Assembly: GCA_040220235.1 (NCBI GenBank)
Contig: JAVJTO010000021.1
DNA: 59,136 bases
DNA from: Coleofasciculus sp. B1-GNL1-01
Lineage (GTDB): Bacteria; Cyanobacteriota; Cyanobacteriia; Cyanobacteriales; Coleofasciculaceae
Direction: 5' to 3' (one strand)
In this document: positions 1 to 59,136 of the stretch, one piece after another
Layout of the letters: each line of letters starts with the position of its first letter
Position numbering within the stretch: the stretch's first letter is position 1
Translations under genes and position numbers: made by a program
Notes under the pieces: generated by a model
What the model saw: the letters and a program-made list of their open reading frames with translations, nothing else
Told to the model about the DNA's origin: nothing
Databases searched by the model: none

Positions 1-75
1 TGGTTAAAGATAAAACGACTGGAGTTGGGCGCTAATAGCCTTAGCGACGTAATAGAACGGATGGCGCGACATTAA
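1..75 (+). CDS. 3' end of a possible small protein, truncated by the window edge
   Basis: Frame 1 is open from base 1 to TAA at 73-75 (WLKIKRLELGANSLSDVIERMARH); too little sequence to identify. Confidence 0.3.
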   Translation, partial: WLKIKRLELGANSLSDVIERMARH

Positions 76-248
76 AACTTACCCAAAAAGTCAAAATATG
101 GGTAGCTTTGGGCAAGTATTTGGTTACAGTTGCTTACCCTAGCCAAAACAAAGTCCCTAAACCCGCCCCTACACAATATTATGATTATGTTCGACTAGCG
201 AAGGATCACGCGCCAGGTTCCTTTCTGCCCTCTGCCCTCTGCCTTTAA

Positions 249-2975
249 TTAATTGCAAAGGGCGCGATCGCGCTCTGTTACATTGGGGTTAGTCTTCAGA
301 TAATCCCCTACCCAATCACAACTGCGAACCAGGAGATTATCGAGAACGGTTTGATTAACATCCTCCAAATTCCACAAAATGATGCTGTTGTCCAAACTGG
401 CAGATGCCAGTGTTTGCTTATCGGGGTGGAAACTCAACCCTCTGATTTCATCCTGATGCCCTTTAAGGGTGACAATTGGCGTGCCATCATGTTGCCAGAG
501 TTTGATCTGCCCGTCTAAACTTCCGGATGCAATGGTTTGACCGTCAGGAGAAAATGCTACCGCATAAACTGGATTATCATGACCTTCTAGGGTTTGTAGC
601 AAAACGCCGTCTTTATTCCAGAGTTTCACGGTTTTATCCTCACTGGCGATGGCAATTGTCTCACCGTCAGGGGAAAAACTCACGGCTTTGATCGCTTCAT
701 CATCTGCCTGCCATGATGAGAGGACTGTGCCAGTTTTATCCCAAATCACGGTGTTGTCATCACTAACTGAAGCAATGATCTCACCGTCGGGGGAGAAACT
801 AATATCATTGACGCCACTACGATGTTCCTCGAGGGTTTTCAGTAGCGTTCCATTGCGATTCCATAATTTAATCGTTGCATCCTCACTCGCTGTGGCAATG
901 GTTTCGCCATCTGGAGAAAAACTCACCCGATTTATGCGATCGCGATGTCCATCCTCTAGATTGTCTTCCCCTGGCAAAGTCTTCAGGAGTTTCCCCTCTG
1001 GGTTCCACAAGCGCACCCGTTTGTCATTACCCACCGTGACAAGCGTCTCACCGTCGGGGCTAACGTTCACATCATAGACGCGATCGCTATTCTCTTGCAG
1101 CGTTGCTAACTCTATCCCATCACTTTGCCAGAGTTTCACCGTCTTGTCTGAACTCGCGGATGCCAAATAATTCCCCTGGGGACTAAACCGGACACTATTG
1201 ACCGAATCCCGATGTCCCTGAAGCGTATCAACAAGCTGACGTTCACCCAGTTGCCACAGTTTTACACTCTTATCTAAACTCGCCGACGCCAGAGTCTGCC
1301 CATCGGGACTAAAACTCGTCCCATAAACCGCACCCTGATGTCCAGTTAGCGTTGTCAGCAGTTGACCCTCTCGATTCCAGAGTTTCACGGTTTGGTCATC
1401 ACTACTGGAGGCGAGAGTTTGCCCATCGGGACTCCAAACCACGCCCCTGATCTGGTTTTCATGTCCCGTAAGCGTGGTGATCAGGGTGCCGTCTTGACCC
1501 CAGAGTTTGATCGTATTATCTGTACTACTTGAAGCAATAATTTGCCCATCGGGACTAAAACTCACCCCGCTAACGCCACCCTCATGACCCGTCAGGGTTA
1601 ACCGTTGTTCACCCGCTAGCGTCCAAACCTTGACTGTACCATCCCAACTCGCCGTCGCCAAGGTTTCACCATCTGGAGAGAAACTCACGCCATAAACCTC
1701 ACCCTGATGTCCGTCTAGAGTACCCACCAACGTGCCATCTGGCTGCCAAAGTTTCACCGTTTGGTCATTACTGGCGGTGGCGAGGAGTTTACCATCAGGG
1801 CTAAACTTGACGCTATTGACTGCATTGTCATGGGCGGCGATGGTTTTAATCACGGTTCCCTCTTGATTCCACAAGTTAACCGTCCCATCGAAACTGCCAC
1901 TGGCAAGGGTTTGCCCATCTGGAGAGAAACTCACGCCCCGGACTTGCTGAGTATGTCCGGTGAGGGTACGAACTAATGTACCATCTGGACGCCAAAGTTT
2001 TACGGTTTGGTCATTACTCGCGGTAGCAATCCATTCACCATCGGGACTATAACTGACATCCCATACTCTGTCCGTATGACCCTCTAATTGGTTCCGTTCT
2101 CTACCCCAAGACACCGTTTGTTGCAGGGCGGTGATCACATTGGCGTTTAACTGAGTATCCTTTTGACTCCAGTTAGCATTTTGCAGTTTACGTCCCGCTT
2201 TCAGGGCTTCTAATCGGGCTTCAAAGCCTTGACCAGACGCAAACAACGCTTCTGCGGTTTTACTGTGGCTAATAATCTGCCCGGTATAGGCTTGCATCCT
2301 TAGTCGTTCGGCTTTTAAATATTGAACGAATGCCACTCCCCCTAAAATAACCGAAGCGCCTAACGCCACACTCACGCCAGCGAGAAGTCGTCTTTGACCA
2401 CGGGTTCTGGCTTGGCGTCCCGCATCAATATACTCTCGCTGAAGTTGGGTCGGTTTGGGTTCGATTTCCGCGCTGGTGGTGAACCATTGTTCGGCGGCTT
2501 CGAGTTCACTTCCTCGGAGTAAAAGGTGGTTATTGCGTTGTTTCTTATCCCACTCTTTCGCCAGTTGTTGCAAGCGGGTATGTTTCTTAATATGGTCTAA
2601 ATCGGTATCCAGGGTTTTGAGTAGAGACTCCAATGACCCATTAAAATTATCAGTTTCGCGGAAGAATACCCAGTTGAGTCTAGCTAATTCTGGATGTACG
2701 CCTTTGAGTTGATCATCCCGCAGCACAATTGGGATAATGCGTTTGCAGCGTTGAATTGCGTACTCCAATTCTTGAGTACAGCGTTCCGATTGAATCGCAT
2801 GGGGACTAATAAAGAAAATACAGGTGTGGGCGGCTTCTATTTCTGGTTCAGTCTGGGTTAGAGGACTTTCTTCCCAATTCAGCCAAATATCTCGTTTCTC
2901 CCGGATGAGGGCGTCATAGAGTCTCTGAATCGCGTCTTTATCGGGGGAGGAGTAGGAAATAAAAATTTCAGCCAT
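249..2975 (-). CDS. TIR domain - transmembrane - WD40 repeat protein
   Basis: N-terminal IFISYS...CIFFISP...CTQELEYA TIR signature, LLRGSEL helical linker, one TM helix (LLAGVSVALGASVILGGVAFV), then about 14 GH...SFSPDG...VKLW WD40 repeats. Confidence 0.9.
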   Translation of the reverse strand: MAEIFISYSSPDKDAIQRLYDALIREKRDIWLNWEESPLTQTEPEIEAAHTCIFFISPHAIQSERCTQELEYAIQRCKRIIPIVLRDDQLKGVHPELARLNWVFFRETDNFNGSLESLLKTLDTDLDHIKKHTRLQQLAKEWDKKQRNNHLLLRGSELEAAEQWFTTSAEIEPKPTQLQREYIDAGRQARTRGQRRLLAGVSVALGASVILGGVAFVQYLKAERLRMQAYTGQIISHSKTAEALFASGQGFEARLEALKAGRKLQNANWSQKDTQLNANVITALQQTVSWGRERNQLEGHTDRVWDVSYSPDGEWIATASNDQTVKLWRPDGTLVRTLTGHTQQVRGVSFSPDGQTLASGSFDGTVNLWNQEGTVIKTIAAHDNAVNSVKFSPDGKLLATASNDQTVKLWQPDGTLVGTLDGHQGEVYGVSFSPDGETLATASWDGTVKVWTLAGEQRLTLTGHEGGVSGVSFSPDGQIIASSSTDNTIKLWGQDGTLITTLTGHENQIRGVVWSPDGQTLASSSDDQTVKLWNREGQLLTTLTGHQGAVYGTSFSPDGQTLASASLDKSVKLWQLGERQLVDTLQGHRDSVNSVRFSPQGNYLASASSDKTVKLWQSDGIELATLQENSDRVYDVNVSPDGETLVTVGNDKRVRLWNPEGKLLKTLPGEDNLEDGHRDRINRVSFSPDGETIATASEDATIKLWNRNGTLLKTLEEHRSGVNDISFSPDGEIIASVSDDNTVIWDKTGTVLSSWQADDEAIKAVSFSPDGETIAIASEDKTVKLWNKDGVLLQTLEGHDNPVYAVAFSPDGQTIASGSLDGQIKLWQHDGTPIVTLKGHQDEIRGLSFHPDKQTLASASLDNSIILWNLEDVNQTVLDNLLVRSCDWVGDYLKTNPNVTERDRALCN

Positions 2976-2984
2976 GTTTTGTTA

Positions 2985-3025
2985 TTTGTCCTTCGTCATT
3001 TGTCCTTCGTCATTTGTCCTTCGTT
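2985..3025. repeat. Short tandem repeat (TTTGTCCTTCGTCA)n, STRR-like
   Basis: About three 14-nt units between the two WD40 genes. Confidence 0.7.
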
Positions 3026-3058
3026 ACATCATCCGCTGCCGTAAGTTTTATTCTTCAC

Positions 3059-5779
3059 TTATAACTTCTTACAAAGGGAATTCGAGTTGGTTTGCAGATA
3101 GTCTCCTGCCCAATTACAACCCGCTGCGATGAGATTGTTGAGTAATTGGTCATCCAAATACTCTAAATTCCAGAGAATCATGGTGTCGTTTCTATCCGTA
3201 GATGCCAGGGTGTTGCCATCGGAACTGAAACTGAGATGGTCTACTCCCGCTTGATGTCCGTTCAAGGTAACGACTTCTGTGCCATCTAGCGTCCAAATTT
3301 TCACGGTACCATCTAAACTGGCAGTAGCCAGGAACTGACCATCGGGTCGAAAGGTGACGCGATAGACGCGATCGCGATGTCCTGCCAGAGTCTGGAGTAA
3401 CTTACCCTCAGTTGTCCAGAGTTTCACGGTTTGGTCATCACTGGCGGTGGCAATGATTTGACCATCGGGGGAGAAGCTGACACTACCAACGGCGGCGTCA
3501 TGTCCCTCAATCGTCTGTAGAGACGTTGCATGCAACGTCTCTCCATCTAGACGCCACAGTTTCACGGTGCCATCGGTACTGGCGGAGGCAATGGTTTGGC
3601 TATCCGGGCTGAAGCTGACATCTAACACCATACCCTGATGACCTTTGAGAGTCTGCACCAGTTCACCATCAGGTGTCCAGAGTTTCACGGTTTGGTCTTG
3701 ACTCCCTGAGGCAAGATACTCTCCATCGGGAGAAAATTGTACCGTCCAGACGATTCCCTCATGCCCGTTTAGCGTCTGTAATTCTTTCCCGTCTTTTGTC
3801 CAGAGTTTCACGGTTTGGTCATCACTGGCTGAGGCAATGGTTTCACCGTCGGGAGAAAAACTGACACTTTCCACCCAATTTTTATGTCCGGATAGGGTGT
3901 TTAATTTCTTGCCGTCTGGACTCCAGAGAGTGACATCGATTCCGGATGCGATCGCGATTAAATCTCCATTGGGGCTGAAACTGGGACTAATACCGGATTG
4001 GGGCAAGGTTTTGACGAAGGGATTGTCTAGTTTCCAGAGTTTCACAGTTGTGTCATCACTCGCTGATGCTAGAGTTTGCCCATCTGGACTGAAATCCACC
4101 CCAAATACCTGACTGCTATGTCCGGTGAGGGTATTGAGTAGGGTTCCCTCCCGATTCCAGAGTTTGATGGTTTTGTCTTTACTACTGGTGGCAAGGCGTT
4201 GACTATCCGGGCTAAATGTCACCTGCCAGATGCCATCAGTGTGACCCGTTAGCGTTTGCAGTTCTTCCCCCTCAATCGTCCAGAGTTTCACTGTTTTATC
4301 CTGACTGGCGCTGGCGATGAGTTGACCATCCCCGGAAAAACTCACACTTGTGACCTCTCCTTGGTGTCCTGTCAGGGTTTGTAATTCTTTACCCTCGATT
4401 GTCCAGAGTTTCACCGTCTGATCGGCGCTAGCCGATGCCAACTGTTGACCGTCAGCCGAGAAGCTGACACTGATAACTGGGGCATTATGTCCAGTTAAGG
4501 AATTCAGGAGTTCACCCTCTCGACTCCATAGGTTTACTGTCCCATCCTGGCTGGCTGAGGCAATGATTTGACTATCGGGGGAAAAAGTGACATCGTAAAT
4601 ATCATTATCATGGGCATTAATGCTATGTAGCTTCGCCCCGTCTTTTGTCCACAGGTTTACCGTCCCATCCCGGCTAGCCGAAGCAATCATTTCACCATCA
4701 GGGCTAAAGCTGACCTCTCGGACGCGATCGCGATGCCCTTCTAGGGTTTTGATTAAACTCCCATCTCGCTGCCAGAGTTTAACCGTATGATCACTACTAG
4801 CCGAGGCAATACGTTCACCGTCGGGGCTAAAACTAACGCTGCGAACTTTATTTGTATGCCCGTCTAATTGATTCGATTGATTCACCCAATAGACAGACTG
4901 AAGTAACGCCGTGGAAATCGTTGAATGAAGTTGAGGTTCTCGGCTAACCCAGTTGGCTTGTTGCAGCGTTTTAGCCGCCTCTAGGGATTCTAAAAGGGCA
5001 GGAAATTTTTGCTGGGAAACAAATAAAGCGTCGGAGGTGGTACTTTGGACAATAAGCTGTTCTTGCTGGGCTTGGACAAAAAGTTTTTGCGATCGCTGAT
5101 ATTGCCAGAACGCGACAAGTCCTAAGAGAGTAGACACACCCAGCGCCAAGCTAACTCCAATAATGGATCGTTTTGCCTGACGAGTGACCCATTGACGACT
5201 GAGTCCAACGTATTCCCGATGCAGAGGTGTAGGAAAAGGTTTTTGTTCTGAACTCCACACCAGCCAGGATTCTCCTGATGTCAGTTCACTTCCGCTTAAT
5301 AGGAGGCTAGTATTGCGTCCTTTTTTTTCCCATTCCATGGCTTGCACTAACAAGCGCGTATGTTCTTGGGTATCCTCTTTATTCGTGTCAATGGCTTGCA
5401 GCAGTTCTGCAAACGCCTGTTCAAAATCCGTACCTTCGCGAAAATCAATCTGGGGAAGTTCTCTCATCTCTGGATGGATCGCGTCTGGGTCAACATCCAG
5501 ATATAGTATCGGCAGAATTCGCTTATGGTGTTTTAGGGAACAGTCTACTTCGACACCGCACTCTTTGGATGCCACTGAATCTGGGCTAATCACAAAGACG
5601 ATATTATTCGATTCTTCGATTCCTTGGTAGATTTCTTGTCGCCAATCAGCGGTTAGGGGAATGCCTTCCCAATCCACCCAAACCTCACGGTTAGCGTTTT
5701 TAAATGCCTCCCGCAGTTTCAGCACAAATTCCTTATTGCGCCGGGAATAAGAAATAAAGGCTTCTTTCATAAATTGCAC
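3059..5779 (-). CDS. TIR domain - transmembrane - WD40 repeat protein (paralog of the adjacent gene)
   Basis: AFISYSR...WVDWEGIP...FVISPDSVASKECGVEV TIR signature, TM helix, about 14 WD40 repeats; start may be the ATG at 5770. Confidence 0.9.
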   Translation of the reverse strand: MQFMKEAFISYSRRNKEFVLKLREAFKNANREVWVDWEGIPLTADWRQEIYQGIEESNNIVFVISPDSVASKECGVEVDCSLKHHKRILPILYLDVDPDAIHPEMRELPQIDFREGTDFEQAFAELLQAIDTNKEDTQEHTRLLVQAMEWEKKGRNTSLLLSGSELTSGESWLVWSSEQKPFPTPLHREYVGLSRQWVTRQAKRSIIGVSLALGVSTLLGLVAFWQYQRSQKLFVQAQQEQLIVQSTTSDALFVSQQKFPALLESLEAAKTLQQANWVSREPQLHSTISTALLQSVYWVNQSNQLDGHTNKVRSVSFSPDGERIASASSDHTVKLWQRDGSLIKTLEGHRDRVREVSFSPDGEMIASASRDGTVNLWTKDGAKLHSINAHDNDIYDVTFSPDSQIIASASQDGTVNLWSREGELLNSLTGHNAPVISVSFSADGQQLASASADQTVKLWTIEGKELQTLTGHQGEVTSVSFSGDGQLIASASQDKTVKLWTIEGEELQTLTGHTDGIWQVTFSPDSQRLATSSKDKTIKLWNREGTLLNTLTGHSSQVFGVDFSPDGQTLASASDDTTVKLWKLDNPFVKTLPQSGISPSFSPNGDLIAIASGIDVTLWSPDGKKLNTLSGHKNWVESVSFSPDGETIASASDDQTVKLWTKDGKELQTLNGHEGIVWTVQFSPDGEYLASGSQDQTVKLWTPDGELVQTLKGHQGMVLDVSFSPDSQTIASASTDGTVKLWRLDGETLHATSLQTIEGHDAAVGSVSFSPDGQIIATASDDQTVKLWTTEGKLLQTLAGHRDRVYRVTFRPDGQFLATASLDGTVKIWTLDGTEVVTLNGHQAGVDHLSFSSDGNTLASTDRNDTMILWNLEYLDDQLLNNLIAAGCNWAGDYLQTNSNSLCKKL
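3517..3541. repeat. GTAG-type REP palindrome inside the WD40 CDS (in frame)
   Basis: GTAGAGACGTTGCATGCAACGTCTC; translates as ETLHATSL(Q), an expansion of one WD40 repeat. Confidence 0.75.
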
Positions 5780-5824
5780 ACCTTGAAGTGTCTAGGTTCT
5801 ATGAATCGGGTTCAGTGATGATCG

Positions 5825-6358
5825 TTATTCTTCTGGGGTGGAAGCATCGGGGGCGGTGAACTGCACTGCGCCTTGGATGGCATTATCTTTGGTGCGATCA
5901 GCCGCATCACAGACTAAGGCAAACTGGAAGTAATAATCTGTTTCCCTTTTTAGAGAAAGATCATTGGGAAGCGTGATTTCAACCTCACCGCCTGCTTCAG
6001 GAATCTCAATCATGGTTTGATAAACTGGATTCCAACTCTGATCCACCAGGAGAAATTCGGCGGAGGTGACAGTGGTTTCCGGTACTTGCCATGAAAGTGT
6101 TGCGGGCGAGTTCAGCGCCACTAAATAAACCCCCTGATCGTTAGTAGGCATCAAGGGGGTAATCGTTGCTTCGCCACATCCAGCACCGCGCAACCCAGCG
6201 CCGCGATCGCGCGATGGTGAAAGCTGGGCAGTTAAAACGTTTACATCTTCATTAGACTGGGCTTGTAGCGGGGGTTGCCAGCCGATCCCCATTACCCAGA
6301 TTGTCGTGAATACCCCGGTTACCAGACTCAAAGACTTAAAAGACTTTAATCTATCCAT
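5825..6358 (-). CDS. DUF928 domain-containing secreted protein
   Basis: Signal peptide, GAGLRGAGC motif, PATLSWQVP and YYFQFALVCD motifs typical of cyanobacterial DUF928. Confidence 0.75.
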   Translation of the reverse strand: MDRLKSFKSLSLVTGVFTTIWVMGIGWQPPLQAQSNEDVNVLTAQLSPSRDRGAGLRGAGCGEATITPLMPTNDQGVYLVALNSPATLSWQVPETTVTSAEFLLVDQSWNPVYQTMIEIPEAGGEVEITLPNDLSLKRETDYYFQFALVCDAADRTKDNAIQGAVQFTAPDASTPEE

Positions 6359-6619
6359 TGGTAGATGTGTGAAACCTAATTGATACTTCTAAACCCATAA
6401 TAATCGAAAATTTCCCGTTTTATCTGGAAAAATAAATTTAAGCTGATCTTCATCAAAACTTTAAAAAACCCAGAGTTTTTTAAAGACAATCTTCATGATT
6501 ATGCTTTAGTCTCCTCTTGTGAGAGGCAATGGAGGCGGTAATACCTAGTAATATATATATTACAGATCTAAGGCGACTCCTTAGATATTTTTGCGCTGTT
6601 CTGAATCGTTGTCATTGGT

Positions 6620-7243
6620 GTGCCAGTAACCATTAACTATCAATCCCCAATCAAACCCATCGAAACTAGCTGTAGCGTCTGGTTGCAGTGGCTATTGGTG
6701 ACGCTGTTGGGTTTTGTGGCAAGTCTATTTTGGATCGAGATTGGAGAAAGACCCGATATTAATATGATTGAGGGGATCATTGGCGGGACGATAATCGGAT
6801 TCGCCCAATGGCTAGTCTTGAGACGATACCTTTCCTCCGCCTGGTGGTGGATTATTGCCAGTCTCCTCGGTTGGGGAGTCATGGGGTTGAGTTCCTTTGG
6901 AGTCATCGGTTGGTTTGCTCCCCGAACGATGCGTCTTTTCCCTCGGTTGGTGTATGGAGTCGTCGATGGTGCAACTCTGGGGCTAATCCTGGGAATGGCA
7001 CAATGGTGGGTTCTCAGACAGTATGTTAGCAAAGCTTGGGGATGGATTTTTGCCAATACTCTATACTGGGCAATCGGCTTAACTGTAGGTTGGATTGTCG
7101 GCGGACTTTTGCGCCGCTTCACCCAGATGTTTCTCAGCGAAGTTCTGGGTTTAGGGGTAACGTGGATGTTAGTTGCAGGGTTAACTGGAATAACTTTAAT
7201 TCGATTGCTGGGAAAGGTTTCAACTATCAAGGGTAGTGGTTGA
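6620..7243 (+). CDS. Conserved multi-pass membrane protein
   Basis: About 6 hydrophobic helices with internal repeats IGFAQWLVLRRY and LGMAQWWVLRQY. Confidence 0.75.
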   Translation: MPVTINYQSPIKPIETSCSVWLQWLLVTLLGFVASLFWIEIGERPDINMIEGIIGGTIIGFAQWLVLRRYLSSAWWWIIASLLGWGVMGLSSFGVIGWFAPRTMRLFPRLVYGVVDGATLGLILGMAQWWVLRQYVSKAWGWIFANTLYWAIGLTVGWIVGGLLRRFTQMFLSEVLGLGVTWMLVAGLTGITLIRLLGKVSTIKGSG

Positions 7244-7378
7244 TAGTGGTTGATAACGGACGCGATCGCATCCATATAGATATTACGATTGCCCATGACA
7301 CACCGAGCGAAGCTGAGGTGTTGCCTATTCCCTATTCCCTCTCCCCACCACAAGACTTATTCAGCAGCCCCTAATCTA

Positions 7379-7486
7379 CTATAGCAGTAGACACATCGAT
7401 TAGGACTTTCGGCACCATTGTAGAGACGCGCCATGGCGCGTCTCTACATAAATGATGTGTCCTAACCGCTATGGCGGTTGCTATAA
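7379..7486. mobile_element. MITE-like element carrying an internal GTAG REP palindrome
   Basis: Imperfect terminal inverted repeats CTATAGCA...TTAGGAC / GTCCTAA...TGCTATA around the perfect palindrome GTAGAGACGCGCCATGGCGCGTCTCTAC (7420-7447). Confidence 0.55.
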
Positions 7487-7513
7487 CTTAAAAACTGCTG
7501 AAAATTCACCTTT

Positions 7514-8557
7514 TTAAATCCTGCGTTTAGCCTCTCGATGATACAAAATATTTTCGTTTTTTTTTAATTTAGTGGGTTGGATATTGACGCCATCAAAATA
7601 AGCATTGCTGATATCAACTTGACTCAGATTAGCGTCACTCAGATTAACATCACTCAGATTAGCATCACTCAAATCTGCCCCCCTCAAATCCGCCCCGCTT
7701 AAGTTAGCACCACTTAAATTAGCATCGGTAAAATCAGTATTTCTCAGATTAGCCCCACTCAAATCCGCATCACTTAAATCCGCATTATTGAAGTCAGCAT
7801 AACTCAGATTAGCCCCACTCAGATCAGCGTCACTTAGGATAGTATCCATCAAATCGGCTTGACTCAGATCCGTTCTACTCAAGTTAGCATGACTCAAATC
7901 CGCCCGACTCAAATCCGCACCCTTTAAATTAGCACCAATAAGATTAGCATGGCTCAGGTTAGCATCAATCAGATCAGCACCTCTCAGGTTAACTTCACTC
8001 AGATCCGCATGACTCAGATCTGTGGCAATCAAGCAAGCACCAGAGAGTTTCGCGGCATTCAGTTTCGCTTTAGTAAGTTTCGCTTTATCCAGGTGACTGT
8101 TACTCAGATCAGCGGTAATTAAATTAGCTTCTTGTAAGTTAGCTTCATAGAGAAATGCTTTCGGTAAGTTGATACCTTGTAAATTTGTTCCCGGAATATT
8201 GAGTCCTCTCAAACTCACACCATCTTCATTCAAATCTTGCAAGGCGTGAACCCGGGCATAGCTAGTTTGTCGTCCATGGGCAGCGTCTATTGTGCGCCAA
8301 GCTTGGTAATAGAATTGTTTTTTTCGATTCGGCGTTTCTTTTAAAAATAAAACAACCGCTGCAAAAATACTGATAGCTTCAACATTATTCAGAATTTTAG
8401 AGAGTTGAGAGTTCTCATCCGTGATCAGGATCACGCCAATGACCAGAACAGTTGCTCCAACCACAACTGACCAAGTGGGTAACTTCCAGAAATAAGCGAC
8501 GAAATGAACTGAGAATTTTCGTAACCAAAAGATTAATCGCTTAAGTTGTGTCTTCAC
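7514..8557 (-). CDS. Pentapeptide repeat protein with N-terminal membrane segments
   Basis: Long A(D/N)LXX repeat tract; two N-terminal TM helices; YQAWRTID...ALQDL motif. Confidence 0.9.
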   Translation of the reverse strand: MKTQLKRLIFWLRKFSVHFVAYFWKLPTWSVVVGATVLVIGVILITDENSQLSKILNNVEAISIFAAVVLFLKETPNRKKQFYYQAWRTIDAAHGRQTSYARVHALQDLNEDGVSLRGLNIPGTNLQGINLPKAFLYEANLQEANLITADLSNSHLDKAKLTKAKLNAAKLSGACLIATDLSHADLSEVNLRGADLIDANLSHANLIGANLKGADLSRADLSHANLSRTDLSQADLMDTILSDADLSGANLSYADFNNADLSDADLSGANLRNTDFTDANLSGANLSGADLRGADLSDANLSDVNLSDANLSQVDISNAYFDGVNIQPTKLKKNENILYHREAKRRI

Positions 8558-8637
8558 TGAATCACTATTTAACCTCCTAATACATCTTTGATAAGACGAG
8601 GGTTTTTTATTTTATTCAGGATGCCCATCTATTATAA

Positions 8638-8663
8638 ATCCCCCGAACTTTATTCGAGGGATT
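8638..8663. terminator. Putative terminator hairpin downstream of the S2P protease gene
   Basis: AATCCCC-CGAA...TTCG-AGGGGATT stem-loop about 40 nt past the stop codon. Confidence 0.45.
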
Positions 8664-8699
8664 AGGCTTAAGTCTTTAATTTCAGTGACGCCAATCGGT

Positions 8700-9821
8700 T
8701 TAAGCGGGATTGGTTTGAGTTCGCTTCTCTAGGAGACTCACAATTGATGCCTTTTCCAATAGTCCAACCAGGACTCCATTTTCGCGCACCACCGGCAATT
8801 GAGTAAATTTGCCTTGTTCCAGCAGCGTAATCACTTCTAACAGAGACTGATCCGATTTGACGATCGCATCCAACTCCACAGGCTTGATCAGTTCGCTGAC
8901 TGGAGTCGTTGTCCAGTTCGAGGTGGGGATAGTTTTGAGATCATCAACCGCGATCGCACCGATCAATTGTCCTTGTTCATCAGTCACCAAGAACTTGCGC
9001 CATTCTTTTTTGCCGATAATGTAGTTGTTGGCAAAGTCCCGCAGCGACAGATCCGCTGAGATAATTGGACTCTCTGGAATTACCGCATCTTCAGCTTTGA
9101 GATCCTGGAGTTTTTCTTGCAGGGTAGCTGATTGCGCTGACATCCCCGCATTTTGTAGCAGGAATACCCCAATTAATAGCGTCCAGATACTACCAATGTT
9201 ACTCAGACCTAAGACCGAAAGGATACCGATGCTGATTCCCAACCATCCGACAACCTGACCAACCCGACTGGCAAAAACAACACCGCGATAGGGATTCCCG
9301 GTGATTTTCCAAACCACGGATTTGAGGATATTCCCACCATCTAAAGGTAAGCCAGGAATCAGGTTAAATAGGGCTAAAACTAAATTGATCGAAGCCAGTA
9401 AACTGAGAATGGCTGCTAAGGGACCAGAGACGCCGCTGCTCACGCCGATACCCGTAAATAGGGCAAAAAGGGCTAAACTAACTAAAGGACCTGCGATCGC
9501 GACCCAGAAGGCTTCGGCTGGCGTTTGAGATTCCTTCTCCAAGCTGGCTAGACCCCCAAAGAGAAACAGGGTAATCGATTTCACCTCAATGCCCTGGCGA
9601 ATGGCGACTAAACTATGCCCCAATTCATGGGCTAAAACCGAGGCAAATAGCAACAGCGCCCCCACGAATCCCAACATCCAGGGTAAGAGACCTGTCAATC
9701 CAGCAAATCCGCCGAGATATCCCCCAAACTCAAACGTGACCAAAGCGAGAACCAAAAACCAGGAGGGGTTTACATAAAAGGGAATCCCCAATAAATTACC
9801 AACACGAATACTACCGTTCAT
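8700..9821 (-). CDS. Site-2 protease (M50 zinc metalloprotease) with CBS domains
   Basis: HELGH zinc motif, FNLIPGLPLDGG motif, C-terminal CBS pair. Confidence 0.93.
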   Translation of the reverse strand: MNGSIRVGNLLGIPFYVNPSWFLVLALVTFEFGGYLGGFAGLTGLLPWMLGFVGALLLFASVLAHELGHSLVAIRQGIEVKSITLFLFGGLASLEKESQTPAEAFWVAIAGPLVSLALFALFTGIGVSSGVSGPLAAILSLLASINLVLALFNLIPGLPLDGGNILKSVVWKITGNPYRGVVFASRVGQVVGWLGISIGILSVLGLSNIGSIWTLLIGVFLLQNAGMSAQSATLQEKLQDLKAEDAVIPESPIISADLSLRDFANNYIIGKKEWRKFLVTDEQGQLIGAIAVDDLKTIPTSNWTTTPVSELIKPVELDAIVKSDQSLLEVITLLEQGKFTQLPVVRENGVLVGLLEKASIVSLLEKRTQTNPA

Positions 9822-10086
9822 ACGAATTACCTCAAATCTACTCTCAAAGAAAACGTTTTTGTTTTTATAGTGTCCTCCTTGGGGTCTGAATCTATCGTAA
9901 CGAAATGTAAAACTTCCGTTCCACCATTATTTTTCGTAAAATCCGATCCCAGGGGTTCGGTTGTGAACATCAGCTAGTCTGTACCGTCTGTCTAGGTGTG
10001 GTTGATAATAATAGAGGAAGGACAACCTCAATGTGCCACTATTTTTTGTTTTCATCTTCAGCCCACTCATCCTCTTAATTTAGGTC

Positions 10087-10587
10087 ATGTCTGTTTCTGA
10101 ACCCACCACTATCCAGTCTTATCACCAAGAAGAACTCCAGCAAATCCTGAATCTCGCGATCGTCCGTCAAGCCAATGGCGGTGAGTTTTCCCGGACGCAG
10201 CTTGTAGAAATTGCCGCTGAATTGGGAATCTCGCCAGCGAACCTCCAACTAGCGGAACAGGAATGGCGGCTTCAGCAACAACAGCAGCACAAGCGCCGGG
10301 AGTTTGAACAGTATCGGCGCAGCCAATTAAAGCAGCGTTTGGGCAAATATATTATCGTTAATGGCTTTTTGGTTGTAATTAATCTGCTCAGTGCGGGTCA
10401 GCTTTCCTGGGCATTGTATATTCTCTTGTTTTGGGGAGCAGGACTGGGTTTGAAGACGTGGAATACTTATCAACTTCAAGGAGACGCTTATGAAAAAGCG
10501 TTTCAAAAGTGGTATCGCCAGCAACAGTTGAATCAGTTGACTCAATCCATTTTTACCCGGTTGAACAGTTGGATTAAGGCAACATAA
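10087..10587 (+). CDS. 2TM domain-containing protein
   Basis: Y..EELQQILNLA...LVEIAAELGI N-terminal region plus two TM helices; conserved cyanobacterial family. Confidence 0.8.
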   Translation: MSVSEPTTIQSYHQEELQQILNLAIVRQANGGEFSRTQLVEIAAELGISPANLQLAEQEWRLQQQQQHKRREFEQYRRSQLKQRLGKYIIVNGFLVVINLLSAGQLSWALYILLFWGAGLGLKTWNTYQLQGDAYEKAFQKWYRQQQLNQLTQSIFTRLNSWIKAT

Positions 10588-10606
10588 GGATTCAGTCATT
10601 CATAAA

Positions 10607-10645
10607 TAGGGATTGCTGCACACAATACTTATTCAGCAATCCCTA
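10607..10645. terminator. Bidirectional hairpin between convergent genes, repeat-derived
   Basis: TAGGGATTGCTG...CAGCAATCCCTA 12-bp stem overlapping the cbiJ stop; related arms at about 7356 and 23151. Confidence 0.5.
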
Positions 10646-11564
10646 AATATCTCTGGCAAAACTTCAACGCTACGGCGACATCACTGGTTTGCTGTGGATA
10701 CATTACCACCGGACGATCAATGACAATTAATGGAATTCCCAACTGCGCCGCCACTTGTCGCTTCGTCGCCTCTCCCCCGGCTACCCCAGACGCCTTAGTC
10801 ACCACCCGTGAAATATCCCAGTGACGCCAGAGTGCCATTTCCAATTCAAAGGGTACAGGGGGGCGTACCGCAATAATGCGATCGCGACTAAATCCTGCTG
10901 CTATAGCCGCCTCTAGAGACGTAACGGCGGGAAGAATCCGGGCAAATAAAGTCGATCGCGCTTGCCAGTCTTGAAATAAGGATAAAACTTTATAGCCCGT
11001 GGTTAACAGTACCCGTTGTTGATTTAAATAGTCACCCGCCACCAAGGTTTCAAAACTGTCTAAGCTAATCACAGATGGTTCATTATTCGTCTGTAGGGGC
11101 GGGTTTAGGGAATTGGGTTTCGCTGTTGATGATAACCTTTGTTCAAAACCCGCCCTGACCGATGTGTAGGGGCGGGTTTCACTATTATCATTTGTTGTCA
11201 CCCTGATGTGACTAAACCCGCCCTGATCTCCCCCATCTCCTTGAACGACAGGACGTTCAAAACGCAGGTAGGGAATCTGGTAACGTTGTGCAGTCGCGAT
11301 CGCCATTCGGGAAATTTCTACCGCATAGGGATGAGATGCATCAAGTATGGCTCTAATAGGCTGCTGTTGACAAAGCTGCTCAATCTGCTTAGTATTCAAG
11401 CGCCCCACTTGTATCTGTAAATTTGGCGTTTGAGGATAAAGGGACTCGGCGGCGGCTGTTGTCACCGTAACCAGACAAGGTAAATTTAGAGACGCGATCG
11501 CCTCTGCTAACTGTACACTCTCACTTGTCCCACCAATCAGCCACAGACTTTGACTCTCTGGCAA
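10629..11564 (-). CDS. cbiJ: Cobalt-precorrin-6A reductase (CbiJ/CobK) with an in-frame repeat insertion
   Basis: IGGTSES, LDASHPYA, RFERP, VVTKASG and IVIDRP motifs; about 50 extra residues after RFERP derive from REPINs. Confidence 0.88.
   Translation of the reverse strand: MPESQSLWLIGGTSESVQLAEAIASLNLPCLVTVTTAAAESLYPQTPNLQIQVGRLNTKQIEQLCQQQPIRAILDASHPYAVEISRMAIATAQRYQIPYLRFERPVVQGDGGDQGGFSHIRVTTNDNSETRPYTSVRAGFEQRLSSTAKPNSLNPPLQTNNEPSVISLDSFETLVAGDYLNQQRVLLTTGYKVLSLFQDWQARSTLFARILPAVTSLEAAIAAGFSRDRIIAVRPPVPFELEMALWRHWDISRVVTKASGVAGGEATKRQVAAQLGIPLIVIDRPVVMYPQQTSDVAVALKFCQRYLGIAE
11093..11225. repeat. Two tandem REPIN elements (GTAGGGGCGGGTTT...AAACCCGCCC) inside cbiJ
   Basis: Same family as intergenic copies at 14706, 23007, 23578, 30038, 35976 and 41126. 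Confidence 0.85.
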
Positions 11565-11567
11565 AAC

Positions 11568-11774
11568 CTACCGACCTTTAAGCGCTCTGGTAAAATTTTT
11601 CCGATAAGACTTATTTGCCACAATTAAAGCGGGCCACAACAAAGACAAATAAATTCGGTTAGGCAAGCTACGAGAGAAGTTTGTCCGATTGAACCCCGTC
11701 CACAACTTCCAAACACCGTAGCCATAAATCCCCAACACAAGCAAAACTAATACTTTCATCCAATTAACCCCCAA
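11568..11774 (-). CDS. Small conserved membrane protein
   Basis: 68 aa, Y..G.WK.W.GF.RTNF...LSLLWP motif; apparently co-transcribed with cbiJ. Confidence 0.75.
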   Translation of the reverse strand: MGVNWMKVLVLLVLGIYGYGVWKLWTGFNRTNFSRSLPNRIYLSLLWPALIVANKSYRKNFTRALKGR

Positions 11775-12129
11775 GAAACCGAATCAGGGACTGTTTCACA
11801 CCGACTGCAAAGCCTCAGCCGAGCAAAAGCGAACCTGCTAATTCACTCATTTTAGACCAACTCCCCCAAAACGTCTCCGGTTACATCTGGCAGTATACGA
11901 ATCCTTGAATCACTTTTACAATAACGTTTTCAGCCTTTTAGATGCCACATTTCAGCCCTAGGTAGAATTGATCCCGACTACAAGTCAAAGTAGCATTAAG
12001 TTCAGTTCTAGTCTATTTATCCATTAGAGTTCAGTTGTAGCATGACCGGGCTAGCTTAGTTAAACGAGACAATAAATAGAAAAATATACGGTGCAAACAC
12101 CGTGAAGCCAAAAATTTTTAGGAGGACTT

Positions 12130-14670
12130 ATGCGAGCAGTGCTGATGGCAGGCGGTTCGGGAACACGTCTGAGACCCTTAACCTGTGATCTGCCCAAACC
12201 CATGGTGCCGGTACTCAATCGACCGATCGCCGAACACATTATCAACCTACTCAAACGCCATAATATCACCGAAGTTATTGCTACACTGTACTACCTCCCC
12301 GATGTAATGCGGGATTATTTCCAAGATGGCAGTGACTTTGGCGTGCAAATGACGTATGCCGTCGAAGAAGAGCAGCCCCTCGGTACTGCCGGTTGCGTGA
12401 AAAACATTGCCGAATTACTCGATGATACCTTCATTGTGATCAGTGGTGACAGCATCACCGACTTTGATTTAAAAGCCGCCATTGAATTCCATAAAAGCCG
12501 TAACTCTAAAGCCACCATTGTTCTCTACCGTGTCCCCAATCCTGTGGAATTTGGGGTGGTAATTACCGATGAGCAAATGCGGATTCGCCGCTTTTTAGAA
12601 AAACCCTCAACCAGTGAGATTTTCTCGGATACGGTAAATACAGGCACTTACATCTTAGAACCGTCTGTCTTAGATTACCTGCCCGAAAACACAGAATCTG
12701 ACTTTTCTAAAGACCTGTTTCCCCTACTCTTAGACAAAGGGGAACCCATGTATGGCTTTGTCGCAGATGGATATTGGTGTGATGTCGGTCATCTCGATGC
12801 TTACCGCGAATCCCACTACGACGCCTTAGATAGAAAGGTAGAGATTGATTTTGCTTACGAAGAGCGCAGATCAGGACTATGGGTGGGACAAAATACATCC
12901 ATTGATCCTACGGTTAAAATCGAAACCCCAGCCCTAATTGGCAGTAATTGTCGCATTGGTCCAGGGGTGAATATTGAAGCCGGAACCGTGATTGGGGATA
13001 ATGTCTCCGTTGGGGCTTACGCTGACCTGAAGCGTCCGATTCTCTGGAATGGTTCGATTATTGGTGATGAAGTCCATCTGCGGGCTTGTGTCATTTCCCG
13101 AGGCACTAGGGTGGATCGTCGCGCCCATGTCTTGGAAGGTGCGGTTGTCGGTTCTCTATCAACCGTGGGAGAAGAAGCCCAAATTAGCCCTAGTGTGAGG
13201 GTTTGGCCCAGCAAGAAAATTGAATCGGGTGCCATGTTAAACATGAACCTGATTTGGGGGAGTACAGCGCAACGGAATCTTTTTGGTCAACGTGGCGTTC
13301 AAGGCTTGGCGAATATTGATATTACGCCAGAGTTTGCCGTCAAATTGGGTGCGGCTTACGGATCAACCTTAAAACCGGGGTCTCAAATCACCGTCTCTCG
13401 CGATCAACGCAGTATCTCCCGCATGGTATCGCGATCGCTAATTGCGGGCTTAATGTCCGTGGGGATTCACGTCCAGAACTTGGAAGCCACAGCCATCCCC
13501 ATCGCCCGTCTGGTTGTACCCACCCTAGCGGTTGCTGGGGGAATTCACGTCCGGGTACACCCGGATCGCCCCGACTATATTCTGATCGAGATTTTTGATT
13601 CCCACGGCATCAATATCTCCAAAGCCAAGGAGAAGAAAATTGAAGGGGCTTACTTCAAAGAGGACTTGCGCCGATCGCCGATTCCAGAAATTGGCAATGT
13701 CAACTACCCCAGTCAGTTACTCGATCTCTATAGCGTCGGCTTTGAACGGTATTTAAATGTGCAAGCGATTCGCAATAGTGGCGCAAAATTAGTGATTGAT
13801 TATGCTTATGCAGTTTCTGGGGCAGTTCTCCCCGTCTTGTTGGCAAAATTCGGCTGTGATGCGGTTGTCCTCAATGCCAGTTTAAATCAAATGTCCCTCT
13901 CCGCCGATGAAAGAGAAGGATTACTCACCCAACTCGGTCAAGTGGTGGAAGCCCTTAAAGGTAATTTTGGCGTCCAGGTGTCCGCCAATGGGGAACAACT
14001 GATCTTGGTGGATGAATCCGGAATGCCCGTGCGCGGGGAAACCCTAACCGCGCTGATGGTTAGCGTGATGCTGACGGCTCATCCTCGCAGTACTGTAGTG
14101 GTTCCGGTTCATACCTCCAGTGCTGTGGAACAAATCGCCCGTCGTCATGATGGTCGAGTGATTCGTACTAAAGCGAATCCAGCGGCGTTGATGGAAGCCT
14201 CTCAAACTAATCCTAATGTTGTGTTGGGTGGTTCTGAGGAAATGGGCTTTATTTTTCCGCAACTCCATCCCGGATTTGATGCCATGTTCTGCATCGCTAA
14301 GTTAATTGAGATGCTGACAATTCAAGAGCGATCCCTGGGTCAGATTCGCAGCGAATTGCCTCGGGTGTGCCATAAAACCTATACCATGCGCTGTCCTTGG
14401 ACGGTCAAGGGAGCATTAATGCGCCACTTAGTCGAAACCCATGCCAATGATGACTTAGAACTTATTGATGGGGTGAAAATTGTGGATTGGCAAACAGACA
14501 GTTGGGTGTTGATTTTGCCGGATGCGGGAGAACCGCTAGTCCATGTCTTTGCCAACAGCGATGATCGCAATTGGGTCGATGAAAATCTGAGAAAATATCG
14601 CACTTATGTGCAAGAGTTCATCGAACAAGAGCAAGGGCTGGAACTGCCCACAGCTGAATCGCCTGTCTAA
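12130..14670 (+). CDS. Mannose-1-phosphate guanylyltransferase / phosphomannomutase-like fusion
   Basis: [13 protein letters not shown]...PKP nucleotidyltransferase motif, hexapeptide repeat region, C-terminal PGM/PMM fold; RBS GGAGG upstream. Confidence 0.92.
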
Positions 14671-14705
14671 GTCCAGGCGGGTTACGGTAAGCTGATGGAG
14701 GAAGC

Positions 14706-14766
14706 GGGGCGGGTTGAGTCACATCTGGGTTAGGTCAGAAACGATAGTTGTGAAACCCGCCCCTAC
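14706..14766. repeat. REPIN element (GGGGCGGGTT...AAACCCGCCCCTAC)
   Basis: Inverted arms with a conserved spacer (GTCACATCTGGG...GATAG..GTG). Confidence 0.8.
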
Positions 14767-14787
14767 AGGCTCAAAACTCTCTCCCCC

Positions 14788-14816
14788 CTGACAATATAGT
14801 ACTTTTGTTCTAAATT
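14788..14816 (+). promoter_or_regulatory. Sigma70-type promoter with a cyanobacterial LexA box upstream of ssb
   Basis: CTGACA-17 nt-TAAATT; AGTACTTTTGTTCT (14798-14811) matches the cyanobacterial LexA consensus RGTACNNNDGTWCB. Confidence 0.7.
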
Positions 14817-15016
14817 AAAGAAGGAGGACGTTGAGTAATAACAACGGACTCCTTTTTTCAATGGTCAACATACGTCTGCTGGGTCAGGAGTAGTAATGAT
14901 AGAATGGGCGAATATGGTTTTTGAAACGACCAATTGTCCCAAACATAAGCGCTACTCAACTAGCAGTCACGGTCAATGAATAGACCGATTACCCAAAGCG
15001 CCAGGAGATATTAACG

Positions 15017-15583
15017 ATGAATAGCTGCGTCTTGATGGCACAAATTATTCAAGATCCAGAACTGCGTTACACCTCGGATAATCAAACCCCTATTGCCCAA
15101 ATGCTGGTGCAGTTCCCCAGTATGCGATCCGACGATCCACCCGCAACACTCAAAGTAGTCGGTTGGGGCAATTTGGCTCAAGAAATCAAGGAAAACTATG
15201 GGGTTGGTGATCTTGTCGTCCTTGAAGGGCGTCTGAGTATGAATACGATTGAGCGCCCCGAAGGATTTAAAGAAAAACGGGCTGAATTAACCACTTATCG
15301 AGTTCATAAACTGGGTGCAGATACGGACATGGGGCTACAAACGGCTACCGTTTCCCCAACGATGCAGGCGACAACAATCCCATCATCACCCAAGAAATCA
15401 GAGAATGTTGTTCCCATGCGATCGCGTCCCGCCCCTCCAACCCCGGCACCTGTATCTGCACCGAGAGATCAGGACTATGATTATTCATCGCCGATTGATC
15501 AGCCGAGTTATGAACCCTCTCCAGTGCCAAACGTTCCCCCGGTTCCCGATACCCAGAAAGATTTAGATGATATTCCGTTTTAA
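15017..15583 (+). CDS. ssb: Single-stranded DNA-binding protein with Pro-rich linker and acidic tail
   Basis: OB-fold PELRYT...VLEGRL, C-terminal DDIPF. Confidence 0.88.
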   Translation: MNSCVLMAQIIQDPELRYTSDNQTPIAQMLVQFPSMRSDDPPATLKVVGWGNLAQEIKENYGVGDLVVLEGRLSMNTIERPEGFKEKRAELTTYRVHKLGADTDMGLQTATVSPTMQATTIPSSPKKSENVVPMRSRPAPPTPAPVSAPRDQDYDYSSPIDQPSYEPSPVPNVPPVPDTQKDLDDIPF

Positions 15584-15780
15584 AGATAATGGGGACAGCC
15601 TTAGCGTCTTTCACCCCCCTACTTATCAACTGCAATGAGCCGCAACTTGGTAAGATATTTGACTGCCAATGTTGCGGTACTGATGATCGAATCTGGCAAA
15701 ATTTGCTATAATTCCCAAAACTAATCATTCAGATTAGTTTTAATAATAGTGTTGGTTAATTTGTCAGATAGGATAGAATT

Positions 15781-16071
15781 GTGTTTCAAGTTCTCTACCC
15801 CCTCATTCAGGCGATTCAGCCTTTTCTCATACCCTTGTGCTTTTGTCTAGCGTGGACAATAGTAATCATAACCCTAGTAACAGTCGGGTTGGCGATTAAA
15901 GACGGTGTGGCAAATGCTAAGCGTATGCATCAAATCCCTTGTAGCCACTGTCAATTTTTTACCAATGATTATCGTCTCAAATGTACCATTCATCCGTCTG
16001 TTGCCAATTCGGAACAAGCGATTAATTGTCGAGACTATTGTGCAACTAATCAGAGTATGACGCTGAATTAG
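15781..16071 (+). CDS. Conserved cyanobacterial membrane protein with Cys cluster
   Basis: TM helix plus MHQIPC..CQFFT.DY.LKC..HP...C.DY motif. Confidence 0.8.
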   Translation: MFQVLYPLIQAIQPFLIPLCFCLAWTIVIITLVTVGLAIKDGVANAKRMHQIPCSHCQFFTNDYRLKCTIHPSVANSEQAINCRDYCATNQSMTLN

Positions 16072-16216
16072 CCCAAGGTGGCGGATGTGCCTATAATAAA
16101 ATAATTCTAAAATGCTGTAATCCTTGTTAGTATTGGATTACGGCAAATACTTAAGGTTATCCCCTCAGATTGAGATTCAACCGAGGGGTGGTTTTTATGA
16201 AAAATATTGTGACAAA

Positions 16217-16603
16217 ATGAGCATTATTCAGACTCACCAGATCGTTTGTTTAGAATACGCAACACGCCATTTATACGCTGAAGTGATTGAAGTCGTTGAA
16301 TGGCGGCAGATTTGCTGGTTGCGCCCTTTAATGCTAGCTGTAACCTCTAGCGAGAATGAAGACATAACCTCGGTTCTCCCTCAATCTCTCAGATTGTATG
16401 ATTTGCGTCAAGGACCTGACATACTTTGGCCCACAAAGTTTTTACGACTGGTTTGGGATACGGAAATCATTCCTCTATTCGCACAACTGGAAGACTTACA
16501 TCATCACCCAAAAGATAATTCTGATACTCGCCATCAACTTGCTGATTTCATTGCTGAAGTTTGGCAAACCTATCCTCAGGAGTTTGAGTCATCCATGAAA
16601 TGA
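16217..16603 (+). CDS. Conserved hypothetical protein
   Basis: QIVCLE...LYAEVI...CWLRPL...DLR..PD..WP motif; ORF track starts at 16124, ATG at 16217 is more likely. Confidence 0.7.
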   Translation: MSIIQTHQIVCLEYATRHLYAEVIEVVEWRQICWLRPLMLAVTSSENEDITSVLPQSLRLYDLRQGPDILWPTKFLRLVWDTEIIPLFAQLEDLHHHPKDNSDTRHQLADFIAEVWQTYPQEFESSMK

Positions 16604-16687
16604 AATCAATTCTATAGGGTAATCTAAAACTGGCTTTTGGCACTTACAAAAATTTCCCGTCTAGCTGGTGATGCTTAACGTAACGCT

Positions 16688-16882
16688 CTAAACACTAGGA
16701 ACTAACCGGATTCTACCCGCATCCATCTCAGCCATTAATAATTCAAGGGCTTCGTAATCGGCATCGGAAATATATCCTAAGCGAGTTAATTCGTAGTTAA
16801 TTTCATTCTCTATATCAGGAGTTAGTTGCCTGATATAAAGCGCTCTTTCAACCAAATGACGGATAACGTAGGTGGTGTTCAC
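16688..16882 (-). CDS. Small conserved hypothetical protein
   Basis: IR.LVE.AL...LTP..E...DYEAL..LM.....G.I family typical of cyanobacteria. Confidence 0.7.
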   Translation of the reverse strand: MNTTYVIRHLVERALYIRQLTPDIENEINYELTRLGYISDADYEALELLMAEMDAGRIRLVPSV

Positions 16883-17487
16883 TCTCTTATTGCACAGAAT
16901 TCCATACTAGATCAATTCTCTGGGGAATTACTAGGCAAGAGCGTGATTCTAATCATTTTTTTGGGTGATCTATATCACTGCTATTTGGCAAAAACTCGTA
17001 TAATGAATTGATTTGATAACTAAGCAAACAGTGTGCTTAAGCCGCTGAAAAAGCAGCAATTCAAACAGTTTATCGCAGGTCAGTCCTTCTTGGGTAATTA
17101 ATTAGTGTATTTGATTATACGAAACATTGTTAAAGAGGTAGAATAAATGCTAAGATGTGATTCATTTTATTCTCTACCCGAAGGAAGATGCCACAAATAG
17201 GCTATTAATTATAGATATAAAGCAACTGGTATTAAGGATAAACATTTCGTGCAGCAGGAATTGTGGGATATGACTTTGGGCTAAGTGTTCATTATTCAGT
17301 ATATTAGGCTACAAAACTTAATCTTTTTTTAAGGAACACTAAAAAACTGAAGAAAGTAAAACCCCACGCTAGAAAACCTTAACCCGTTGTTAATGAAAAC
17401 TTGTAGCAGATTGGAGAATTGACGCGCTATCTTTAGGTGGATTCTCTAATCCAATGTCTTAACCTATACAAATCTGAGGAGTGAGCT

Positions 17488-17862
17488 ATGGCAATCGCAA
17501 CTTTAAACACCAAATTATCAATCGTTAGACCAACGGGTCAGGTTAATGCCTCTAATACGGTTGAATTGGATCGGCAACTGAAATCGGCTATTTTGTCGGA
17601 ACGCTATTCGACGGTGCTGGTGGATATGCAGCAGGTAGAAACCCTTGACAGTGCTGGCTTGCGTGTATTGGTATCCGCGTTGCGTTTAGCGCAACAGCGA
17701 AACCAGCGCTTTAGCATTTGTGGTGTGGGGGATTCGGTTCGGATGATTTTTGAGCTAACTCAACTGGATCAAGCTATGGAAATCTTTGAAAGCTATGATG
17801 CTTTCTTGGCAACCTTAGCCGCTCACGAAGACAGCCCAAGACGGACAATGGCTTATGCTTAA
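17488..17862 (+). CDS. STAS domain anti-sigma factor antagonist
   Basis: LVDMQQVETLDSAGL phosphoserine motif, IFELTQLD; RBS GAGGAG. Confidence 0.9.
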   Translation: MAIATLNTKLSIVRPTGQVNASNTVELDRQLKSAILSERYSTVLVDMQQVETLDSAGLRVLVSALRLAQQRNQRFSICGVGDSVRMIFELTQLDQAMEIFESYDAFLATLAAHEDSPRRTMAYA

Positions 17863-18121
17863 TTCCTTTGGCATTAGCTAGCTTAAACGCTTAGTAGTGT
17901 TCCCTGATAACGCTCTCAAGCAGATGTCCCTGATATCGAAAAACTAAAACTCTATCATAAAAGTAGGTGAATTGTACACTTCCCTGACAAATTTATTGTG
18001 TTCTTATTGGAGACAGTCACAGGACGATTGTCGAGTGACCATTGGGCATTATTGCTAGTCTTCTGTAAGATGGATGAGTTGTAAGGGTTAACCGCACTCG
18101 ATTCAGAGGGGCAAGGTTGTC

Positions 18122-20758
18122 ATGACGATCGCACCAGAGAAACTACTGACCAAAGACATCATCAAACCAGCCCGCTACCTGGGAAATGAGTTAGGTGCTG
18201 TTCATAAACCCTGGGACACCGCTAAGGTGCGCTGGGTATTAACCTACCCAGAAGTCTATGAAGTGGGTGCATCTAATTTAGGACATATTATTCTCTACAA
18301 CATCCTAAACACTCAACCTCGACAACTTTGCGATCGCGCTTACTTACCTGCGCCGGATTTAGCCGCGAAATTGCGGGACACTCAGACACCTTTGTTTACA
18401 GTCGAAAATCGGCGATCGCTCACCGAGTTTGATATCCTGGGATTCAGCCTTAGCTACGAACTTGGGGCGACAAATATTCTGGAAATGCTCTCCTTAGCCC
18501 AGATTCCCCTCACTTGGCAAGAACGGGCAAATCACCCGATTACAGAAATTCCCCTCATTTTTGCTGGCGGACAAACCGCGACATCCAACCCAGAACCCTA
18601 CGCCGACTTTTTAGACGTTGTGGCGCTGGGGGATGGGGAAGAATTACTCCCGGAAATTGGTTTAGTTATCGAAGAAGGCAAAGCCGCCGGATTAACTCGC
18701 ACTGCATTACTCTTAGACTTGGCGCAGATTCCGGGGGTTTATGTGCCACAATTCTACGACATGGCAGAGGATGGTTCAGTTCATCCCAATCGCCCGGATG
18801 TACCAGCGCGGATTCTGCGGCGGGTAGCGACGCCAATCCCGGAGTATTCTATTGGACTCGTCCCCTATATCGAAACCGTTCATGATCGGCTAACCATTGA
18901 AGTTCGACGCGGTTGTACCAGGGGTTGTCGTTTTTGTCAACCGGGAATGTTAACCCGTCCCGCCAGAGATGTGGAACCGGAGAAAGTCGTGGATGCGATC
19001 GCCAAAGGGATGGGGGCGACGGGATATAATGAGTTTTCCCTGCTTTCTCTTTCCTGTTCCGATTACCTATCCCTACCCGCCGTGGGATTGGAAGTAAAGA
19101 ATCGTCTCAAAAATGAGAACATTTCCCTGTCTCTTCCCAGCCAACGGGTGGATCGGTTTGATGAAAATATTGCCAATATTATCGGCGGTACGCGCAAAAG
19201 CGGGTTAACCTTTGCCCCAGAAGCCGGAACCCAGCGGATGCGGGATATTGTGAATAAGGGACTCACCAACGAAGAATTGCTGCGGGGTGTGAAGACGGCG
19301 TTTGAGCAAGGGTGGGATAAAGTTAAACTCTACTTTATGATTGGCTTACCCGGTGAAACCGATGCGGATGTGATCGGGATTGCTGAAACGGTAAGGTGGT
19401 TGCAGCAAGAATGTCGGGCATCGGGGCGGAAACGGTTTGGCTTTAATATCACAATTTCTAATTTTACCCCCAAGCCGCATACACCATTTCAGTGGCATTC
19501 GGTGTCTACGTCTGAGTTTATCCGTAAACAGGAATTATTACGCGAGGCATTCCGCCGGATTAAGGGTGTGAAAGTCAACTACACCGATGTGCGAATTTCG
19601 GCAATGGAAGACTTTGTCGGGCGAGGTGACAGACGCTTAGGGGCGGTGGTGCGTCGCGCCTGGGAATTGGGTGCGGGAATGGATGCATGGTGGGAAAGTC
19701 TGGATAAAGCATTTGCGGCTTGGGAAGGTGCGATCGCAGAATCAGATCTTACCTGGAAATATCGCCAAGTCGAGAACGGTGAATGGAATGTGTTTCATGA
19801 TTCAACCCTCAACGATCCACAATCCCCAATCCCCAATCAAAATTCCCTGAATGCCCCCTTACCCTGGGATCATTTGGATACCGGGATTGATAAAAACTGG
19901 CTGATTGAAGACTTACAACGCGCCCTAGATGCAGCGACTGTACCCGATTGCGCCTTTGAGGGCTGTTCTCACTGTGGGATCTGTGGCACGGATTTCGGTC
20001 ATAATATTGTCTTTGAACCGCCGCAAATTCCCGAATTTACAGGTCATTTTAAGCCCAATCAACACAAAGCGCAGCGGTTGCGGGTGTGGTACGGTAAGGT
20101 AGGCGAAATGACATTAGTCAGTCATTTGGATTTAGTCCGGTTATTTGACCGTGCCGTGAGACGGGCATCGTTACCGATTACCTTTACTGGGGGATATCAT
20201 CCTGGACCCCGGATTATGATCGCGAATGCCTTATCATTAGGGATGTCGAGTAGTGGCGAGATTGCTGACTTTGAGTTAACCGAATCGATGGATGTGGCGG
20301 AGTTTCAGCAACGGCTAGCGGATCAGCTTCCGCCAGATATTCCGGTGTATCAGGTTGAAGAAGCAGATTTAAAGGTGCCAGCGACAACCCGACTCTTAGA
20401 GAAAGCGGAGTATCGGCTTGAAGTGGTAAGCGAAGCGGGATCAGCGTCGTGGGAACAGTGGCAAGATTGGGTTGATCAGGTAAATCAGGCTGAGGCGATT
20501 TGGCTAGAGAAGCGAACCAAGTCGGGGAAGAAGAAGTCTGTGAATTTGCGCGATCGCTTATTTGAGTTAGAACTGATAGAGGTGAAAACAGACGCCCCGT
20601 CTCAACCTGCTGTGCTACGGTATGTTGGCAGTTGTCGGAATGACGGCACGCTACTGCGACCTGAAGATATCATCTATATGGTAGAGCAGGTGGGGCCACA
20701 GGACTTTCAGTTATTGCACAGTCATCGACAACAGCTCATTTTAGGTGAAGCGATTTAA
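18122..20758 (+). CDS. TIGR03960-type B12-binding radical SAM protein fused to a TIGR03936/DUF2344 domain
   Basis: KPARYLGNE start, RGCTRGCRFC CxxxCxxC motif, C-terminal SHLDL.R.F.RA.RRA domain. Confidence 0.9.
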   Translation: MTIAPEKLLTKDIIKPARYLGNELGAVHKPWDTAKVRWVLTYPEVYEVGASNLGHIILYNILNTQPRQLCDRAYLPAPDLAAKLRDTQTPLFTVENRRSLTEFDILGFSLSYELGATNILEMLSLAQIPLTWQERANHPITEIPLIFAGGQTATSNPEPYADFLDVVALGDGEELLPEIGLVIEEGKAAGLTRTALLLDLAQIPGVYVPQFYDMAEDGSVHPNRPDVPARILRRVATPIPEYSIGLVPYIETVHDRLTIEVRRGCTRGCRFCQPGMLTRPARDVEPEKVVDAIAKGMGATGYNEFSLLSLSCSDYLSLPAVGLEVKNRLKNENISLSLPSQRVDRFDENIANIIGGTRKSGLTFAPEAGTQRMRDIVNKGLTNEELLRGVKTAFEQGWDKVKLYFMIGLPGETDADVIGIAETVRWLQQECRASGRKRFGFNITISNFTPKPHTPFQWHSVSTSEFIRKQELLREAFRRIKGVKVNYTDVRISAMEDFVGRGDRRLGAVVRRAWELGAGMDAWWESLDKAFAAWEGAIAESDLTWKYRQVENGEWNVFHDSTLNDPQSPIPNQNSLNAPLPWDHLDTGIDKNWLIEDLQRALDAATVPDCAFEGCSHCGICGTDFGHNIVFEPPQIPEFTGHFKPNQHKAQRLRVWYGKVGEMTLVSHLDLVRLFDRAVRRASLPITFTGGYHPGPRIMIANALSLGMSSSGEIADFELTESMDVAEFQQRLADQLPPDIPVYQVEEADLKVPATTRLLEKAEYRLEVVSEAGSASWEQWQDWVDQVNQAEAIWLEKRTKSGKKKSVNLRDRLFELELIEVKTDAPSQPAVLRYVGSCRNDGTLLRPEDIIYMVEQVGPQDFQLLHSHRQQLILGEAI

Positions 20759-20768
20759 CCTAGGATCA

Positions 20769-21140
20769 ATAGCACTGACTTAAAGCCCCGACACCCGCCC
20801 GGAGTTCAAACTCCGGGCTAAAAGCTCAAGTCCACTAAAGTGGACTAAAACTTTTAATCCGAATGGTACTATAGCGCTACGCGCTAGGCAATGGGCAATA
20901 GGCAATGGGCAATAGTGAAGAAAAACACTGACTCATCAAGGGATTGAGCGATTTAATTTTTTCTTCTTTTGTCCTAACCTGTGTGCGTAGTGCTATAACT
21001 TAAAGCTGATAGATAGTACCTAACCTAGGGTATAGCAAGAGTTCCGGCGATTCCAAAAGGCTTAAGTCAGTGCCATTATTCTTGGTCTAGTCAGCTTTAG
21101 CTGACTTTCGCTTGGGTTCCTTGGGTTTAAACCCAAGGCT
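20769..21140. repeat. Cluster of nested or interleaved short inverted-repeat elements
   Basis: GCACTGACTTAA / TTAAGTCAGTGC; CCCGGAGTTCAAACTCCGGG plus AGTCCACTAAAGTGGACT versus AGTCAGCTTTAGCTGACT plus CCTTGGGTTTAAACCCAAGG; inner CTATAGCGCTACGC...GCGTAGTGCTATA. Confidence 0.6.
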
Positions 21141-21269
21141 AACTACTTGATCAGAGGGCAAATGACTGTACCTCACGAACTTGCAATACGCTGTAACTCA
21201 TTCTCAGGATAGACGAGAAACTAACTTCGGCTGGATAGCCTATAGGCGTTGAGTATTTCAAACAAACTG

Positions 21270-21476
21270 ATGAAAACGCCTAAATCCTACGATACCAGAC
21301 CTGCCGACTTAGAAACACCTGGAGATGTTGATCAGCCGGATACATCGGGTGAAGAACCCAACCCTGCTGCTACCAATACCGCTAATAATCAGACTGATGC
21401 CGACATTTTAAGAGAACAGGCTATCTCTGATGCACAAGCAAGAGATGATTTGCAAGCGAAGCAGGAGAACCGTTAA
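21270..21476 (+). CDS. Small acidic, probably disordered protein
   Basis: ORF MKTPKSYDTRPADLETPG...; likely ATG at 21270 (track starts at TTG 21249). Confidence 0.55.
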   Translation: MKTPKSYDTRPADLETPGDVDQPDTSGEEPNPAATNTANNQTDADILREQAISDAQARDDLQAKQENR

Positions 21477-21627
21477 CTTTAATTGTGTCCACCCACTTAA
21501 TATTCCAGGCAGTGCTTGGCTATTTTTCTGAGAAAATGATACTTAATTTATCATTTTCTCCCTTGGATTTCATGCCATTCAAGATGAAAATTGATCTAGA
21601 ACAATATACAGACAATTTCCAATCTGG

Positions 21628-22905
21628 ATGACTATGATACTTGCCACAGAACAACAGCTTGCCGCCAAAGTTCGGGCTGACTTCCCGATTTTGCACGATA
21701 AAATTAACGGTAAACCTTTAGTTTACCTAGATAATGCCTCAACTTCCCAAAAACCTTCACAAGTTCTTAAGACTTGGCAGAACTACTATGAGCATACTAA
21801 CGCCAATGCTCACCGAGGCATTCATACCCTGAGTTCCCAAGCCACCGAAGCCTACGAAAACGCACGGCAGAAAATTGCCACATTTGTTAATGCCACATCT
21901 GCTCAAGAAATTATCTATACCCGCAACGCCACAGAAGGAATTAATTTAGTCGCCTCCACTTGGGGAGGGAAAAACTTACAGCCTGGAGATGAAATCATTC
22001 TCTCGGTGATGGAACACCACAGCAATCTGATCCCGTGGCAACAAATCGCCCAACGCACAGGTGCTGTGTTAAGATTTGTCGAATTGACCGACACTCAAGA
22101 ATTTAACCTAGACCAGTTTAAAACTCTACTCTCCAATCGCACGAAACTGGTATCCATTGTTCATATTTCCAACACCTTGGGATGTATTAACCCAATCCAA
22201 GACATTACCGCACTGGCGCATCACTATGGCGCGAAAGTATTAATTGATGCTTGTCAAAGTACACCCCACCTAAAACTTGATGTACAAGCGATTGATTGCG
22301 ATTGGTTAGCGGCGTCTGGACACAAAATGTGCGCTCCCACCGGGATTGGTTTCCTGTATGGGAAATTAGATGTACTCAGAGAAATGCCGCCGTTTTTGGG
22401 GGGCGGGAAGATGATAGCTGAGGTTTTTTTGGATCATGCCACCTATGCCGATATTCCCTACCGTTTTGAAGCCGGAACTCCCGCCACGGGGGAAGCGATC
22501 GCGCTGGGTGCCGCCGTGGATTACCTCACCGCTATTGGTATGGACAAAATCCAGGCGTATGAACATGAATTGACTGCCTATTTGTTTGAGCAGTTAAACA
22601 CGATTCCCAGTCTAAAAATTTATGGTCCTAAACCCAAAGAAGACGGGAGTGGTAGAGCCGCGTTAGCCTCATTTACCTGCGGCACGATCAACCCGTATCA
22701 ATTAGCGCAAGTGTTGGATCAGGCGGGAATTGCGATTCGGGCAGGTCAATATTGTACCCAACCCTTGCACCGGATTTTAGGAGTTCCTTGCACGGCTCGC
22801 GTGAGTCCCTATTTCTACAACACCCGTGAGGAAATTGATACATTTATCAGTGCTTTAAAAGAGGCGATTCCCTTTGTGATAGCATTGCAATGTCAGGCAA
22901 GATAA
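21628..22905 (+). CDS. sufS: SufS-family (class II) cysteine desulfurase, divergent stand-alone paralog
   Basis: YLDNAST, EHHSNL, SGHKM (PLP Lys), FEAGTP; catalytic Cys in RAGQYCTQP (canonical RxGHHCxQP); no adjacent sufBCD. Confidence 0.85.
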   Translation: MTMILATEQQLAAKVRADFPILHDKINGKPLVYLDNASTSQKPSQVLKTWQNYYEHTNANAHRGIHTLSSQATEAYENARQKIATFVNATSAQEIIYTRNATEGINLVASTWGGKNLQPGDEIILSVMEHHSNLIPWQQIAQRTGAVLRFVELTDTQEFNLDQFKTLLSNRTKLVSIVHISNTLGCINPIQDITALAHHYGAKVLIDACQSTPHLKLDVQAIDCDWLAASGHKMCAPTGIGFLYGKLDVLREMPPFLGGGKMIAEVFLDHATYADIPYRFEAGTPATGEAIALGAAVDYLTAIGMDKIQAYEHELTAYLFEQLNTIPSLKIYGPKPKEDGSGRAALASFTCGTINPYQLAQVLDQAGIAIRAGQYCTQPLHRILGVPCTARVSPYFYNTREEIDTFISALKEAIPFVIALQCQAR

Positions 22906-22961
22906 AGAATAAATTATCGGGTTATCGCCATTTGTCCCAATTGCAGCCGTTCTGAATAATT

Positions 22962-23792
22962 GAGGATTGCTGCACAAGTCCAAAATCCTTAGCGCCATTA
23001 AATAAAGGGCGGGTTTTGTTGTTCAGTTATCGTTAAGCCACCCAATTGAGTTCCTAAACCCGCCCCTACAATGGATTAATTTTTTTGACATTTTGGTTTA
23101 AAAGGGTTGAAACTGTTGCCTGTTTCCTGTTGCATCTCCCCACCACAAGACTTATTCAACAGACCCTAAATATTGGGAAAATATAATAATTTTAACCTAA
23201 CGCCCTGAAGCGTCAGGTATTACACGTATAGCAATAAGCTATTCGGCATTGACAGGTTTATGTCAATAATGGTGAAATTTATTGTAGTGCGAGCATCTTG
23301 CTCGCTACTAATCTATGAACAAAGAGCGTACATCTTTAAACAAAGAGCGCACGTCGGTGCGCCCCTACGTTATAAATCATCGCTCCATCGGTGTCCAATC
23401 CCCCGATGGAGCGATGATTTTTATGGGGGGATAATGTAGAGGCGCATAGACGTTATGCGTTTCAACTTAAGCTGAAAAGTTCGACTGGTAAACATTTCAC
23501 CCTCATCCCCTAACCCCTTCTCTCATCAAGGGAGAAGGGGAACCATCATATAAATAGGTTTCAAATATCAATCTATTGTAGGGGCGGGTTTAGGGACTCC
23601 ATTGGGCTAGTTAACCATAACTGAACAACAAAACCCGCCCTGTATTTAATGGCTTTAAGCAAAGATAGGCTCGCATCCCTTACGACAAACTACAAACTTT
23701 AAAAAATTCCCCACCTGAACATCGGTGGGTTACGGCGGACAGCTCACTAAATGGTTCCTGTCTCAGTTGAAGTCCCGCCTAACCCACCCTAC
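22962..23792. repeat. Intergenic cluster of REP/REPIN and MITE-like repeats
   Basis: REPINs at 23007-23069 and 23578-23641, palindromes at about 23284-23309, 23347-23368 and 23375-23420, GGTGGGTTACGGCGG...CCGCCTAACCCACCCTAC at 23724-23792. Confidence 0.7.
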
Positions 23793-23899
23793 GTTTTTTG
23801 GAGCAAATTGTTTCCCTTTACTCTTTTTTTTTGAGAGAAAAGGGTGTTTTTTTGCTTGTTTTGTTATACTATTGTCACAAATACACAAAAGACCAAAAT

Positions 23900-24892
23900 A
23901 TGATGAGACATCTACCGCCTCAATTCGATACTTGCAATACCACCGAAACCATTGACACGCAAGGGTTAGAGGATGTTGGCGTTACTCAACTCCTCTCCTA
24001 CCTCAAGCACTACAGCGATGTTGACTTTGATGCATCCCAAATGCATCTAACCGATGCTGAAGTCAAAATCCTCGCCAAGCTGTTTATTCAGCAGTTGACT
24101 CAAAGCCTCAACGGTAAACTCATCGCTGGCGAATTAAATACCCTGCGTCATGGTGAGGAGATGGAGGAGATGAGGGAGATGACTCCACACTCAGTCGGGG
24201 CGGGTTTAGTCACATCTGGGGAAACAAGAAACGATAGTAGTGAAACCCGCCCCTACACAACACTCAACACTTTTCCTACCCCCCGCTACAAAGAAGGCGA
24301 TCGCGTTCAATGGAAAACCCCAAATCCTGATTGGGGCGTGATTCTGGGACGCTTCTATGAATATAATCATGATCGTGATCAGTGGACGGTTTGCTACCTG
24401 ATTCAACTCGCCCCCGATTCGCCCAGTGCAGCTTGGATTACCACAGATATGGCTTGGGAAGAAGATTTAGAAAAAATACCTGATACCGTTGCACCCAGCG
24501 AAGAGAATGGCTATTCATACCGTTATCCCACCCATTCTCGCCGTGCGATAGCGCCTCCATCTCTGCATAGTCCCAGAGGACGCTACAATACCCACTATCC
24601 CCACCAGCCTCGCCCAATTACTCAACGTGAACAATACATCATTGACCTTTACTGTTACTGTGAATTAGGGATGACACCCAGGGACTTTTATGCTAAGTGG
24701 GATGTCACCTATGAACAAATTTCTCATATTTGCGATCGCTCCCTGGGAACCGTACAATGTTGGTTTAACCTAGGTCAAGGACATCGCCCTCCTAAACCCG
24801 CTGATTTGCGCCATTTGGCAATTATGGATTTTTTGTTAGAGTATTTTGAAGAGATTCCGAAAAAACTTAGAACTATCCTTTGTTCTCCATAA
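23900..24892 (+). CDS. Multidomain protein: DUF1392-like beta domain plus C-terminal cyanobacterial HTH domain
   Basis: P.Y..GDRV.W...DWGVI.GRFY...Y.I.L...W...D.AWE.DLE module followed by MTPRDFYAKW.V.YEQI..IC.RS..TV..WF module; likely ATG at 23900; in-frame REPIN at 24197-24256. Confidence 0.6.
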   Translation: MMRHLPPQFDTCNTTETIDTQGLEDVGVTQLLSYLKHYSDVDFDASQMHLTDAEVKILAKLFIQQLTQSLNGKLIAGELNTLRHGEEMEEMREMTPHSVGAGLVTSGETRNDSSETRPYTTLNTFPTPRYKEGDRVQWKTPNPDWGVILGRFYEYNHDRDQWTVCYLIQLAPDSPSAAWITTDMAWEEDLEKIPDTVAPSEENGYSYRYPTHSRRAIAPPSLHSPRGRYNTHYPHQPRPITQREQYIIDLYCYCELGMTPRDFYAKWDVTYEQISHICDRSLGTVQCWFNLGQGHRPPKPADLRHLAIMDFLLEYFEEIPKKLRTILCSP

Positions 24893-24925
24893 TCGGTGGG
24901 TATTTGTAGGGGCGCACGCTCCGTG

Positions 24926-25113
24926 CATTGGTGTCAACTTAAGCGGAAAACCCAAGCAATACCTTGACTCTACCCCACCCTAACCCTCCCCAAATCGACG
25001 GGGAGGGAACATTTCCCCCCAAAGCACCGGGGAGATTAAGGGGGGTTAAGATTAAGGCGACGAAATTCTTTCGTCTTACAGGGAAAAGTTTTCACCTTAA
25101 GTTGACACGGATG
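24926..25113. mobile_element. MITE with TIRs CATTGGTGTCAACTTAAG / CTTAAGTTGACACGGATG, nested within a REP palindrome
   Basis: About 18-bp imperfect TIRs, internal GC hairpins; flanked by the split halves GTAGGGGCGCACG / CGTGCGCCCTA. Confidence 0.7.
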
Positions 25114-25167
25114 ACTGACGTGCGCCCTAACAGCAACCAATAACCGGGCTTAAACCTTTACCATTTT

Positions 25168-27021
25168 ATGCGACGTCAACCTCTGCAAAAGTTTTTAACT
25201 CAACCTAGATCAACAGGGTTAACGGTTCACGTTGTATTTTGGTTCAGTTTAAGCTTAACCATCACCGCGATTTACAGTGGGTTAGCCCTGAGAGAAGCAT
25301 TTAGTCATGCCTATATCGTTCAAGATGATGCCCGACAGCATGTCTTTTGGATGCAACGGTTCATTGATAGCGAATTATTTCCCCATGACTTAATCGCCGA
25401 TTATTTCCAATCCGTTGCTCCTGTCGGATATACTACCATATACCGCATCGCCGCCGCTTTTGGCATTCATCCCTTTCTCTTCAACAAACTCCTACCACCC
25501 ATTCTCGGCGCGATCGCGACAGGCTACTGTTTTGGCATATCCCTCCAACTCTTACCCGTACCTGCGGCTGGCTTCATCACCACAGTACTACTCAATCAAA
25601 GTCTTTGGCTGAAAGACGATCTAATCTCAGCTACACCCAGAGCCTTTGTTTACCCCCTATTTCTCGCCTTCTTATACTACTTACTACGCCAATCTCTACT
25701 GCCTTGCCTAACCACAATAATCCTACTCGCCCTATTCTATCCCCAATACTTATTAATTTGTGCCGCCCTATTCATCCTACAACTCTTTACCACAAAAAAA
25801 TCACTTCTACGAACCTCTGCGTCCCTCTGCGCTTACCTTTGCGCCCCTCTGCGTTTCCCAAAAAAATTCCAACTCCCCCCCCATTCCCTATCAATAATAG
25901 GTCTAATCCTCACAATAATCGCCATTTCCGGCTACGCCCTCATCCCCGGAAAATTCGATCCAGTCATTACCGCCACTCAAGCCAAACAATTACCAGAATT
26001 TTGGGGAACCGGACGCAGTTATTTTTTCAGTAATAATCCCTGGTATTTCTTGTTCCTGGGTCCCCGCAGTGGTGTATTAGACGTAGGCTTCGTTAGACCC
26101 GCAACTTTAGCCTTAGGCATACTATTACCCATTCTCATCCGATATCCCAACTCATTCCCCCTAGTTAAATCGATTTCCCCTCAGATAAAAGTATTAACTC
26201 AAATCTTTTGTGCCTCTATCTTAATGTTCATCGTTGCCCATCTGTTCCTATTTAACCTGCATCTTCCCAGTCGTTATACCGAACATAGCTTTCGCATTCT
26301 TTTATCCGTATCAGCCGGGATGGTTTTAACAATTGTTATTGATGCTATTTTGAGAATAGATTGCCATCCGGCAAAACTCAAAACTATCATCCTGTCTCTG
26401 GGCAGATTTAGTGACAGCAGGGCGAAAAGAAATGATAATAGAGAAACTCGCCCCTACTCAAAACTCAGAATTTACCACTACCTAACCCTTAGCTTTATCA
26501 CCGCAGCGTTACTTTTCTATCCCTACTTAGTTGAACCCTTTCCCTTAACCAAATACAAAGACGGTCATTTTCCTGCTTTGTATCAATTCTTCCAACAGCA
26601 ACCCAAAGATAGTTTAATTGCTTCAGTATCAGAAGAGGCAGATAACCTACCCACCTTTGCCCAACGCTCTATTTTAGTGGGGCGGGAATATGCGATTCCT
26701 TATCATTGGGGGTATTATCGCCAATTTCGCCAACGCACAATTGACTTAATTCAAGCCCAGTACAGTCCCAATTTAGAGGAAGTGAAACAGTTTATTCAAC
26801 GCTATGGAGTAGACTTTTGGTTATTAGACCAAACTGCCTTCACGCCAGAGTATCTAGCCAATCATGATTGGCTGCGAGATTATCAACCTGTCACTTTAGA
26901 GGCGCAAGAGAGACTAACTCAGGGAATCACTCCAGCATTAGCTGGGGTAGTGGAGGATTGTTCGGTGTTTCAGATGGAGAGATTTGTAGTGTTACAAACG
27001 GCTTGTATAAGTCAATTCTAG
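25168..27021 (+). CDS. Polytopic membrane protein, possibly GT-C-fold glycosyltransferase-like
   Basis: About 11 TM helices, QDDARQHVFWM acidic loop after TM1, soluble C-terminal domain; two repeat-derived in-frame inserts. Confidence 0.65.
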   Translation: MRRQPLQKFLTQPRSTGLTVHVVFWFSLSLTITAIYSGLALREAFSHAYIVQDDARQHVFWMQRFIDSELFPHDLIADYFQSVAPVGYTTIYRIAAAFGIHPFLFNKLLPPILGAIATGYCFGISLQLLPVPAAGFITTVLLNQSLWLKDDLISATPRAFVYPLFLAFLYYLLRQSLLPCLTTIILLALFYPQYLLICAALFILQLFTTKKSLLRTSASLCAYLCAPLRFPKKFQLPPHSLSIIGLILTIIAISGYALIPGKFDPVITATQAKQLPEFWGTGRSYFFSNNPWYFLFLGPRSGVLDVGFVRPATLALGILLPILIRYPNSFPLVKSISPQIKVLTQIFCASILMFIVAHLFLFNLHLPSRYTEHSFRILLSVSAGMVLTIVIDAILRIDCHPAKLKTIILSLGRFSDSRAKRNDNRETRPYSKLRIYHYLTLSFITAALLFYPYLVEPFPLTKYKDGHFPALYQFFQQQPKDSLIASVSEEADNLPTFAQRSILVGREYAIPYHWGYYRQFRQRTIDLIQAQYSPNLEEVKQFIQRYGVDFWLLDQTAFTPEYLANHDWLRDYQPVTLEAQERLTQGITPALAGVVEDCSVFQMERFVVLQTACISQF

Positions 27022-27204
27022 GGGCGGGTTTAGCCACTCAAACAAGCTGGTTACCAACAACTTTGCGTTTCATGAACCTTTAGTGAGGCAATATACAGGG
27101 TTGGCTGTGGGTTGATTCAAAGTCCATTGGGGAGTAGTTTAGAACAATAGACCTTTTTACCCCCCCGGAACTGAAAAAACACAAGTGAAAACTTACAATC
27201 AACT

Positions 27205-27642
27205 ATGACTAAACTTTACAACAGAACCTCTGAGAAGAAAAAACGACAAGTATTACGCCAGAATATGACTTCTGCAGAAAAACTTCTGTGGTCGCATCGA
27301 AAAGGCAAGCAGATAGAAGGGTGTAAGTTTAGGCGACAGTACAGTGTTGCTCAGTTTATCATTGATTTTTACAGTCCAGAAATACAATTAGCAATCGAAG
27401 TAGATGGAGATAGTCATTTTCAAACAGGAGTGCCAGAATACGACAAAGAAAGACAACAGTTTATCGAGTCAACTAGAATTACTTTTCTGCGATTTATTAA
27501 TGATGATGTACAGATCAACCTATCAAGTGTGTGTGAAGTTATTAGACATAGAATTATAGGATTGAGGCAAGAAAAGAGTGTATTAGCCCCCCTTAGCAAG
27601 GGGGGGTTGGGGGGGTTAAATGCATCACGGCTTTTTCTATGA
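27205..27642 (+). CDS. DUF559 (Vsr-like) endonuclease domain protein
   Basis: LRQNMTSAE..LW...KFRRQ...FIIDFY...LAIEVDGDSH motif. Confidence 0.85.
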   Translation: MTKLYNRTSEKKKRQVLRQNMTSAEKLLWSHRKGKQIEGCKFRRQYSVAQFIIDFYSPEIQLAIEVDGDSHFQTGVPEYDKERQQFIESTRITFLRFINDDVQINLSSVCEVIRHRIIGLRQEKSVLAPLSKGGLGGLNASRLFL

Positions 27643-27789
27643 TTTGAGCAACTACGGCAGTTATAAACGCTTAATCGATGATGAATTAACAAGAGTGGCA
27701 TCCGGCTTTTTACCCCTCCCGTCCTCCCCTGGAAGGGAAGGTGCTGTAGGCGGCGGAGTGGCAAAAGTGAGCAGGAGTGATCGGCGCGT

Positions 27790-27910
27790 ATAATAAAGGA
27801 CTTTTTAATCCTCGTCGAACGGCTTCAGCTAATCCGGCTGATTTTCTGACTTGACCAATTTGATAAATTGACATTAAAACTAATAACTCATAGCGTTCTG
27901 ATTCAGTCAA
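27790..27910 (-). pseudogene. C-terminal fragment of a small cyanobacterial helical (antitoxin-like) protein
   Basis: LTESERYEL..LM.IYQ.G..RK...LAEAVRRGL..PL looks like a C-terminal segment; the upstream frame is closed by a stop and no N-terminal part is visible. Confidence 0.4.
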
Positions 27911-28108
27911 TCCAGTATTTTTACCTTTAGTTTCGCGATCGCAACTCGATATTTGGGGAGTAGTTAAGGTTCAACATCTCAGCCAGGATACTGATCAGCA
28001 AGTGATGGACTTCCGACCAAAATTCGGGATTCTCTAGATAGGGATTCATCCCTGGAAACGGCGAAGGCATCATTTGGGTAGTTCTATGATAATGATCGCC
28101 TCCTTGGC

Positions 28109-29509
28109 TCAGCGCCCGATTTCAACGTCTTCAAGGATACCCAGTGCGTCAGGGACAAGAACAGCCACGGAATAGTAGGCGCTGATTAGATAAGACATAA
28201 TTGCCTTTTCGTTGATACCCATAAACCGGACGGATAGGCTGGGTTGATATTCATCAGGGATACCTGTTTGGTGTAAGCCAACCACCCCTTCATTCTCCTC
28301 ACCGGTGCGGAGTGCGAGGATGAAGCTCGTATTGGCTTTCGTAATCGGAATTTTGTTGCAGGGAAAGATGGGAACGCCACGCCAACCGAAGATCATCTGC
28401 CCGTTTACCTCAACAGTCTGGGGATAAATGCCACGGTGGTTACATTCCCGACCAAAGGCAGCAATGGTGCGGGGGTGAGCCAGGAAGAACTTCGACTTCT
28501 TCCGCCGAGAGAGGAGTTCATCCAGGTCATTTGGGGTGGGTGGACCGGTGCGGGTGAAAATACGCTCCTTGAGGGCTGCGTTGTGCAGCAATCCAAATTC
28601 GCGGTTATTAATTAATTCGTATTCCTGCCGTTCCCGCAACGCCTCAATCGTCAGCCGTAACTGTTGCTCAACCTGATTTATGGGTTCATTGTACAGATCA
28701 GCCACGCGGGTGTTGATCCGCAAAATGGTTTGAGCCACACTCAACTCATACTCGCGCGGTTTTAATTCGTAATCCACAAACGTCCCTGGCAATTCGGTTT
28801 CCACCGGATGTCCTGCTGATATAGCGATCGCGGCTTGACCGTGTTTGTCTTGGGGCTGTCTCAACCTGGCTCTAAATTGATCGACCTGAGCCTGGAGCGC
28901 CTCGGACTGGTTGAGTAACTGCCGAAATGCCTGAATCGGCAGGGATAATACTGTACAACTTGTTACCGCCCGTAGAGTGACATTCCAACTCTCCTGGGAC
29001 TCAACCATTTCTTGACCCCCAACATGGTCACCGTCGGCGAGTACATCTCGTAAAGCGTCTTCCTCATATTTTCCCGGTGTCATCTTGTTGACTTTACCGT
29101 GAGCAATGAGTAACACGCGATCGGCGGGTTGACCCGCCTGGACAATCACGTCACCTGCGGCAAACTCTTGTTGCACAAATCGGTCTGCTAAGGCATTTAA
29201 CACCTCAACATCGTCAAACCCGCGCAGCAAGGGTAGCTCACATAGGGATTGGGGAATCACCCGCACGTCGGTGCCCGTGTTGGTAAAGCTGACTCGTCCA
29301 TCCCCGACGGTATAGCGTAACCGACGGTTCACCCGATAAGCACCCCCCTTGATCTGCACCCAAGGCAACATCTTCAACAGCCACCGTGGGGTGATCCCTT
29401 GCATCTGCGGCACGGTTTTGGTCGTGGTTGCCAAATTCCGGGCGGCGGCTGTGTTCAAACTCATCTGCGGCTGTTCACTCTCAACCGGCAAATTGGCGGC
29501 ATCTGTCAT
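28109..29509 (-). CDS. Family 2B encapsulin shell protein with cNMP-binding domain insertion (cnb-type, copy 2)
   Basis: [24 protein letters not shown], internal cNMP domain, [31 protein letters not shown]; real start MTDAAN at 29509 by comparison with the paralog. Confidence 0.92.
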
Positions 29510-29880
29510 AAAAACTCCTTCGTTGTGGGAAACCCCGTGTATGCGAGACCGGGGATGAACACGCGATAGCGGTTTTAACCGCATACCCCTTTCGGGGGTG
29601 GAGGGGTATGGTTGCCCCTCCGATGAGGTAGGGTTGCCTCAGTCTCCTTTCGGGTAAAGTTAGCTTCGCCAATGTTATCGGTCGGTAACTATCCAAAAAG
29701 CACTGTTTCAGTGACCTTAAAACTGTTTAACTTTTCGGTTCTAGAGCAGTAAACTAGCTACGCATTTACTGGTAGGTCTTAAACACTTGCCGATAACGTA
29801 GTCAGTTAAGACTTAGGCTGGTAAGCACAGCTTTAACTTATTTGGCTTTTGCTCCGTGTCTTTAGACCGGGGTTGCTTAC
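29510..29880 (-). mobile_element. Non-autonomous IS200/IS605 (IscB-type) element lacking the iscB ORF
   Basis: Related subterminal hairpins at both ends (CCCCGGTCTAAAGACACGGAGC and CCCCGGTCTCGCATACACGGGGTTTCCC), a full omegaRNA, no ORF; right boundary inferred at the ATGA. Confidence 0.7.
29645..29880 (-). ncRNA. HEARO / IscB omegaRNA scaffold
   Basis: Minus strand: GTAAGCA...TGCTTAC 5' stem, CAGCCTAAGTC..GACTACGTT, CCTACCAGTAAATGCGTAGCTAGTTTACTGCTCTAG, AAACAG...CAGTG, long-range GTTATCGG/CCGATAAC pair, AACATTGGCGAAGCTAACTTTACC...GGAG: the HEARO hallmark segments in order. Confidence 0.8.
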
Positions 29881-29924
29881 AATTTAATACTCCATACTGC
29901 TCGTAACTCACAAAAAGATATACC

Positions 29925-30155
29925 GTAGGGTGGGCACTGCCCACCATGGGTGTCAACTTAAGCCACAACCCTTGCCCCTTCTAATTTTTAGCGACGGGGT
30001 TCCTGCTCCCTCGGCTGATAGCGATCGCCACCGGAAAAGGGCGGGTTGAATGTAGGGGCGGGTTTTACTACTATCATTGGCGGGTTGCACCCAGATATGA
30101 ATAAACCCGCCCCGACAAAGTTGTTGCCATAAGTTATCTGTAAAACCCGCCCCGA
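29925..30155. repeat. REP/REPIN cluster and a partial MITE end between the encapsulin genes
   Basis: GTAGGGTGGGCACTGCCCACC, GGTGTCAACTTAAGC, and nested GGGCGGGTT...AAACCCGCCCC arms. Confidence 0.7.
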
Positions 30156-30201
30156 CTTGCCCCTTAATTAGCTCTCGGTAGACAGCGTTCTCACCTTCTT
30201 C

Positions 30202-31611
<1,410 letters not shown>

Positions 31612-31944
31612 GATGATTTTCCTTTGGTTAATGTTAGTTAATGTTTGGTGAACTTTTGGTCAATTATGGTTATTACCTCTAGTTGTCTTTGCTTGCGGCT
31701 GGGTGCTTTTAGCTTGACTAGATTTCCTCACCTGTATGGAATTTGAATTGTGCTGTTGGGGGATTAAAGTGCGAACTCAATCCTATGGATTACCCCTTCA
31801 GCATCCGGTTCCTCCTTATGGTTTCACCGAAACGAATCGCACCAAGAAAGCCCTACAGACCTTGACTAGATTAAGACCATAGACCTCTCCAGAAATTAGG
31901 TTTGAGCCAGAGTTTTGACTTTTGATACCCGTAATTTCGCCAAA

Positions 31945-34587
31945 TCAGCTTTTGGGTCCTAACAATGAGCTAATCTGCATCACTGACGTGCCTAATCCTG
32001 TGGGAAGACTGGGTAAACTCTCCGCCTCTGGCTCCGCCTCTGTTTCTGGCTGGGGAGTCTCGGCTAAACTGGCGGCAATCTGCATCACTGACGTGCCTAA
32101 TCCTGTGGGAAGACTGGGTAAACTCTCCGCCTCTGGCTCCGCCTCTGTTTCTGGCTGGGGAGTCTCGGCTAAACTGGCGGCAATCTGCATGGCTGAGGTG
32201 CCTAATCCTGTGGGAAGACTAGGTAAACTCTCCACCTCTGGCTCCGCTTCTGTTTCTGGCTGGGGAGTCTCAGCTAAACTGGCGGCAATCTGCATGGCTG
32301 AGGTGCCTAATCCTGTGGGAAGACTAGGTAAACTCTCCACCTCTGGCTCCGCCTCGGTGTCTGGCTGGGGAATACCGACCGAACTCAACAACGATGTTAT
32401 CCGTGCGGCTGAACAACCTAAAGCGGTAGGCACATTGAACAAGTTCCTGGGGCTGGGATCTCGTTTAAATTCAAATTCTTTGTAGTAGTCGGAACCCAAG
32501 AACCATTTGGACAGACCAGACATCATGATCTGTAGTTGTTCAACATAGCTAAAGAGCAGCTCGCGATTCCTTGCATCTAAGTCAAAGTCCTCACAGAGCG
32601 CTGGGAGTTCGGTGGCGACGATGTGTTCAAACTCACGCACCCGCGCCGTGATCAGGTTGTTAACAATCTCAACCGCTTGTGCTACATCACAGTCAAGAAA
32701 ATGCTGAGTGATCAACACGCTATTGAAGAGTATGCCTTCAGATTCCATTTCTTTCTGATAGGATACGATGTCATTGACTAAACCAGAAACATTGGCAGCC
32801 ACTTTATGCATGCTTTGTACTAGTTGAGTGTCATAAAGCTCAGGGGGCATTTTCTCACCTTGGTTCAAGAGCATCACGAAATCAAAACCAAATGTCTTGC
32901 CGCTTGTCTCGATATAATCGATTGGGTCGGGGATACGATTTTGTGCCTGGTGGTCAAGTTGCCACGCCCAACTTTCAAATATTTTTACGAGGGAGCCCCT
33001 CATCTCCTCCTTGTCCTCGGCAGACAAAAAAGAAGTCATTCTCTGCCATAGATACACTAAACCACGTTCCGATGGGTTAGTTGGCATCAACATCGGACCA
33101 GAGTCGCTAGCGATCAATGCCAATAGTCGAGCCAGGTACACTCTACCCCCCACTATGTTGCGGGTCGCTAAGTAGCGTCCCTCAAATACACCATCAATGT
33201 AAAAACCCCAAACCTGGCCTTTTGCCGCCAGCTCATAGACAGCTTGGGGAGCATCCGGATAAATTAATGCAGACATCAACGCCACATCGATCGCATCAAA
33301 CTTCTGTTCATCCCAGAAACTGATGCCAGGAATACCGATCATTCCCATTTCGTAAGCCCATTCCTTAGATGTCCGTCGCCCTTCTTCTAGGTGCGGATTC
33401 AATCTTGTCGAAAAGGGCATATAAAACTCGGGTAGGGGCGTTTTTCCCACCGTCTGGAAAGGAATATAATTATAAGTTCTTACCCTTAGTCCCATCGCCG
33501 CCGGCGATAAGCCTATACGCGCAGCTGCCGTACCCAAGCCTTTGGGGCCTCCGAGTGCCGATTCCTTTTTCGATTCGGCGGGTAGGTATCGACCTCCGGG
33601 TCGGAGTTCCCACTCCAGATCCCCAGCCATCCAGTCTTGCAGTGCTTTCACATAGCGAAATACCCGGTATCGTGCCTCACTATCCAACCTATACTCATCC
33701 AATAGTGGGGGTAGTTCCACCGTCATGGTATTCTCGAACAGGAATAGTCGTGAAGTAACCAAGTCATTGACGACGTTAACAGCTTCCTGGATCTCCGTGT
33801 TGAAGAAGTGTTCCGCGACCACTACACAGTTATTGACCTTGCCGTCATCAATATCCTTCTGGTAGGAAATGATATCGTTGCGTAGACCGACGCTATCCGC
33901 GTAGGTGTCATTGAGTACCTGGATCGGTCGCTTGTCATAGAGCTCTGGTGGAATCTCAACCGTTAGGGAATGTTCGACCAAGTCGGCCGACCAAAACACC
34001 CCGCCTATCTGACGGCGCAGCGCGATGTATTCAACTGGATCGAGTATCCACTCCTGGTTATTGCCCGTGTTGAACAGTTCTCGTAGGTTGGCTTCTGCCA
34101 TGACTCGGATGTGTTCAACAAACCGCTGTCGCCACTGCACTGACATCGTTGGTGCGGTACGAGGCCACAGATCTGCTAGGGCGTATTCAGTCGGGTTCTG
34201 GGACTCCGGTATAGGAGTGGCTAGATCGCTGGGCATAAAGGACAGCAGTCGAGTCAAATACGCCTTTGCCTCTTTTATATCTGAACTTCCACCCTCGAAT
34301 GTTCGCGGAAAGTAGTCATCGACAAACCACCCCCAAACATACCAATCGCTGAGTAAGTCCAACTCCGGTGCCGGTGCATCTGGGTGAGTGGCAGCGGCAA
34401 AGCCGGCGAAATCCATCGCCTCAAAGGTTTCTTCATCCCATACGGTATCCTCATCCGAGCTGAGGATGCCCATCCGATACGCCCATTCCTTGCAGTGTAG
34501 GCGTGCCCCCTGTACATTGGGGTTCACACGCGCGGGCCAAGGCATATAAAAATCCGGTAATTCAAAGGGTAGCTGGCTTGATGTCAT
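31945..34587 (-). CDS. Two-domain germacradienol/geosmin synthase-like terpene cyclase with a repetitive C-terminal tail
   Basis: PFELPDFYMPWPARVNP start; N-domain DDYFP, NDIISYQKD and GRY; C-domain PEFYMPF, RIPDPIDYIE, NDIVSYQKE, with a degenerate Asp-rich motif (DGVFE). Confidence 0.85.
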   Translation of the reverse strand: MTSSQLPFELPDFYMPWPARVNPNVQGARLHCKEWAYRMGILSSDEDTVWDEETFEAMDFAGFAAATHPDAPAPELDLLSDWYVWGWFVDDYFPRTFEGGSSDIKEAKAYLTRLLSFMPSDLATPIPESQNPTEYALADLWPRTAPTMSVQWRQRFVEHIRVMAEANLRELFNTGNNQEWILDPVEYIALRRQIGGVFWSADLVEHSLTVEIPPELYDKRPIQVLNDTYADSVGLRNDIISYQKDIDDGKVNNCVVVAEHFFNTEIQEAVNVVNDLVTSRLFLFENTMTVELPPLLDEYRLDSEARYRVFRYVKALQDWMAGDLEWELRPGGRYLPAESKKESALGGPKGLGTAAARIGLSPAAMGLRVRTYNYIPFQTVGKTPLPEFYMPFSTRLNPHLEEGRRTSKEWAYEMGMIGIPGISFWDEQKFDAIDVALMSALIYPDAPQAVYELAAKGQVWGFYIDGVFEGRYLATRNIVGGRVYLARLLALIASDSGPMLMPTNPSERGLVYLWQRMTSFLSAEDKEEMRGSLVKIFESWAWQLDHQAQNRIPDPIDYIETSGKTFGFDFVMLLNQGEKMPPELYDTQLVQSMHKVAANVSGLVNDIVSYQKEMESEGILFNSVLITQHFLDCDVAQAVEIVNNLITARVREFEHIVATELPALCEDFDLDARNRELLFSYVEQLQIMMSGLSKWFLGSDYYKEFEFKRDPSPRNLFNVPTALGCSAARITSLLSSVGIPQPDTEAEPEVESLPSLPTGLGTSAMQIAASLAETPQPETEAEPEVESLPSLPTGLGTSAMQIAASLAETPQPETEAEPEAESLPSLPTGLGTSVMQIAASLAETPQPETEAEPEAESLPSLPTGLGTSVMQISSLLGPKS
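31973..32370 (-). repeat. Four near-identical 105-bp (35-aa) coding tandem repeats
   Basis: TCCTGTGGGAAGACT recurs at 31996, 32101, 32206 and 32311; unit SLAETPQPETEAEPE(V/A)ESLPSLPTGLGTS(A/V)MQIAA. Confidence 0.95.
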
Positions 34588-35150
34588 TGTTCATTTACGC
34601 TTATTTGCTGAAAATTGTTGTTACGCCTGGGTGGAAGTTCAATGAATTGGATAGCTATAGTAAATTTTGATATAAGATAGTCGTCTTATACCTTGTCTTC
34701 AACACTTCATAAAAAACCTGCCAAAACTGGCGATTAGCACGGTTTCGATTGGTTCACAGCTAGCTAGTTAGGCTGGCTTGACTCAATTAGGCAGTTTTAA
34801 AGTAACACTGATTCTTTAAATAAATGATTATGCTATCGCTTAGTACAAAATTACTAAAACCCGTCTAATGGCTGATAATCACCAGAAAAAAACACCTAAT
34901 TTTTATCTCAGTAGCCATAGTATCTCAAATCATTGAGTCTAATTTTTTTGTCATAAAACTTAACCAGTTGGGCAACGTGGTTCAGCTGTGGCGTTTTGAC
35001 GTTAAAACATTGTTAATTTTCTCCAAGCCCATTGCCCTTTTGTGCTTAATTGAACAGACCATAGGGGAACAGGTAAAGGTTTGGGAACCAAACCCCTACT
35101 CAGATACAATAAAGGGCTGTAGAGAAAACGGTATCAGGAGAAAAACACGA

Positions 35151-35888
35151 GTGCTAACCCTTGGCGTCAACATTGACCACATCGCCACCATTCGACAGGC
35201 GCGGCGCACTGTGGAACCCGATCCGGTGGCGGCGGCGGTGTTAGCTGAATTAGCGGGTGCGGATGGGATTACTGCCCACCTGCGGGAAGATCGACGCCAT
35301 ATCCAAGATCGGGATATCCGACTCTTGCGTCAGACGGTGCGAACTCACTTAAATATGGAAATGGCACCAACAGAAGAAATGATCGCGATCGCACTCGATA
35401 TTAAACCGGATTATATTACCCTAGTTCCAGAACGGCGGGAGGAAGTCACAACCGAGGGAGGATTGGATATTGCGGGTCAAAAATCCCGCCTGGGTGAAGT
35501 GGTGACTCAGTTGCAAGATGCCGGGATTCCCGTTAGTCTATTTATCGATGCTGATCCTGCCCAGATCCAAGCATCGGCGGCAATTAACGCTAAGTTTATT
35601 GAACTGCATACAGGTTCCTATGCAGAAGCCAAAGACGAAGCCAGTCGCCAAACGCAACTGGATCTGTTAGCCAAAGGATGCCAAGATGCGATCGCGGCTG
35701 GGTTGCGTGTGAATGCAGGTCATGGTTTAACCTATTGGAATGTTTACCCAGTGGCTTGTTTACCCGGTATGGAAGAACTTAATATTGGTCATAGCATCAT
35801 CGCACGAGCGTCGCTAGTTGGATTAGAACGAGCCGTTCGAGAGATGAAACAAGTAATGGGGGGAAGGGTAGAGGGTTATCATCAATAG
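35151..35888 (+). CDS. pdxJ: Pyridoxine 5'-phosphate synthase
   Basis: [43 protein letters not shown] start at 35151 after AGGAG. Confidence 0.95.
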
Positions 35889-35975
35889 CGAAACGCAATT
35901 TCTTAAGTCTAACCCAATAAACCATGCCTTCGAGCGCAGCCAAGGAGCAAAACCCAAAACGCTCTCACGCTTATC

Positions 35976-36035
35976 GGGGCGGGTTTAGTCACATCTGGGT
36001 CAAAAAGAGATGATAGCCGTGAAACCCGCCCCTAC
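35976..36035. repeat. REPIN element
   Basis: GGGGCGGGTTTAGTCACATCTGGG...GTGAAACCCGCCCCTAC. Confidence 0.8.
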
Positions 36036-36070
36036 ACACTCAAAACGTTCCCAATCACCCAATTAAAACG

Positions 36071-36400
36071 ATGCAAACCTATTACTATCTAGTCGCCAGT
36101 CAGCGCTTCTTACTTGAAGAAGAACCCTTTGAAGAAGTTCTCAGAGAACGCACCAAAGATTACCAAGATAAAGGAAAAGAAATTGACTTTTGGCTAGTCA
36201 AACAACCCGCATTTTTAGAAGCACCAGAAATGGCGTCAGTCAAACAAGACTGTCCTAAACCCGCCGTCGCTGTTATTTCAACCAACCCCAAATTTATCAC
36301 CTGGTTAAAGCTGCGCTTAGAATTCGTCAAAACTGGAGAATTTAAGGCTCCATCGGATACAATTCCTGACCCGATCGCGTCCCTAGCATCCATATCATAA
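36071..36400 (+). CDS. ycf54: Ycf54, Mg-protoporphyrin monomethyl ester cyclase accessory protein
   Basis: YYYLVASQRFLLEEEP.EEVL.ER...EIDFWLV..PAFL...FITWLKLRLEFV. Confidence 0.92.
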   Translation: MQTYYYLVASQRFLLEEEPFEEVLRERTKDYQDKGKEIDFWLVKQPAFLEAPEMASVKQDCPKPAVAVISTNPKFITWLKLRLEFVKTGEFKAPSDTIPDPIASLASIS

Positions 36401-36425
36401 ACGAGGATTTCCGTCAACCCCAATC

Positions 36426-36887
36426 CTAAAAACAATAAGCTGGGGCAGCTAACCAAGAAATCAGTACCCCTAAGATTGAACCCACAATCACTTGAAAGGG
36501 GGTATGTCCCAGCAATTCTTTGAGGCGATCCTCATTAAACTCCTTGCCTTCTTGGAATAACTCATCAATAATTTGATTCAGGATACGAGCTTGCTTGCCA
36601 GCCGCTTGTCGAACCCCGGCAGCATCATACATCACAATCACAGCAAAAATCGTCGCGATCGCAAAATCAGGAGACGCCCATCCCATTGTTTGTCCCACAC
36701 CCGCAGCCAGGGCGGTAACTAGGGCTGAATGAGCGCTAGGCATCCCGCCAGTCGTCACCAAGGTGCGGATATTAAATTTCCGATCTTTTGTTAACTCGAC
36801 CAGTAGCTTAAGGAGTTGAGCCACTAAACAAGCAATCAGCGCAACCAGTAGGACCTGGTTGTTTAGGATATTGCCAAAATCCTGCAT
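36426..36887 (-). CDS. Divergent PAP2 family protein (DUF212)
   Basis: GGMPSAHSA, VMYDAAGVR..AG.QA, LKELLGHTP.QV. Confidence 0.92.
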   Translation of the reverse strand: MQDFGNILNNQVLLVALIACLVAQLLKLLVELTKDRKFNIRTLVTTGGMPSAHSALVTALAAGVGQTMGWASPDFAIATIFAVIVMYDAAGVRQAAGKQARILNQIIDELFQEGKEFNEDRLKELLGHTPFQVIVGSILGVLISWLAAPAYCF

Positions 36888-37012
36888 CGTGTTTCAGTTA
36901 AAATTGGTTGTTGATCAACGGATGTTTGAGCAGTTACAAATCACCCCATTACAAGGAATTGCTCTTGAATACCCTGTTCCCTGCTCCCTGTTCCCTATTC
37001 CCTGATAAAAAA

Positions 37013-37942
37013 CTAATACGTCCGTGCGGTAATAAAATCAGCCAGAGCAATTAAGGGTTGAGAACGTTCCCCAAATGGTTCAAGTTGGACTTTGGCATCT
37101 TCAATCAACGCTTGAGCTTTAGCTTTAGAAGCCTCTAGTCCCCAGAGGCTAGGATAGGTGGCTTTCTGGGCTTGCAGGTCTTTTCCAGCCGTTTTGCCTA
37201 ATTCCTCCTGAGTGGCGGTGATGTCCAGAATATCATCAATAATTTGGAACGCTAAACCAATATTTTGTGCATAGCGAGACAGACGTTCTATCTCCGCATC
37301 GGTTGCACCCGCTAAAATTCCACCACAGACAACACAGCTTTCCAACAACGCTCCGGTTTTATGGGTGTGAATGTAATTGAGAGTTTCCGCTTGAATATCC
37401 GATTTTCCCTCACATTCCAAATCAACCACCTGACCCCCAACCAATCCAGCCGCGCTCAATGTCCGACCTAAACGAGCAATCACCCGCAACACCCGCTCGG
37501 CTGGAACTCCCTGGGTTTGGGTGGCAACATATTCAAAGGAATAAGCCAGCAAACCATCGCCAGCGAGAATCGCCATATCCTCACCATAAACCTTATGATT
37601 GGTGAGTTTACCCCGACGGTAGTCATCGTTATCCATAGCGGGAAGGTCATCATGGATTAACGACATGGTGTGGAGCATTTCCAGGGCGCAGGCGGTTGGC
37701 ATTGCCATCTCCATCGTGCCACCCATCAGTTCACAGGTTGCCAGACAAAGAATCGGACGTAACCGTTTCCCTCCAGCTAAGAGGGAATAGCGCATTGCCT
37801 CATAAATCTTTTCCGGATAACCTAGGGGCAAAGAACGGTCTAAAGCTGCCTCCACTTGAGCTTTCCGCTCTTTTAAATAGGTTGATAAATCAAAGGCTGG
37901 GGATTCCCCATTGGGGGAAGGTCGCCCATCTGTTGCTACCAT
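37013..37942 (-). CDS. crtE: Geranylgeranyl diphosphate synthase
   Basis: [38 protein letters not shown]. Confidence 0.93.
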
Positions 37943-38218
37943 GCCATTATTCCTTAAAATCGTCGTTTCATGGTCGTGAACTAGCCAGCGCTACCCTAAT
38001 CCTTTGCTCTTGGAGGTGAAGGTATAGCGTGGGCTTCTCGTTTCCCAGGGGAATGCCTCTCCCTGTTGCTGTGTTAACACTGGTTTTCTGCTGGGGTGTA
38101 AATCTGACTCATGAATTGTTTTGTACAATGTGTAATCACCTCTGGTTGTTGACAATAAAGACACAATGGGCTAAGCCCTTAATTCCCTTTCATCCTTTTC
38201 TGACCAGCCAAGGGGTTC

Positions 38219-39118
38219 TCAGCTTCTCAGTTGTTTTTGATAGCTCAAAAGAGTATTATGCAATAACATCGTTACCGTCATCGGTCCAACGCCACCAGGA
38301 ACCGGGGTGATAAATTGAGTCATATCCCGAACGGCGGCAAAATCCACATCACCCACGAGACGGGATTTTCCTTGAGTATCGGTGACGCGATTTATACCCA
38401 CATCAATCACAATGGCATTCGGTTTAACCTGATCAGCAGTAATTAAATTAGGGCATCCGGCAGCAGTAATCAAGATATCCGCCTGACGAATCAGTTCAGG
38501 CAAATTTTGGGTTCGCAAATGGGCAACCGTAACCGTAGCATCAGCTTCGAGTAACATTAGCGCCATTGGCTTGCCTACTAAAATACTCCGCCCCACGACA
38601 ACAGCATGTTTTCCGTTTACATCAATCTGGTACTCCCGCAACAGGCGCATCACTCCGGCTGGCGTGCAGCTACGCAGTCCCGTTTCACCTCGCACCAGAC
38701 GCCCTAAATTTAGGGGATGCAGTCCATCGACATCTTTATCAGGATCAATTTGGTGGAGTAAATAAACACCATTTAGGTGTTCGGGTAAAGGAAGTTGCAG
38801 GAGGATACCATCGACGTTTGAGTCTTGATTGAGGCGATGAATAGTTTTCTCGATCTCGGATTGAGAGACATCAGCCGGAAAATGTTGTCCAAAGGAGGCA
38901 ATCCCCACTTTGGCACAAGCACGTTCTTTATTCCGCACGTAGGCGGCGCTAGCGGGGTTATCGCCGACCATTAGCACCGCTAATCCAGGCGGGCGTCCGT
39001 ATTTTGATTTGAGCCGTTCTACTTCCGTTTTGAGCTGATCTTGAATGCGTTGAGCCAGGGCTTTGCCATCCAGTAACTGAGGGTAAACAGATTTCATCGG
39101 CAGGTTGAAAGACATCAA
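38219..39118 (-). CDS. folD: Methylenetetrahydrofolate dehydrogenase/cyclohydrolase
   Basis: [37 protein letters not shown]. Confidence 0.95.
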
Positions 39119-39222
39119 AGGACTTTGATTATTGTACGGGTAGTGGTGTCACTGCCCAGTATTCAATTCTCAAGCATCTAAGCTATAACCAGGATGTAAA
39201 CCGTTTAGCGTGGGGAACAGTT

Positions 39223-39690
39223 ATGGCAATGTCTGCTCAAAACGACCATCGCTCACGCCTTTGCTCGTCAATTCCCACCCGCCAAAGGTCAACTATGTTT
39301 TATCTCCTGCCAATGTGTGCTTTGCTGTTTGGGGGAGGACTGGTCAGTTGTAGCAATGTCCCCCTGTTGGGTACTTCCAATGGTATGGGTAGCACTTATA
39401 CCGGAGATATCACCGCGATTAGTGAGATTCAATCTAATCAGAATGCCACAGACGTGGTTTACCTTCAAGGTCAAGTGACTAGCCAAGCACCCTTTCTGAA
39501 CTCCGGGGCTTATCAAGTACAGGATACCACGGGCAAAATTTGGGTCGTGAGTAATCAAGACCTTCCCAATGTGGGTGACCAAGTTTTAATTAGCGCACAG
39601 ATACAATTTCAAAGTATTCCCATCGGTGGACAGGAAATGGGTGAACTCTATCTTCAGGAAACCGAACAGATCGAACGGAAGGCTGAATAA
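39223..39690 (+). CDS. Putative OB-fold lipoprotein
   Basis: Lipobox-like GLVSC; V.L.G.V...APFL..GAYQ.QD.TG.IWV motif; start uncertain. Confidence 0.65.
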   Translation: MAMSAQNDHRSRLCSSIPTRQRSTMFYLLPMCALLFGGGLVSCSNVPLLGTSNGMGSTYTGDITAISEIQSNQNATDVVYLQGQVTSQAPFLNSGAYQVQDTTGKIWVVSNQDLPNVGDQVLISAQIQFQSIPIGGQEMGELYLQETEQIERKAE

Positions 39691-39737
39691 TTTGTCATCA
39701 GAAGCCAGTTACAACAACAGGGTATAAGCAGTGAATA

Positions 39738-40175
39738 ATGAAGAATCAATCCATTGAAGTCGCGATCGCGATTCTCTACCGTTCGGGACGGTTCCTGATG
39801 CAGCTTAGGAACGATATCCCTGGTATTCTTTATCCAGGGTGCTGGGGGTTCTTTGGCGGTCATCTTGAACCCGGAGAAACGCCAGAGGTGGGGATGCGGC
39901 GAGAATTACTCGAAGAAATTTCCTATTCTCCCCCCCAATTGGCGACGTTTGATTGCTATAATGATGCCCACGTCATTCGTCATATATTCCACGCCCCTTT
40001 AACGGTGGAATTGAATCAATTGGTACTACAAGAAGGCTGGGATCTGGGTTTATTGACGCCTGAAGATATAAAGGCAGGTCAGGCTTATTCGGAAGTAGCG
40101 GGTCAGGTACGTCCTCTAGGGCAACCTCACCAGACAATTTTATTAGATTTCTTGGCGAGGAAACCTTACCAATGA
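39738..40175 (+). CDS. NUDIX hydrolase
   Basis: GGHLEPGETPEVGMRRELLEE Nudix box. Confidence 0.9.
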   Translation: MKNQSIEVAIAILYRSGRFLMQLRNDIPGILYPGCWGFFGGHLEPGETPEVGMRRELLEEISYSPPQLATFDCYNDAHVIRHIFHAPLTVELNQLVLQEGWDLGLLTPEDIKAGQAYSEVAGQVRPLGQPHQTILLDFLARKPYQ

Positions 40176-41053
40176 CCCTGACGCGACTGCGATTGTCTCA
40201 TCTTTTACGTTTTAGCCGATATGCCAGCCTTTCGATGAAACTGATGGCGGTGGGGATAATTATCACCTTGGTGTTCATCCTCATCGCTATTTTCGCCCCA
40301 GCTTTTCAAGCATGGGGATGGCTGCAAGATCCCACCGCATCCTTGATTAACCCGATTCACGAACCTCCCGGTGGTGAACACTGGTTCGGTACGACACGCC
40401 AAGGGTATGATGTTTTCTCCCGCACCTTATTTGGTACTCAAGCGGCGTTAAAGGTGGTGATTCTAGCAACCAGCTTGAGTTTAATTATTGGTGTTCCCTT
40501 GGGGTTAATTAGTGGGTATCTCGGCGGTAGATTAGATCGGGTGTTGCTATTTTTGATGGATACGATCTATACCTTGCCAGGATTGCTGTTATCGATTACC
40601 TTAGCTTTTGTAGTTGGGCGAGGCGTCTTCAATGCCGCGATCGCACTGAGTATTTCTTACGTTCCTCAATATTATCGCGTTGTCCGTAACCATACCGTTA
40701 GCGTCAAAACGGAATTATTTATCGAAGCCGCGCAAGCGATGGGGGCTTCTCCTGGGCGGGTTCTTTCCCGTTATCTGTTTCTGAATGTGATTCAAAGCGT
40801 CCCGGTGTTATTTACCCTCAATGCGGCTGACGCTATTTTAATTTTAGGTGGATTGGGATTCTTGGGACTGGGACTCCCAGAAGAAACCCCAGAATGGGGA
40901 CATGATTTGCGTCAAGCGCTGGATGCTTTACCGACAGGGATTTGGTGGACAGCGTTATTTCCTGGTTTAGCGATGACATCAATGGTAGTTGGTTTATCGC
41001 TATTGGGAGAAGGGTTAACGGAGATTATTAATCCCCGTGGGCGAGAGGGGTGA
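40172..41053 (+). CDS. Oligopeptide/dipeptide ABC transporter permease (OppC/DppC family)
   Basis: HWFGT...G.DVFSR, EAAQAMGAS EAA loop, GLGFLGLG...PEWG. Confidence 0.9.
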   Translation: MTLTRLRLSHLLRFSRYASLSMKLMAVGIIITLVFILIAIFAPAFQAWGWLQDPTASLINPIHEPPGGEHWFGTTRQGYDVFSRTLFGTQAALKVVILATSLSLIIGVPLGLISGYLGGRLDRVLLFLMDTIYTLPGLLLSITLAFVVGRGVFNAAIALSISYVPQYYRVVRNHTVSVKTELFIEAAQAMGASPGRVLSRYLFLNVIQSVPVLFTLNAADAILILGGLGFLGLGLPEETPEWGHDLRQALDALPTGIWWTALFPGLAMTSMVVGLSLLGEGLTEIINPRGREG

Positions 41054-41125
41054 TGGGGGAGATGGGCGTGATGGGGAAGATGGGGGAGATGGGGGAGATG
41101 GAGGTAGTTACGCTAAACCTTAGTC

Positions 41126-41189
41126 AGGGCGGGTTTTGCACCAACGTTATCATCAATAGCGACAAGAAAGTCCCTAAACCCACCCCTAC
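41126..41189. repeat. REPIN element, preceded by GATGGGGGA short repeats
   Basis: AGGGCGGGTTTT...TAAACCCACCCCTAC. Confidence 0.7.
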
Positions 41190-41310
41190 AAATCAGGTTC
41201 CGTAGCGCAGCGAAGGGTCGAAACTTTCCCAGGAACCGGAAATCATCTCATTCTCGTCGAATAATGAAGACATAAGTTTTCAAAGCTGGGAATTCTACCA
41301 GCCAATTTCT

Positions 41311-41856
41311 ATGAAATTTATCCAACCCAAGTCTATACGTTTCGCCGCCATGAGTGGGTTACTACTCATTCCCCTGGCTAGTGCAGGGTTTTGGTGGACA
41401 AGTTCCGTTGCCCAACTGCCTCAACCCGCTAATATATCTCAAAATAACCCATCCCTCTCTCCTGTTCACCCCGATGAACCCGTTGACTATACCCTAAATG
41501 AACGCTTTTCTCTCTCCAACTCCCTCGGTATTGTTCAACAAATTAAAAATGCCCTGTCCAGCTTCCAGGAGTTAACCGAAACCAGCCAACCCATTTTAGG
41601 CGATCGCAAAATGGCGGAAATTGGTCATACTGACTGGGAAACGCAGCATCTCGGTTTTTCTAACTGGCTGGGTTCTGTAGAAGGCACGCTGAAAAAACAA
41701 GCGTATCAGATTGCTAAACTCGAATTTGAACTTGCCCAGAAACAATTCCAAGATGGCGAAATTACTCAAGCTGCTTTAGAACAGAAAGAAGCCAATTATC
41801 GCCGCGCTGAACAAGACTTCCAAGCGTTTTGGAATTCATTCAACATTGCTGATTAG
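41311..41856 (+). CDS. Secreted hypothetical protein
   Basis: Signal peptide, helical coiled-coil C-terminus. Confidence 0.7.
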   Translation: MKFIQPKSIRFAAMSGLLLIPLASAGFWWTSSVAQLPQPANISQNNPSLSPVHPDEPVDYTLNERFSLSNSLGIVQQIKNALSSFQELTETSQPILGDRKMAEIGHTDWETQHLGFSNWLGSVEGTLKKQAYQIAKLEFELAQKQFQDGEITQAALEQKEANYRRAEQDFQAFWNSFNIAD

Positions 41857-41921
41857 TATGGTTTAATATAGCCTGTTCCCCGTTCCCCGTTACCTGACGA
41901 ATGACGAATGACAAATGACAA

Positions 41922-42818
41922 ATGACAAATGATGTAATTGGTATTGACTTAGGTGGAACCGCGATTAAGCTGGGACTTTTCCAGAAAGATGGCACTTGCA
42001 CCCAATCGTTAACCGTGGCGACGCCCCAACCCTCAACTCCAAAAGCCGTGGTTGAAGTAATGGCAGACGCGATCGCACAACTTGATACCAACCATAGCGT
42101 GATTGCCATTGGTGTGGGTACTCCCGGACCTGCAGATGCAACCGGACGGATTGCTAGAGTGGCGATTAATCTCAACGATTGGCATGATATTCCCTTAGCG
42201 GATTGGTTAGAAGCTAAAACAGGTTGTCCGACGATTATCGCCAATGATGCCAATTGCGCGGGTTTAGGTGAAGCTTGGTTAGGTGCAGGATGTCAGTTTC
42301 GCCATCTGATTATGCTGACGTTGGGTACTGGCGTTGGTGGTGCAGTTATTCTAGATGGGAAACTCTTTGTCGGTCATCAGGGCGCAGCCGGGGAGTTGGG
42401 GTTAATCACGTTAAATCCAGAAGGTCCGCCTTGTAATAGTGGCAATCAAGGGTCTCTGGAACAATATCTGTCCATTGGGGCAATTCGTCGCCGTACCGGA
42501 AAAGAACCGACTGAACTGGGGATTTTGGCAAATGAAGGCAATCCAAAGGCGTTAGAATTTTGGAACCATTACGGACGGGATTTAGGTGCAGGATTAGCGA
42601 GTTTGATTTATGTCCTCACTCCAGAAGCGATTATTATTGGGGGTGGAGTTAGTGCAAGTGCCAAATTTTTCTTCCCGGCGGCTTGGACAGAAATTGAACG
42701 TCGAGTGTTACCGAGTTCTCGTACAGGTTTACAGTTACTGACAGCTACCCTAGGGAATCAGGCGGGAATGGTTGGGGCGGCTAAATTAGCGTTACAAATG
42801 AGAAATGATGAATTATGA
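41922..42818 (+). CDS. ROK family sugar kinase (glucokinase-like)
   Basis: IGIDLGGT, NDANCA.LGE, LTLGTGVGG, GELG, CNSGNQGSLE. Confidence 0.92.
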   Translation: MTNDVIGIDLGGTAIKLGLFQKDGTCTQSLTVATPQPSTPKAVVEVMADAIAQLDTNHSVIAIGVGTPGPADATGRIARVAINLNDWHDIPLADWLEAKTGCPTIIANDANCAGLGEAWLGAGCQFRHLIMLTLGTGVGGAVILDGKLFVGHQGAAGELGLITLNPEGPPCNSGNQGSLEQYLSIGAIRRRTGKEPTELGILANEGNPKALEFWNHYGRDLGAGLASLIYVLTPEAIIIGGGVSASAKFFFPAAWTEIERRVLPSSRTGLQLLTATLGNQAGMVGAAKLALQMRNDEL

Positions 42819-42825
42819 GTTGTTA

Positions 42826-43034
42826 TTGGTCATTGGTCATTTGTCATTGGTCATTTGTCATTGGTCATTTGTCATTGGTCATTTGTCATTGGTCATTTGT
42901 CATTGGTCATTGGTCATTTGTCATTGGTCATTTGTCATTGGTCATTTGTCATTGGTCATTTGTCATTGGTCATTTGTCATTGGTCATTTGTCATTGGTCA
43001 TTTGTCATTGGTCATTTGTCATTGGTCATTTGTC
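42826..43034. repeat. STRR heptamer tandem array (GTCATTG/GTCATTT)n
   Basis: About 30 heptamer units between the convergent ROK and arsS genes. Confidence 0.95.
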
Positions 43035-43133
43035 AAGCTGAACAGCTAATATTTCCCCCAGCTTCCCCAGCTTCCCCAGCTTCCCGCTTCATCATATCTA
43101 CGAGGCTGCTCAAGTATTTTCATGCCTGTTCTC

Positions 43134-44129
43134 TCAAGTCAAAGCACCACCGCAACTCGAACCACACCCGGCGGTGCAACCGTAACAATAGGACGCTGTG
43201 CGAATTTCGTCAATGATATCTAAGCTTCCTGCGGCTAATAGCTTACTCACAGTTAAGGGTTCCCCAGTACCAGACTCAGCCGGAATCTCTTCCATCTGAT
43301 TAAAATCGCAATCGTAAACATTTCCTCGATAATCAATCGAGAGTTCATTCCGACACATCAAATGTTCCACCGTCGTCGGATTAAAATTATCTTCCAGAAA
43401 CTTCAGATACGGCGTATACAGCTTGGTTCGTTGCATATAAAACTTGGTTCTGCCAATGGGCAAATTGGTAATCGTAAACAACTGGTTAAACTCAATATCA
43501 AAATTTTCCTTAAGGAACCGTTTATAATCCTGTTCCAACTTCACCTGATTCGGCGTTAAGGAAAAATCTTCACTCACAGGCAACACCGGATTATAAACCA
43601 AATCCAGGATTAACTGCGGATTTTTCCCATACCCCAATTGATTTAACCGTTGAATTGCCCAAATCGAATCATTGTAAACTCCCTTCCCCCGCATTTTATC
43701 CACATTATCCTCTAAATAGCAGGGAAGCGAGGCAACCACGCGCACTTGATGCTGGGCAAAGTATTCGGGTAAATCCTGAAAGTCCGGTTCAAAGAAAATG
43801 GTTAGATTTGACCGTACAATGACTTCTTTACCCGTTACCCGCGCTGCTTCAACTAAGGGTTTAAACCCATAATTCATTTCCGGCGCCCCCCCCGTTAAAT
43901 CAACGGTTTGGATTTGCGGAAAACGATGAATCAGTTCGATAAGTTGATCACAAATTTCCGGGGTTAGTTCTTCCGTGCGTTTAGGTCCGGCTTCTACATG
44001 GCAATGGGTACAGGCGAGATTACAGCGTTTCCCCAGATTGATTTGCAGAACCGTAATTTTGTTTTTAGTTAAAGGTGTACTCAGTTTTTGGCGAAACGGT
44101 GTTACCGCTAATGTGGCTGTCTGTGTCAT
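43134..44129 (-). CDS. arsS: Arsenosugar biosynthesis radical SAM protein ArsS
   Basis: QINLGKRCNLACTHCHV, DLTGGAPE, YDCDFNQ, C-terminal CYGCTAGCGSSCGG (DUF3641). Confidence 0.88.
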   Translation of the reverse strand: MTQTATLAVTPFRQKLSTPLTKNKITVLQINLGKRCNLACTHCHVEAGPKRTEELTPEICDQLIELIHRFPQIQTVDLTGGAPEMNYGFKPLVEAARVTGKEVIVRSNLTIFFEPDFQDLPEYFAQHQVRVVASLPCYLEDNVDKMRGKGVYNDSIWAIQRLNQLGYGKNPQLILDLVYNPVLPVSEDFSLTPNQVKLEQDYKRFLKENFDIEFNQLFTITNLPIGRTKFYMQRTKLYTPYLKFLEDNFNPTTVEHLMCRNELSIDYRGNVYDCDFNQMEEIPAESGTGEPLTVSKLLAAGSLDIIDEIRTASYCYGCTAGCGSSCGGALT

Positions 44130-44516
44130 TACGTTAAATCTCTGGAAATGTATCTTGACTTCAGCATCTGACTAGCCAAACTCATATCGGCTAGCTGAGT
44201 CTATAATAAATCATTTAGTCTGACCCAGATTAATTAAACAAGAGTTCAATGAGTTTTTGCTGAGAATCAGTCATTCGTCATTCGTCATACTCGCGCAAGT
44301 GAGAAGTAAGCTACGTCCTTTGTAAGGGTTTGAGGGGTGTTTACAAAACTTAGTGCAGTGCCGTTTTCTTTTGTCCGACTACTTATCAATAATCTTTGAA
44401 AACAAAAAATAAAAGCTTCACCGTTTTGAGTTCAACCTTCATTACCGCTTTACCAAAACGCTTAAATAACAGGTTAAGGTTGGGTTAATTCATGCCATTA
44501 ACTCAGGAGCGAAACC

Positions 44517-44687
44517 ATGAAAGGAGTGAAAGAAGAATCCCGCAAAGAAGCGATTTATGATAGTTCTAGATTAACAGGCAAAGCTTTCTTGATGGATGGT
44601 AATCCTCTGAGTAAGAAAAAATTAGCGTGTCGGTGGATTAAATCATCAGCAAATCCTGGCACTCTAATGGCAATATGGGATATTTAA
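44517..44687 (+). CDS. Small 56-aa protein missed by the ORF track
   Basis: AGGAG RBS 7 nt before ATG; MKGVKEESRKEAIYDSSRLTGKAFLMDGNPLSKKKLACRWIKSSANPGTLMAIWDI. Confidence 0.45.
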   Translation: MKGVKEESRKEAIYDSSRLTGKAFLMDGNPLSKKKLACRWIKSSANPGTLMAIWDI

Positions 44688-45545
44688 CTGGAGTCGATAC
44701 CGATACAAGGCGACGGGTTGATCTAACGCCTTAAAATAATCAGGATCTTGAGGGGAAAGGTAAATCGCGGTGATTTGCCATGCTTCAATTCCGGAATCCG
44801 GTGATGGTAAGTGATGATAAGCGGTTGTGGTTTCCACCTGATTTAAATAGGGTTGTTGGATACCGCGAAAATATTGGTTAGTGACTTCTGTCGCAATAAA
44901 GCGATCGCGGCTGGGGGTTTCTGTGTTTCGACCTGTGACAATAGAGATAAGTTGGCGTCCCGATCGCAATTCGGTTATTTGGCGATTTACAGACGCCGGA
45001 TCAACCTTAACTGAACGAATGGCGTCATTACCGAGATAGGCTTGGGCGATATTTAAGCCATTAAATTCTCGATCCGCCACAATCGCTGATTCGGTTTGCT
45101 GGGGAAGCGGTATGATGCGATCGCGAGATTTGGATTGAACTTGATCCACCCGTTCAAACCGTACCTGAAACTGGATTGGTTGATTTAAATAGCGGCGATT
45201 ACTCTCAAATCCCGGCGTGACTATCTCTGGCGCTAAGGGTGCAACTTGTTCGACGAGGGTGCTGGTAACATTCCAAGTTCCCTCCATCCAATCGGGATAA
45301 ACCAAATCCCCCGTCGCCGCCGTTACTGGGGGTTTACTTTGCCAATCGGGAAACTGCGCCACGCGATCGGCAAGTTGTCCGGCTTGGGCTGGATTTGTCC
45401 AAAACCAGTAGACTAAAATTAAGCCTAATCCTATGAGTCTGGGGATAATTGCCACAACTAAGTTGATCGTTGCTTGGTATCGGTGAATAAGAGAGAGTGC
45501 GATCGCACTCACAGTAGGATACCTCGCCAGTGAACTTCTGCCCAA
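44664..45545 (-). CDS. Conserved exported protein (DUF6816-like)
   Basis: FPDW...P....GDL.YPDWM.G.W.V.STL, VADR.FN, NQVETTT.Y, YLSPQDPDYF; true start probably downstream of 45545. Confidence 0.7.
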   Translation of the reverse strand: MGRSSLARYPTVSAIALSLIHRYQATINLVVAIIPRLIGLGLILVYWFWTNPAQAGQLADRVAQFPDWQSKPPVTAATGDLVYPDWMEGTWNVTSTLVEQVAPLAPEIVTPGFESNRRYLNQPIQFQVRFERVDQVQSKSRDRIIPLPQQTESAIVADREFNGLNIAQAYLGNDAIRSVKVDPASVNRQITELRSGRQLISIVTGRNTETPSRDRFIATEVTNQYFRGIQQPYLNQVETTTAYHHLPSPDSGIEAWQITAIYLSPQDPDYFKALDQPVALYRYRLQLNIPYCH

Positions 45546-45568
45546 TCATGCCAATTTCTCGGTTAGAT

Positions 45569-45754
45569 GCGACAACCTGTAGGTGTTTTTTCAGGCGAGT
45601 CTAAATTTGAGGCTGTATCCTTTATCCTGTCAGGGTTTGCCGCCTCTTTTGCTGTTAAGGAGGTTGTCGCAATCGTACCTTGAAAACCAAATACAGTATA
45701 GGTTCTGAGAGGCTGCACTTGGAATGCCCCTGAATCCCTACCAGGGATTGAAAC
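45569..45754 (+). CRISPR. Orphan CRISPR leader-like region plus a single 37-nt type I-D-like repeat
   Basis: Repeat CTTGGAATGCCCCTGAATCCCTACCAGGGATTGAAAC (45718-45754) with 3' hairpin and ATTGAAAC end; upstream inverted repeat GCGACAACCT / AGGTTGTCGC resembles cyanobacterial leaders; no second repeat and no cas genes. Confidence 0.6.
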
Positions 45755-45835
45755 AAACATCCATTAAAAATAAATTTCCTCAACAAACGGTAAGGGCACG
45801 GCAATGCCGTGCCCCTACAAATATTAGGCTCAACC

Positions 45836-46231
45836 TCAACTTAATTCATCAATTAGCTTAACAACTCGCTGCTTAATCTCATCTCGTACTCGCCGAAACG
45901 TCTCTATCGGTTCACCCGCCAGATCATCCAATTGCCAATCTTGAAATATTTCACGCAATACCCAAGGTTTAGGCAAATTTACCCCACACTCACACAGAGA
46001 AATCACAGCATTATAATCTTGAGGATTAAAATCACTTAACGGCTTAGACGTTTGCTCACTGATATCAATACCAACTTCCGCCATCACCTCCACCGCCTTA
46101 GGATTCACCTCAGACGCCTCCAAACCCGAACTCGTCACTGCAACTTTCCCCTCTCCTAACTTGCGAGCAAATCCTTCTGCCATTTGGGAACGACAGGAGT
46201 TTTTTTTGCAAACAAACATAACGTGTTTCAT
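45836..46231 (-). CDS. arsC: Arsenate reductase, LMWP-fold glutaredoxin type (copy 1)
   Basis: FVCKKNSCRSQMAEG P-loop and SLCECG motif. Confidence 0.88.
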   Translation of the reverse strand: MKHVMFVCKKNSCRSQMAEGFARKLGEGKVAVTSSGLEASEVNPKAVEVMAEVGIDISEQTSKPLSDFNPQDYNAVISLCECGVNLPKPWVLREIFQDWQLDDLAGEPIETFRRVRDEIKQRVVKLIDELS

Positions 46232-46326
46232 GGTAATCCTGGATACTAATTTTTGTTGGTTTACGACAATTCAATCGCTGAGGCACGAGTCGGAACAAAG
46301 TTCAAAAAAATCACCGCTATTCCTCT

Positions 46327-46734
46327 CTATCCCTTAATATTCAGAAATAACAATAAGGCTCTGACTTGTCTTTCCACTTCATCGCGAACTTGGCGAAATA
46401 TCTCTATCGGTTCATCATGGGGATCATCTAATCGCCACTCGTAGAAAGTTTCCTTTATTAACCACTCCTCCGGTAAATCTTTACCACAGTCACACATCGA
46501 TATCACAGCCGGAAAGTCTTCAGCATTGAAATCACTCAACAGTTTAGACTGGTGCTGACTAATATCAATACCCACCTCAGCCATAACCTGAACCGCCAGT
46601 GGATGAACCTGACTCGCTTCCAGTCCAGCGCTGGCGAAGGAAAATTTCCGATTCTCATCTAAAAAGCGAGCAAACCCTTCTGCCATTTGGGAACGGCAAG
46701 CGTTTTTTTGACAGACAAAAATCACTCTTTTCAT
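46327..46734 (-). CDS. arsC: Arsenate reductase, LMWP-fold (copy 2)
   Basis: FVCQKNACRSQMAEG, SMCDCG, W.LDDP. Confidence 0.85.
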   Translation of the reverse strand: MKRVIFVCQKNACRSQMAEGFARFLDENRKFSFASAGLEASQVHPLAVQVMAEVGIDISQHQSKLLSDFNAEDFPAVISMCDCGKDLPEEWLIKETFYEWRLDDPHDEPIEIFRQVRDEVERQVRALLLFLNIKG

Positions 46735-46835
46735 GGATCAATAACAGCATGAAGGATAATGAGTTTAAGGACAAGGGAAGTCTGTTATTAGCTCATATCA
46801 TTTGTTATTTGGATAAACAATGGCACGGAGAATGA

Positions 46836-47987
46836 TTAGTAAGGGCTAACACAACGCGGATCACGCAATGTTGCCTTCTCCGGTTCCCGGGGAAACCACA
46901 TCGCCGTTCGCTTACAAAATTCCACCAACATCAACATCACAGGCACCTCAATTAATACCCCAACAACCGTCGCCAACGCCGCCCCCGAATTCAACCCAAA
47001 CAGCATAACCGCCGTCGCAATTGCCACTTCAAAATGATTACTCGCCCCAATTAATGCCGCAGGTGCAGCATCTTCATACGCCAAATTCAACTTCAACGCC
47101 GCCACATAAGCAATAAAGAAGATAAAATTGGTCTGAATAAACAACGGTACAGCAATCAGCAAAATGTGCAGCGGGTTATTAATAATCAGTTCTCCCTTAA
47201 AGGCAAATAACAGAACCAGCGTAATTAACAGCGCCGCAATCGAAATCGGACTCAGATATTTAATGAATCGCCGTTCAAACCATTCTTTCCCCTTATGTTT
47301 AAAAATCCAATATCGACTATACATCCCCGCCGCCAACGGCAACCCCACATAAATCAACACCGATAACACAATGGTTTGCCAGGGTACAGTTAAATTATTC
47401 GCCGCTAATAACCATCGTCCTAATGGGGCGTACAGAAACAACATCACCAACGAATTCACCGCCACCATCACCAAGGTATGTCCTTGATTACTGTAAGACA
47501 GATATCCCCACATCAAAACCATCGCTGTACAAGGGGCAATGCCTAATAAAATTGCCCCAGCGATGTAAGAATTTGCCAAGACAACTTCTGTGCCGCGAAT
47601 CATCTCAGTTTCCGATAGCAAAGGCTGAAACAACCAACCCAGGAAAAACTGGGCAAAAACCACCATAGTGAACGGTTTAATTAACCAATTGACCACCAGG
47701 GTTAAAATCACCGGTTTGGGCGCACGCACTGCCCGTTTTGCTTGGGTGAAATCAATCTTCACCATAATCGGATACATCATGAAAAACAGGCAGATGGCGA
47801 TAGGAATAGATACCTGATAAATACTCATGGTATCCAGTGTCACCGCTACACCGGGAAATAATTTGCCTAGGGCAATACCCGCGAGAATGCACAATATCAC
47901 CCAAACGGTGAGATATTTTTCAAAGAAACTAAGTTGACCCCCAACTTGGGGTGGTGATGGTGTGGTGTGAGATGAATTGGTACTCAT
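46836..47987 (-). CDS. acr3: ACR3 family arsenite efflux transporter
   Basis: [47 protein letters not shown] at 47987 is the likely start. Confidence 0.93.
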
Positions 47988-48137
47988 GGGAATCAATTAC
48001 CCCTCAGCCTGTGAACCTTCACCTAGTACAAGAAGGCAGAAGTCCGAAGGCAGATGGCAGAAGGCTATAAGGAACATAAATAAGGTAGCTGCTTTTAAGG
48101 AGCTTGTTGACTGGTTAGTATTTGAAGCCGCGCTGCA

Positions 48138-49403
48138 CTAGTGACCTCCTCCAGCTTTCCAGCCAATCTCTCGACCGGGCTTGGGGTTTGGTAGTTTCAA
48201 GGTAATGAGTTCTGCTAGCAAAACAAAAATAGCCGATGTCCATAAACAGCCCACCAATCCATAAAACTGGAAGATGAGACCCGATAGCACGGTTCCCGCT
48301 AACCGTCCACCAGAATTCGCCATGTAATAGAAACCCACATTCAGCGCTACCTTGTCATCTTCGGTAAAAGCCAGCACCAGGTAGGAATGCACCGCCGAAT
48401 TAAATGCAAAGACAATACCAAATGTCATCAAACCAATCACAATAGTTTGTCCGGGGGGACGACCTGTTTGCAGAGCCAAGGCGATCGCCGCAGGCATTGC
48501 CGTCAAAAATCCTGTCCAGAAGCGAATCGTGCTGGCTTGGGGAGGCTTCCCTGAACCAAAATGCTTCAGCAATGTTGGGGCAAGGGATTGAACAATACCG
48601 TACCCAATCACCCAAATGGCGAGAAATCCACCAACCTGTTCAAAGGTCCAGTTCAATTCGCCGTGGAGAAACACGGGTAGACCTACCACAAACCAGACAT
48701 CCCGTGAACCAAATAGAAAGAACCGTGCCGCTGAAAGAATGTTGATTTCTCGACTCTTAGAAAAGAGCTGGCGAAACTTTACCTTTGCCTTAATCTTGCC
48801 CATGCCCGACGGCAACCACCGACTCGATAGTAGAATAAAGAACAGTCCACCTGCCAGAATCAGCAGCGCATTGATATAGCCGAATGCTGCAAGCAGGACA
48901 CTTCCGACAAAAAAGCCTACACCTTTGAGAGCATTCTTCGACCCAGTGAGAATGGCAACCCATTTGAATAAGGATGACTGAGCCTCTTGCGGAATGACCA
49001 GACGTATAGCACTTTTGGAACTCATTTTCGTTAAGTCTTTGGCAATGCCTGATATAGCCTGTGCTACCATCACATAGGGGATCGCCAAGGCAAGTGCCCA
49101 GGACTCATTCACAGGAGTCATCATCAGCAATGCTCCAATTTGTAGAGCAATCCCTCCGTAGAGAGTCAACTTTACACCAAACTGAGACCCGATCCAACCG
49201 CCGAATAAATTGGTGACAATACCAAAGATTTCGTATAAAAGAAACAGCATCGCCACTTCAAAGGGCGAATAACCAATCGTGTAGAAGTAGAGCAGCACCA
49301 GCATCCGCAGTGCCCCATCGGTGATGGTGAACCCCCAATAGGCTGCCGTCACGAGAGCATAATTACGAACTCCAGTTTTGTCGAACGTTGTAGGAGATGC
49401 CAT
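48138..49403 (-). CDS. arsJ: Organoarsenical efflux MFS transporter ArsJ
   Basis: YW.FT.TDGALRMLVL, SG.AKDL.KMS.KS, LTGSKNALKG, RDVWFVV.LP, VGFYYMAN..GRL; adjacent to GAPDH. Confidence 0.92.
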   Translation of the reverse strand: MASPTTFDKTGVRNYALVTAAYWGFTITDGALRMLVLLYFYTIGYSPFEVAMLFLLYEIFGIVTNLFGGWIGSQFGVKLTLYGGIALQIGALLMMTPVNESWALALAIPYVMVAQAISGIAKDLTKMSSKSAIRLVIPQEAQSSLFKWVAILTGSKNALKGVGFFVGSVLLAAFGYINALLILAGGLFFILLSSRWLPSGMGKIKAKVKFRQLFSKSREINILSAARFFLFGSRDVWFVVGLPVFLHGELNWTFEQVGGFLAIWVIGYGIVQSLAPTLLKHFGSGKPPQASTIRFWTGFLTAMPAAIALALQTGRPPGQTIVIGLMTFGIVFAFNSAVHSYLVLAFTEDDKVALNVGFYYMANSGGRLAGTVLSGLIFQFYGLVGCLWTSAIFVLLAELITLKLPNPKPGREIGWKAGGGH

Positions 49404-49454
49404 AGGTCGTTAGGATTGTGATTAATAATGTAGCTGTAGCCTTAAAGAGATAGA

Positions 49455-50465
49455 TTACGCTAACGAAGCCGCCACCTTGCGAGCCAGTTCAGCCATCCGG
49501 TTCGCATAACCCCACTCGTTGTCATACCAGGCGAGAATCTTCACCTGAGTCCCATCCACCACCATGGTTGAAAGGGCATCAATGATGGACGAGCGGGGGT
49601 CATCTTTATAGTCGATGGATACCAAAGGACGCTCTTCGTAGCCCAAAATGCCTTTGAGTTCCCCCTCAGAGGCGCTCTTGAGCAATTGATTCACCTCGTC
49701 GATTGTGGTGGGGCGTTCTACTTCAAACACACAGTCTGTCAGTGATGCATTCAGCAGCGGTACACGTACAGCCAAGCCATTCAGCTTACCTTTCAATTCG
49801 GGATAGATGAGGGTGATCGCCGTTGCTGATCCGGTTGTGGTGGGAATCAACGATAAACTGGTTGCCCGTGCTCGCCGTAGATCTTTATGGGGCGCATCAA
49901 CAATCGTCTGGGTGTTGGTTGTGTCGTGGATGGTGGTGATCACCCCATGCTTGATCCCTAGTCCTTCATGGATCACCTTTACAACCGGAGCGAGGCAGTT
50001 GGTGGTGCAGGAAGCCGCTGTTAACAAATGGTGTTTAGCAGGTGCATAGAGATCATCGTTAATGCCGTAGACGATATTGAGTGCTCCTTGCTTGACGGGA
50101 GCTGCCACAATAACCTTCTGCACGCCGCGTTTGAAGTACGGATCGAGCAGCTCGGGGGTGCGGAATTTGCCGGAGCATTCTAGAACGATATCTACGCCAA
50201 GTTCATCCCAAGGAACTTCACCAGGAGTCTGGTACTCACTAAAGCTAAGAGGTTGTCTATCAATGAGAATTTGTGTCTCGCTTTCGGCTTCTACGGCTAG
50301 TTCCCAGCGTCCGTGTACTGAGTCAAACTTGAGCAGGTGAGCGGCGGCTGCCGTTCCTCCTTTGACTTCGTTGATGTGGATGAAGTCCAGCTCGGGCCTA
50401 GCCCAAGCGGCTCGCAACACTAATCGACCTATCCGTCCAAACCCATTAATTGCAACCTTGGTCAT
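49455..50465 (-). CDS. ArsJ-associated glyceraldehyde-3-phosphate dehydrogenase
   Basis: [27 protein letters not shown]; directly upstream of arsJ. Confidence 0.92.
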
Positions 50466-50547
50466 ACAACTTTACTCCATCAATAAGCTTCTTAGATGCC
50501 TTGGTATTCCTCTTCAGAGAAATGAATCAAACGGCAACTGCTAATGG

Positions 50548-51576
50548 TTAAAACGTTTTTTGTTTGCGTAACAACTCACCAATGGTGAGATTGAATTCAG
50601 CTTTGCCGTCAAAGACTGTGCCGACTTTGTTTTGAAAGAAATGTACGTTCGCCATGTGATATCCCTCTTCCGGTAACGGCACATAGCCAACCGAACTAAC
50701 GATTTCTGGGGCGTTCTCCAGGTAAAACGCCACAAATTCTGCTAACGCTGGGTTTTTCTGGGCAGCCGCCGCGTTAACGTAGATAAACAACGGTCGGGCT
50801 AAGGGTTGATAGTCAGCCGCCTCAACGGTTTGACGTGACGGGAATACAGCCCCCTTGCCACTATCGACCGCGATCGCTTTTAATTTATCTGGAATCGCTT
50901 CGTAATAAGCTAAACCAAAATAGCCCAATGCATTGGGGTCTTGATTCACCCCCTGTGCCAGGATTTCATCATCCTCACTGGCGGTATAATCGCTACGACT
51001 CGACCCAGCTTCACCGACAATGGCTTCGGTAAAGTAATCAAACGTACCAGAATCTGTTCCCGGACCATATAGATTTAACGGTTTCTGGGGAAAAGACTCC
51101 CGGACTTGATTCCATTGGGTGATTTGGCGTTGGGCTTCGGGTGCCCAGATTTTTTGCAATTCTGCCACCGTGAGACGGTCTACCCAATCATTTTCGGGAT
51201 TGACGACAACGGTAATCGCATCAAAGGCAACGGGGAGTTCAATGTAAGCCACCCCTGCTTGTTTGCAAGCTGCCATCTCATCAGTTTGAATCGGGCGAGA
51301 GGCATCATTAATATCGGTTTCGCCAGCACAGAACTTTTCAAACCCACCCCCTGTACCTGAAAAGCCCACGGTGACATTGACAGGTGCTTTTGTTGTAGCT
51401 TTGAATGCCTCCGCAACAGTCTTCGTAATCGGATACACCGTACTCGAACCATCAATATCAATCGGTTGGGGCGACTGCGACTGGACTTGGGAACAAGCAC
51501 CCAGGAGTGCCGTAACCATTCCAATTAGCGCCAATTTTGTCTGTGGCAGGATTTTGGGTTTGGGGATAACCTTCAT
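50548..51576 (-). CDS. pstS: PstS family phosphate-binding lipoprotein in the ars operon
   Basis: Lipobox [36 protein letters not shown]. Confidence 0.88.
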
Positions 51577-51619
51577 TGAACTCGACCCCCTTCTAGAACT
51601 ATGGGATTACTTTTATCAT

Positions 51620-51635
51620 TTCAAAAAAATTTGAT
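51620..51635. promoter_or_regulatory. Putative ArsR operator upstream of the pstS-ars operon
   Basis: TTCAA-AAAAAT-TTGAT; on the minus strand ATCAA-N6-TTGAA, close to the Synechocystis ArsR box ATCAA-N6-TTGAT. Confidence 0.6.
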
Positions 51636-51759
51636 TTGTCAAGCCCTTATATCCCAGATTGAGGCGATGTCATGCAGGAGGCAGGAGCTAGGATGCAGGA
51701 GACAGAGGGCAGAAGGCTGATTATAGCAATACTCCAAAAAAAGTTGATACCAAACAATT

Positions 51760-51787
51760 GTAGAGACGCGCCATGGCGCGTCTCTAC
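51760..51787. repeat. GTAG REP perfect palindrome
   Basis: GTAGAGACGCGCCATGGCGCGTCTCTAC, identical to 7420-7447 and 52661-52688. Confidence 0.85.
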
Positions 51788-51813
51788 ACCCCTACGCCCT
51801 TGAACCCCAGGTA

Positions 51814-52140
51814 TTAATCCGCACAGGGACGAGCGGATAAAATTGGGCTAAAGCGGCGGTAGTCTGCCAAATATTGTTCTAACAGCACAAATTGAGGCAA
51901 ATTCAGGCTGTAATAAACCCAACGCCCTTCCTGACGGGGGCGAACCAAGTTGGCTTCTTTGAGAGTTTTCAAGTGAAACGATAACTTCGACTGACTCACC
52001 TCCAGCACTTCGCAGAGTTCGCACACACAGAGTTCCTGTTCTCGCAACAGTTCCAGTAGCTTGATCCGAATCGGATCAGATAGAGCATGGAAGCTAGAGG
52101 TAATCAGGCTCAGATTGGTCGGGGAGGCGGTGACTTGCAT
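51814..52140 (-). CDS. arsR: ArsR/SmtB family repressor with ELCVCEL metal site
   Basis: FHALSDP.R, ELCVCEL, SQSKLSFHLK.L, GRW.YY; start probably ATG 52140 (track gives 52158). Confidence 0.9.
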   Translation of the reverse strand: MQVTASPTNLSLITSSFHALSDPIRIKLLELLREQELCVCELCEVLEVSQSKLSFHLKTLKEANLVRPRQEGRWVYYSLNLPQFVLLEQYLADYRRFSPILSARPCAD

Positions 52141-52154
52141 CAACTTTTCTTGAA
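52139..52154. promoter_or_regulatory. Putative ArsR autoregulatory operator
   Basis: ATCAA-CTTTTC-TTGAA abutting the arsR ATG; same pattern as 51620-51635. Confidence 0.55.
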
Positions 52155-52205
52155 ACATCCCCTTAATTTTAGCCCGGTTTCAAGGTAGAGACGTGCTTTT
52201 GAAAG

Positions 52206-52455
52206 CTATTCATCAGGCTTAAGCAGTTGACCTAAATACAGTTCAACAAACATTTCAGCCGCATCTGGCCGCATCTGGATTGAGTTTCTTTAAGGCGGTG
52301 ACAATATCAGCGATCGTATCCCCTGTGGGATCGATTTGTTCATGATACCAGCGCCCTACATTAAAACGCCGCGTTTCCATCGCCACAGCTAATCGATTTT
52401 GAGTGATCTCGTAGGTTTCCAGAACCTGTTTCAGTGCTTTTCCTGCTTTTCCCAT
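52206..52455 (-). pseudogene. XRE-family HTH protein frameshifted by a 10-bp tandem duplication
   Basis: MGKAGKALKQVLETY.ITQNRLA...; CCGCATCTGG is duplicated (52259-52278); removing one copy restores ...NPDAAEMFVELYLGQLLKPDE*. Confidence 0.7.
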
Positions 52456-52513
52456 GCCCCTTATGGTGTCAGAGGCAAATAATTTCGTAAATGTCTCATT
52501 TTTGTATACATTG

Positions 52514-52582
52514 GTAGGGTGGGTTAGGCGGTACTCAATTTCAAAACATAGCCATTTAATTAGATATCCGCCGTAACCCACC
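52514..52582. repeat. REPIN element, second family (GTAGGGTGGGTTAGGCGG...CCGCCGTAACCCACC)
   Basis: Same family at 23724-23792 and 57465-57533. Confidence 0.8.
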
Positions 52583-52740
52583 AATCCTTCGGATCAAATA
52601 CTCGCTTAACCCTCTGAATTGAAAGCATGCACAAAGGATGCGATCGCGCGTTTACCCCAAGTAGAGACGCGCCATGGCGCGTCTCTACATTGACACATTG
52701 ACACCAATAACTAACGTGCGCCTGATTCACCTCAATTTCT

Positions 52741-53703
52741 TTAACAGCAACCGCCGCCAGTGTAATGCCAGGTGGAATCAGTAATCATGATATCCTTTGA
52801 CATCGCCAGGTTAGCGGCTGTTTTATCACACACCGACGCTGGAACACCTTTTTGCAGAACATGACCCGCGTTATCATCAAAAACGTCTTTATTTCCCTGA
52901 TAAATCGCCGTTTTTCCGGTAAAAATACAAGCGCCATCTTCCGGAATTGGCACTTTAAATGCCACAGAATCTAAACTTTCTAACAGCAAAGGTTCATCTA
53001 ACTGATAACTTTGACAATCCAACAACCGATAAGGACGCCGCGCCCGGATTTCCACTTGACCAAACCCAACATGAACCAGATGTTTAATATACTCGTTGTA
53101 AGTCAACGCCCCTGATAAACACATTGCCCGTAACCGTTCATCTTGGCGTAAATGATCAGGAATCGGACGGGTGGCGATGGGGTCACTCATAATCAAGCGT
53201 CCGCCAATTTTTAACACCCGATAGGCTTCTTGTAAGGCTTTCGTTAAATCTTCGGGTTCAAAGATATTAAATAGACAATTTTGAGCAACAACATCAACCG
53301 AAGCATCGGGTACAGGGAGATTAAAGGCATCGCCCTCCCGAATGTCAATAAAACTCGGATTAAACCAAGGATTATCTTGAGCAGCACTTTCTAAGTTACG
53401 AGTCGCTGCTTCCCGCATGGCTGGGACGGGATCAACGGCAATGATACGACCAGGACGCCGGGAAAAATAGGCAAATTGCAGGGCTTCTAAACCGCCACCC
53501 ACGCCTACATAAAGTACCGTTGGCTCGTTTATCAGTTCCGCCGGATGAACCGTTGTCCCACAACCATAGTTCATTTCTTGCATTTGCTGGGGAATTTTCA
53601 ATCCGGGGAGTTGCAGGGGAGAACTCTGCACACAACATAACCCCACTTCCGGGGTTTGGGCGACTTCACTGTAGAATTCTGCGGTTGTTTCTAGATACGT
53701 CAT
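52741..53703 (-). CDS. arsM: Arsenite methyltransferase of the arsenosugar pathway
   Basis: GLCC, MNYGCG, LYVGVGGG SAM motif, QNCLFN, RAMCLSGA, C-terminal GGGCC. Confidence 0.88.
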   Translation of the reverse strand: MTYLETTAEFYSEVAQTPEVGLCCVQSSPLQLPGLKIPQQMQEMNYGCGTTVHPAELINEPTVLYVGVGGGLEALQFAYFSRRPGRIIAVDPVPAMREAATRNLESAAQDNPWFNPSFIDIREGDAFNLPVPDASVDVVAQNCLFNIFEPEDLTKALQEAYRVLKIGGRLIMSDPIATRPIPDHLRQDERLRAMCLSGALTYNEYIKHLVHVGFGQVEIRARRPYRLLDCQSYQLDEPLLLESLDSVAFKVPIPEDGACIFTGKTAIYQGNKDVFDDNAGHVLQKGVPASVCDKTAANLAMSKDIMITDSTWHYTGGGCC

Positions 53704-53837
53704 AAGTGTTTGTTGTTTTTCATTGGTCTTATGTCATTGGTCATGGGTGACTCGATGACGATTTATGCTGTCAGCATTCTTTGTCTGAGGGTATTAAACT
53801 GGGGTTGAATTAGTTTTTGCTGAGAATCCGCTAAACT

Positions 53838-54498
53838 TTATGCTGTCGCCATAACTTCCTCGGTGTCGGGAAGAGGAGGACGCAGACACAGATAGACTAG
53901 CGAACCAATTAACGGTATTAGGGAAACTGCCCAAAATAGGGTGGGATTATTTAAGCCGCGTCGTGCCATATCATCACCCACCAGTGCCGGGAAAAGCAAG
54001 CACAATAGGCAAAAGTCCAAACTCATCACATGGATAAAACGACTGGTTTGCCACTGCTGGATAAAGTTTGCCCAATCACCGTTAAGTATACCAAAGCCTA
54101 AGAGTGCTACAGTGCCGAGGGTGAGAACAGCACCTAACCAACGGGAATCGAGAATACTCAAGAAGATATTTTTTGAACCGGGAAATTCGGGATTCGGTTG
54201 ACGTAAGGCGAGATAGGGGAGTAACGCAAACGCGCCTACACCAAAGGAGACGGTAGCAAAAAGCCACGCGGGAATTTTCTGTCCCCGTCCATCAATAAAC
54301 ACCAAGCAGGCGTATGCTAGCGGTAGTATGCCCATGATGTTGAATAGGGCAATAATTAGGGGATTAATCCCATCCCAGTTGCCTGTGGAAAGATTGGTAA
54401 TCAGGTCAAAGGTGTCGGGTTGCTGGGGAGGCGCAAACAGAAAGGCATAAGCGAGAAAGCTGACCCAGAGTATCCAAAAACCAAGTTGTCTGAGCATA
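53838..54498 (-). CDS. DUF2834-like membrane protein
   Basis: Six TM helices, GAFALLPYLALR, F.HVMSLDFC, DDM.RRG; ATG at 54498 is the likely start. Confidence 0.75.
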
Positions 54499-55181
54499 AG
54501 GTAATGATGTGAAGTGCGAGTCCACCGGGTATCTTGTGCATTATCACATAAATTCACTGGGGCGGTTGGCATTTTTGCGATCGCGCCCGGGCATTTTTTG
54601 CGGTAAAACGGTAATCATCGGTAATCACGACAACACCACCAGAGTCATGCTAACCAGGGAATTCACCGTGCGGCTGAAACTGCAATTATTGCTTTTATGG
54701 CAGAAAATTAAACTATTTGCCCAATACAGACAGGCGTTTTACCTGAAACTGATTTGGCTGGAGTTGCTTTGTTTTCCCAGCCGGGTGTTGGGTCAACGGA
54801 TCAGTTCGCGATCGCTACACTGGAAGTGATCATCCTCTCACTATTAAATTAGATACCCGGCTACTTCAAAGTCGAGATAAGCTGTCACGCATTTAAATTG
54901 GGAATGGGTAGCGAGAAAGATGATCGCATACCAAGGATATCGTCATTATTGACATTAAGGTTTAAATGTAAAACAGCTTATTGGTATAACCACGGATAAC
55001 TATGATATCGACAACTGATTTAAGGATTTAAGCTATAATAGCAAATCTAAGTCCGTCAACTTAACTAGATTACGTTCTGTCAAGAGTCATCAAACCCTTA
55101 CATAAACATCGCTTACTTGGCGCTTGGTGAGGATAACAAATGACAAATGACAAAGGACGAATGACGAATAACAAAGACCCG

Positions 55182-57338
55182 ATGTTGAATATTCCCTCCG
55201 TCCTAGCACAAGAGCTTTCCCTCTCCGCCAATCAGGTGGAAAATACCCTGTCTCTTTTAGCCGAGGGCGCTACGATTCCCTTTATTTCCCGCTATCGGAA
55301 AGAACGCACTGGTTCTCTAGATGAAACCCAAATTCGCGCGATCGCAGAACGCTACGCTTACCTGAGTGAACTCGAAGAACGCAAAGCCACGATTCTGGAG
55401 GCGATCGCGTCTCAAGGGAAATTGACAGATGAACTGAAGGCGAAAATAGAGTCCTGTTTCCAGAAAAATGAGTTAGAAGACCTTTACCTCCCCTATCGTC
55501 CCAAGCGCCGCACTAGAGCCACCGTTGCGCGGGAAAAAGGATTAGAACCTCTGGCTGAATGGATTAAATCCCTGAATACTCCCACCGCCAAACCTGTCTC
55601 CTTAGAAGCAGAAGCCGCCAATTATCTTGATGAAGAAAAGGGAGTTAAAACTGCTGCTGATGCACTGAAAGGAGCATCTGATATCCTCGCCGAAGAAGTT
55701 GCCGAAACTGCTGAATTTCGGGCTTACCTGCGCGACTATTTAATGAAAAATGGGCGATTTGTCTCCAAGATTAAAGACGATTATCCCGAAGGCAGTACCA
55801 AATATGAAATGTACCGCAACTTCCAAATTAAGGCAAAGGATATTGCGCCGCATAATATGCTGGCATTATTTCGCGGGGAAAGTGAGGGAATTTTAAGCCT
55901 GAATCTGGACTTTGATCAAGAGTTTGTTCAGTCGTATTTAGAATCAGAAACGATTCGCACGAAAATTCCAGAAGTGCGGCAGTTTTATCGGGATCTGCTG
56001 CATGATGGCTTTAACCGCTTAATGAAAAATTCCCTAATTACGGAAGTGCGGACAGATCGTAAGGCGTATGCTGATTTTGAATCGATTAAAACCTTTGAAG
56101 CTAATTTACGAGAACTCCTACTTTCTCCGCCAGCGGGAATGAAACCCACCTTAGCCATTGATCCGGGATTGCGAACCGGATGTAAAGTGGCGGTGTTAAA
56201 TGAAACGGGGAAGTTTATGGAATACCAAACTATTTTTCCCCATACCGGAAAACCCACCCAAGCGGCTACCACAGTCAAAAGCCTAATCGAAAAATACCAG
56301 ATCGAATTAATCGCGATCGGCAATGGTACAGCATCGCGGGAAACCGATGAGTTTGTCGGGGATGTGATTAAAACCCTAGATCGGAAACCGATTAGCGTGA
56401 TTGTAAATGAATCGGGTGCGTCTATCTATTCGGCGAGTGATGTAGCGCGAGAAGAATTTCCGGATCAAGATGTTACCGTGCGCGGGGCGATTAGTATTGG
56501 ACGCCGTTTACAAGATCCTTTGGCGGAATTGGTGAAAATTGATCCCAAATCCATTGGCGTGGGACAATACCAGCATGATGTGGATCAAAAGTTACTTAGA
56601 AAGAAGCTGGATGACACAGTAGAAAGTTGTGTGAACTATGTGGGTGTGGATCTGAATACAGCATCGAAAGAGTTATTAACCTTTGTGTCAGGTTTAACTC
56701 CAACCATTGCCAAAAATATCGTCACCTATCGCAATGAAAATGGCGCTTTTCCCAATCGCCGCCGTCTGCTGAAAGTCGCCAAATTAGGACCCAAAGCCTT
56801 TGAACAATCCGCCGGATTCCTGAGAATTCGCGGTGGCGATAACCCCCTAGACAATACCGCCGTGCATCCGGAAAGTTACCCCGTCGTGGAAGCCATGGCG
56901 AAAGATATTGGGGTTCCCTTGAAACAAATCCCTAAAGCCGCCGATCGGCTCAAATCTATTGATTTAAAGAAATATGTGACGGATACAGTTGGCTTACCCA
57001 CCCTGAAAGACATTATCCGGGAATTAGAAAAGCCGGGACGTGATCCGCGTGCTGAGTTTAAATATGCCACATTTAAGGAAGGCGTAAAGGAACTATCTGA
57101 CTTAAAAGAGGGAATGGAGTTAGAAGGAATTGTTACGAATGTGGCAAATTTTGGTGCATTTGTCGATATTGGCGTGCATCAGGATGGGTTGGTGCATATT
57201 TCCCAACTAGCGGATCGATTTGTGGAAGATCCCAAAGAAATTGTCAAAGTGGGACAAGTTGTAAATGTGCGGGTTCTTTCTGTGGATGAGAAGTTAAAGC
57301 GAATTGGCTTATCCATGCGTGCGGCGCAACAGAGGTAA
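55182..57338 (+). CDS. tex: Tex family RNA-binding transcription accessory protein
   Basis: EGATIPFISRYRKE.TG, EDLYLPY.PKRRT, IDPG.RTGCK, GRRLQDPLAELVK, C-terminal S1 domain; ATGs further upstream derive from STRR repeats. Confidence 0.93.
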   Translation: MLNIPSVLAQELSLSANQVENTLSLLAEGATIPFISRYRKERTGSLDETQIRAIAERYAYLSELEERKATILEAIASQGKLTDELKAKIESCFQKNELEDLYLPYRPKRRTRATVAREKGLEPLAEWIKSLNTPTAKPVSLEAEAANYLDEEKGVKTAADALKGASDILAEEVAETAEFRAYLRDYLMKNGRFVSKIKDDYPEGSTKYEMYRNFQIKAKDIAPHNMLALFRGESEGILSLNLDFDQEFVQSYLESETIRTKIPEVRQFYRDLLHDGFNRLMKNSLITEVRTDRKAYADFESIKTFEANLRELLLSPPAGMKPTLAIDPGLRTGCKVAVLNETGKFMEYQTIFPHTGKPTQAATTVKSLIEKYQIELIAIGNGTASRETDEFVGDVIKTLDRKPISVIVNESGASIYSASDVAREEFPDQDVTVRGAISIGRRLQDPLAELVKIDPKSIGVGQYQHDVDQKLLRKKLDDTVESCVNYVGVDLNTASKELLTFVSGLTPTIAKNIVTYRNENGAFPNRRRLLKVAKLGPKAFEQSAGFLRIRGGDNPLDNTAVHPESYPVVEAMAKDIGVPLKQIPKAADRLKSIDLKKYVTDTVGLPTLKDIIRELEKPGRDPRAEFKYATFKEGVKELSDLKEGMELEGIVTNVANFGAFVDIGVHQDGLVHISQLADRFVEDPKEIVKVGQVVNVRVLSVDEKLKRIGLSMRAAQQR

Positions 57339-57464
57339 TAGATTTTGCGATCGCGAACCGATATTAGGCGGTTGTAGACGCGGAGCGGCTTCCCGTAGGG
57401 TAACCGCAGCTACACTTGCCTTGCACCCGCCGGCGCGGGTTTCCTATCAAGTAGCCCATAGCCT

Positions 57465-57533
57465 GTAGGGTGGGTTAGGCGGATATTCCATTAGGGAAGT
57501 AACCGTTTAATGAGGTATCCGCCGTAACCCACC
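57465..57533. repeat. REPIN element, second family
   Basis: GTAGGGTGGGTTAGGCGG...CCGCCGTAACCCACC. Confidence 0.8.
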
Positions 57534-57545
57534 ATCGACTCTCAA

Positions 57546-57582
57546 GTTTCAATCCCGTTGCCGGGATTCATGATAAGGAAAC
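57546..57582 (-). CRISPR. Solitary 37-nt CRISPR-like repeat
   Basis: Minus strand GTTTCCTTATCATGAATCCCGGCAACGGGATTGAAAC: I-D-like 3' hairpin and ATTGAAAC end; no neighbouring repeat. Confidence 0.55.
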
Positions 57583-57660
57583 ATTCCACCGGAACATCTC
57601 TACGGCGGCGATCGCAGACAATCGTTATAATAGGGCAATCTGATCGCAGACGCAATTCCC

Positions 57661-58524
57661 ATGACTCAGAGCCTAGAACCCAATGTTCTACCTCCTCCGT
57701 TCCCGGATCATACCCAACTTCCTGAATCAGATGGCGAATTCGTGAAGAATTTTCAGGAGCATCCCCAAAGCCTTATTCTCACAGACTCCCTTGGACCCGT
57801 TCTAGAAAGAATTCATCCCGATGGACAATATGCCATTGGACAAGATTGTGGCATCTACTGGCGACAAACAGAACCCCCGGAAAAAGGAGCAGAAGCTCCC
57901 GATTGGTTTTATGTCCCCAATGTTCCCCCCAAAATAGACGGTCAAATTCGCCGTTCTTATGTAATTTGGCACGAATTTATTGCACCAATAATTGCTTTAG
58001 AATTTGCCAGTGGGGATGGTTCCGAAGAACGCGATCGCACGCCATTATCTCGCTCCTCCCAAGGACAAAAAACGAAACCGGGTAAGTTTTGGGTTTATGA
58101 GCAGATTCTCCGGATTCCTTACTATGGTATTTTTGAAATCAAGACGAACCAGTTAGAGGTTTATCACTTCGTTAATGGTTCCTACCGCCTGATGAACCCG
58201 AACCAACGAAACCATTATCCCATTGAACCTTTAGGTATAGAATTGGGATTACTCCAAGGAACCTATCAAAATCAAACTCAAATTTGGTTGCGCTGGTGGG
58301 ATAGTGAGGGTAATTTACTCCTAACTGGAAGTGAGAGAGCTGAACAAGAAAGACAACGGGCTGAACAAGAAAGACAACGGGCTGAACAAGCAGAAATTGC
58401 CCGAAGAGAAGCTATTCCCAAGTTATTCGCTATGGGATTAACCGCCAATCAAATAGCAGAAGTCTTAGGTTTACCGATTGAGGACATTAACTCCATGAGT
58501 AATCCCGCATTTCTCACAAACTAA
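57661..58524 (+). CDS. Uma2 family (DUF820) endonuclease
   Basis: PDHTQLPESDG.FVKNFQEHPQ, APDWFYVP, ALEFAS, KFWVYEQ, WLRWWD, RAEQERQ repeats. Confidence 0.9.
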   Translation: MTQSLEPNVLPPPFPDHTQLPESDGEFVKNFQEHPQSLILTDSLGPVLERIHPDGQYAIGQDCGIYWRQTEPPEKGAEAPDWFYVPNVPPKIDGQIRRSYVIWHEFIAPIIALEFASGDGSEERDRTPLSRSSQGQKTKPGKFWVYEQILRIPYYGIFEIKTNQLEVYHFVNGSYRLMNPNQRNHYPIEPLGIELGLLQGTYQNQTQIWLRWWDSEGNLLLTGSERAEQERQRAEQERQRAEQAEIARREAIPKLFAMGLTANQIAEVLGLPIEDINSMSNPAFLTN

Positions 58525-59136
58525 TTCTATAAGTCAATTTGCCGCTTAAAAGTTGAGCTTTTTAAAGAAGAATATAAAAATTCCAATTTATCAAACAAAA
58601 TTATTCTAAAATTGCCAATCCCTGCCTGTTTTTTCCACTAAAATTTAGTTGCTCGCGCCAAGTTTCTACGACAAAAACGACTGAAATAAGATTCAGTCAC
58701 CTCAAAAATAATTTAGTTGTTATGGAAGCCGAAAACTTAAGAAGTATTGGGAATAGCTTGAATTCTGGAATGAGCAATAGCTAAAATCTCTTGATAAGGA
58801 CAAGAACTGGATATAGCAATAACAATTCTTCTCACACTAACCATAATTATCGCTCCTAATTTAAGAAAATTGAGGCGAATTGTTCCGACAGTTGCTTTGG
58901 ACAAAAAAGTTTTATTCAAACCGTGATAACGAAATGCTTGCATTAAAACATACGCCATTGAAGATAGCCAGAGTCGAAGTTGATTACTTTGAAAAGTTTG
59001 GGTAGAAGTTCGGTCAGCAAATAAGTCTAATTGCTGTTCTTTAATCCGATTTTCCATTTCTCCTCTCGGACAATATTGTTTAGTATAAAGTTGAGAAGGC
59101 GTAATTTGAGAAGGAGGTAAAGATGTGACGACATGA
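58504..59136 (-). mobile_element. IS1380-family insertion sequence (one end; truncated by the window edge)
   Basis: Transposase C-terminus plus abrupt AT-rich shift; putative terminus CCCGCATTTCTCAC at about 58504. Confidence 0.7.
58737..59136 (-). CDS. IS1380 family transposase, C-terminal part
   Basis: Y..RGEMENRIKEQQLDLFADRTS...NQLRLW.S..AY.L...TIRL..LK.GA motif; the frame continues beyond the window. Confidence 0.88.
   Translation of the reverse strand, partial: HVVTSLPPSQITPSQLYTKQYCPRGEMENRIKEQQLDLFADRTSTQTFQSNQLRLWLSSMAYVLMQAFRYHGLNKTFLSKATVGTIRLNFLKLGAIIMVSVRRIVIAISSSCPYQEILAIAHSRIQAIPNTS

Follow-up and report, generated by a model that had tools for sequence, protein, structure and literature searches.

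ISC transposons of cyanobacteria insert at N/ATGA targets and share their ends with IS605 elements (Kapitonov, Makarova and Koonin 2016, PMC4810608). Meers et al. described PATEs with omegaRNAs, guides taken from the host flank and cleavage of the donor joint, and gave the TAM of the ISGst5 IscB as 5′-TTCAT-3′, which is ATGAA on the other strand (bioRxiv 10.1101/2023.03.14.532601). In Myxococcus, geosmin shells of mixed composition require the second protomer (PMC13739066). Here we analyse a 59,136-nucleotide stretch of Coleofasciculus sp. B1-GNL1-01 (the window; host assembly G000), in which a real, well-bounded and mobile omegaRNA PATE sits at the start codon of a geosmin-type shell gene, enc2 (Table 1). 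ORF-less copies and integration before ATGA were reportedly noted in the original HEARO paper. Elements of this type and their ATGA target have been described before; a link between that target and host start codons, with an element end that carries an SD, was not found in the literature searched, which consisted mostly of listings and the openings of abstracts, and the supplements of Kapitonov et al. and Meers et al. may show such junctions. The main text of PMC4810608 has 0 occurrences of 'start codon', and the part of the Meers et al. preprint consulted takes up neither host start-codon insertion nor an SD in the element end: 'ribosome' does not occur in it, and 'start codon' occurs once with a different meaning.

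A first-pass annotation, made from the letters of the window alone, had recognised a protein-less omegaRNA element on the minus strand, and the Rfam covariance model HEARO (RF02033) bears this out: the match scores 141.3 bits (gathering score 83; E = 1.9e-29) and covers the model in full (1-211/211). The scaffold edge given at that stage, 29645, is on the right strand and lies 9 bases beyond the model limit at 29654. As had been claimed, no iscB ORF is present within the 371 bp element; the next long frame after it is the encapsulin, and the proposed limits of 29510 and 29880 are exact to the base by a contig of sequencing run X15 that joins 29509 to 29881. The related hairpins noticed at the two ends are real: both lie subterminally, terminal inverted repeats are absent, and a fixed target adjoins the left end without target duplication. 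The ends are common to the element and a TnpA-encoding element of the host (G000:C86), relatives begin and end in register with the 371 bp, and both insertion polymorphism and copies at different sites are observed, which are the marks of a non-autonomous IS200/IS605 element. On its sequence, the element is classified in that family as a protein-less ISC derivative, that is, a PATE with an omegaRNA.

The region 29500-29890 folds with a z-score of -2.79. The linker that takes the position of iscB contains a purine-rich motif resembling the one before iscB, together with two small related hairpins, and element bases 228-294 have no match in the full-length relative L051. The left-end hairpin region is 84% identical to the tnpA-side end of the C86 element over 77 bp; its stem carries changes on both sides in two of the five named pairs, with one pair mis-registered. 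By analogy with Meers et al. (bioRxiv 10.1101/2023.03.14.532601), the 20 bases of the 5′ flank (29881-29900) would serve as the guide.

Table 1. Features of the enc2-site element and its host locus (positions in the window)
Feature	Positions	Strand	Remarks
Whole protein-less IS200/IS605-family (ISC/PATE) element	29510-29880	-	371 bp skipped in empty allele
HEARO/omegaRNA scaffold	29654-29880	-	RF02033, 141.3 bits, model 1-211
Right-end (5′) subterminal hairpin, predicted TnpA site	29852-29872	-	19/19 bases as in C86 far-end hairpin
Linker, position of iscB in full-length relatives	29590-29653	-	Kept among protein-less copies
Left-end (3′) subterminal hairpin and flanking guide bases, predicted TnpA site	29528-29559	-	Pattern match
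SD-like AAGGAG of the element, 5 nt before enc2 ATG	29515-29520	-	-8.8 kcal/mol, family-wide
ATGA target site and predicted TAM; ATG is the enc2 start codon	29506-29509	-	ATGA after 78/80 related ends
5′ flank, predicted guide, with displaced native SD GGAG (29890-29893)	29881-29900	-	Joined to ATG in empty allele
enc2, family 2B encapsulin shell protein, 466 aa, intact	28109-29509	-	NF041163 780.8 bits; PF19307 and PF00027
enc1, family 2B encapsulin shell protein, 469 aa	30202-31611	-	NF041163 768 bits
Two-domain terpene cyclase (geosmin synthase-like), 880 aa, repetitive C-terminal tail	31945-34587	-	PF19086 twice

The locus was followed in four of the 20 public sequencing runs listed. In X15, contig 16 (1,591 bases, depth 21.2) passes directly across the insertion point and skips the 371 bases. 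On the short side of the junction its 64 bases agree fully with the window, and the join is ambiguous by 2 bases; over 28108-29509 the contig has 88 differences from the window. Another contig of this run, 1,022 bases long and at depth 22, agrees with 29506-29867, a span that takes in the target, at 0 differences over 362 element bases, and as it matches nothing else on the stretch we read it as the same element, apparently at another site. Runs X1 and X2 cover the filled allele. A contig of X2, an RNA library, spans both junctions and was rejected as evidence of transcription, since its pieces mirror those of the DNA run X1, the longest record having 53,869 bases. Differences between enc2 of the assembly and these two runs are uneven, 67-72 over the 3′ part of the gene (28098-28951) and 5-6 over 29058-29974, which suggests that enc2 in the assembly may be recombinant or mosaic. 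The empty site for which relatives were to be searched was found in X15 only, none being seen among 52 family genomes or 61 order genomes. Close enc gene pairs occur among the 52 family genomes in G001 and G002 only, both of them filled; the enc pairs of G021 and G070 (73-74%) lack the element and have unrelated leaders.

The interrupted locus is of the geosmin type. As in the Myxococcus geosmin cluster, a geoA-like gene is followed by two 2B shell genes, and unlike in that cluster a mobile element lies at the start of the second (PMC13739066). Enc1 and Enc2 each carry an HK97-type SrpI-like shell domain and a cyclic-nucleotide-binding domain and exceed the NF041163 cut-off of 400 bits, as family 2B members do; enc1 and enc2 are 73% identical, and the Enc1 paralogue begins with the same residues as Enc2, MTDAAN. 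Starting Enc2 at an in-frame ATG within the element (29584) would lengthen the protein by 25 residues; this reading is disfavoured because homologues and enc1 start at MTDAAN. The terpene cyclase scores 969 bits with NF041168, under the cut-off of 1200, and is the likely cargo of the shell. Its C-terminus (window 31945-32500) holds four near-identical repeats with a GLGTSA-like core, which resemble the repeated cargo-loading motifs of geosmin synthase (PMC13739066). Rfam Sernc350 matches antisense to both enc coding regions were read as coding similarity. Across 29400-30300 a promoter scan returned 0 sigma-70-like sites, and the three terminator-like matches in the same interval are close to the number expected by chance (mean 1.2). 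The interval that separates enc1 from the element (window 29905-30160) contains short palindromic GC-rich repeats, which are rearranged in G001 and recur at a great many other positions (contig depth in the thousands).

Insertion took place, as first proposed, at an ATGA whose ATG is the enc2 start codon, and the reading frame is intact. At the filled junction the element ends in AAGGAG, 5 nt before the ATG, and at the empty junction GGAG stands 9 nt before it; the latter leader had been obtained by in silico excision and matches X15 to the base, and the element end does stand in for the displaced SD. Duplex energies with the anti-SD are -8.8 kcal/mol for the element end and -5.9 kcal/mol for the displaced native motif, calculated with a generic anti-SD 9-mer, the 16S tail being absent from the assembly. 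In the local fold the start region has a mean unpaired fraction of 0.65 in the filled allele versus 0.52 in the empty one. We infer that the element-borne SD at enc2 is used, and the stronger SD and more open start, or the 371 bases of structured RNA, could change Enc2 output or the mRNA.

Such changes raise the question of whether the host now uses the element as a domesticated cis-regulatory leader controlling the Enc2 level and hence shell composition, in line with the last step of the first-pass annotation, by which it may set the Enc1:Enc2 ratio. We regard this as very improbable, although the element occupies the site in 3/3 same-genus genomes that have the gene pair, offers the stronger SD and more open start, and precedes a second protomer of the kind that matters for mixed geosmin shells in Myxococcus (PMC13739066): an otherwise close strain (X15) does without it, the distant enc pairs of G021 and G070 lack it, and the same element stands before many unrelated genes and at non-genic sites. 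The occupants of the site in G000 and G001 are, moreover, different subtypes. The G001 element lies at the same base and is 98.3% identical to a copy at another site in G008 (G008:C78) and 91.8% identical, with 47 gap columns, to the enc2-site element of G000; the host genes of G000 and G001 are 93.3-95.5% identical. In a tree of 16 copies, several rows of which are partial and which is rooted at the midpoint, the G001 element groups with G008:C78 (98/90), apart from the G000 element. Relatives therefore do not share one conserved orthologous copy at the locus, which argues against one conserved leader; either two insertions at one ATGA or one insertion with later conversion accounts for the subtypes.

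To survey the family, we scanned a genome collection with a hairpin pattern that specified neither SD nor ATGA, which gave 88 stretches, 80 of them fetched. ATGA follows 78 of the 80 ends, 11-22 bases beyond the hairpin, so the expectation that other copies adjoin ATGA held. Six same-site repeats (L139, L158, L165, L182, L185, L188) were dropped, and L136 was left out for too little downstream DNA, leaving 71 non-redundant ends. An in-frame ORF of at least 80 codons, a cut that NdhL (70 aa) falls under, is opened by 31/71 ends, compared with 13.6% of 75,309 ATGA in G000; 19 of the 31 ORFs align from the N-terminus to a G000 homologue, Pfam adds PdxJ, RelB and dCTP deaminase as start-sited genes (14 proteins scanned, 6 without a family), and no clear internal methionine was seen among the 31. 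Gene starts make up 2.6% of all ATGA and 7.2% of non-disruptive ATGA in G000, as counted with a crude caller (5,324 genes) that undercounts starts. With at least 20 of the 71 ends on gene starts, p is 9e-8 against 7.2% and 2e-4 against a generous 12%, values that overstate the case because kin elements are non-independent. The element family is enriched at start codons, and for L052 (an rplI-like gene) and L053 the start-codon sites are confirmed against empty G000 orthologues; L053, whose empty orthologue is at G000:C162, displaces a native GGAG as at enc2.

The right end of a sister element bears on translation as well. In G000:C6 (L003:1501-1949), ndhC ends and ndhK begins in one overlapping ATGA. 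A 449 bp protein-less HEARO element lies exactly there, and its opening bases give ndhC back its Ser codon and stop. This site is empty in G003 and G008 and filled in G000, G001, G004 and G006. The enc2-site element shares its first four bases with the ndhC/ndhK element; stop restoration is one case, and those four bases are also the TnpA cleavage motif.

The SD at the left end is a family trait and not a local adaptation at enc2. A cut-off of -4.4 kcal/mol or better with the anti-SD 9-mer is reached by 47/71 ATGA-family ends (median -6.0), compared with 26.5% of 1,929 called ATGA starts, 15.2% of 2,000 intergenic ATGA and 9.2% of shuffled ends. In non-ATGA families of the same genomes it is reached by 1/11 CTAA-target and 0/23 RTGG-target ends (together 1/34), the 23 being those kept from 29 fetched RTGG loci after pattern fit and de-duplication. 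A second end type, that of the iscB element on C126, also has a purine run before ATGA. SD strength at start and non-start sites is alike (median -6.0 versus -6.1, p=0.57), so the SD says nothing special about the encapsulin operon, and the SD swap of the first-pass annotation stands at enc2 but is not specific to this operon. Among the 11 start-sited copies with both ends, 0/11 displaced a strong native SD and 4/11 have no SD of their own; 'swap' therefore fits enc2, and the family usually adds an SD where none was and can also manage without one.

These data can be taken further, to the proposal that the left-end SD evolved as an adaptation of ATGA-targeting lineages in which both ends repair insertion damage: the 3′ end would provide a new SD and the 5′ GTAA a new stop at a stop/start overlap, and the element could thus persist in expressed operons, from which it would draw its guide RNA. 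The proposal would add to the explanation that we prefer, and we hold it to be a serious possibility that falls somewhat short of an even chance. The excess of SDs at ATGA-family ends over CTAA and RTGG ends speaks for it, but only three or four end lineages are being compared and a Fisher p of 1e-10 overstates the difference. Restoration of Ser-stop by the 449 bp ndhC/ndhK sister, displacement of a native GGAG at a conserved gene by L053, the purine run of the C126 end type and the need of IscB elements for upstream host transcription (bioRxiv 10.1101/2023.03.14.532601) all agree with it. Against this, the SD is no stronger at starts than elsewhere, the start-sited copies include those without an SD and none that displaced a strong native one, the SD-less RTGG family precedes long ORFs in 6/23 cases (6/19 for ATGG, p=0.09, not significant), and the SD bases could be fixed by TnpA recognition.

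Several individual junctions were recorded in the survey. The end on C93 was considered as an ATGA end without SD and rejected, as family comparison gives an RTGG target; this RTGG-family iscB element (G000:C93:19300-20174, L234) ends without an SD at the start of a 372 aa BioB-like ORF, and the junction is the same in three other genomes. A Prochloron-titled 460 bp subfamily (L115, L123, L138, L142, L147) has lost the end SD, and 4/5 of its copies precede ORFs of 80 or more codons, pdxJ included. A weak HEARO match of 57.9 bits with a 15-codon isrB-like stub (G000:C64:11846-12042, L014) lies between two ribosomal-protein-like genes and ends at the ATGA that opens an RplR-like frame (names assigned by eye).

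Relatives of the element indicate how it may move. BLAST within the host assembly returns one close copy and three partial matches, and G008 has two partial copies, 96-97% identical to the element, at other sites; titled records carrying the family are all cyanobacteria or unclassified, many of them Coleofasciculus. At G000:C86:15811-17710 (L098) lies a complete tnpA and tnpB IS605 element with an ATGA target and both end hairpins shared: its tnpA-side end is also followed by ATGA, and its far-end hairpin equals the 5′ hairpin of the element in 19/19 bases. The C86 TnpA (PF01797, 125 bits) keeps HIH and the C-terminal Tyr in catalytic position, and most likely it would be the enzyme that moves the element in trans. 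Full-length relatives L046, L047 and L051 (1,613-1,617 bp) have the same 5′ end and contain iscB; L051 matches bases 1-227 of the element at 87.8% and the last part at 74.6%. Under the TnpA guide rule, base changes beside a hairpin could hinder excision. Three bases beside the right-end hairpin are changed here (AAAA versus TTTA or TTCA in most relatives), and the idea that they immobilise this copy is weakened by the presence of the variant at three sites and in the X15 copy. Palindromic inserts of 24-30 bases occur in the right-end hairpin loop of L022 (G001) and in the left-end loop of L042 and L044 (G008). A lone left end of the element's family, followed by ATGA, is found at G000:C126:6037-6109; it lies 650 bp upstream of an iscB element whose end is of another type, and it faces away from that element.

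Whether the omegaRNA could act with a protein supplied elsewhere was considered within G000, which has 19 HEARO matches, 13 of them above the cut-off, and three full-length IscB frames (C126, C122, C47). The cognate iscB is absent from the assembly. The C126 IscB passes NF040563 (464 bits), its own element end is followed by ATGA, and at 63-64% it is the closest in G000 to the IscB of the element's full-length relatives; its omegaRNA aligns with that of the element at 59%. The statement of the first-pass annotation that ATGA is a reported IscB TAM is in line with the ISGst5 motif, which reads ATGAA, and 'ATGA' does not occur in the part of PMC13180657 consulted. We also infer that the omegaRNA is transcribed, and its cleavage of the empty allele is plausible by analogy with the published model. 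The earlier claim that the guide would target the empty allele holds as ordinary donor-joint logic of IscB elements, not as a system specific to translation starts. No perfect guide match of at least 10 bases with ATGA exists in G000. A candidate self-target at G000:C9:-:18840 (14/16 match, then ATGA, where a 73 aa ORF starts) was rejected, as 2/40 shuffled guides gave one too; it could be a weak off-target or chance.

On this basis the omegaRNA might work in trans with the C126 IscB and guard or spread the insertion through cleavage of the empty enc2 allele, whether this lies on a sister chromosome or in incoming DNA; we consider this unlikely. The C126 IscB is full-length and its own end precedes ATGA, the scaffold is whole, donor-joint cleavage is shown for ISGst IscB (bioRxiv 10.1101/2023.03.14.532601), and two subtypes at the enc2 site in different species could be produced by homing or conversion. 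However, this IscB is 64% identical to the cognate protein and its omegaRNA diverges likewise, the enc2 site is ATGAC and 9/12 iscB-bearing relatives have ATGAA, G000 offers no perfect target, and in X15 the empty allele persists beside an identical element copy.

Taken as a whole, we think it quite probable that the enc2-site element is a selfish, non-autonomous IS200/IS605 transposon that has lost iscB and kept the omegaRNA and both TnpA hairpins; its identity, boundaries, target, empty allele, mobility and SD-like end are direct observations. TnpA acting in trans, most likely that of C86, would paste the element directly 5′ of ATGA without duplication. As ATGA is common as a gene start, the element would often land between leader and start codon, and as insertions within genes are purged, start-codon sites would become over-represented. 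As the left end carries an SD-like purine run 5-9 bases ahead of the target, the host gene would keep or gain a ribosome-binding site and stay translated, and a host promoter reading through the flank into the omegaRNA would supply a guide against the empty allele. Any effect on the Enc2 level would be a side effect and not a selected function. The presence of only one close copy in the assembly counts against this account, and many cyanobacterial starts have no SD (26.5% of the 1,929 called ATGA starts pass the cut-off), so the end motif may not be needed.

A start-sited insertion with its own SD suggests a way for such elements to enter functioning genes and leave them intact. Extending this, we float the idea, more doubtful than probable, that ATGA-targeting IS605/ISC elements are 'translation-neutral': their ends would rebuild the signals they interrupt (an outward SD on the left, a stop codon on the right), so that they could settle at start codons and stop/start overlaps in operons that are expressed and essential, use the host leader as guide, reoccupy favoured sites such as the enc2 start, and rewire host translation, here that of one subunit of a two-component geosmin shell. 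Should the SD be functional, IS605-type elements would have another means, next to splicing, of residing harmlessly in expressed genes, and the host transcription that the guide RNA of IscB elements needs would be accounted for. The enc2 locus is a clean test case, with natural empty and filled alleles, two subtypes at one site, and a likely helper transposase and an IscB of the same target in the genome.

IStrons combine a group I intron with IS605 or IS607 elements. Like the element here they are transposons that limit damage to host genes; the enc2-site element has no intron, and damage would be limited by replaced translation signals instead of splicing. It matches HEARO RF02033 over full length and above the gathering score and lacks the ORF for which that family is named. 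Like the PATE-like elements of Meers et al., it consists of ends and omegaRNA only and is predicted to be moved and used in trans, and in those elements too the TAM equals the TnpA target, with an orientation bias to the upstream gene. Coleofasciculus elements of PMC4810608 have TT/GG and TT/GA targets, unlike the ATGA used here, and the 371 bp element differs from the ISC transposons of that study in having no iscB. Among its closest described counterparts are ISC1-1_MA and IS605B-1_MA of Microcystis (PMC4810608), which likewise start with 5′-GT, have subterminal hairpins and reside in a cyanobacterial host; the Microcystis ISC elements are likewise inserted just 5′ of ATGA without duplication and share an end with an IS605 tnpA/tnpB element of the same genome.

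Follow-up and report, generated by a model that had tools for sequence, protein, structure and literature searches.

A tandem, copy-number-variable array of cargo-loading-type motifs on a divergent GeoA-like terpene cyclase encoded beside two Family 2B encapsulin genes

Why should a terpene cyclase end in a string of near-identical repeats, and could such a tail serve to load the enzyme into an encapsulin shell? The window analyzed here, a 59,136-nucleotide stretch from Coleofasciculus sp. B1-GNL1-01, contains the sole terpene-cyclase locus that this cyclase, used as query, matches in the 8.66-Mb genome. The gene lies on the minus strand (31945..34587) and encodes an 880-aa two-domain class I enzyme, GeoA-like but divergent, with the array occupying the final 170 codons of the ORF. 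The array consists of four in-frame 105-bp (35-aa) units, each an acidic Pro/Glu stretch plus LPTGLGTS[AV]MQI, with the motifs spaced exactly 35 aa apart. Units 1 (aa 735–769; 32281..32385) and 2 (aa 770–804; 32176..32280) carry LPTGLGTSAMQI, with motifs at aa 756 and 791; units 3 (aa 805–839; 32071..32175) and 4 (aa 840–874; 31966..32070), all on the minus strand, carry LPTGLGTSVMQI, with motifs at aa 826 and 861, and the native C-terminus follows unit 4. Tandem Repeats Finder returned a 105-bp period with 3.8 copies and 96% matches over 31972–32371, so that the four 35-aa repeats plus one degenerate copy proposed in a preliminary description of this DNA were borne out by the ORF, by the repeat search and by the motif positions. 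Each unit has a net charge of -5 or -6. Pairwise, units differ at 4–17 of 105 nt, with both silent and replacement changes present, and units 3 and 4 are identical across 114 bp. Across the array, the gene's frame holds 0 stops and the other two minus-strand frames 9 and 4; one plus-strand frame is also open, and we read the 187-aa plus-strand ORF overlapping the array as an antisense shadow. No second copy of the array DNA was found elsewhere in the genome.

Two further motif sites lie outside the units, both on the minus strand. The linker between the cyclase domains contains, at aa 347 and outside the tail, the sixth copy that had been proposed there (GPKGLGTAAARI / GPKGLGTAAARIG; 33511..33549; 36.8 bits), which agrees with the linker cargo-loading peptide (CLP) 1 of Myxococcus xanthus GeoA (PMC13739066). 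Between the second domain and the array is a degenerate ancestral C-terminal CLP2 (VPTALGCSAARI / VPTALGCSAARIT; aa 719; 32395..32433), scoring 15.6 bits against a canonical-site median of 43. These scores come from a weight matrix trained on 176 such sites from canonical homologs of the GeoA type. When it was run over the genome's 7,392 open frames (2.57 M residues), the window's six sites took ranks 1–6 (36.8–15.6 bits) and the best site outside them reached 9.7 bits, indicating that the six are not chance matches. All six match the GeoA-type CLP consensus, as had been suggested for the motifs from terpene cyclases, although in the tail copies the flanks differ, with L replacing G ahead of P and SAMQ or SVMQ replacing SAAR, and scores are 20–31 bits against the same median. 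These copies retain PTGLGTS, the core of the synthetic GPTGLGTS that occupies the shell pocket in the M. xanthus work. An ESM Atlas model of the enzyme (pTM 0.75) had a Family 2 cargo cyclase cluster as its top structural match and was uninformative on the tail.

Downstream of the cyclase, on the same strand, lie two genes that match the partners expected for such cargo. Shell protein 1 (469 aa; 30202..31611; NF041163, 768 bits) and shell protein 2 (466 aa; 28109..29509; 781 bits; cut-off 400 for both) are 72% identical, and each carries PF19307 and PF00027, an HK97-type SrpI-like domain with an inserted cyclic-nucleotide-binding-fold domain. Their closest solved structures are 9bje, 9bix and 9bhu. 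In the Streptomyces griseus shell, F430, Y441, L285 and L264 underlie the cargo density (PMC11550324); all four residues are conserved, with SgEnc L264/L285/F430/Y441 corresponding to L265/L286/F432/Y443 in Enc1 and L263/L284/F429/Y440 in Enc2. Judged by its shell domains, its adjacent same-strand cargo gene and its three-fold hydrophobic pocket, the locus fits an encapsulin system of Family 2B. The shells have no further full-length matches in the genome, and each of the 8 lineage loci taken from genomes (L008–L015) has one or more Family 2B shell genes downstream. The gap from the cyclase stop to the enc1 start is 333 bp and the next gap is 692 bp. A scan gave 3 promoter-like sites against 6.8 expected and 12 terminator-like sites against 7.6 expected, which is uninformative, so it is gene order that suggests co-transcription. 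Contigs from an RNA run (X2) cover the locus, which is not evidence of transcription.

Two published systems frame what the motifs may do. M. xanthus GeoA enters a two-component shell through CLP1 in its linker and CLP2 at its C-terminus, peptides of the form GP(N/T)GLGTSAAR that load redundantly: deleting either costs about 30% of loading, either suffices, and about 20% remains when both are gone (PMC13739066, Fazal et al. 2026). Synthetic GPTGLGTS by itself yields density at the three-fold pocket (PMC13739066). Loading by these peptides is thus experimentally shown for GeoA itself and not just for 2-MIB synthase, and the central idea of the preliminary description was already established for this enzyme family; indeed, GPTGLGTSAAR between the domains and at the C-terminus had earlier been predicted as a targeting sequence (PMC8346489, Andreas and Giessen 2021). 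The window differs from M. xanthus GeoA with MxEnc1/MxEnc2 in having a decayed CLP2 and four tandem, acidic-spaced copies where that enzyme has a single C-terminal CLP. It resembles the S. griseus 2-MIB synthase/SgEnc pair (PDB 9bhu) in its GPxGLGT motif, its repeats and its three-fold pocket residues, and many 2-MIB synthase loading domains exceed 200 residues with multiple motif repeats (PMC11550324). However, the S. griseus enzyme is a one-domain monoterpene cyclase with an N-terminal Gly/Ala/Pro-rich loading domain and one shell gene, whereas the array here is C-terminal, acidic, exact in period and carried by a two-domain enzyme. In S. griseus, loading is better with the consensus motif yet can proceed without it (PMC11550324), so a motif match is no proof of a binding element; in both published systems, the cryo-EM density of the loading peptide resisted modelling (PMC13739066, PMC11550324).

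By analogy with these two systems, from which we carry over CLP function, we think it fairly probable that the units are redundant CLP2 copies docking in three-fold pockets and adding to CLP1, while weak selection lets copy number drift. The tail would then be a tandem expansion of the GeoA-type C-terminal cargo-loading peptide. Each GLGTS motif would dock in a hydrophobic pocket that the Enc1/Enc2 shell forms at an inner three-fold axis, with the acidic Pro/Glu stretch as a flexible spacer. The copies would supplement the intact linker CLP1 and stand in for the decayed CLP2. Unequal recombination or slippage could have multiplied the unit, leaving copies that are now easily gained and lost. 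On this account the motif letters would be under selection and copy number only weakly so, and the whole array could be lost while the operon stays.

Variation in copy number among close relatives fits such an account. In a 90% cluster of 14 near-identical proteins, repeats number 0 in six, 2 in four, 3 in two and 4 in two, counts to be read knowing that tandem units can be miscounted in short-read assemblies and that the cluster may include repeat assemblies of the same populations instead of 14 independent strains. The suggested comparison of repeat number across relatives thus returned variation. Alleles also differ in how A and V units are arranged, with a shuffled order in P0125 and P0130, as unequal exchange would predict. 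The six zero alleles end in an identical foreign octapeptide (6/6), and we traced their origin to an IS200/IS605-type (RRXRR) element whose insertion severs the array from the enzyme; its site, 32388..32389, is vacant in the window. One allele (L023) retains an intact 1.4-kb element with a 367-aa RRXRR ORF at window position 32389, before one orphan unit; the similarity of this ORF to the IscB model is confined to the model's N-terminal part and falls under the cut-off, and a truncated copy of the element matches PF14239. In two others (L005, from genome G002, and L024) the element is shortened and window positions 31956–32388 are deleted. The zero allele therefore arose by insertion, followed in some alleles by deletion. 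In G002 both shell frames are open without the array, which, together with the range of 0–4 copies in near-identical proteins, indicates that the array is polymorphic and dispensable. Persistence of an array-less operon with only CLP1 and a decayed CLP2 fits the published redundancy. Matching by eye placed loose contig ends of run X1 (three) and run X2 (two) at these junctions; one X13 contig omits 210 bp at a depth of 4 and may be a collapse.

The preliminary description also held that the expansion looks recent. This stands for the last duplication, with its exact 114-bp match of units 3 and 4, but not for the array as a whole. A more distant relative (L009) has N-domain DNA 89.5% identical to that of the window and a C-domain 35% identical in protein, and 82–98 of 105 nt agree between its three repeat-type units and the units of the window; related units despite diverged domains make the array older than its last duplication. 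Of all units, only 3 and 4 look very recent by their sequence. In a canonical GeoA from this genus (P0021), an intact CLP2 precedes a single unit of the window's acidic repeat, so that the unit either predates the variant's expansion or moved between genes by exchange.

To place the enzyme in its lineage, we compared the best 120 of 1,674 matches, minus one 1529-aa protein (P0016) and plus the query, which an N-domain signature divides into 26 variant and 94 canonical sequences. The closest proteins with a named source come from Coleofasciculus. In this set of best matches, at least three tail motifs occur in 16 of the 26 variants, degenerate copies such as ALGCSA included, and in none of the 94 canonical proteins by regular expression or one by eye (P0068); five canonical proteins were counted with two. 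Two types of repeat unit are amplified: the acidic 35-aa unit, and a mostly near-neutral 33–45-aa unit with LNGLGTSAAKIG, found in members labelled Nostoc, Microcoleus and Limnofasciculus. All 13 variants lacking the linker motif, again among the best 120 of 1,674 matches, carry two or more tail motifs, 11 of them three or more. From these sequences, tail amplification appears as a lineage-wide trait alongside linker loss, a point that, like the enzyme's divergence and degenerate second site, is absent from the preliminary description. Codon changes between successive units in 7 proteins suggest where constraint falls: the five anchor codons show 15 silent changes against 1 replacement, compared with 15:23 at the remaining motif codons and 18:103 in the spacer that flanks them (Fisher p=0.002), in a test that is anchored on intact motifs, omits decayed copies and has its replacement count inflated by spacer indels. 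This pattern points to selection acting on the motif letters.

The same observations could be read as a selected dial of valency, with copy number setting loading avidity, or with one tail bridging several three-fold pockets and so aiding shell assembly. The contrast between lineage and canonical enzymes, the retention of two or more tail motifs by every member that lacks the linker CLP and the amplification of two distinct unit types all speak for it, as does geometry: a 35-aa unit reaches up to 12.6 nm in contour, and neighboring three-fold axes lie 6.4–7.9 nm apart for an assumed inner radius of 9–11 nm, making it feasible for one unit to bridge to a neighboring pocket. By contrast, zero repeats is the most frequent allele (6/14), with intact shells in G002, and in Myxococcus MxEnc1 assembles shells without cargo while about 25% of shell pockets are occupied (PMC13739066). 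The apparent compensation for linker loss also counts for less than it seems, as 11 linker-less Nostocales-type members have a single common linker sequence yet are scattered in the N-domain tree, so that linker loss and tail gain may be one or two events. We regard this reading as possible but doubtful. Amplification is so common in the lineage (16/26 among the best 120 of 1,674 matches) that selection for more copies keeps some likelihood, which counts against our preferred account of redundant CLP2 copies under weak selection.

We next consider what the cargo itself may be. The two PF19086 stretches indicate two class I cyclase domains and a linker, as in geosmin synthase, and the N half matches S. 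coelicolor GeoA (5dw7) with an E value of 8e-89. The NF041168 score is 969, under the curated cut-off of 1200; in the available text of PMC8346489, the Family 2B geosmin-synthase-like cyclase operons are presented with no mention of C-terminal tandem amplification. The operon layout is identical to that of the canonical cyanobacterial geoA-cnb-cnb cluster (PMC7251104), an example being P0021 with its one acidic unit. The canonical cluster, however, reads DDHFLE and NDLFSYQRE, the reference geosmin-synthase motifs (PMC7251104), where the window's enzyme, at 52% identity, has DDYFPR and NDIISYQKD. These replacements argue against GeoA identity but not against activity, given that the metal-binding DD, N and S are retained. 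The N-terminal domain (aa 15–335; 33583..34545, minus strand) keeps DDYFP, R191/R192, NDIISYQKD and RY333-334, and its DD, RR pair, N..S..D triad and RY are invariant in 20 aligned variant sequences; it is probably an active cyclase. Of the 25 variants placed in the N-domain tree, 18 group with the query in a supported clade (100/99); the C-domain tree was a quick version computed without bootstrap.

The C-terminal domain (aa 384–703; 32479..33438, minus strand) has a degenerate active site, with IDGVF for DDYFP, S562 for a conserved R and YY for RY, and retains the NSE motif. These swaps are common to 14/14 cluster members. Among the best 120 of 1,674 matches, the C-domain DD and RY are both retained in 7 of 26 variants vs 94 of 94 canonical homologs, and all three motifs (DDYFP, conserved R, RY) are intact in 94/94 canonical ones. 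Losing the C-domain aspartates abolishes geosmin formation. The C-domain carries out the germacradienol-to-geosmin step (PMC7192455, PMC7251104), and because this domain is degenerate here we consider it unlikely that the enzyme forms geosmin, in which it would differ, along with its altered N-domain motifs, from M. xanthus GeoA, a proven geosmin synthase. As a cyclase, the cargo probably uses one active site to make a sesquiterpene that is not geosmin. Median dN/dS is 0.17 for the N-domain and 0.36 for the C-domain (27 pairs of 8 genes), with the C-domain higher in 27/27 pairs, which are not independent; the C-domain thus still appears constrained, perhaps as a scaffold. In five other variant-carrying genomes NF041168 scores are 913–1069, all under 1200, with zero genes above the cut-off, and by gene content the variant substitutes for geoA instead of accompanying it. 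An alternative assignment of the enzyme as a second copy beside canonical geoA was ruled out, with none found in this genome and none over the cut-off in five lineage genomes.

A bolder synthesis would hold that the lineage recast geosmin synthase as a one-site cyclase with a new product, still housed in a two-component shell, and shifted loading from linker to tandem tail, with copy number (0–4, varied by recombination and the IS200/IS605-type element) setting packing or pocket bridging. As a whole we hold this to be rather unlikely. A locus in decay, where the tail no longer matters and the repeats are neutral slippage products, seems improbable. The degenerate second active site would suit it, and the cyclase was matched in just 2/8 other genomes of the genus, the tail has been lost through insertion and deletion, and a shell gene is split in one relative (L013). 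But dN/dS is below 1 in both domains, the catalytic N-domain residues do not vary among the 20 aligned sequences, both shells are open-framed and score above the family cut-off, and silent changes are in excess at the motif codons. We give still less weight to an acidic tail that serves chiefly solubility, or protection from aggregation or proteolysis, with the motifs riding along: the charge of each unit (-5 to -6) and the instability of free GeoA (PMC13739066) would accord with it, but tails of the other repeat type are near-neutral (mostly -7 to +3; -12 in P0017) and the conserved part is the motif. That the array is an assembly artefact is most improbable, for although units 3 and 4 are the same over 114 bp and the sequencing data covered include no long read and no contig that crosses the full four-unit array, the units carry distinct substitutions, arrays of 2–4 units occur in 8/14 cluster members, one of which is another four-unit allele with its units in a different order, and a related array exists in the more distant L009.

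Returning to the reading of redundant CLP2 copies, it is already published that a GeoA-type enzyme is loaded by repeated CLPs into a two-component shell; new are an exact tandem, copy-number-variable CLP array, its amplification across the lineage together with loss of the linker motif, and a cargo that is GeoA-like but degenerate at its second site. The literature searched, with subscription journals mostly outside its coverage, held no description of the array or the lineage, and alignments and logos in PMC13739066 (Figs S9–S10) and PMC11550324 (Fig. S1c) may show such tails. Near-identical enzymes with 0, 2, 3 and 4 evenly spaced copies form a natural series on valency vs loading, and the repeat unit offers a modular tag for encapsulin engineering. 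If the bolder view of a new product and tail-borne loading is true, this allelic series would allow multivalent loading to be probed directly in Family 2B shells, and several cyanobacteria whose annotation names them geosmin producers would form another product. Within the operon the variant takes the place of geoA and can receive the label of geosmin synthase; if variant enzymes make no geosmin, gene-based odor forecasts would mislead for them, and an encapsulated terpene that is new would await. Limnofasciculus baicalensis offers a case in point: the paper describing it lists geosmin on antiSMASH prediction alone, and the sole GeoA-like gene that we found in its genome is of the variant type.

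The cyclase-shell operon is a collecting place for IS200/IS605-type elements. Among loci with a near-identical cyclase allele, an RRXRR element of this type lies inside the cyclase tail (L023 3637-5045; L005, from genome G002, 11180-12255), and in L005 and a further such locus, L024, the element is truncated and the adjoining stretch deleted. The ORF of the L023 element is 367 aa long and is matched by the IscB model in the N-terminal part only, at a score below the cut-off; the size would be compatible with the IsrB type. Elsewhere, in genome G001, a TnpB gene (L006 10296-11474, minus strand; NF040570, 267 bits against a cut-off of 100) sits between the cyclase and the shell gene enc1. In the window, we found a full-length match to HEARO RNA (RF02033) between enc1 and the second shell gene, enc2 (29654-29880, minus strand; 141 bits against a gathering threshold of 83). 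No ORF of at least 100 aa among those listed lies next to this match, which is probably the leftover of an IS200/IS605-type element. L005 also carries a HEARO RNA match.

Using blastn, we observed a dispersed repeat of ~60–70 bp at several intergenic sites (window 11165-11226, 24193-24259, 30051-30112 and 35971-36036), one copy of it between enc1 and enc2. Upstream of the cyclase lies a gene that we presume to be pdxJ-like (window 35100-35642). In G002, a partial second copy of this gene (L005 6955-7324) adjoins the enc2 end, a hint that the pdxJ-like gene was the site of an insertion or rearrangement of the operon.

The cyclase of the more distant locus L009 (5926-8682; P0014) is a domain swap: the N-domain is 88% identical to that of the window cyclase and is accompanied by the same repeat tail, and the C-domain is just 35% identical and clusters with the homolog P0023 in a quick tree. 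A cyclase-matching protein from Nannocystis (P0016) is 1529 aa long, ~2x the usual length, possibly with four cyclase domains, and has two motif sites only, at aa 339 and 1515. Within the variant cyclase lineage, we found a single shell ORF at L010 (8514-10407), and at L013 (8705-10113) enc1 is broken into two ORFs.

On the plus strand, a 187-aa ORF runs antisense to the tail array (window 31922-32485) and is probably a shadow of the repeat; a similar ORF, of 145 aa, lies opposite the array at another locus, L003. Each shell gene also contains one plus-strand match to the Rfam antisense RNA Sernc350 (window 31066-31563 and 28977-29467; 114 and 109 bits, respectively), which may stem only from coding sequence conserved between the shell genes and the actinobacterial gene of origin.
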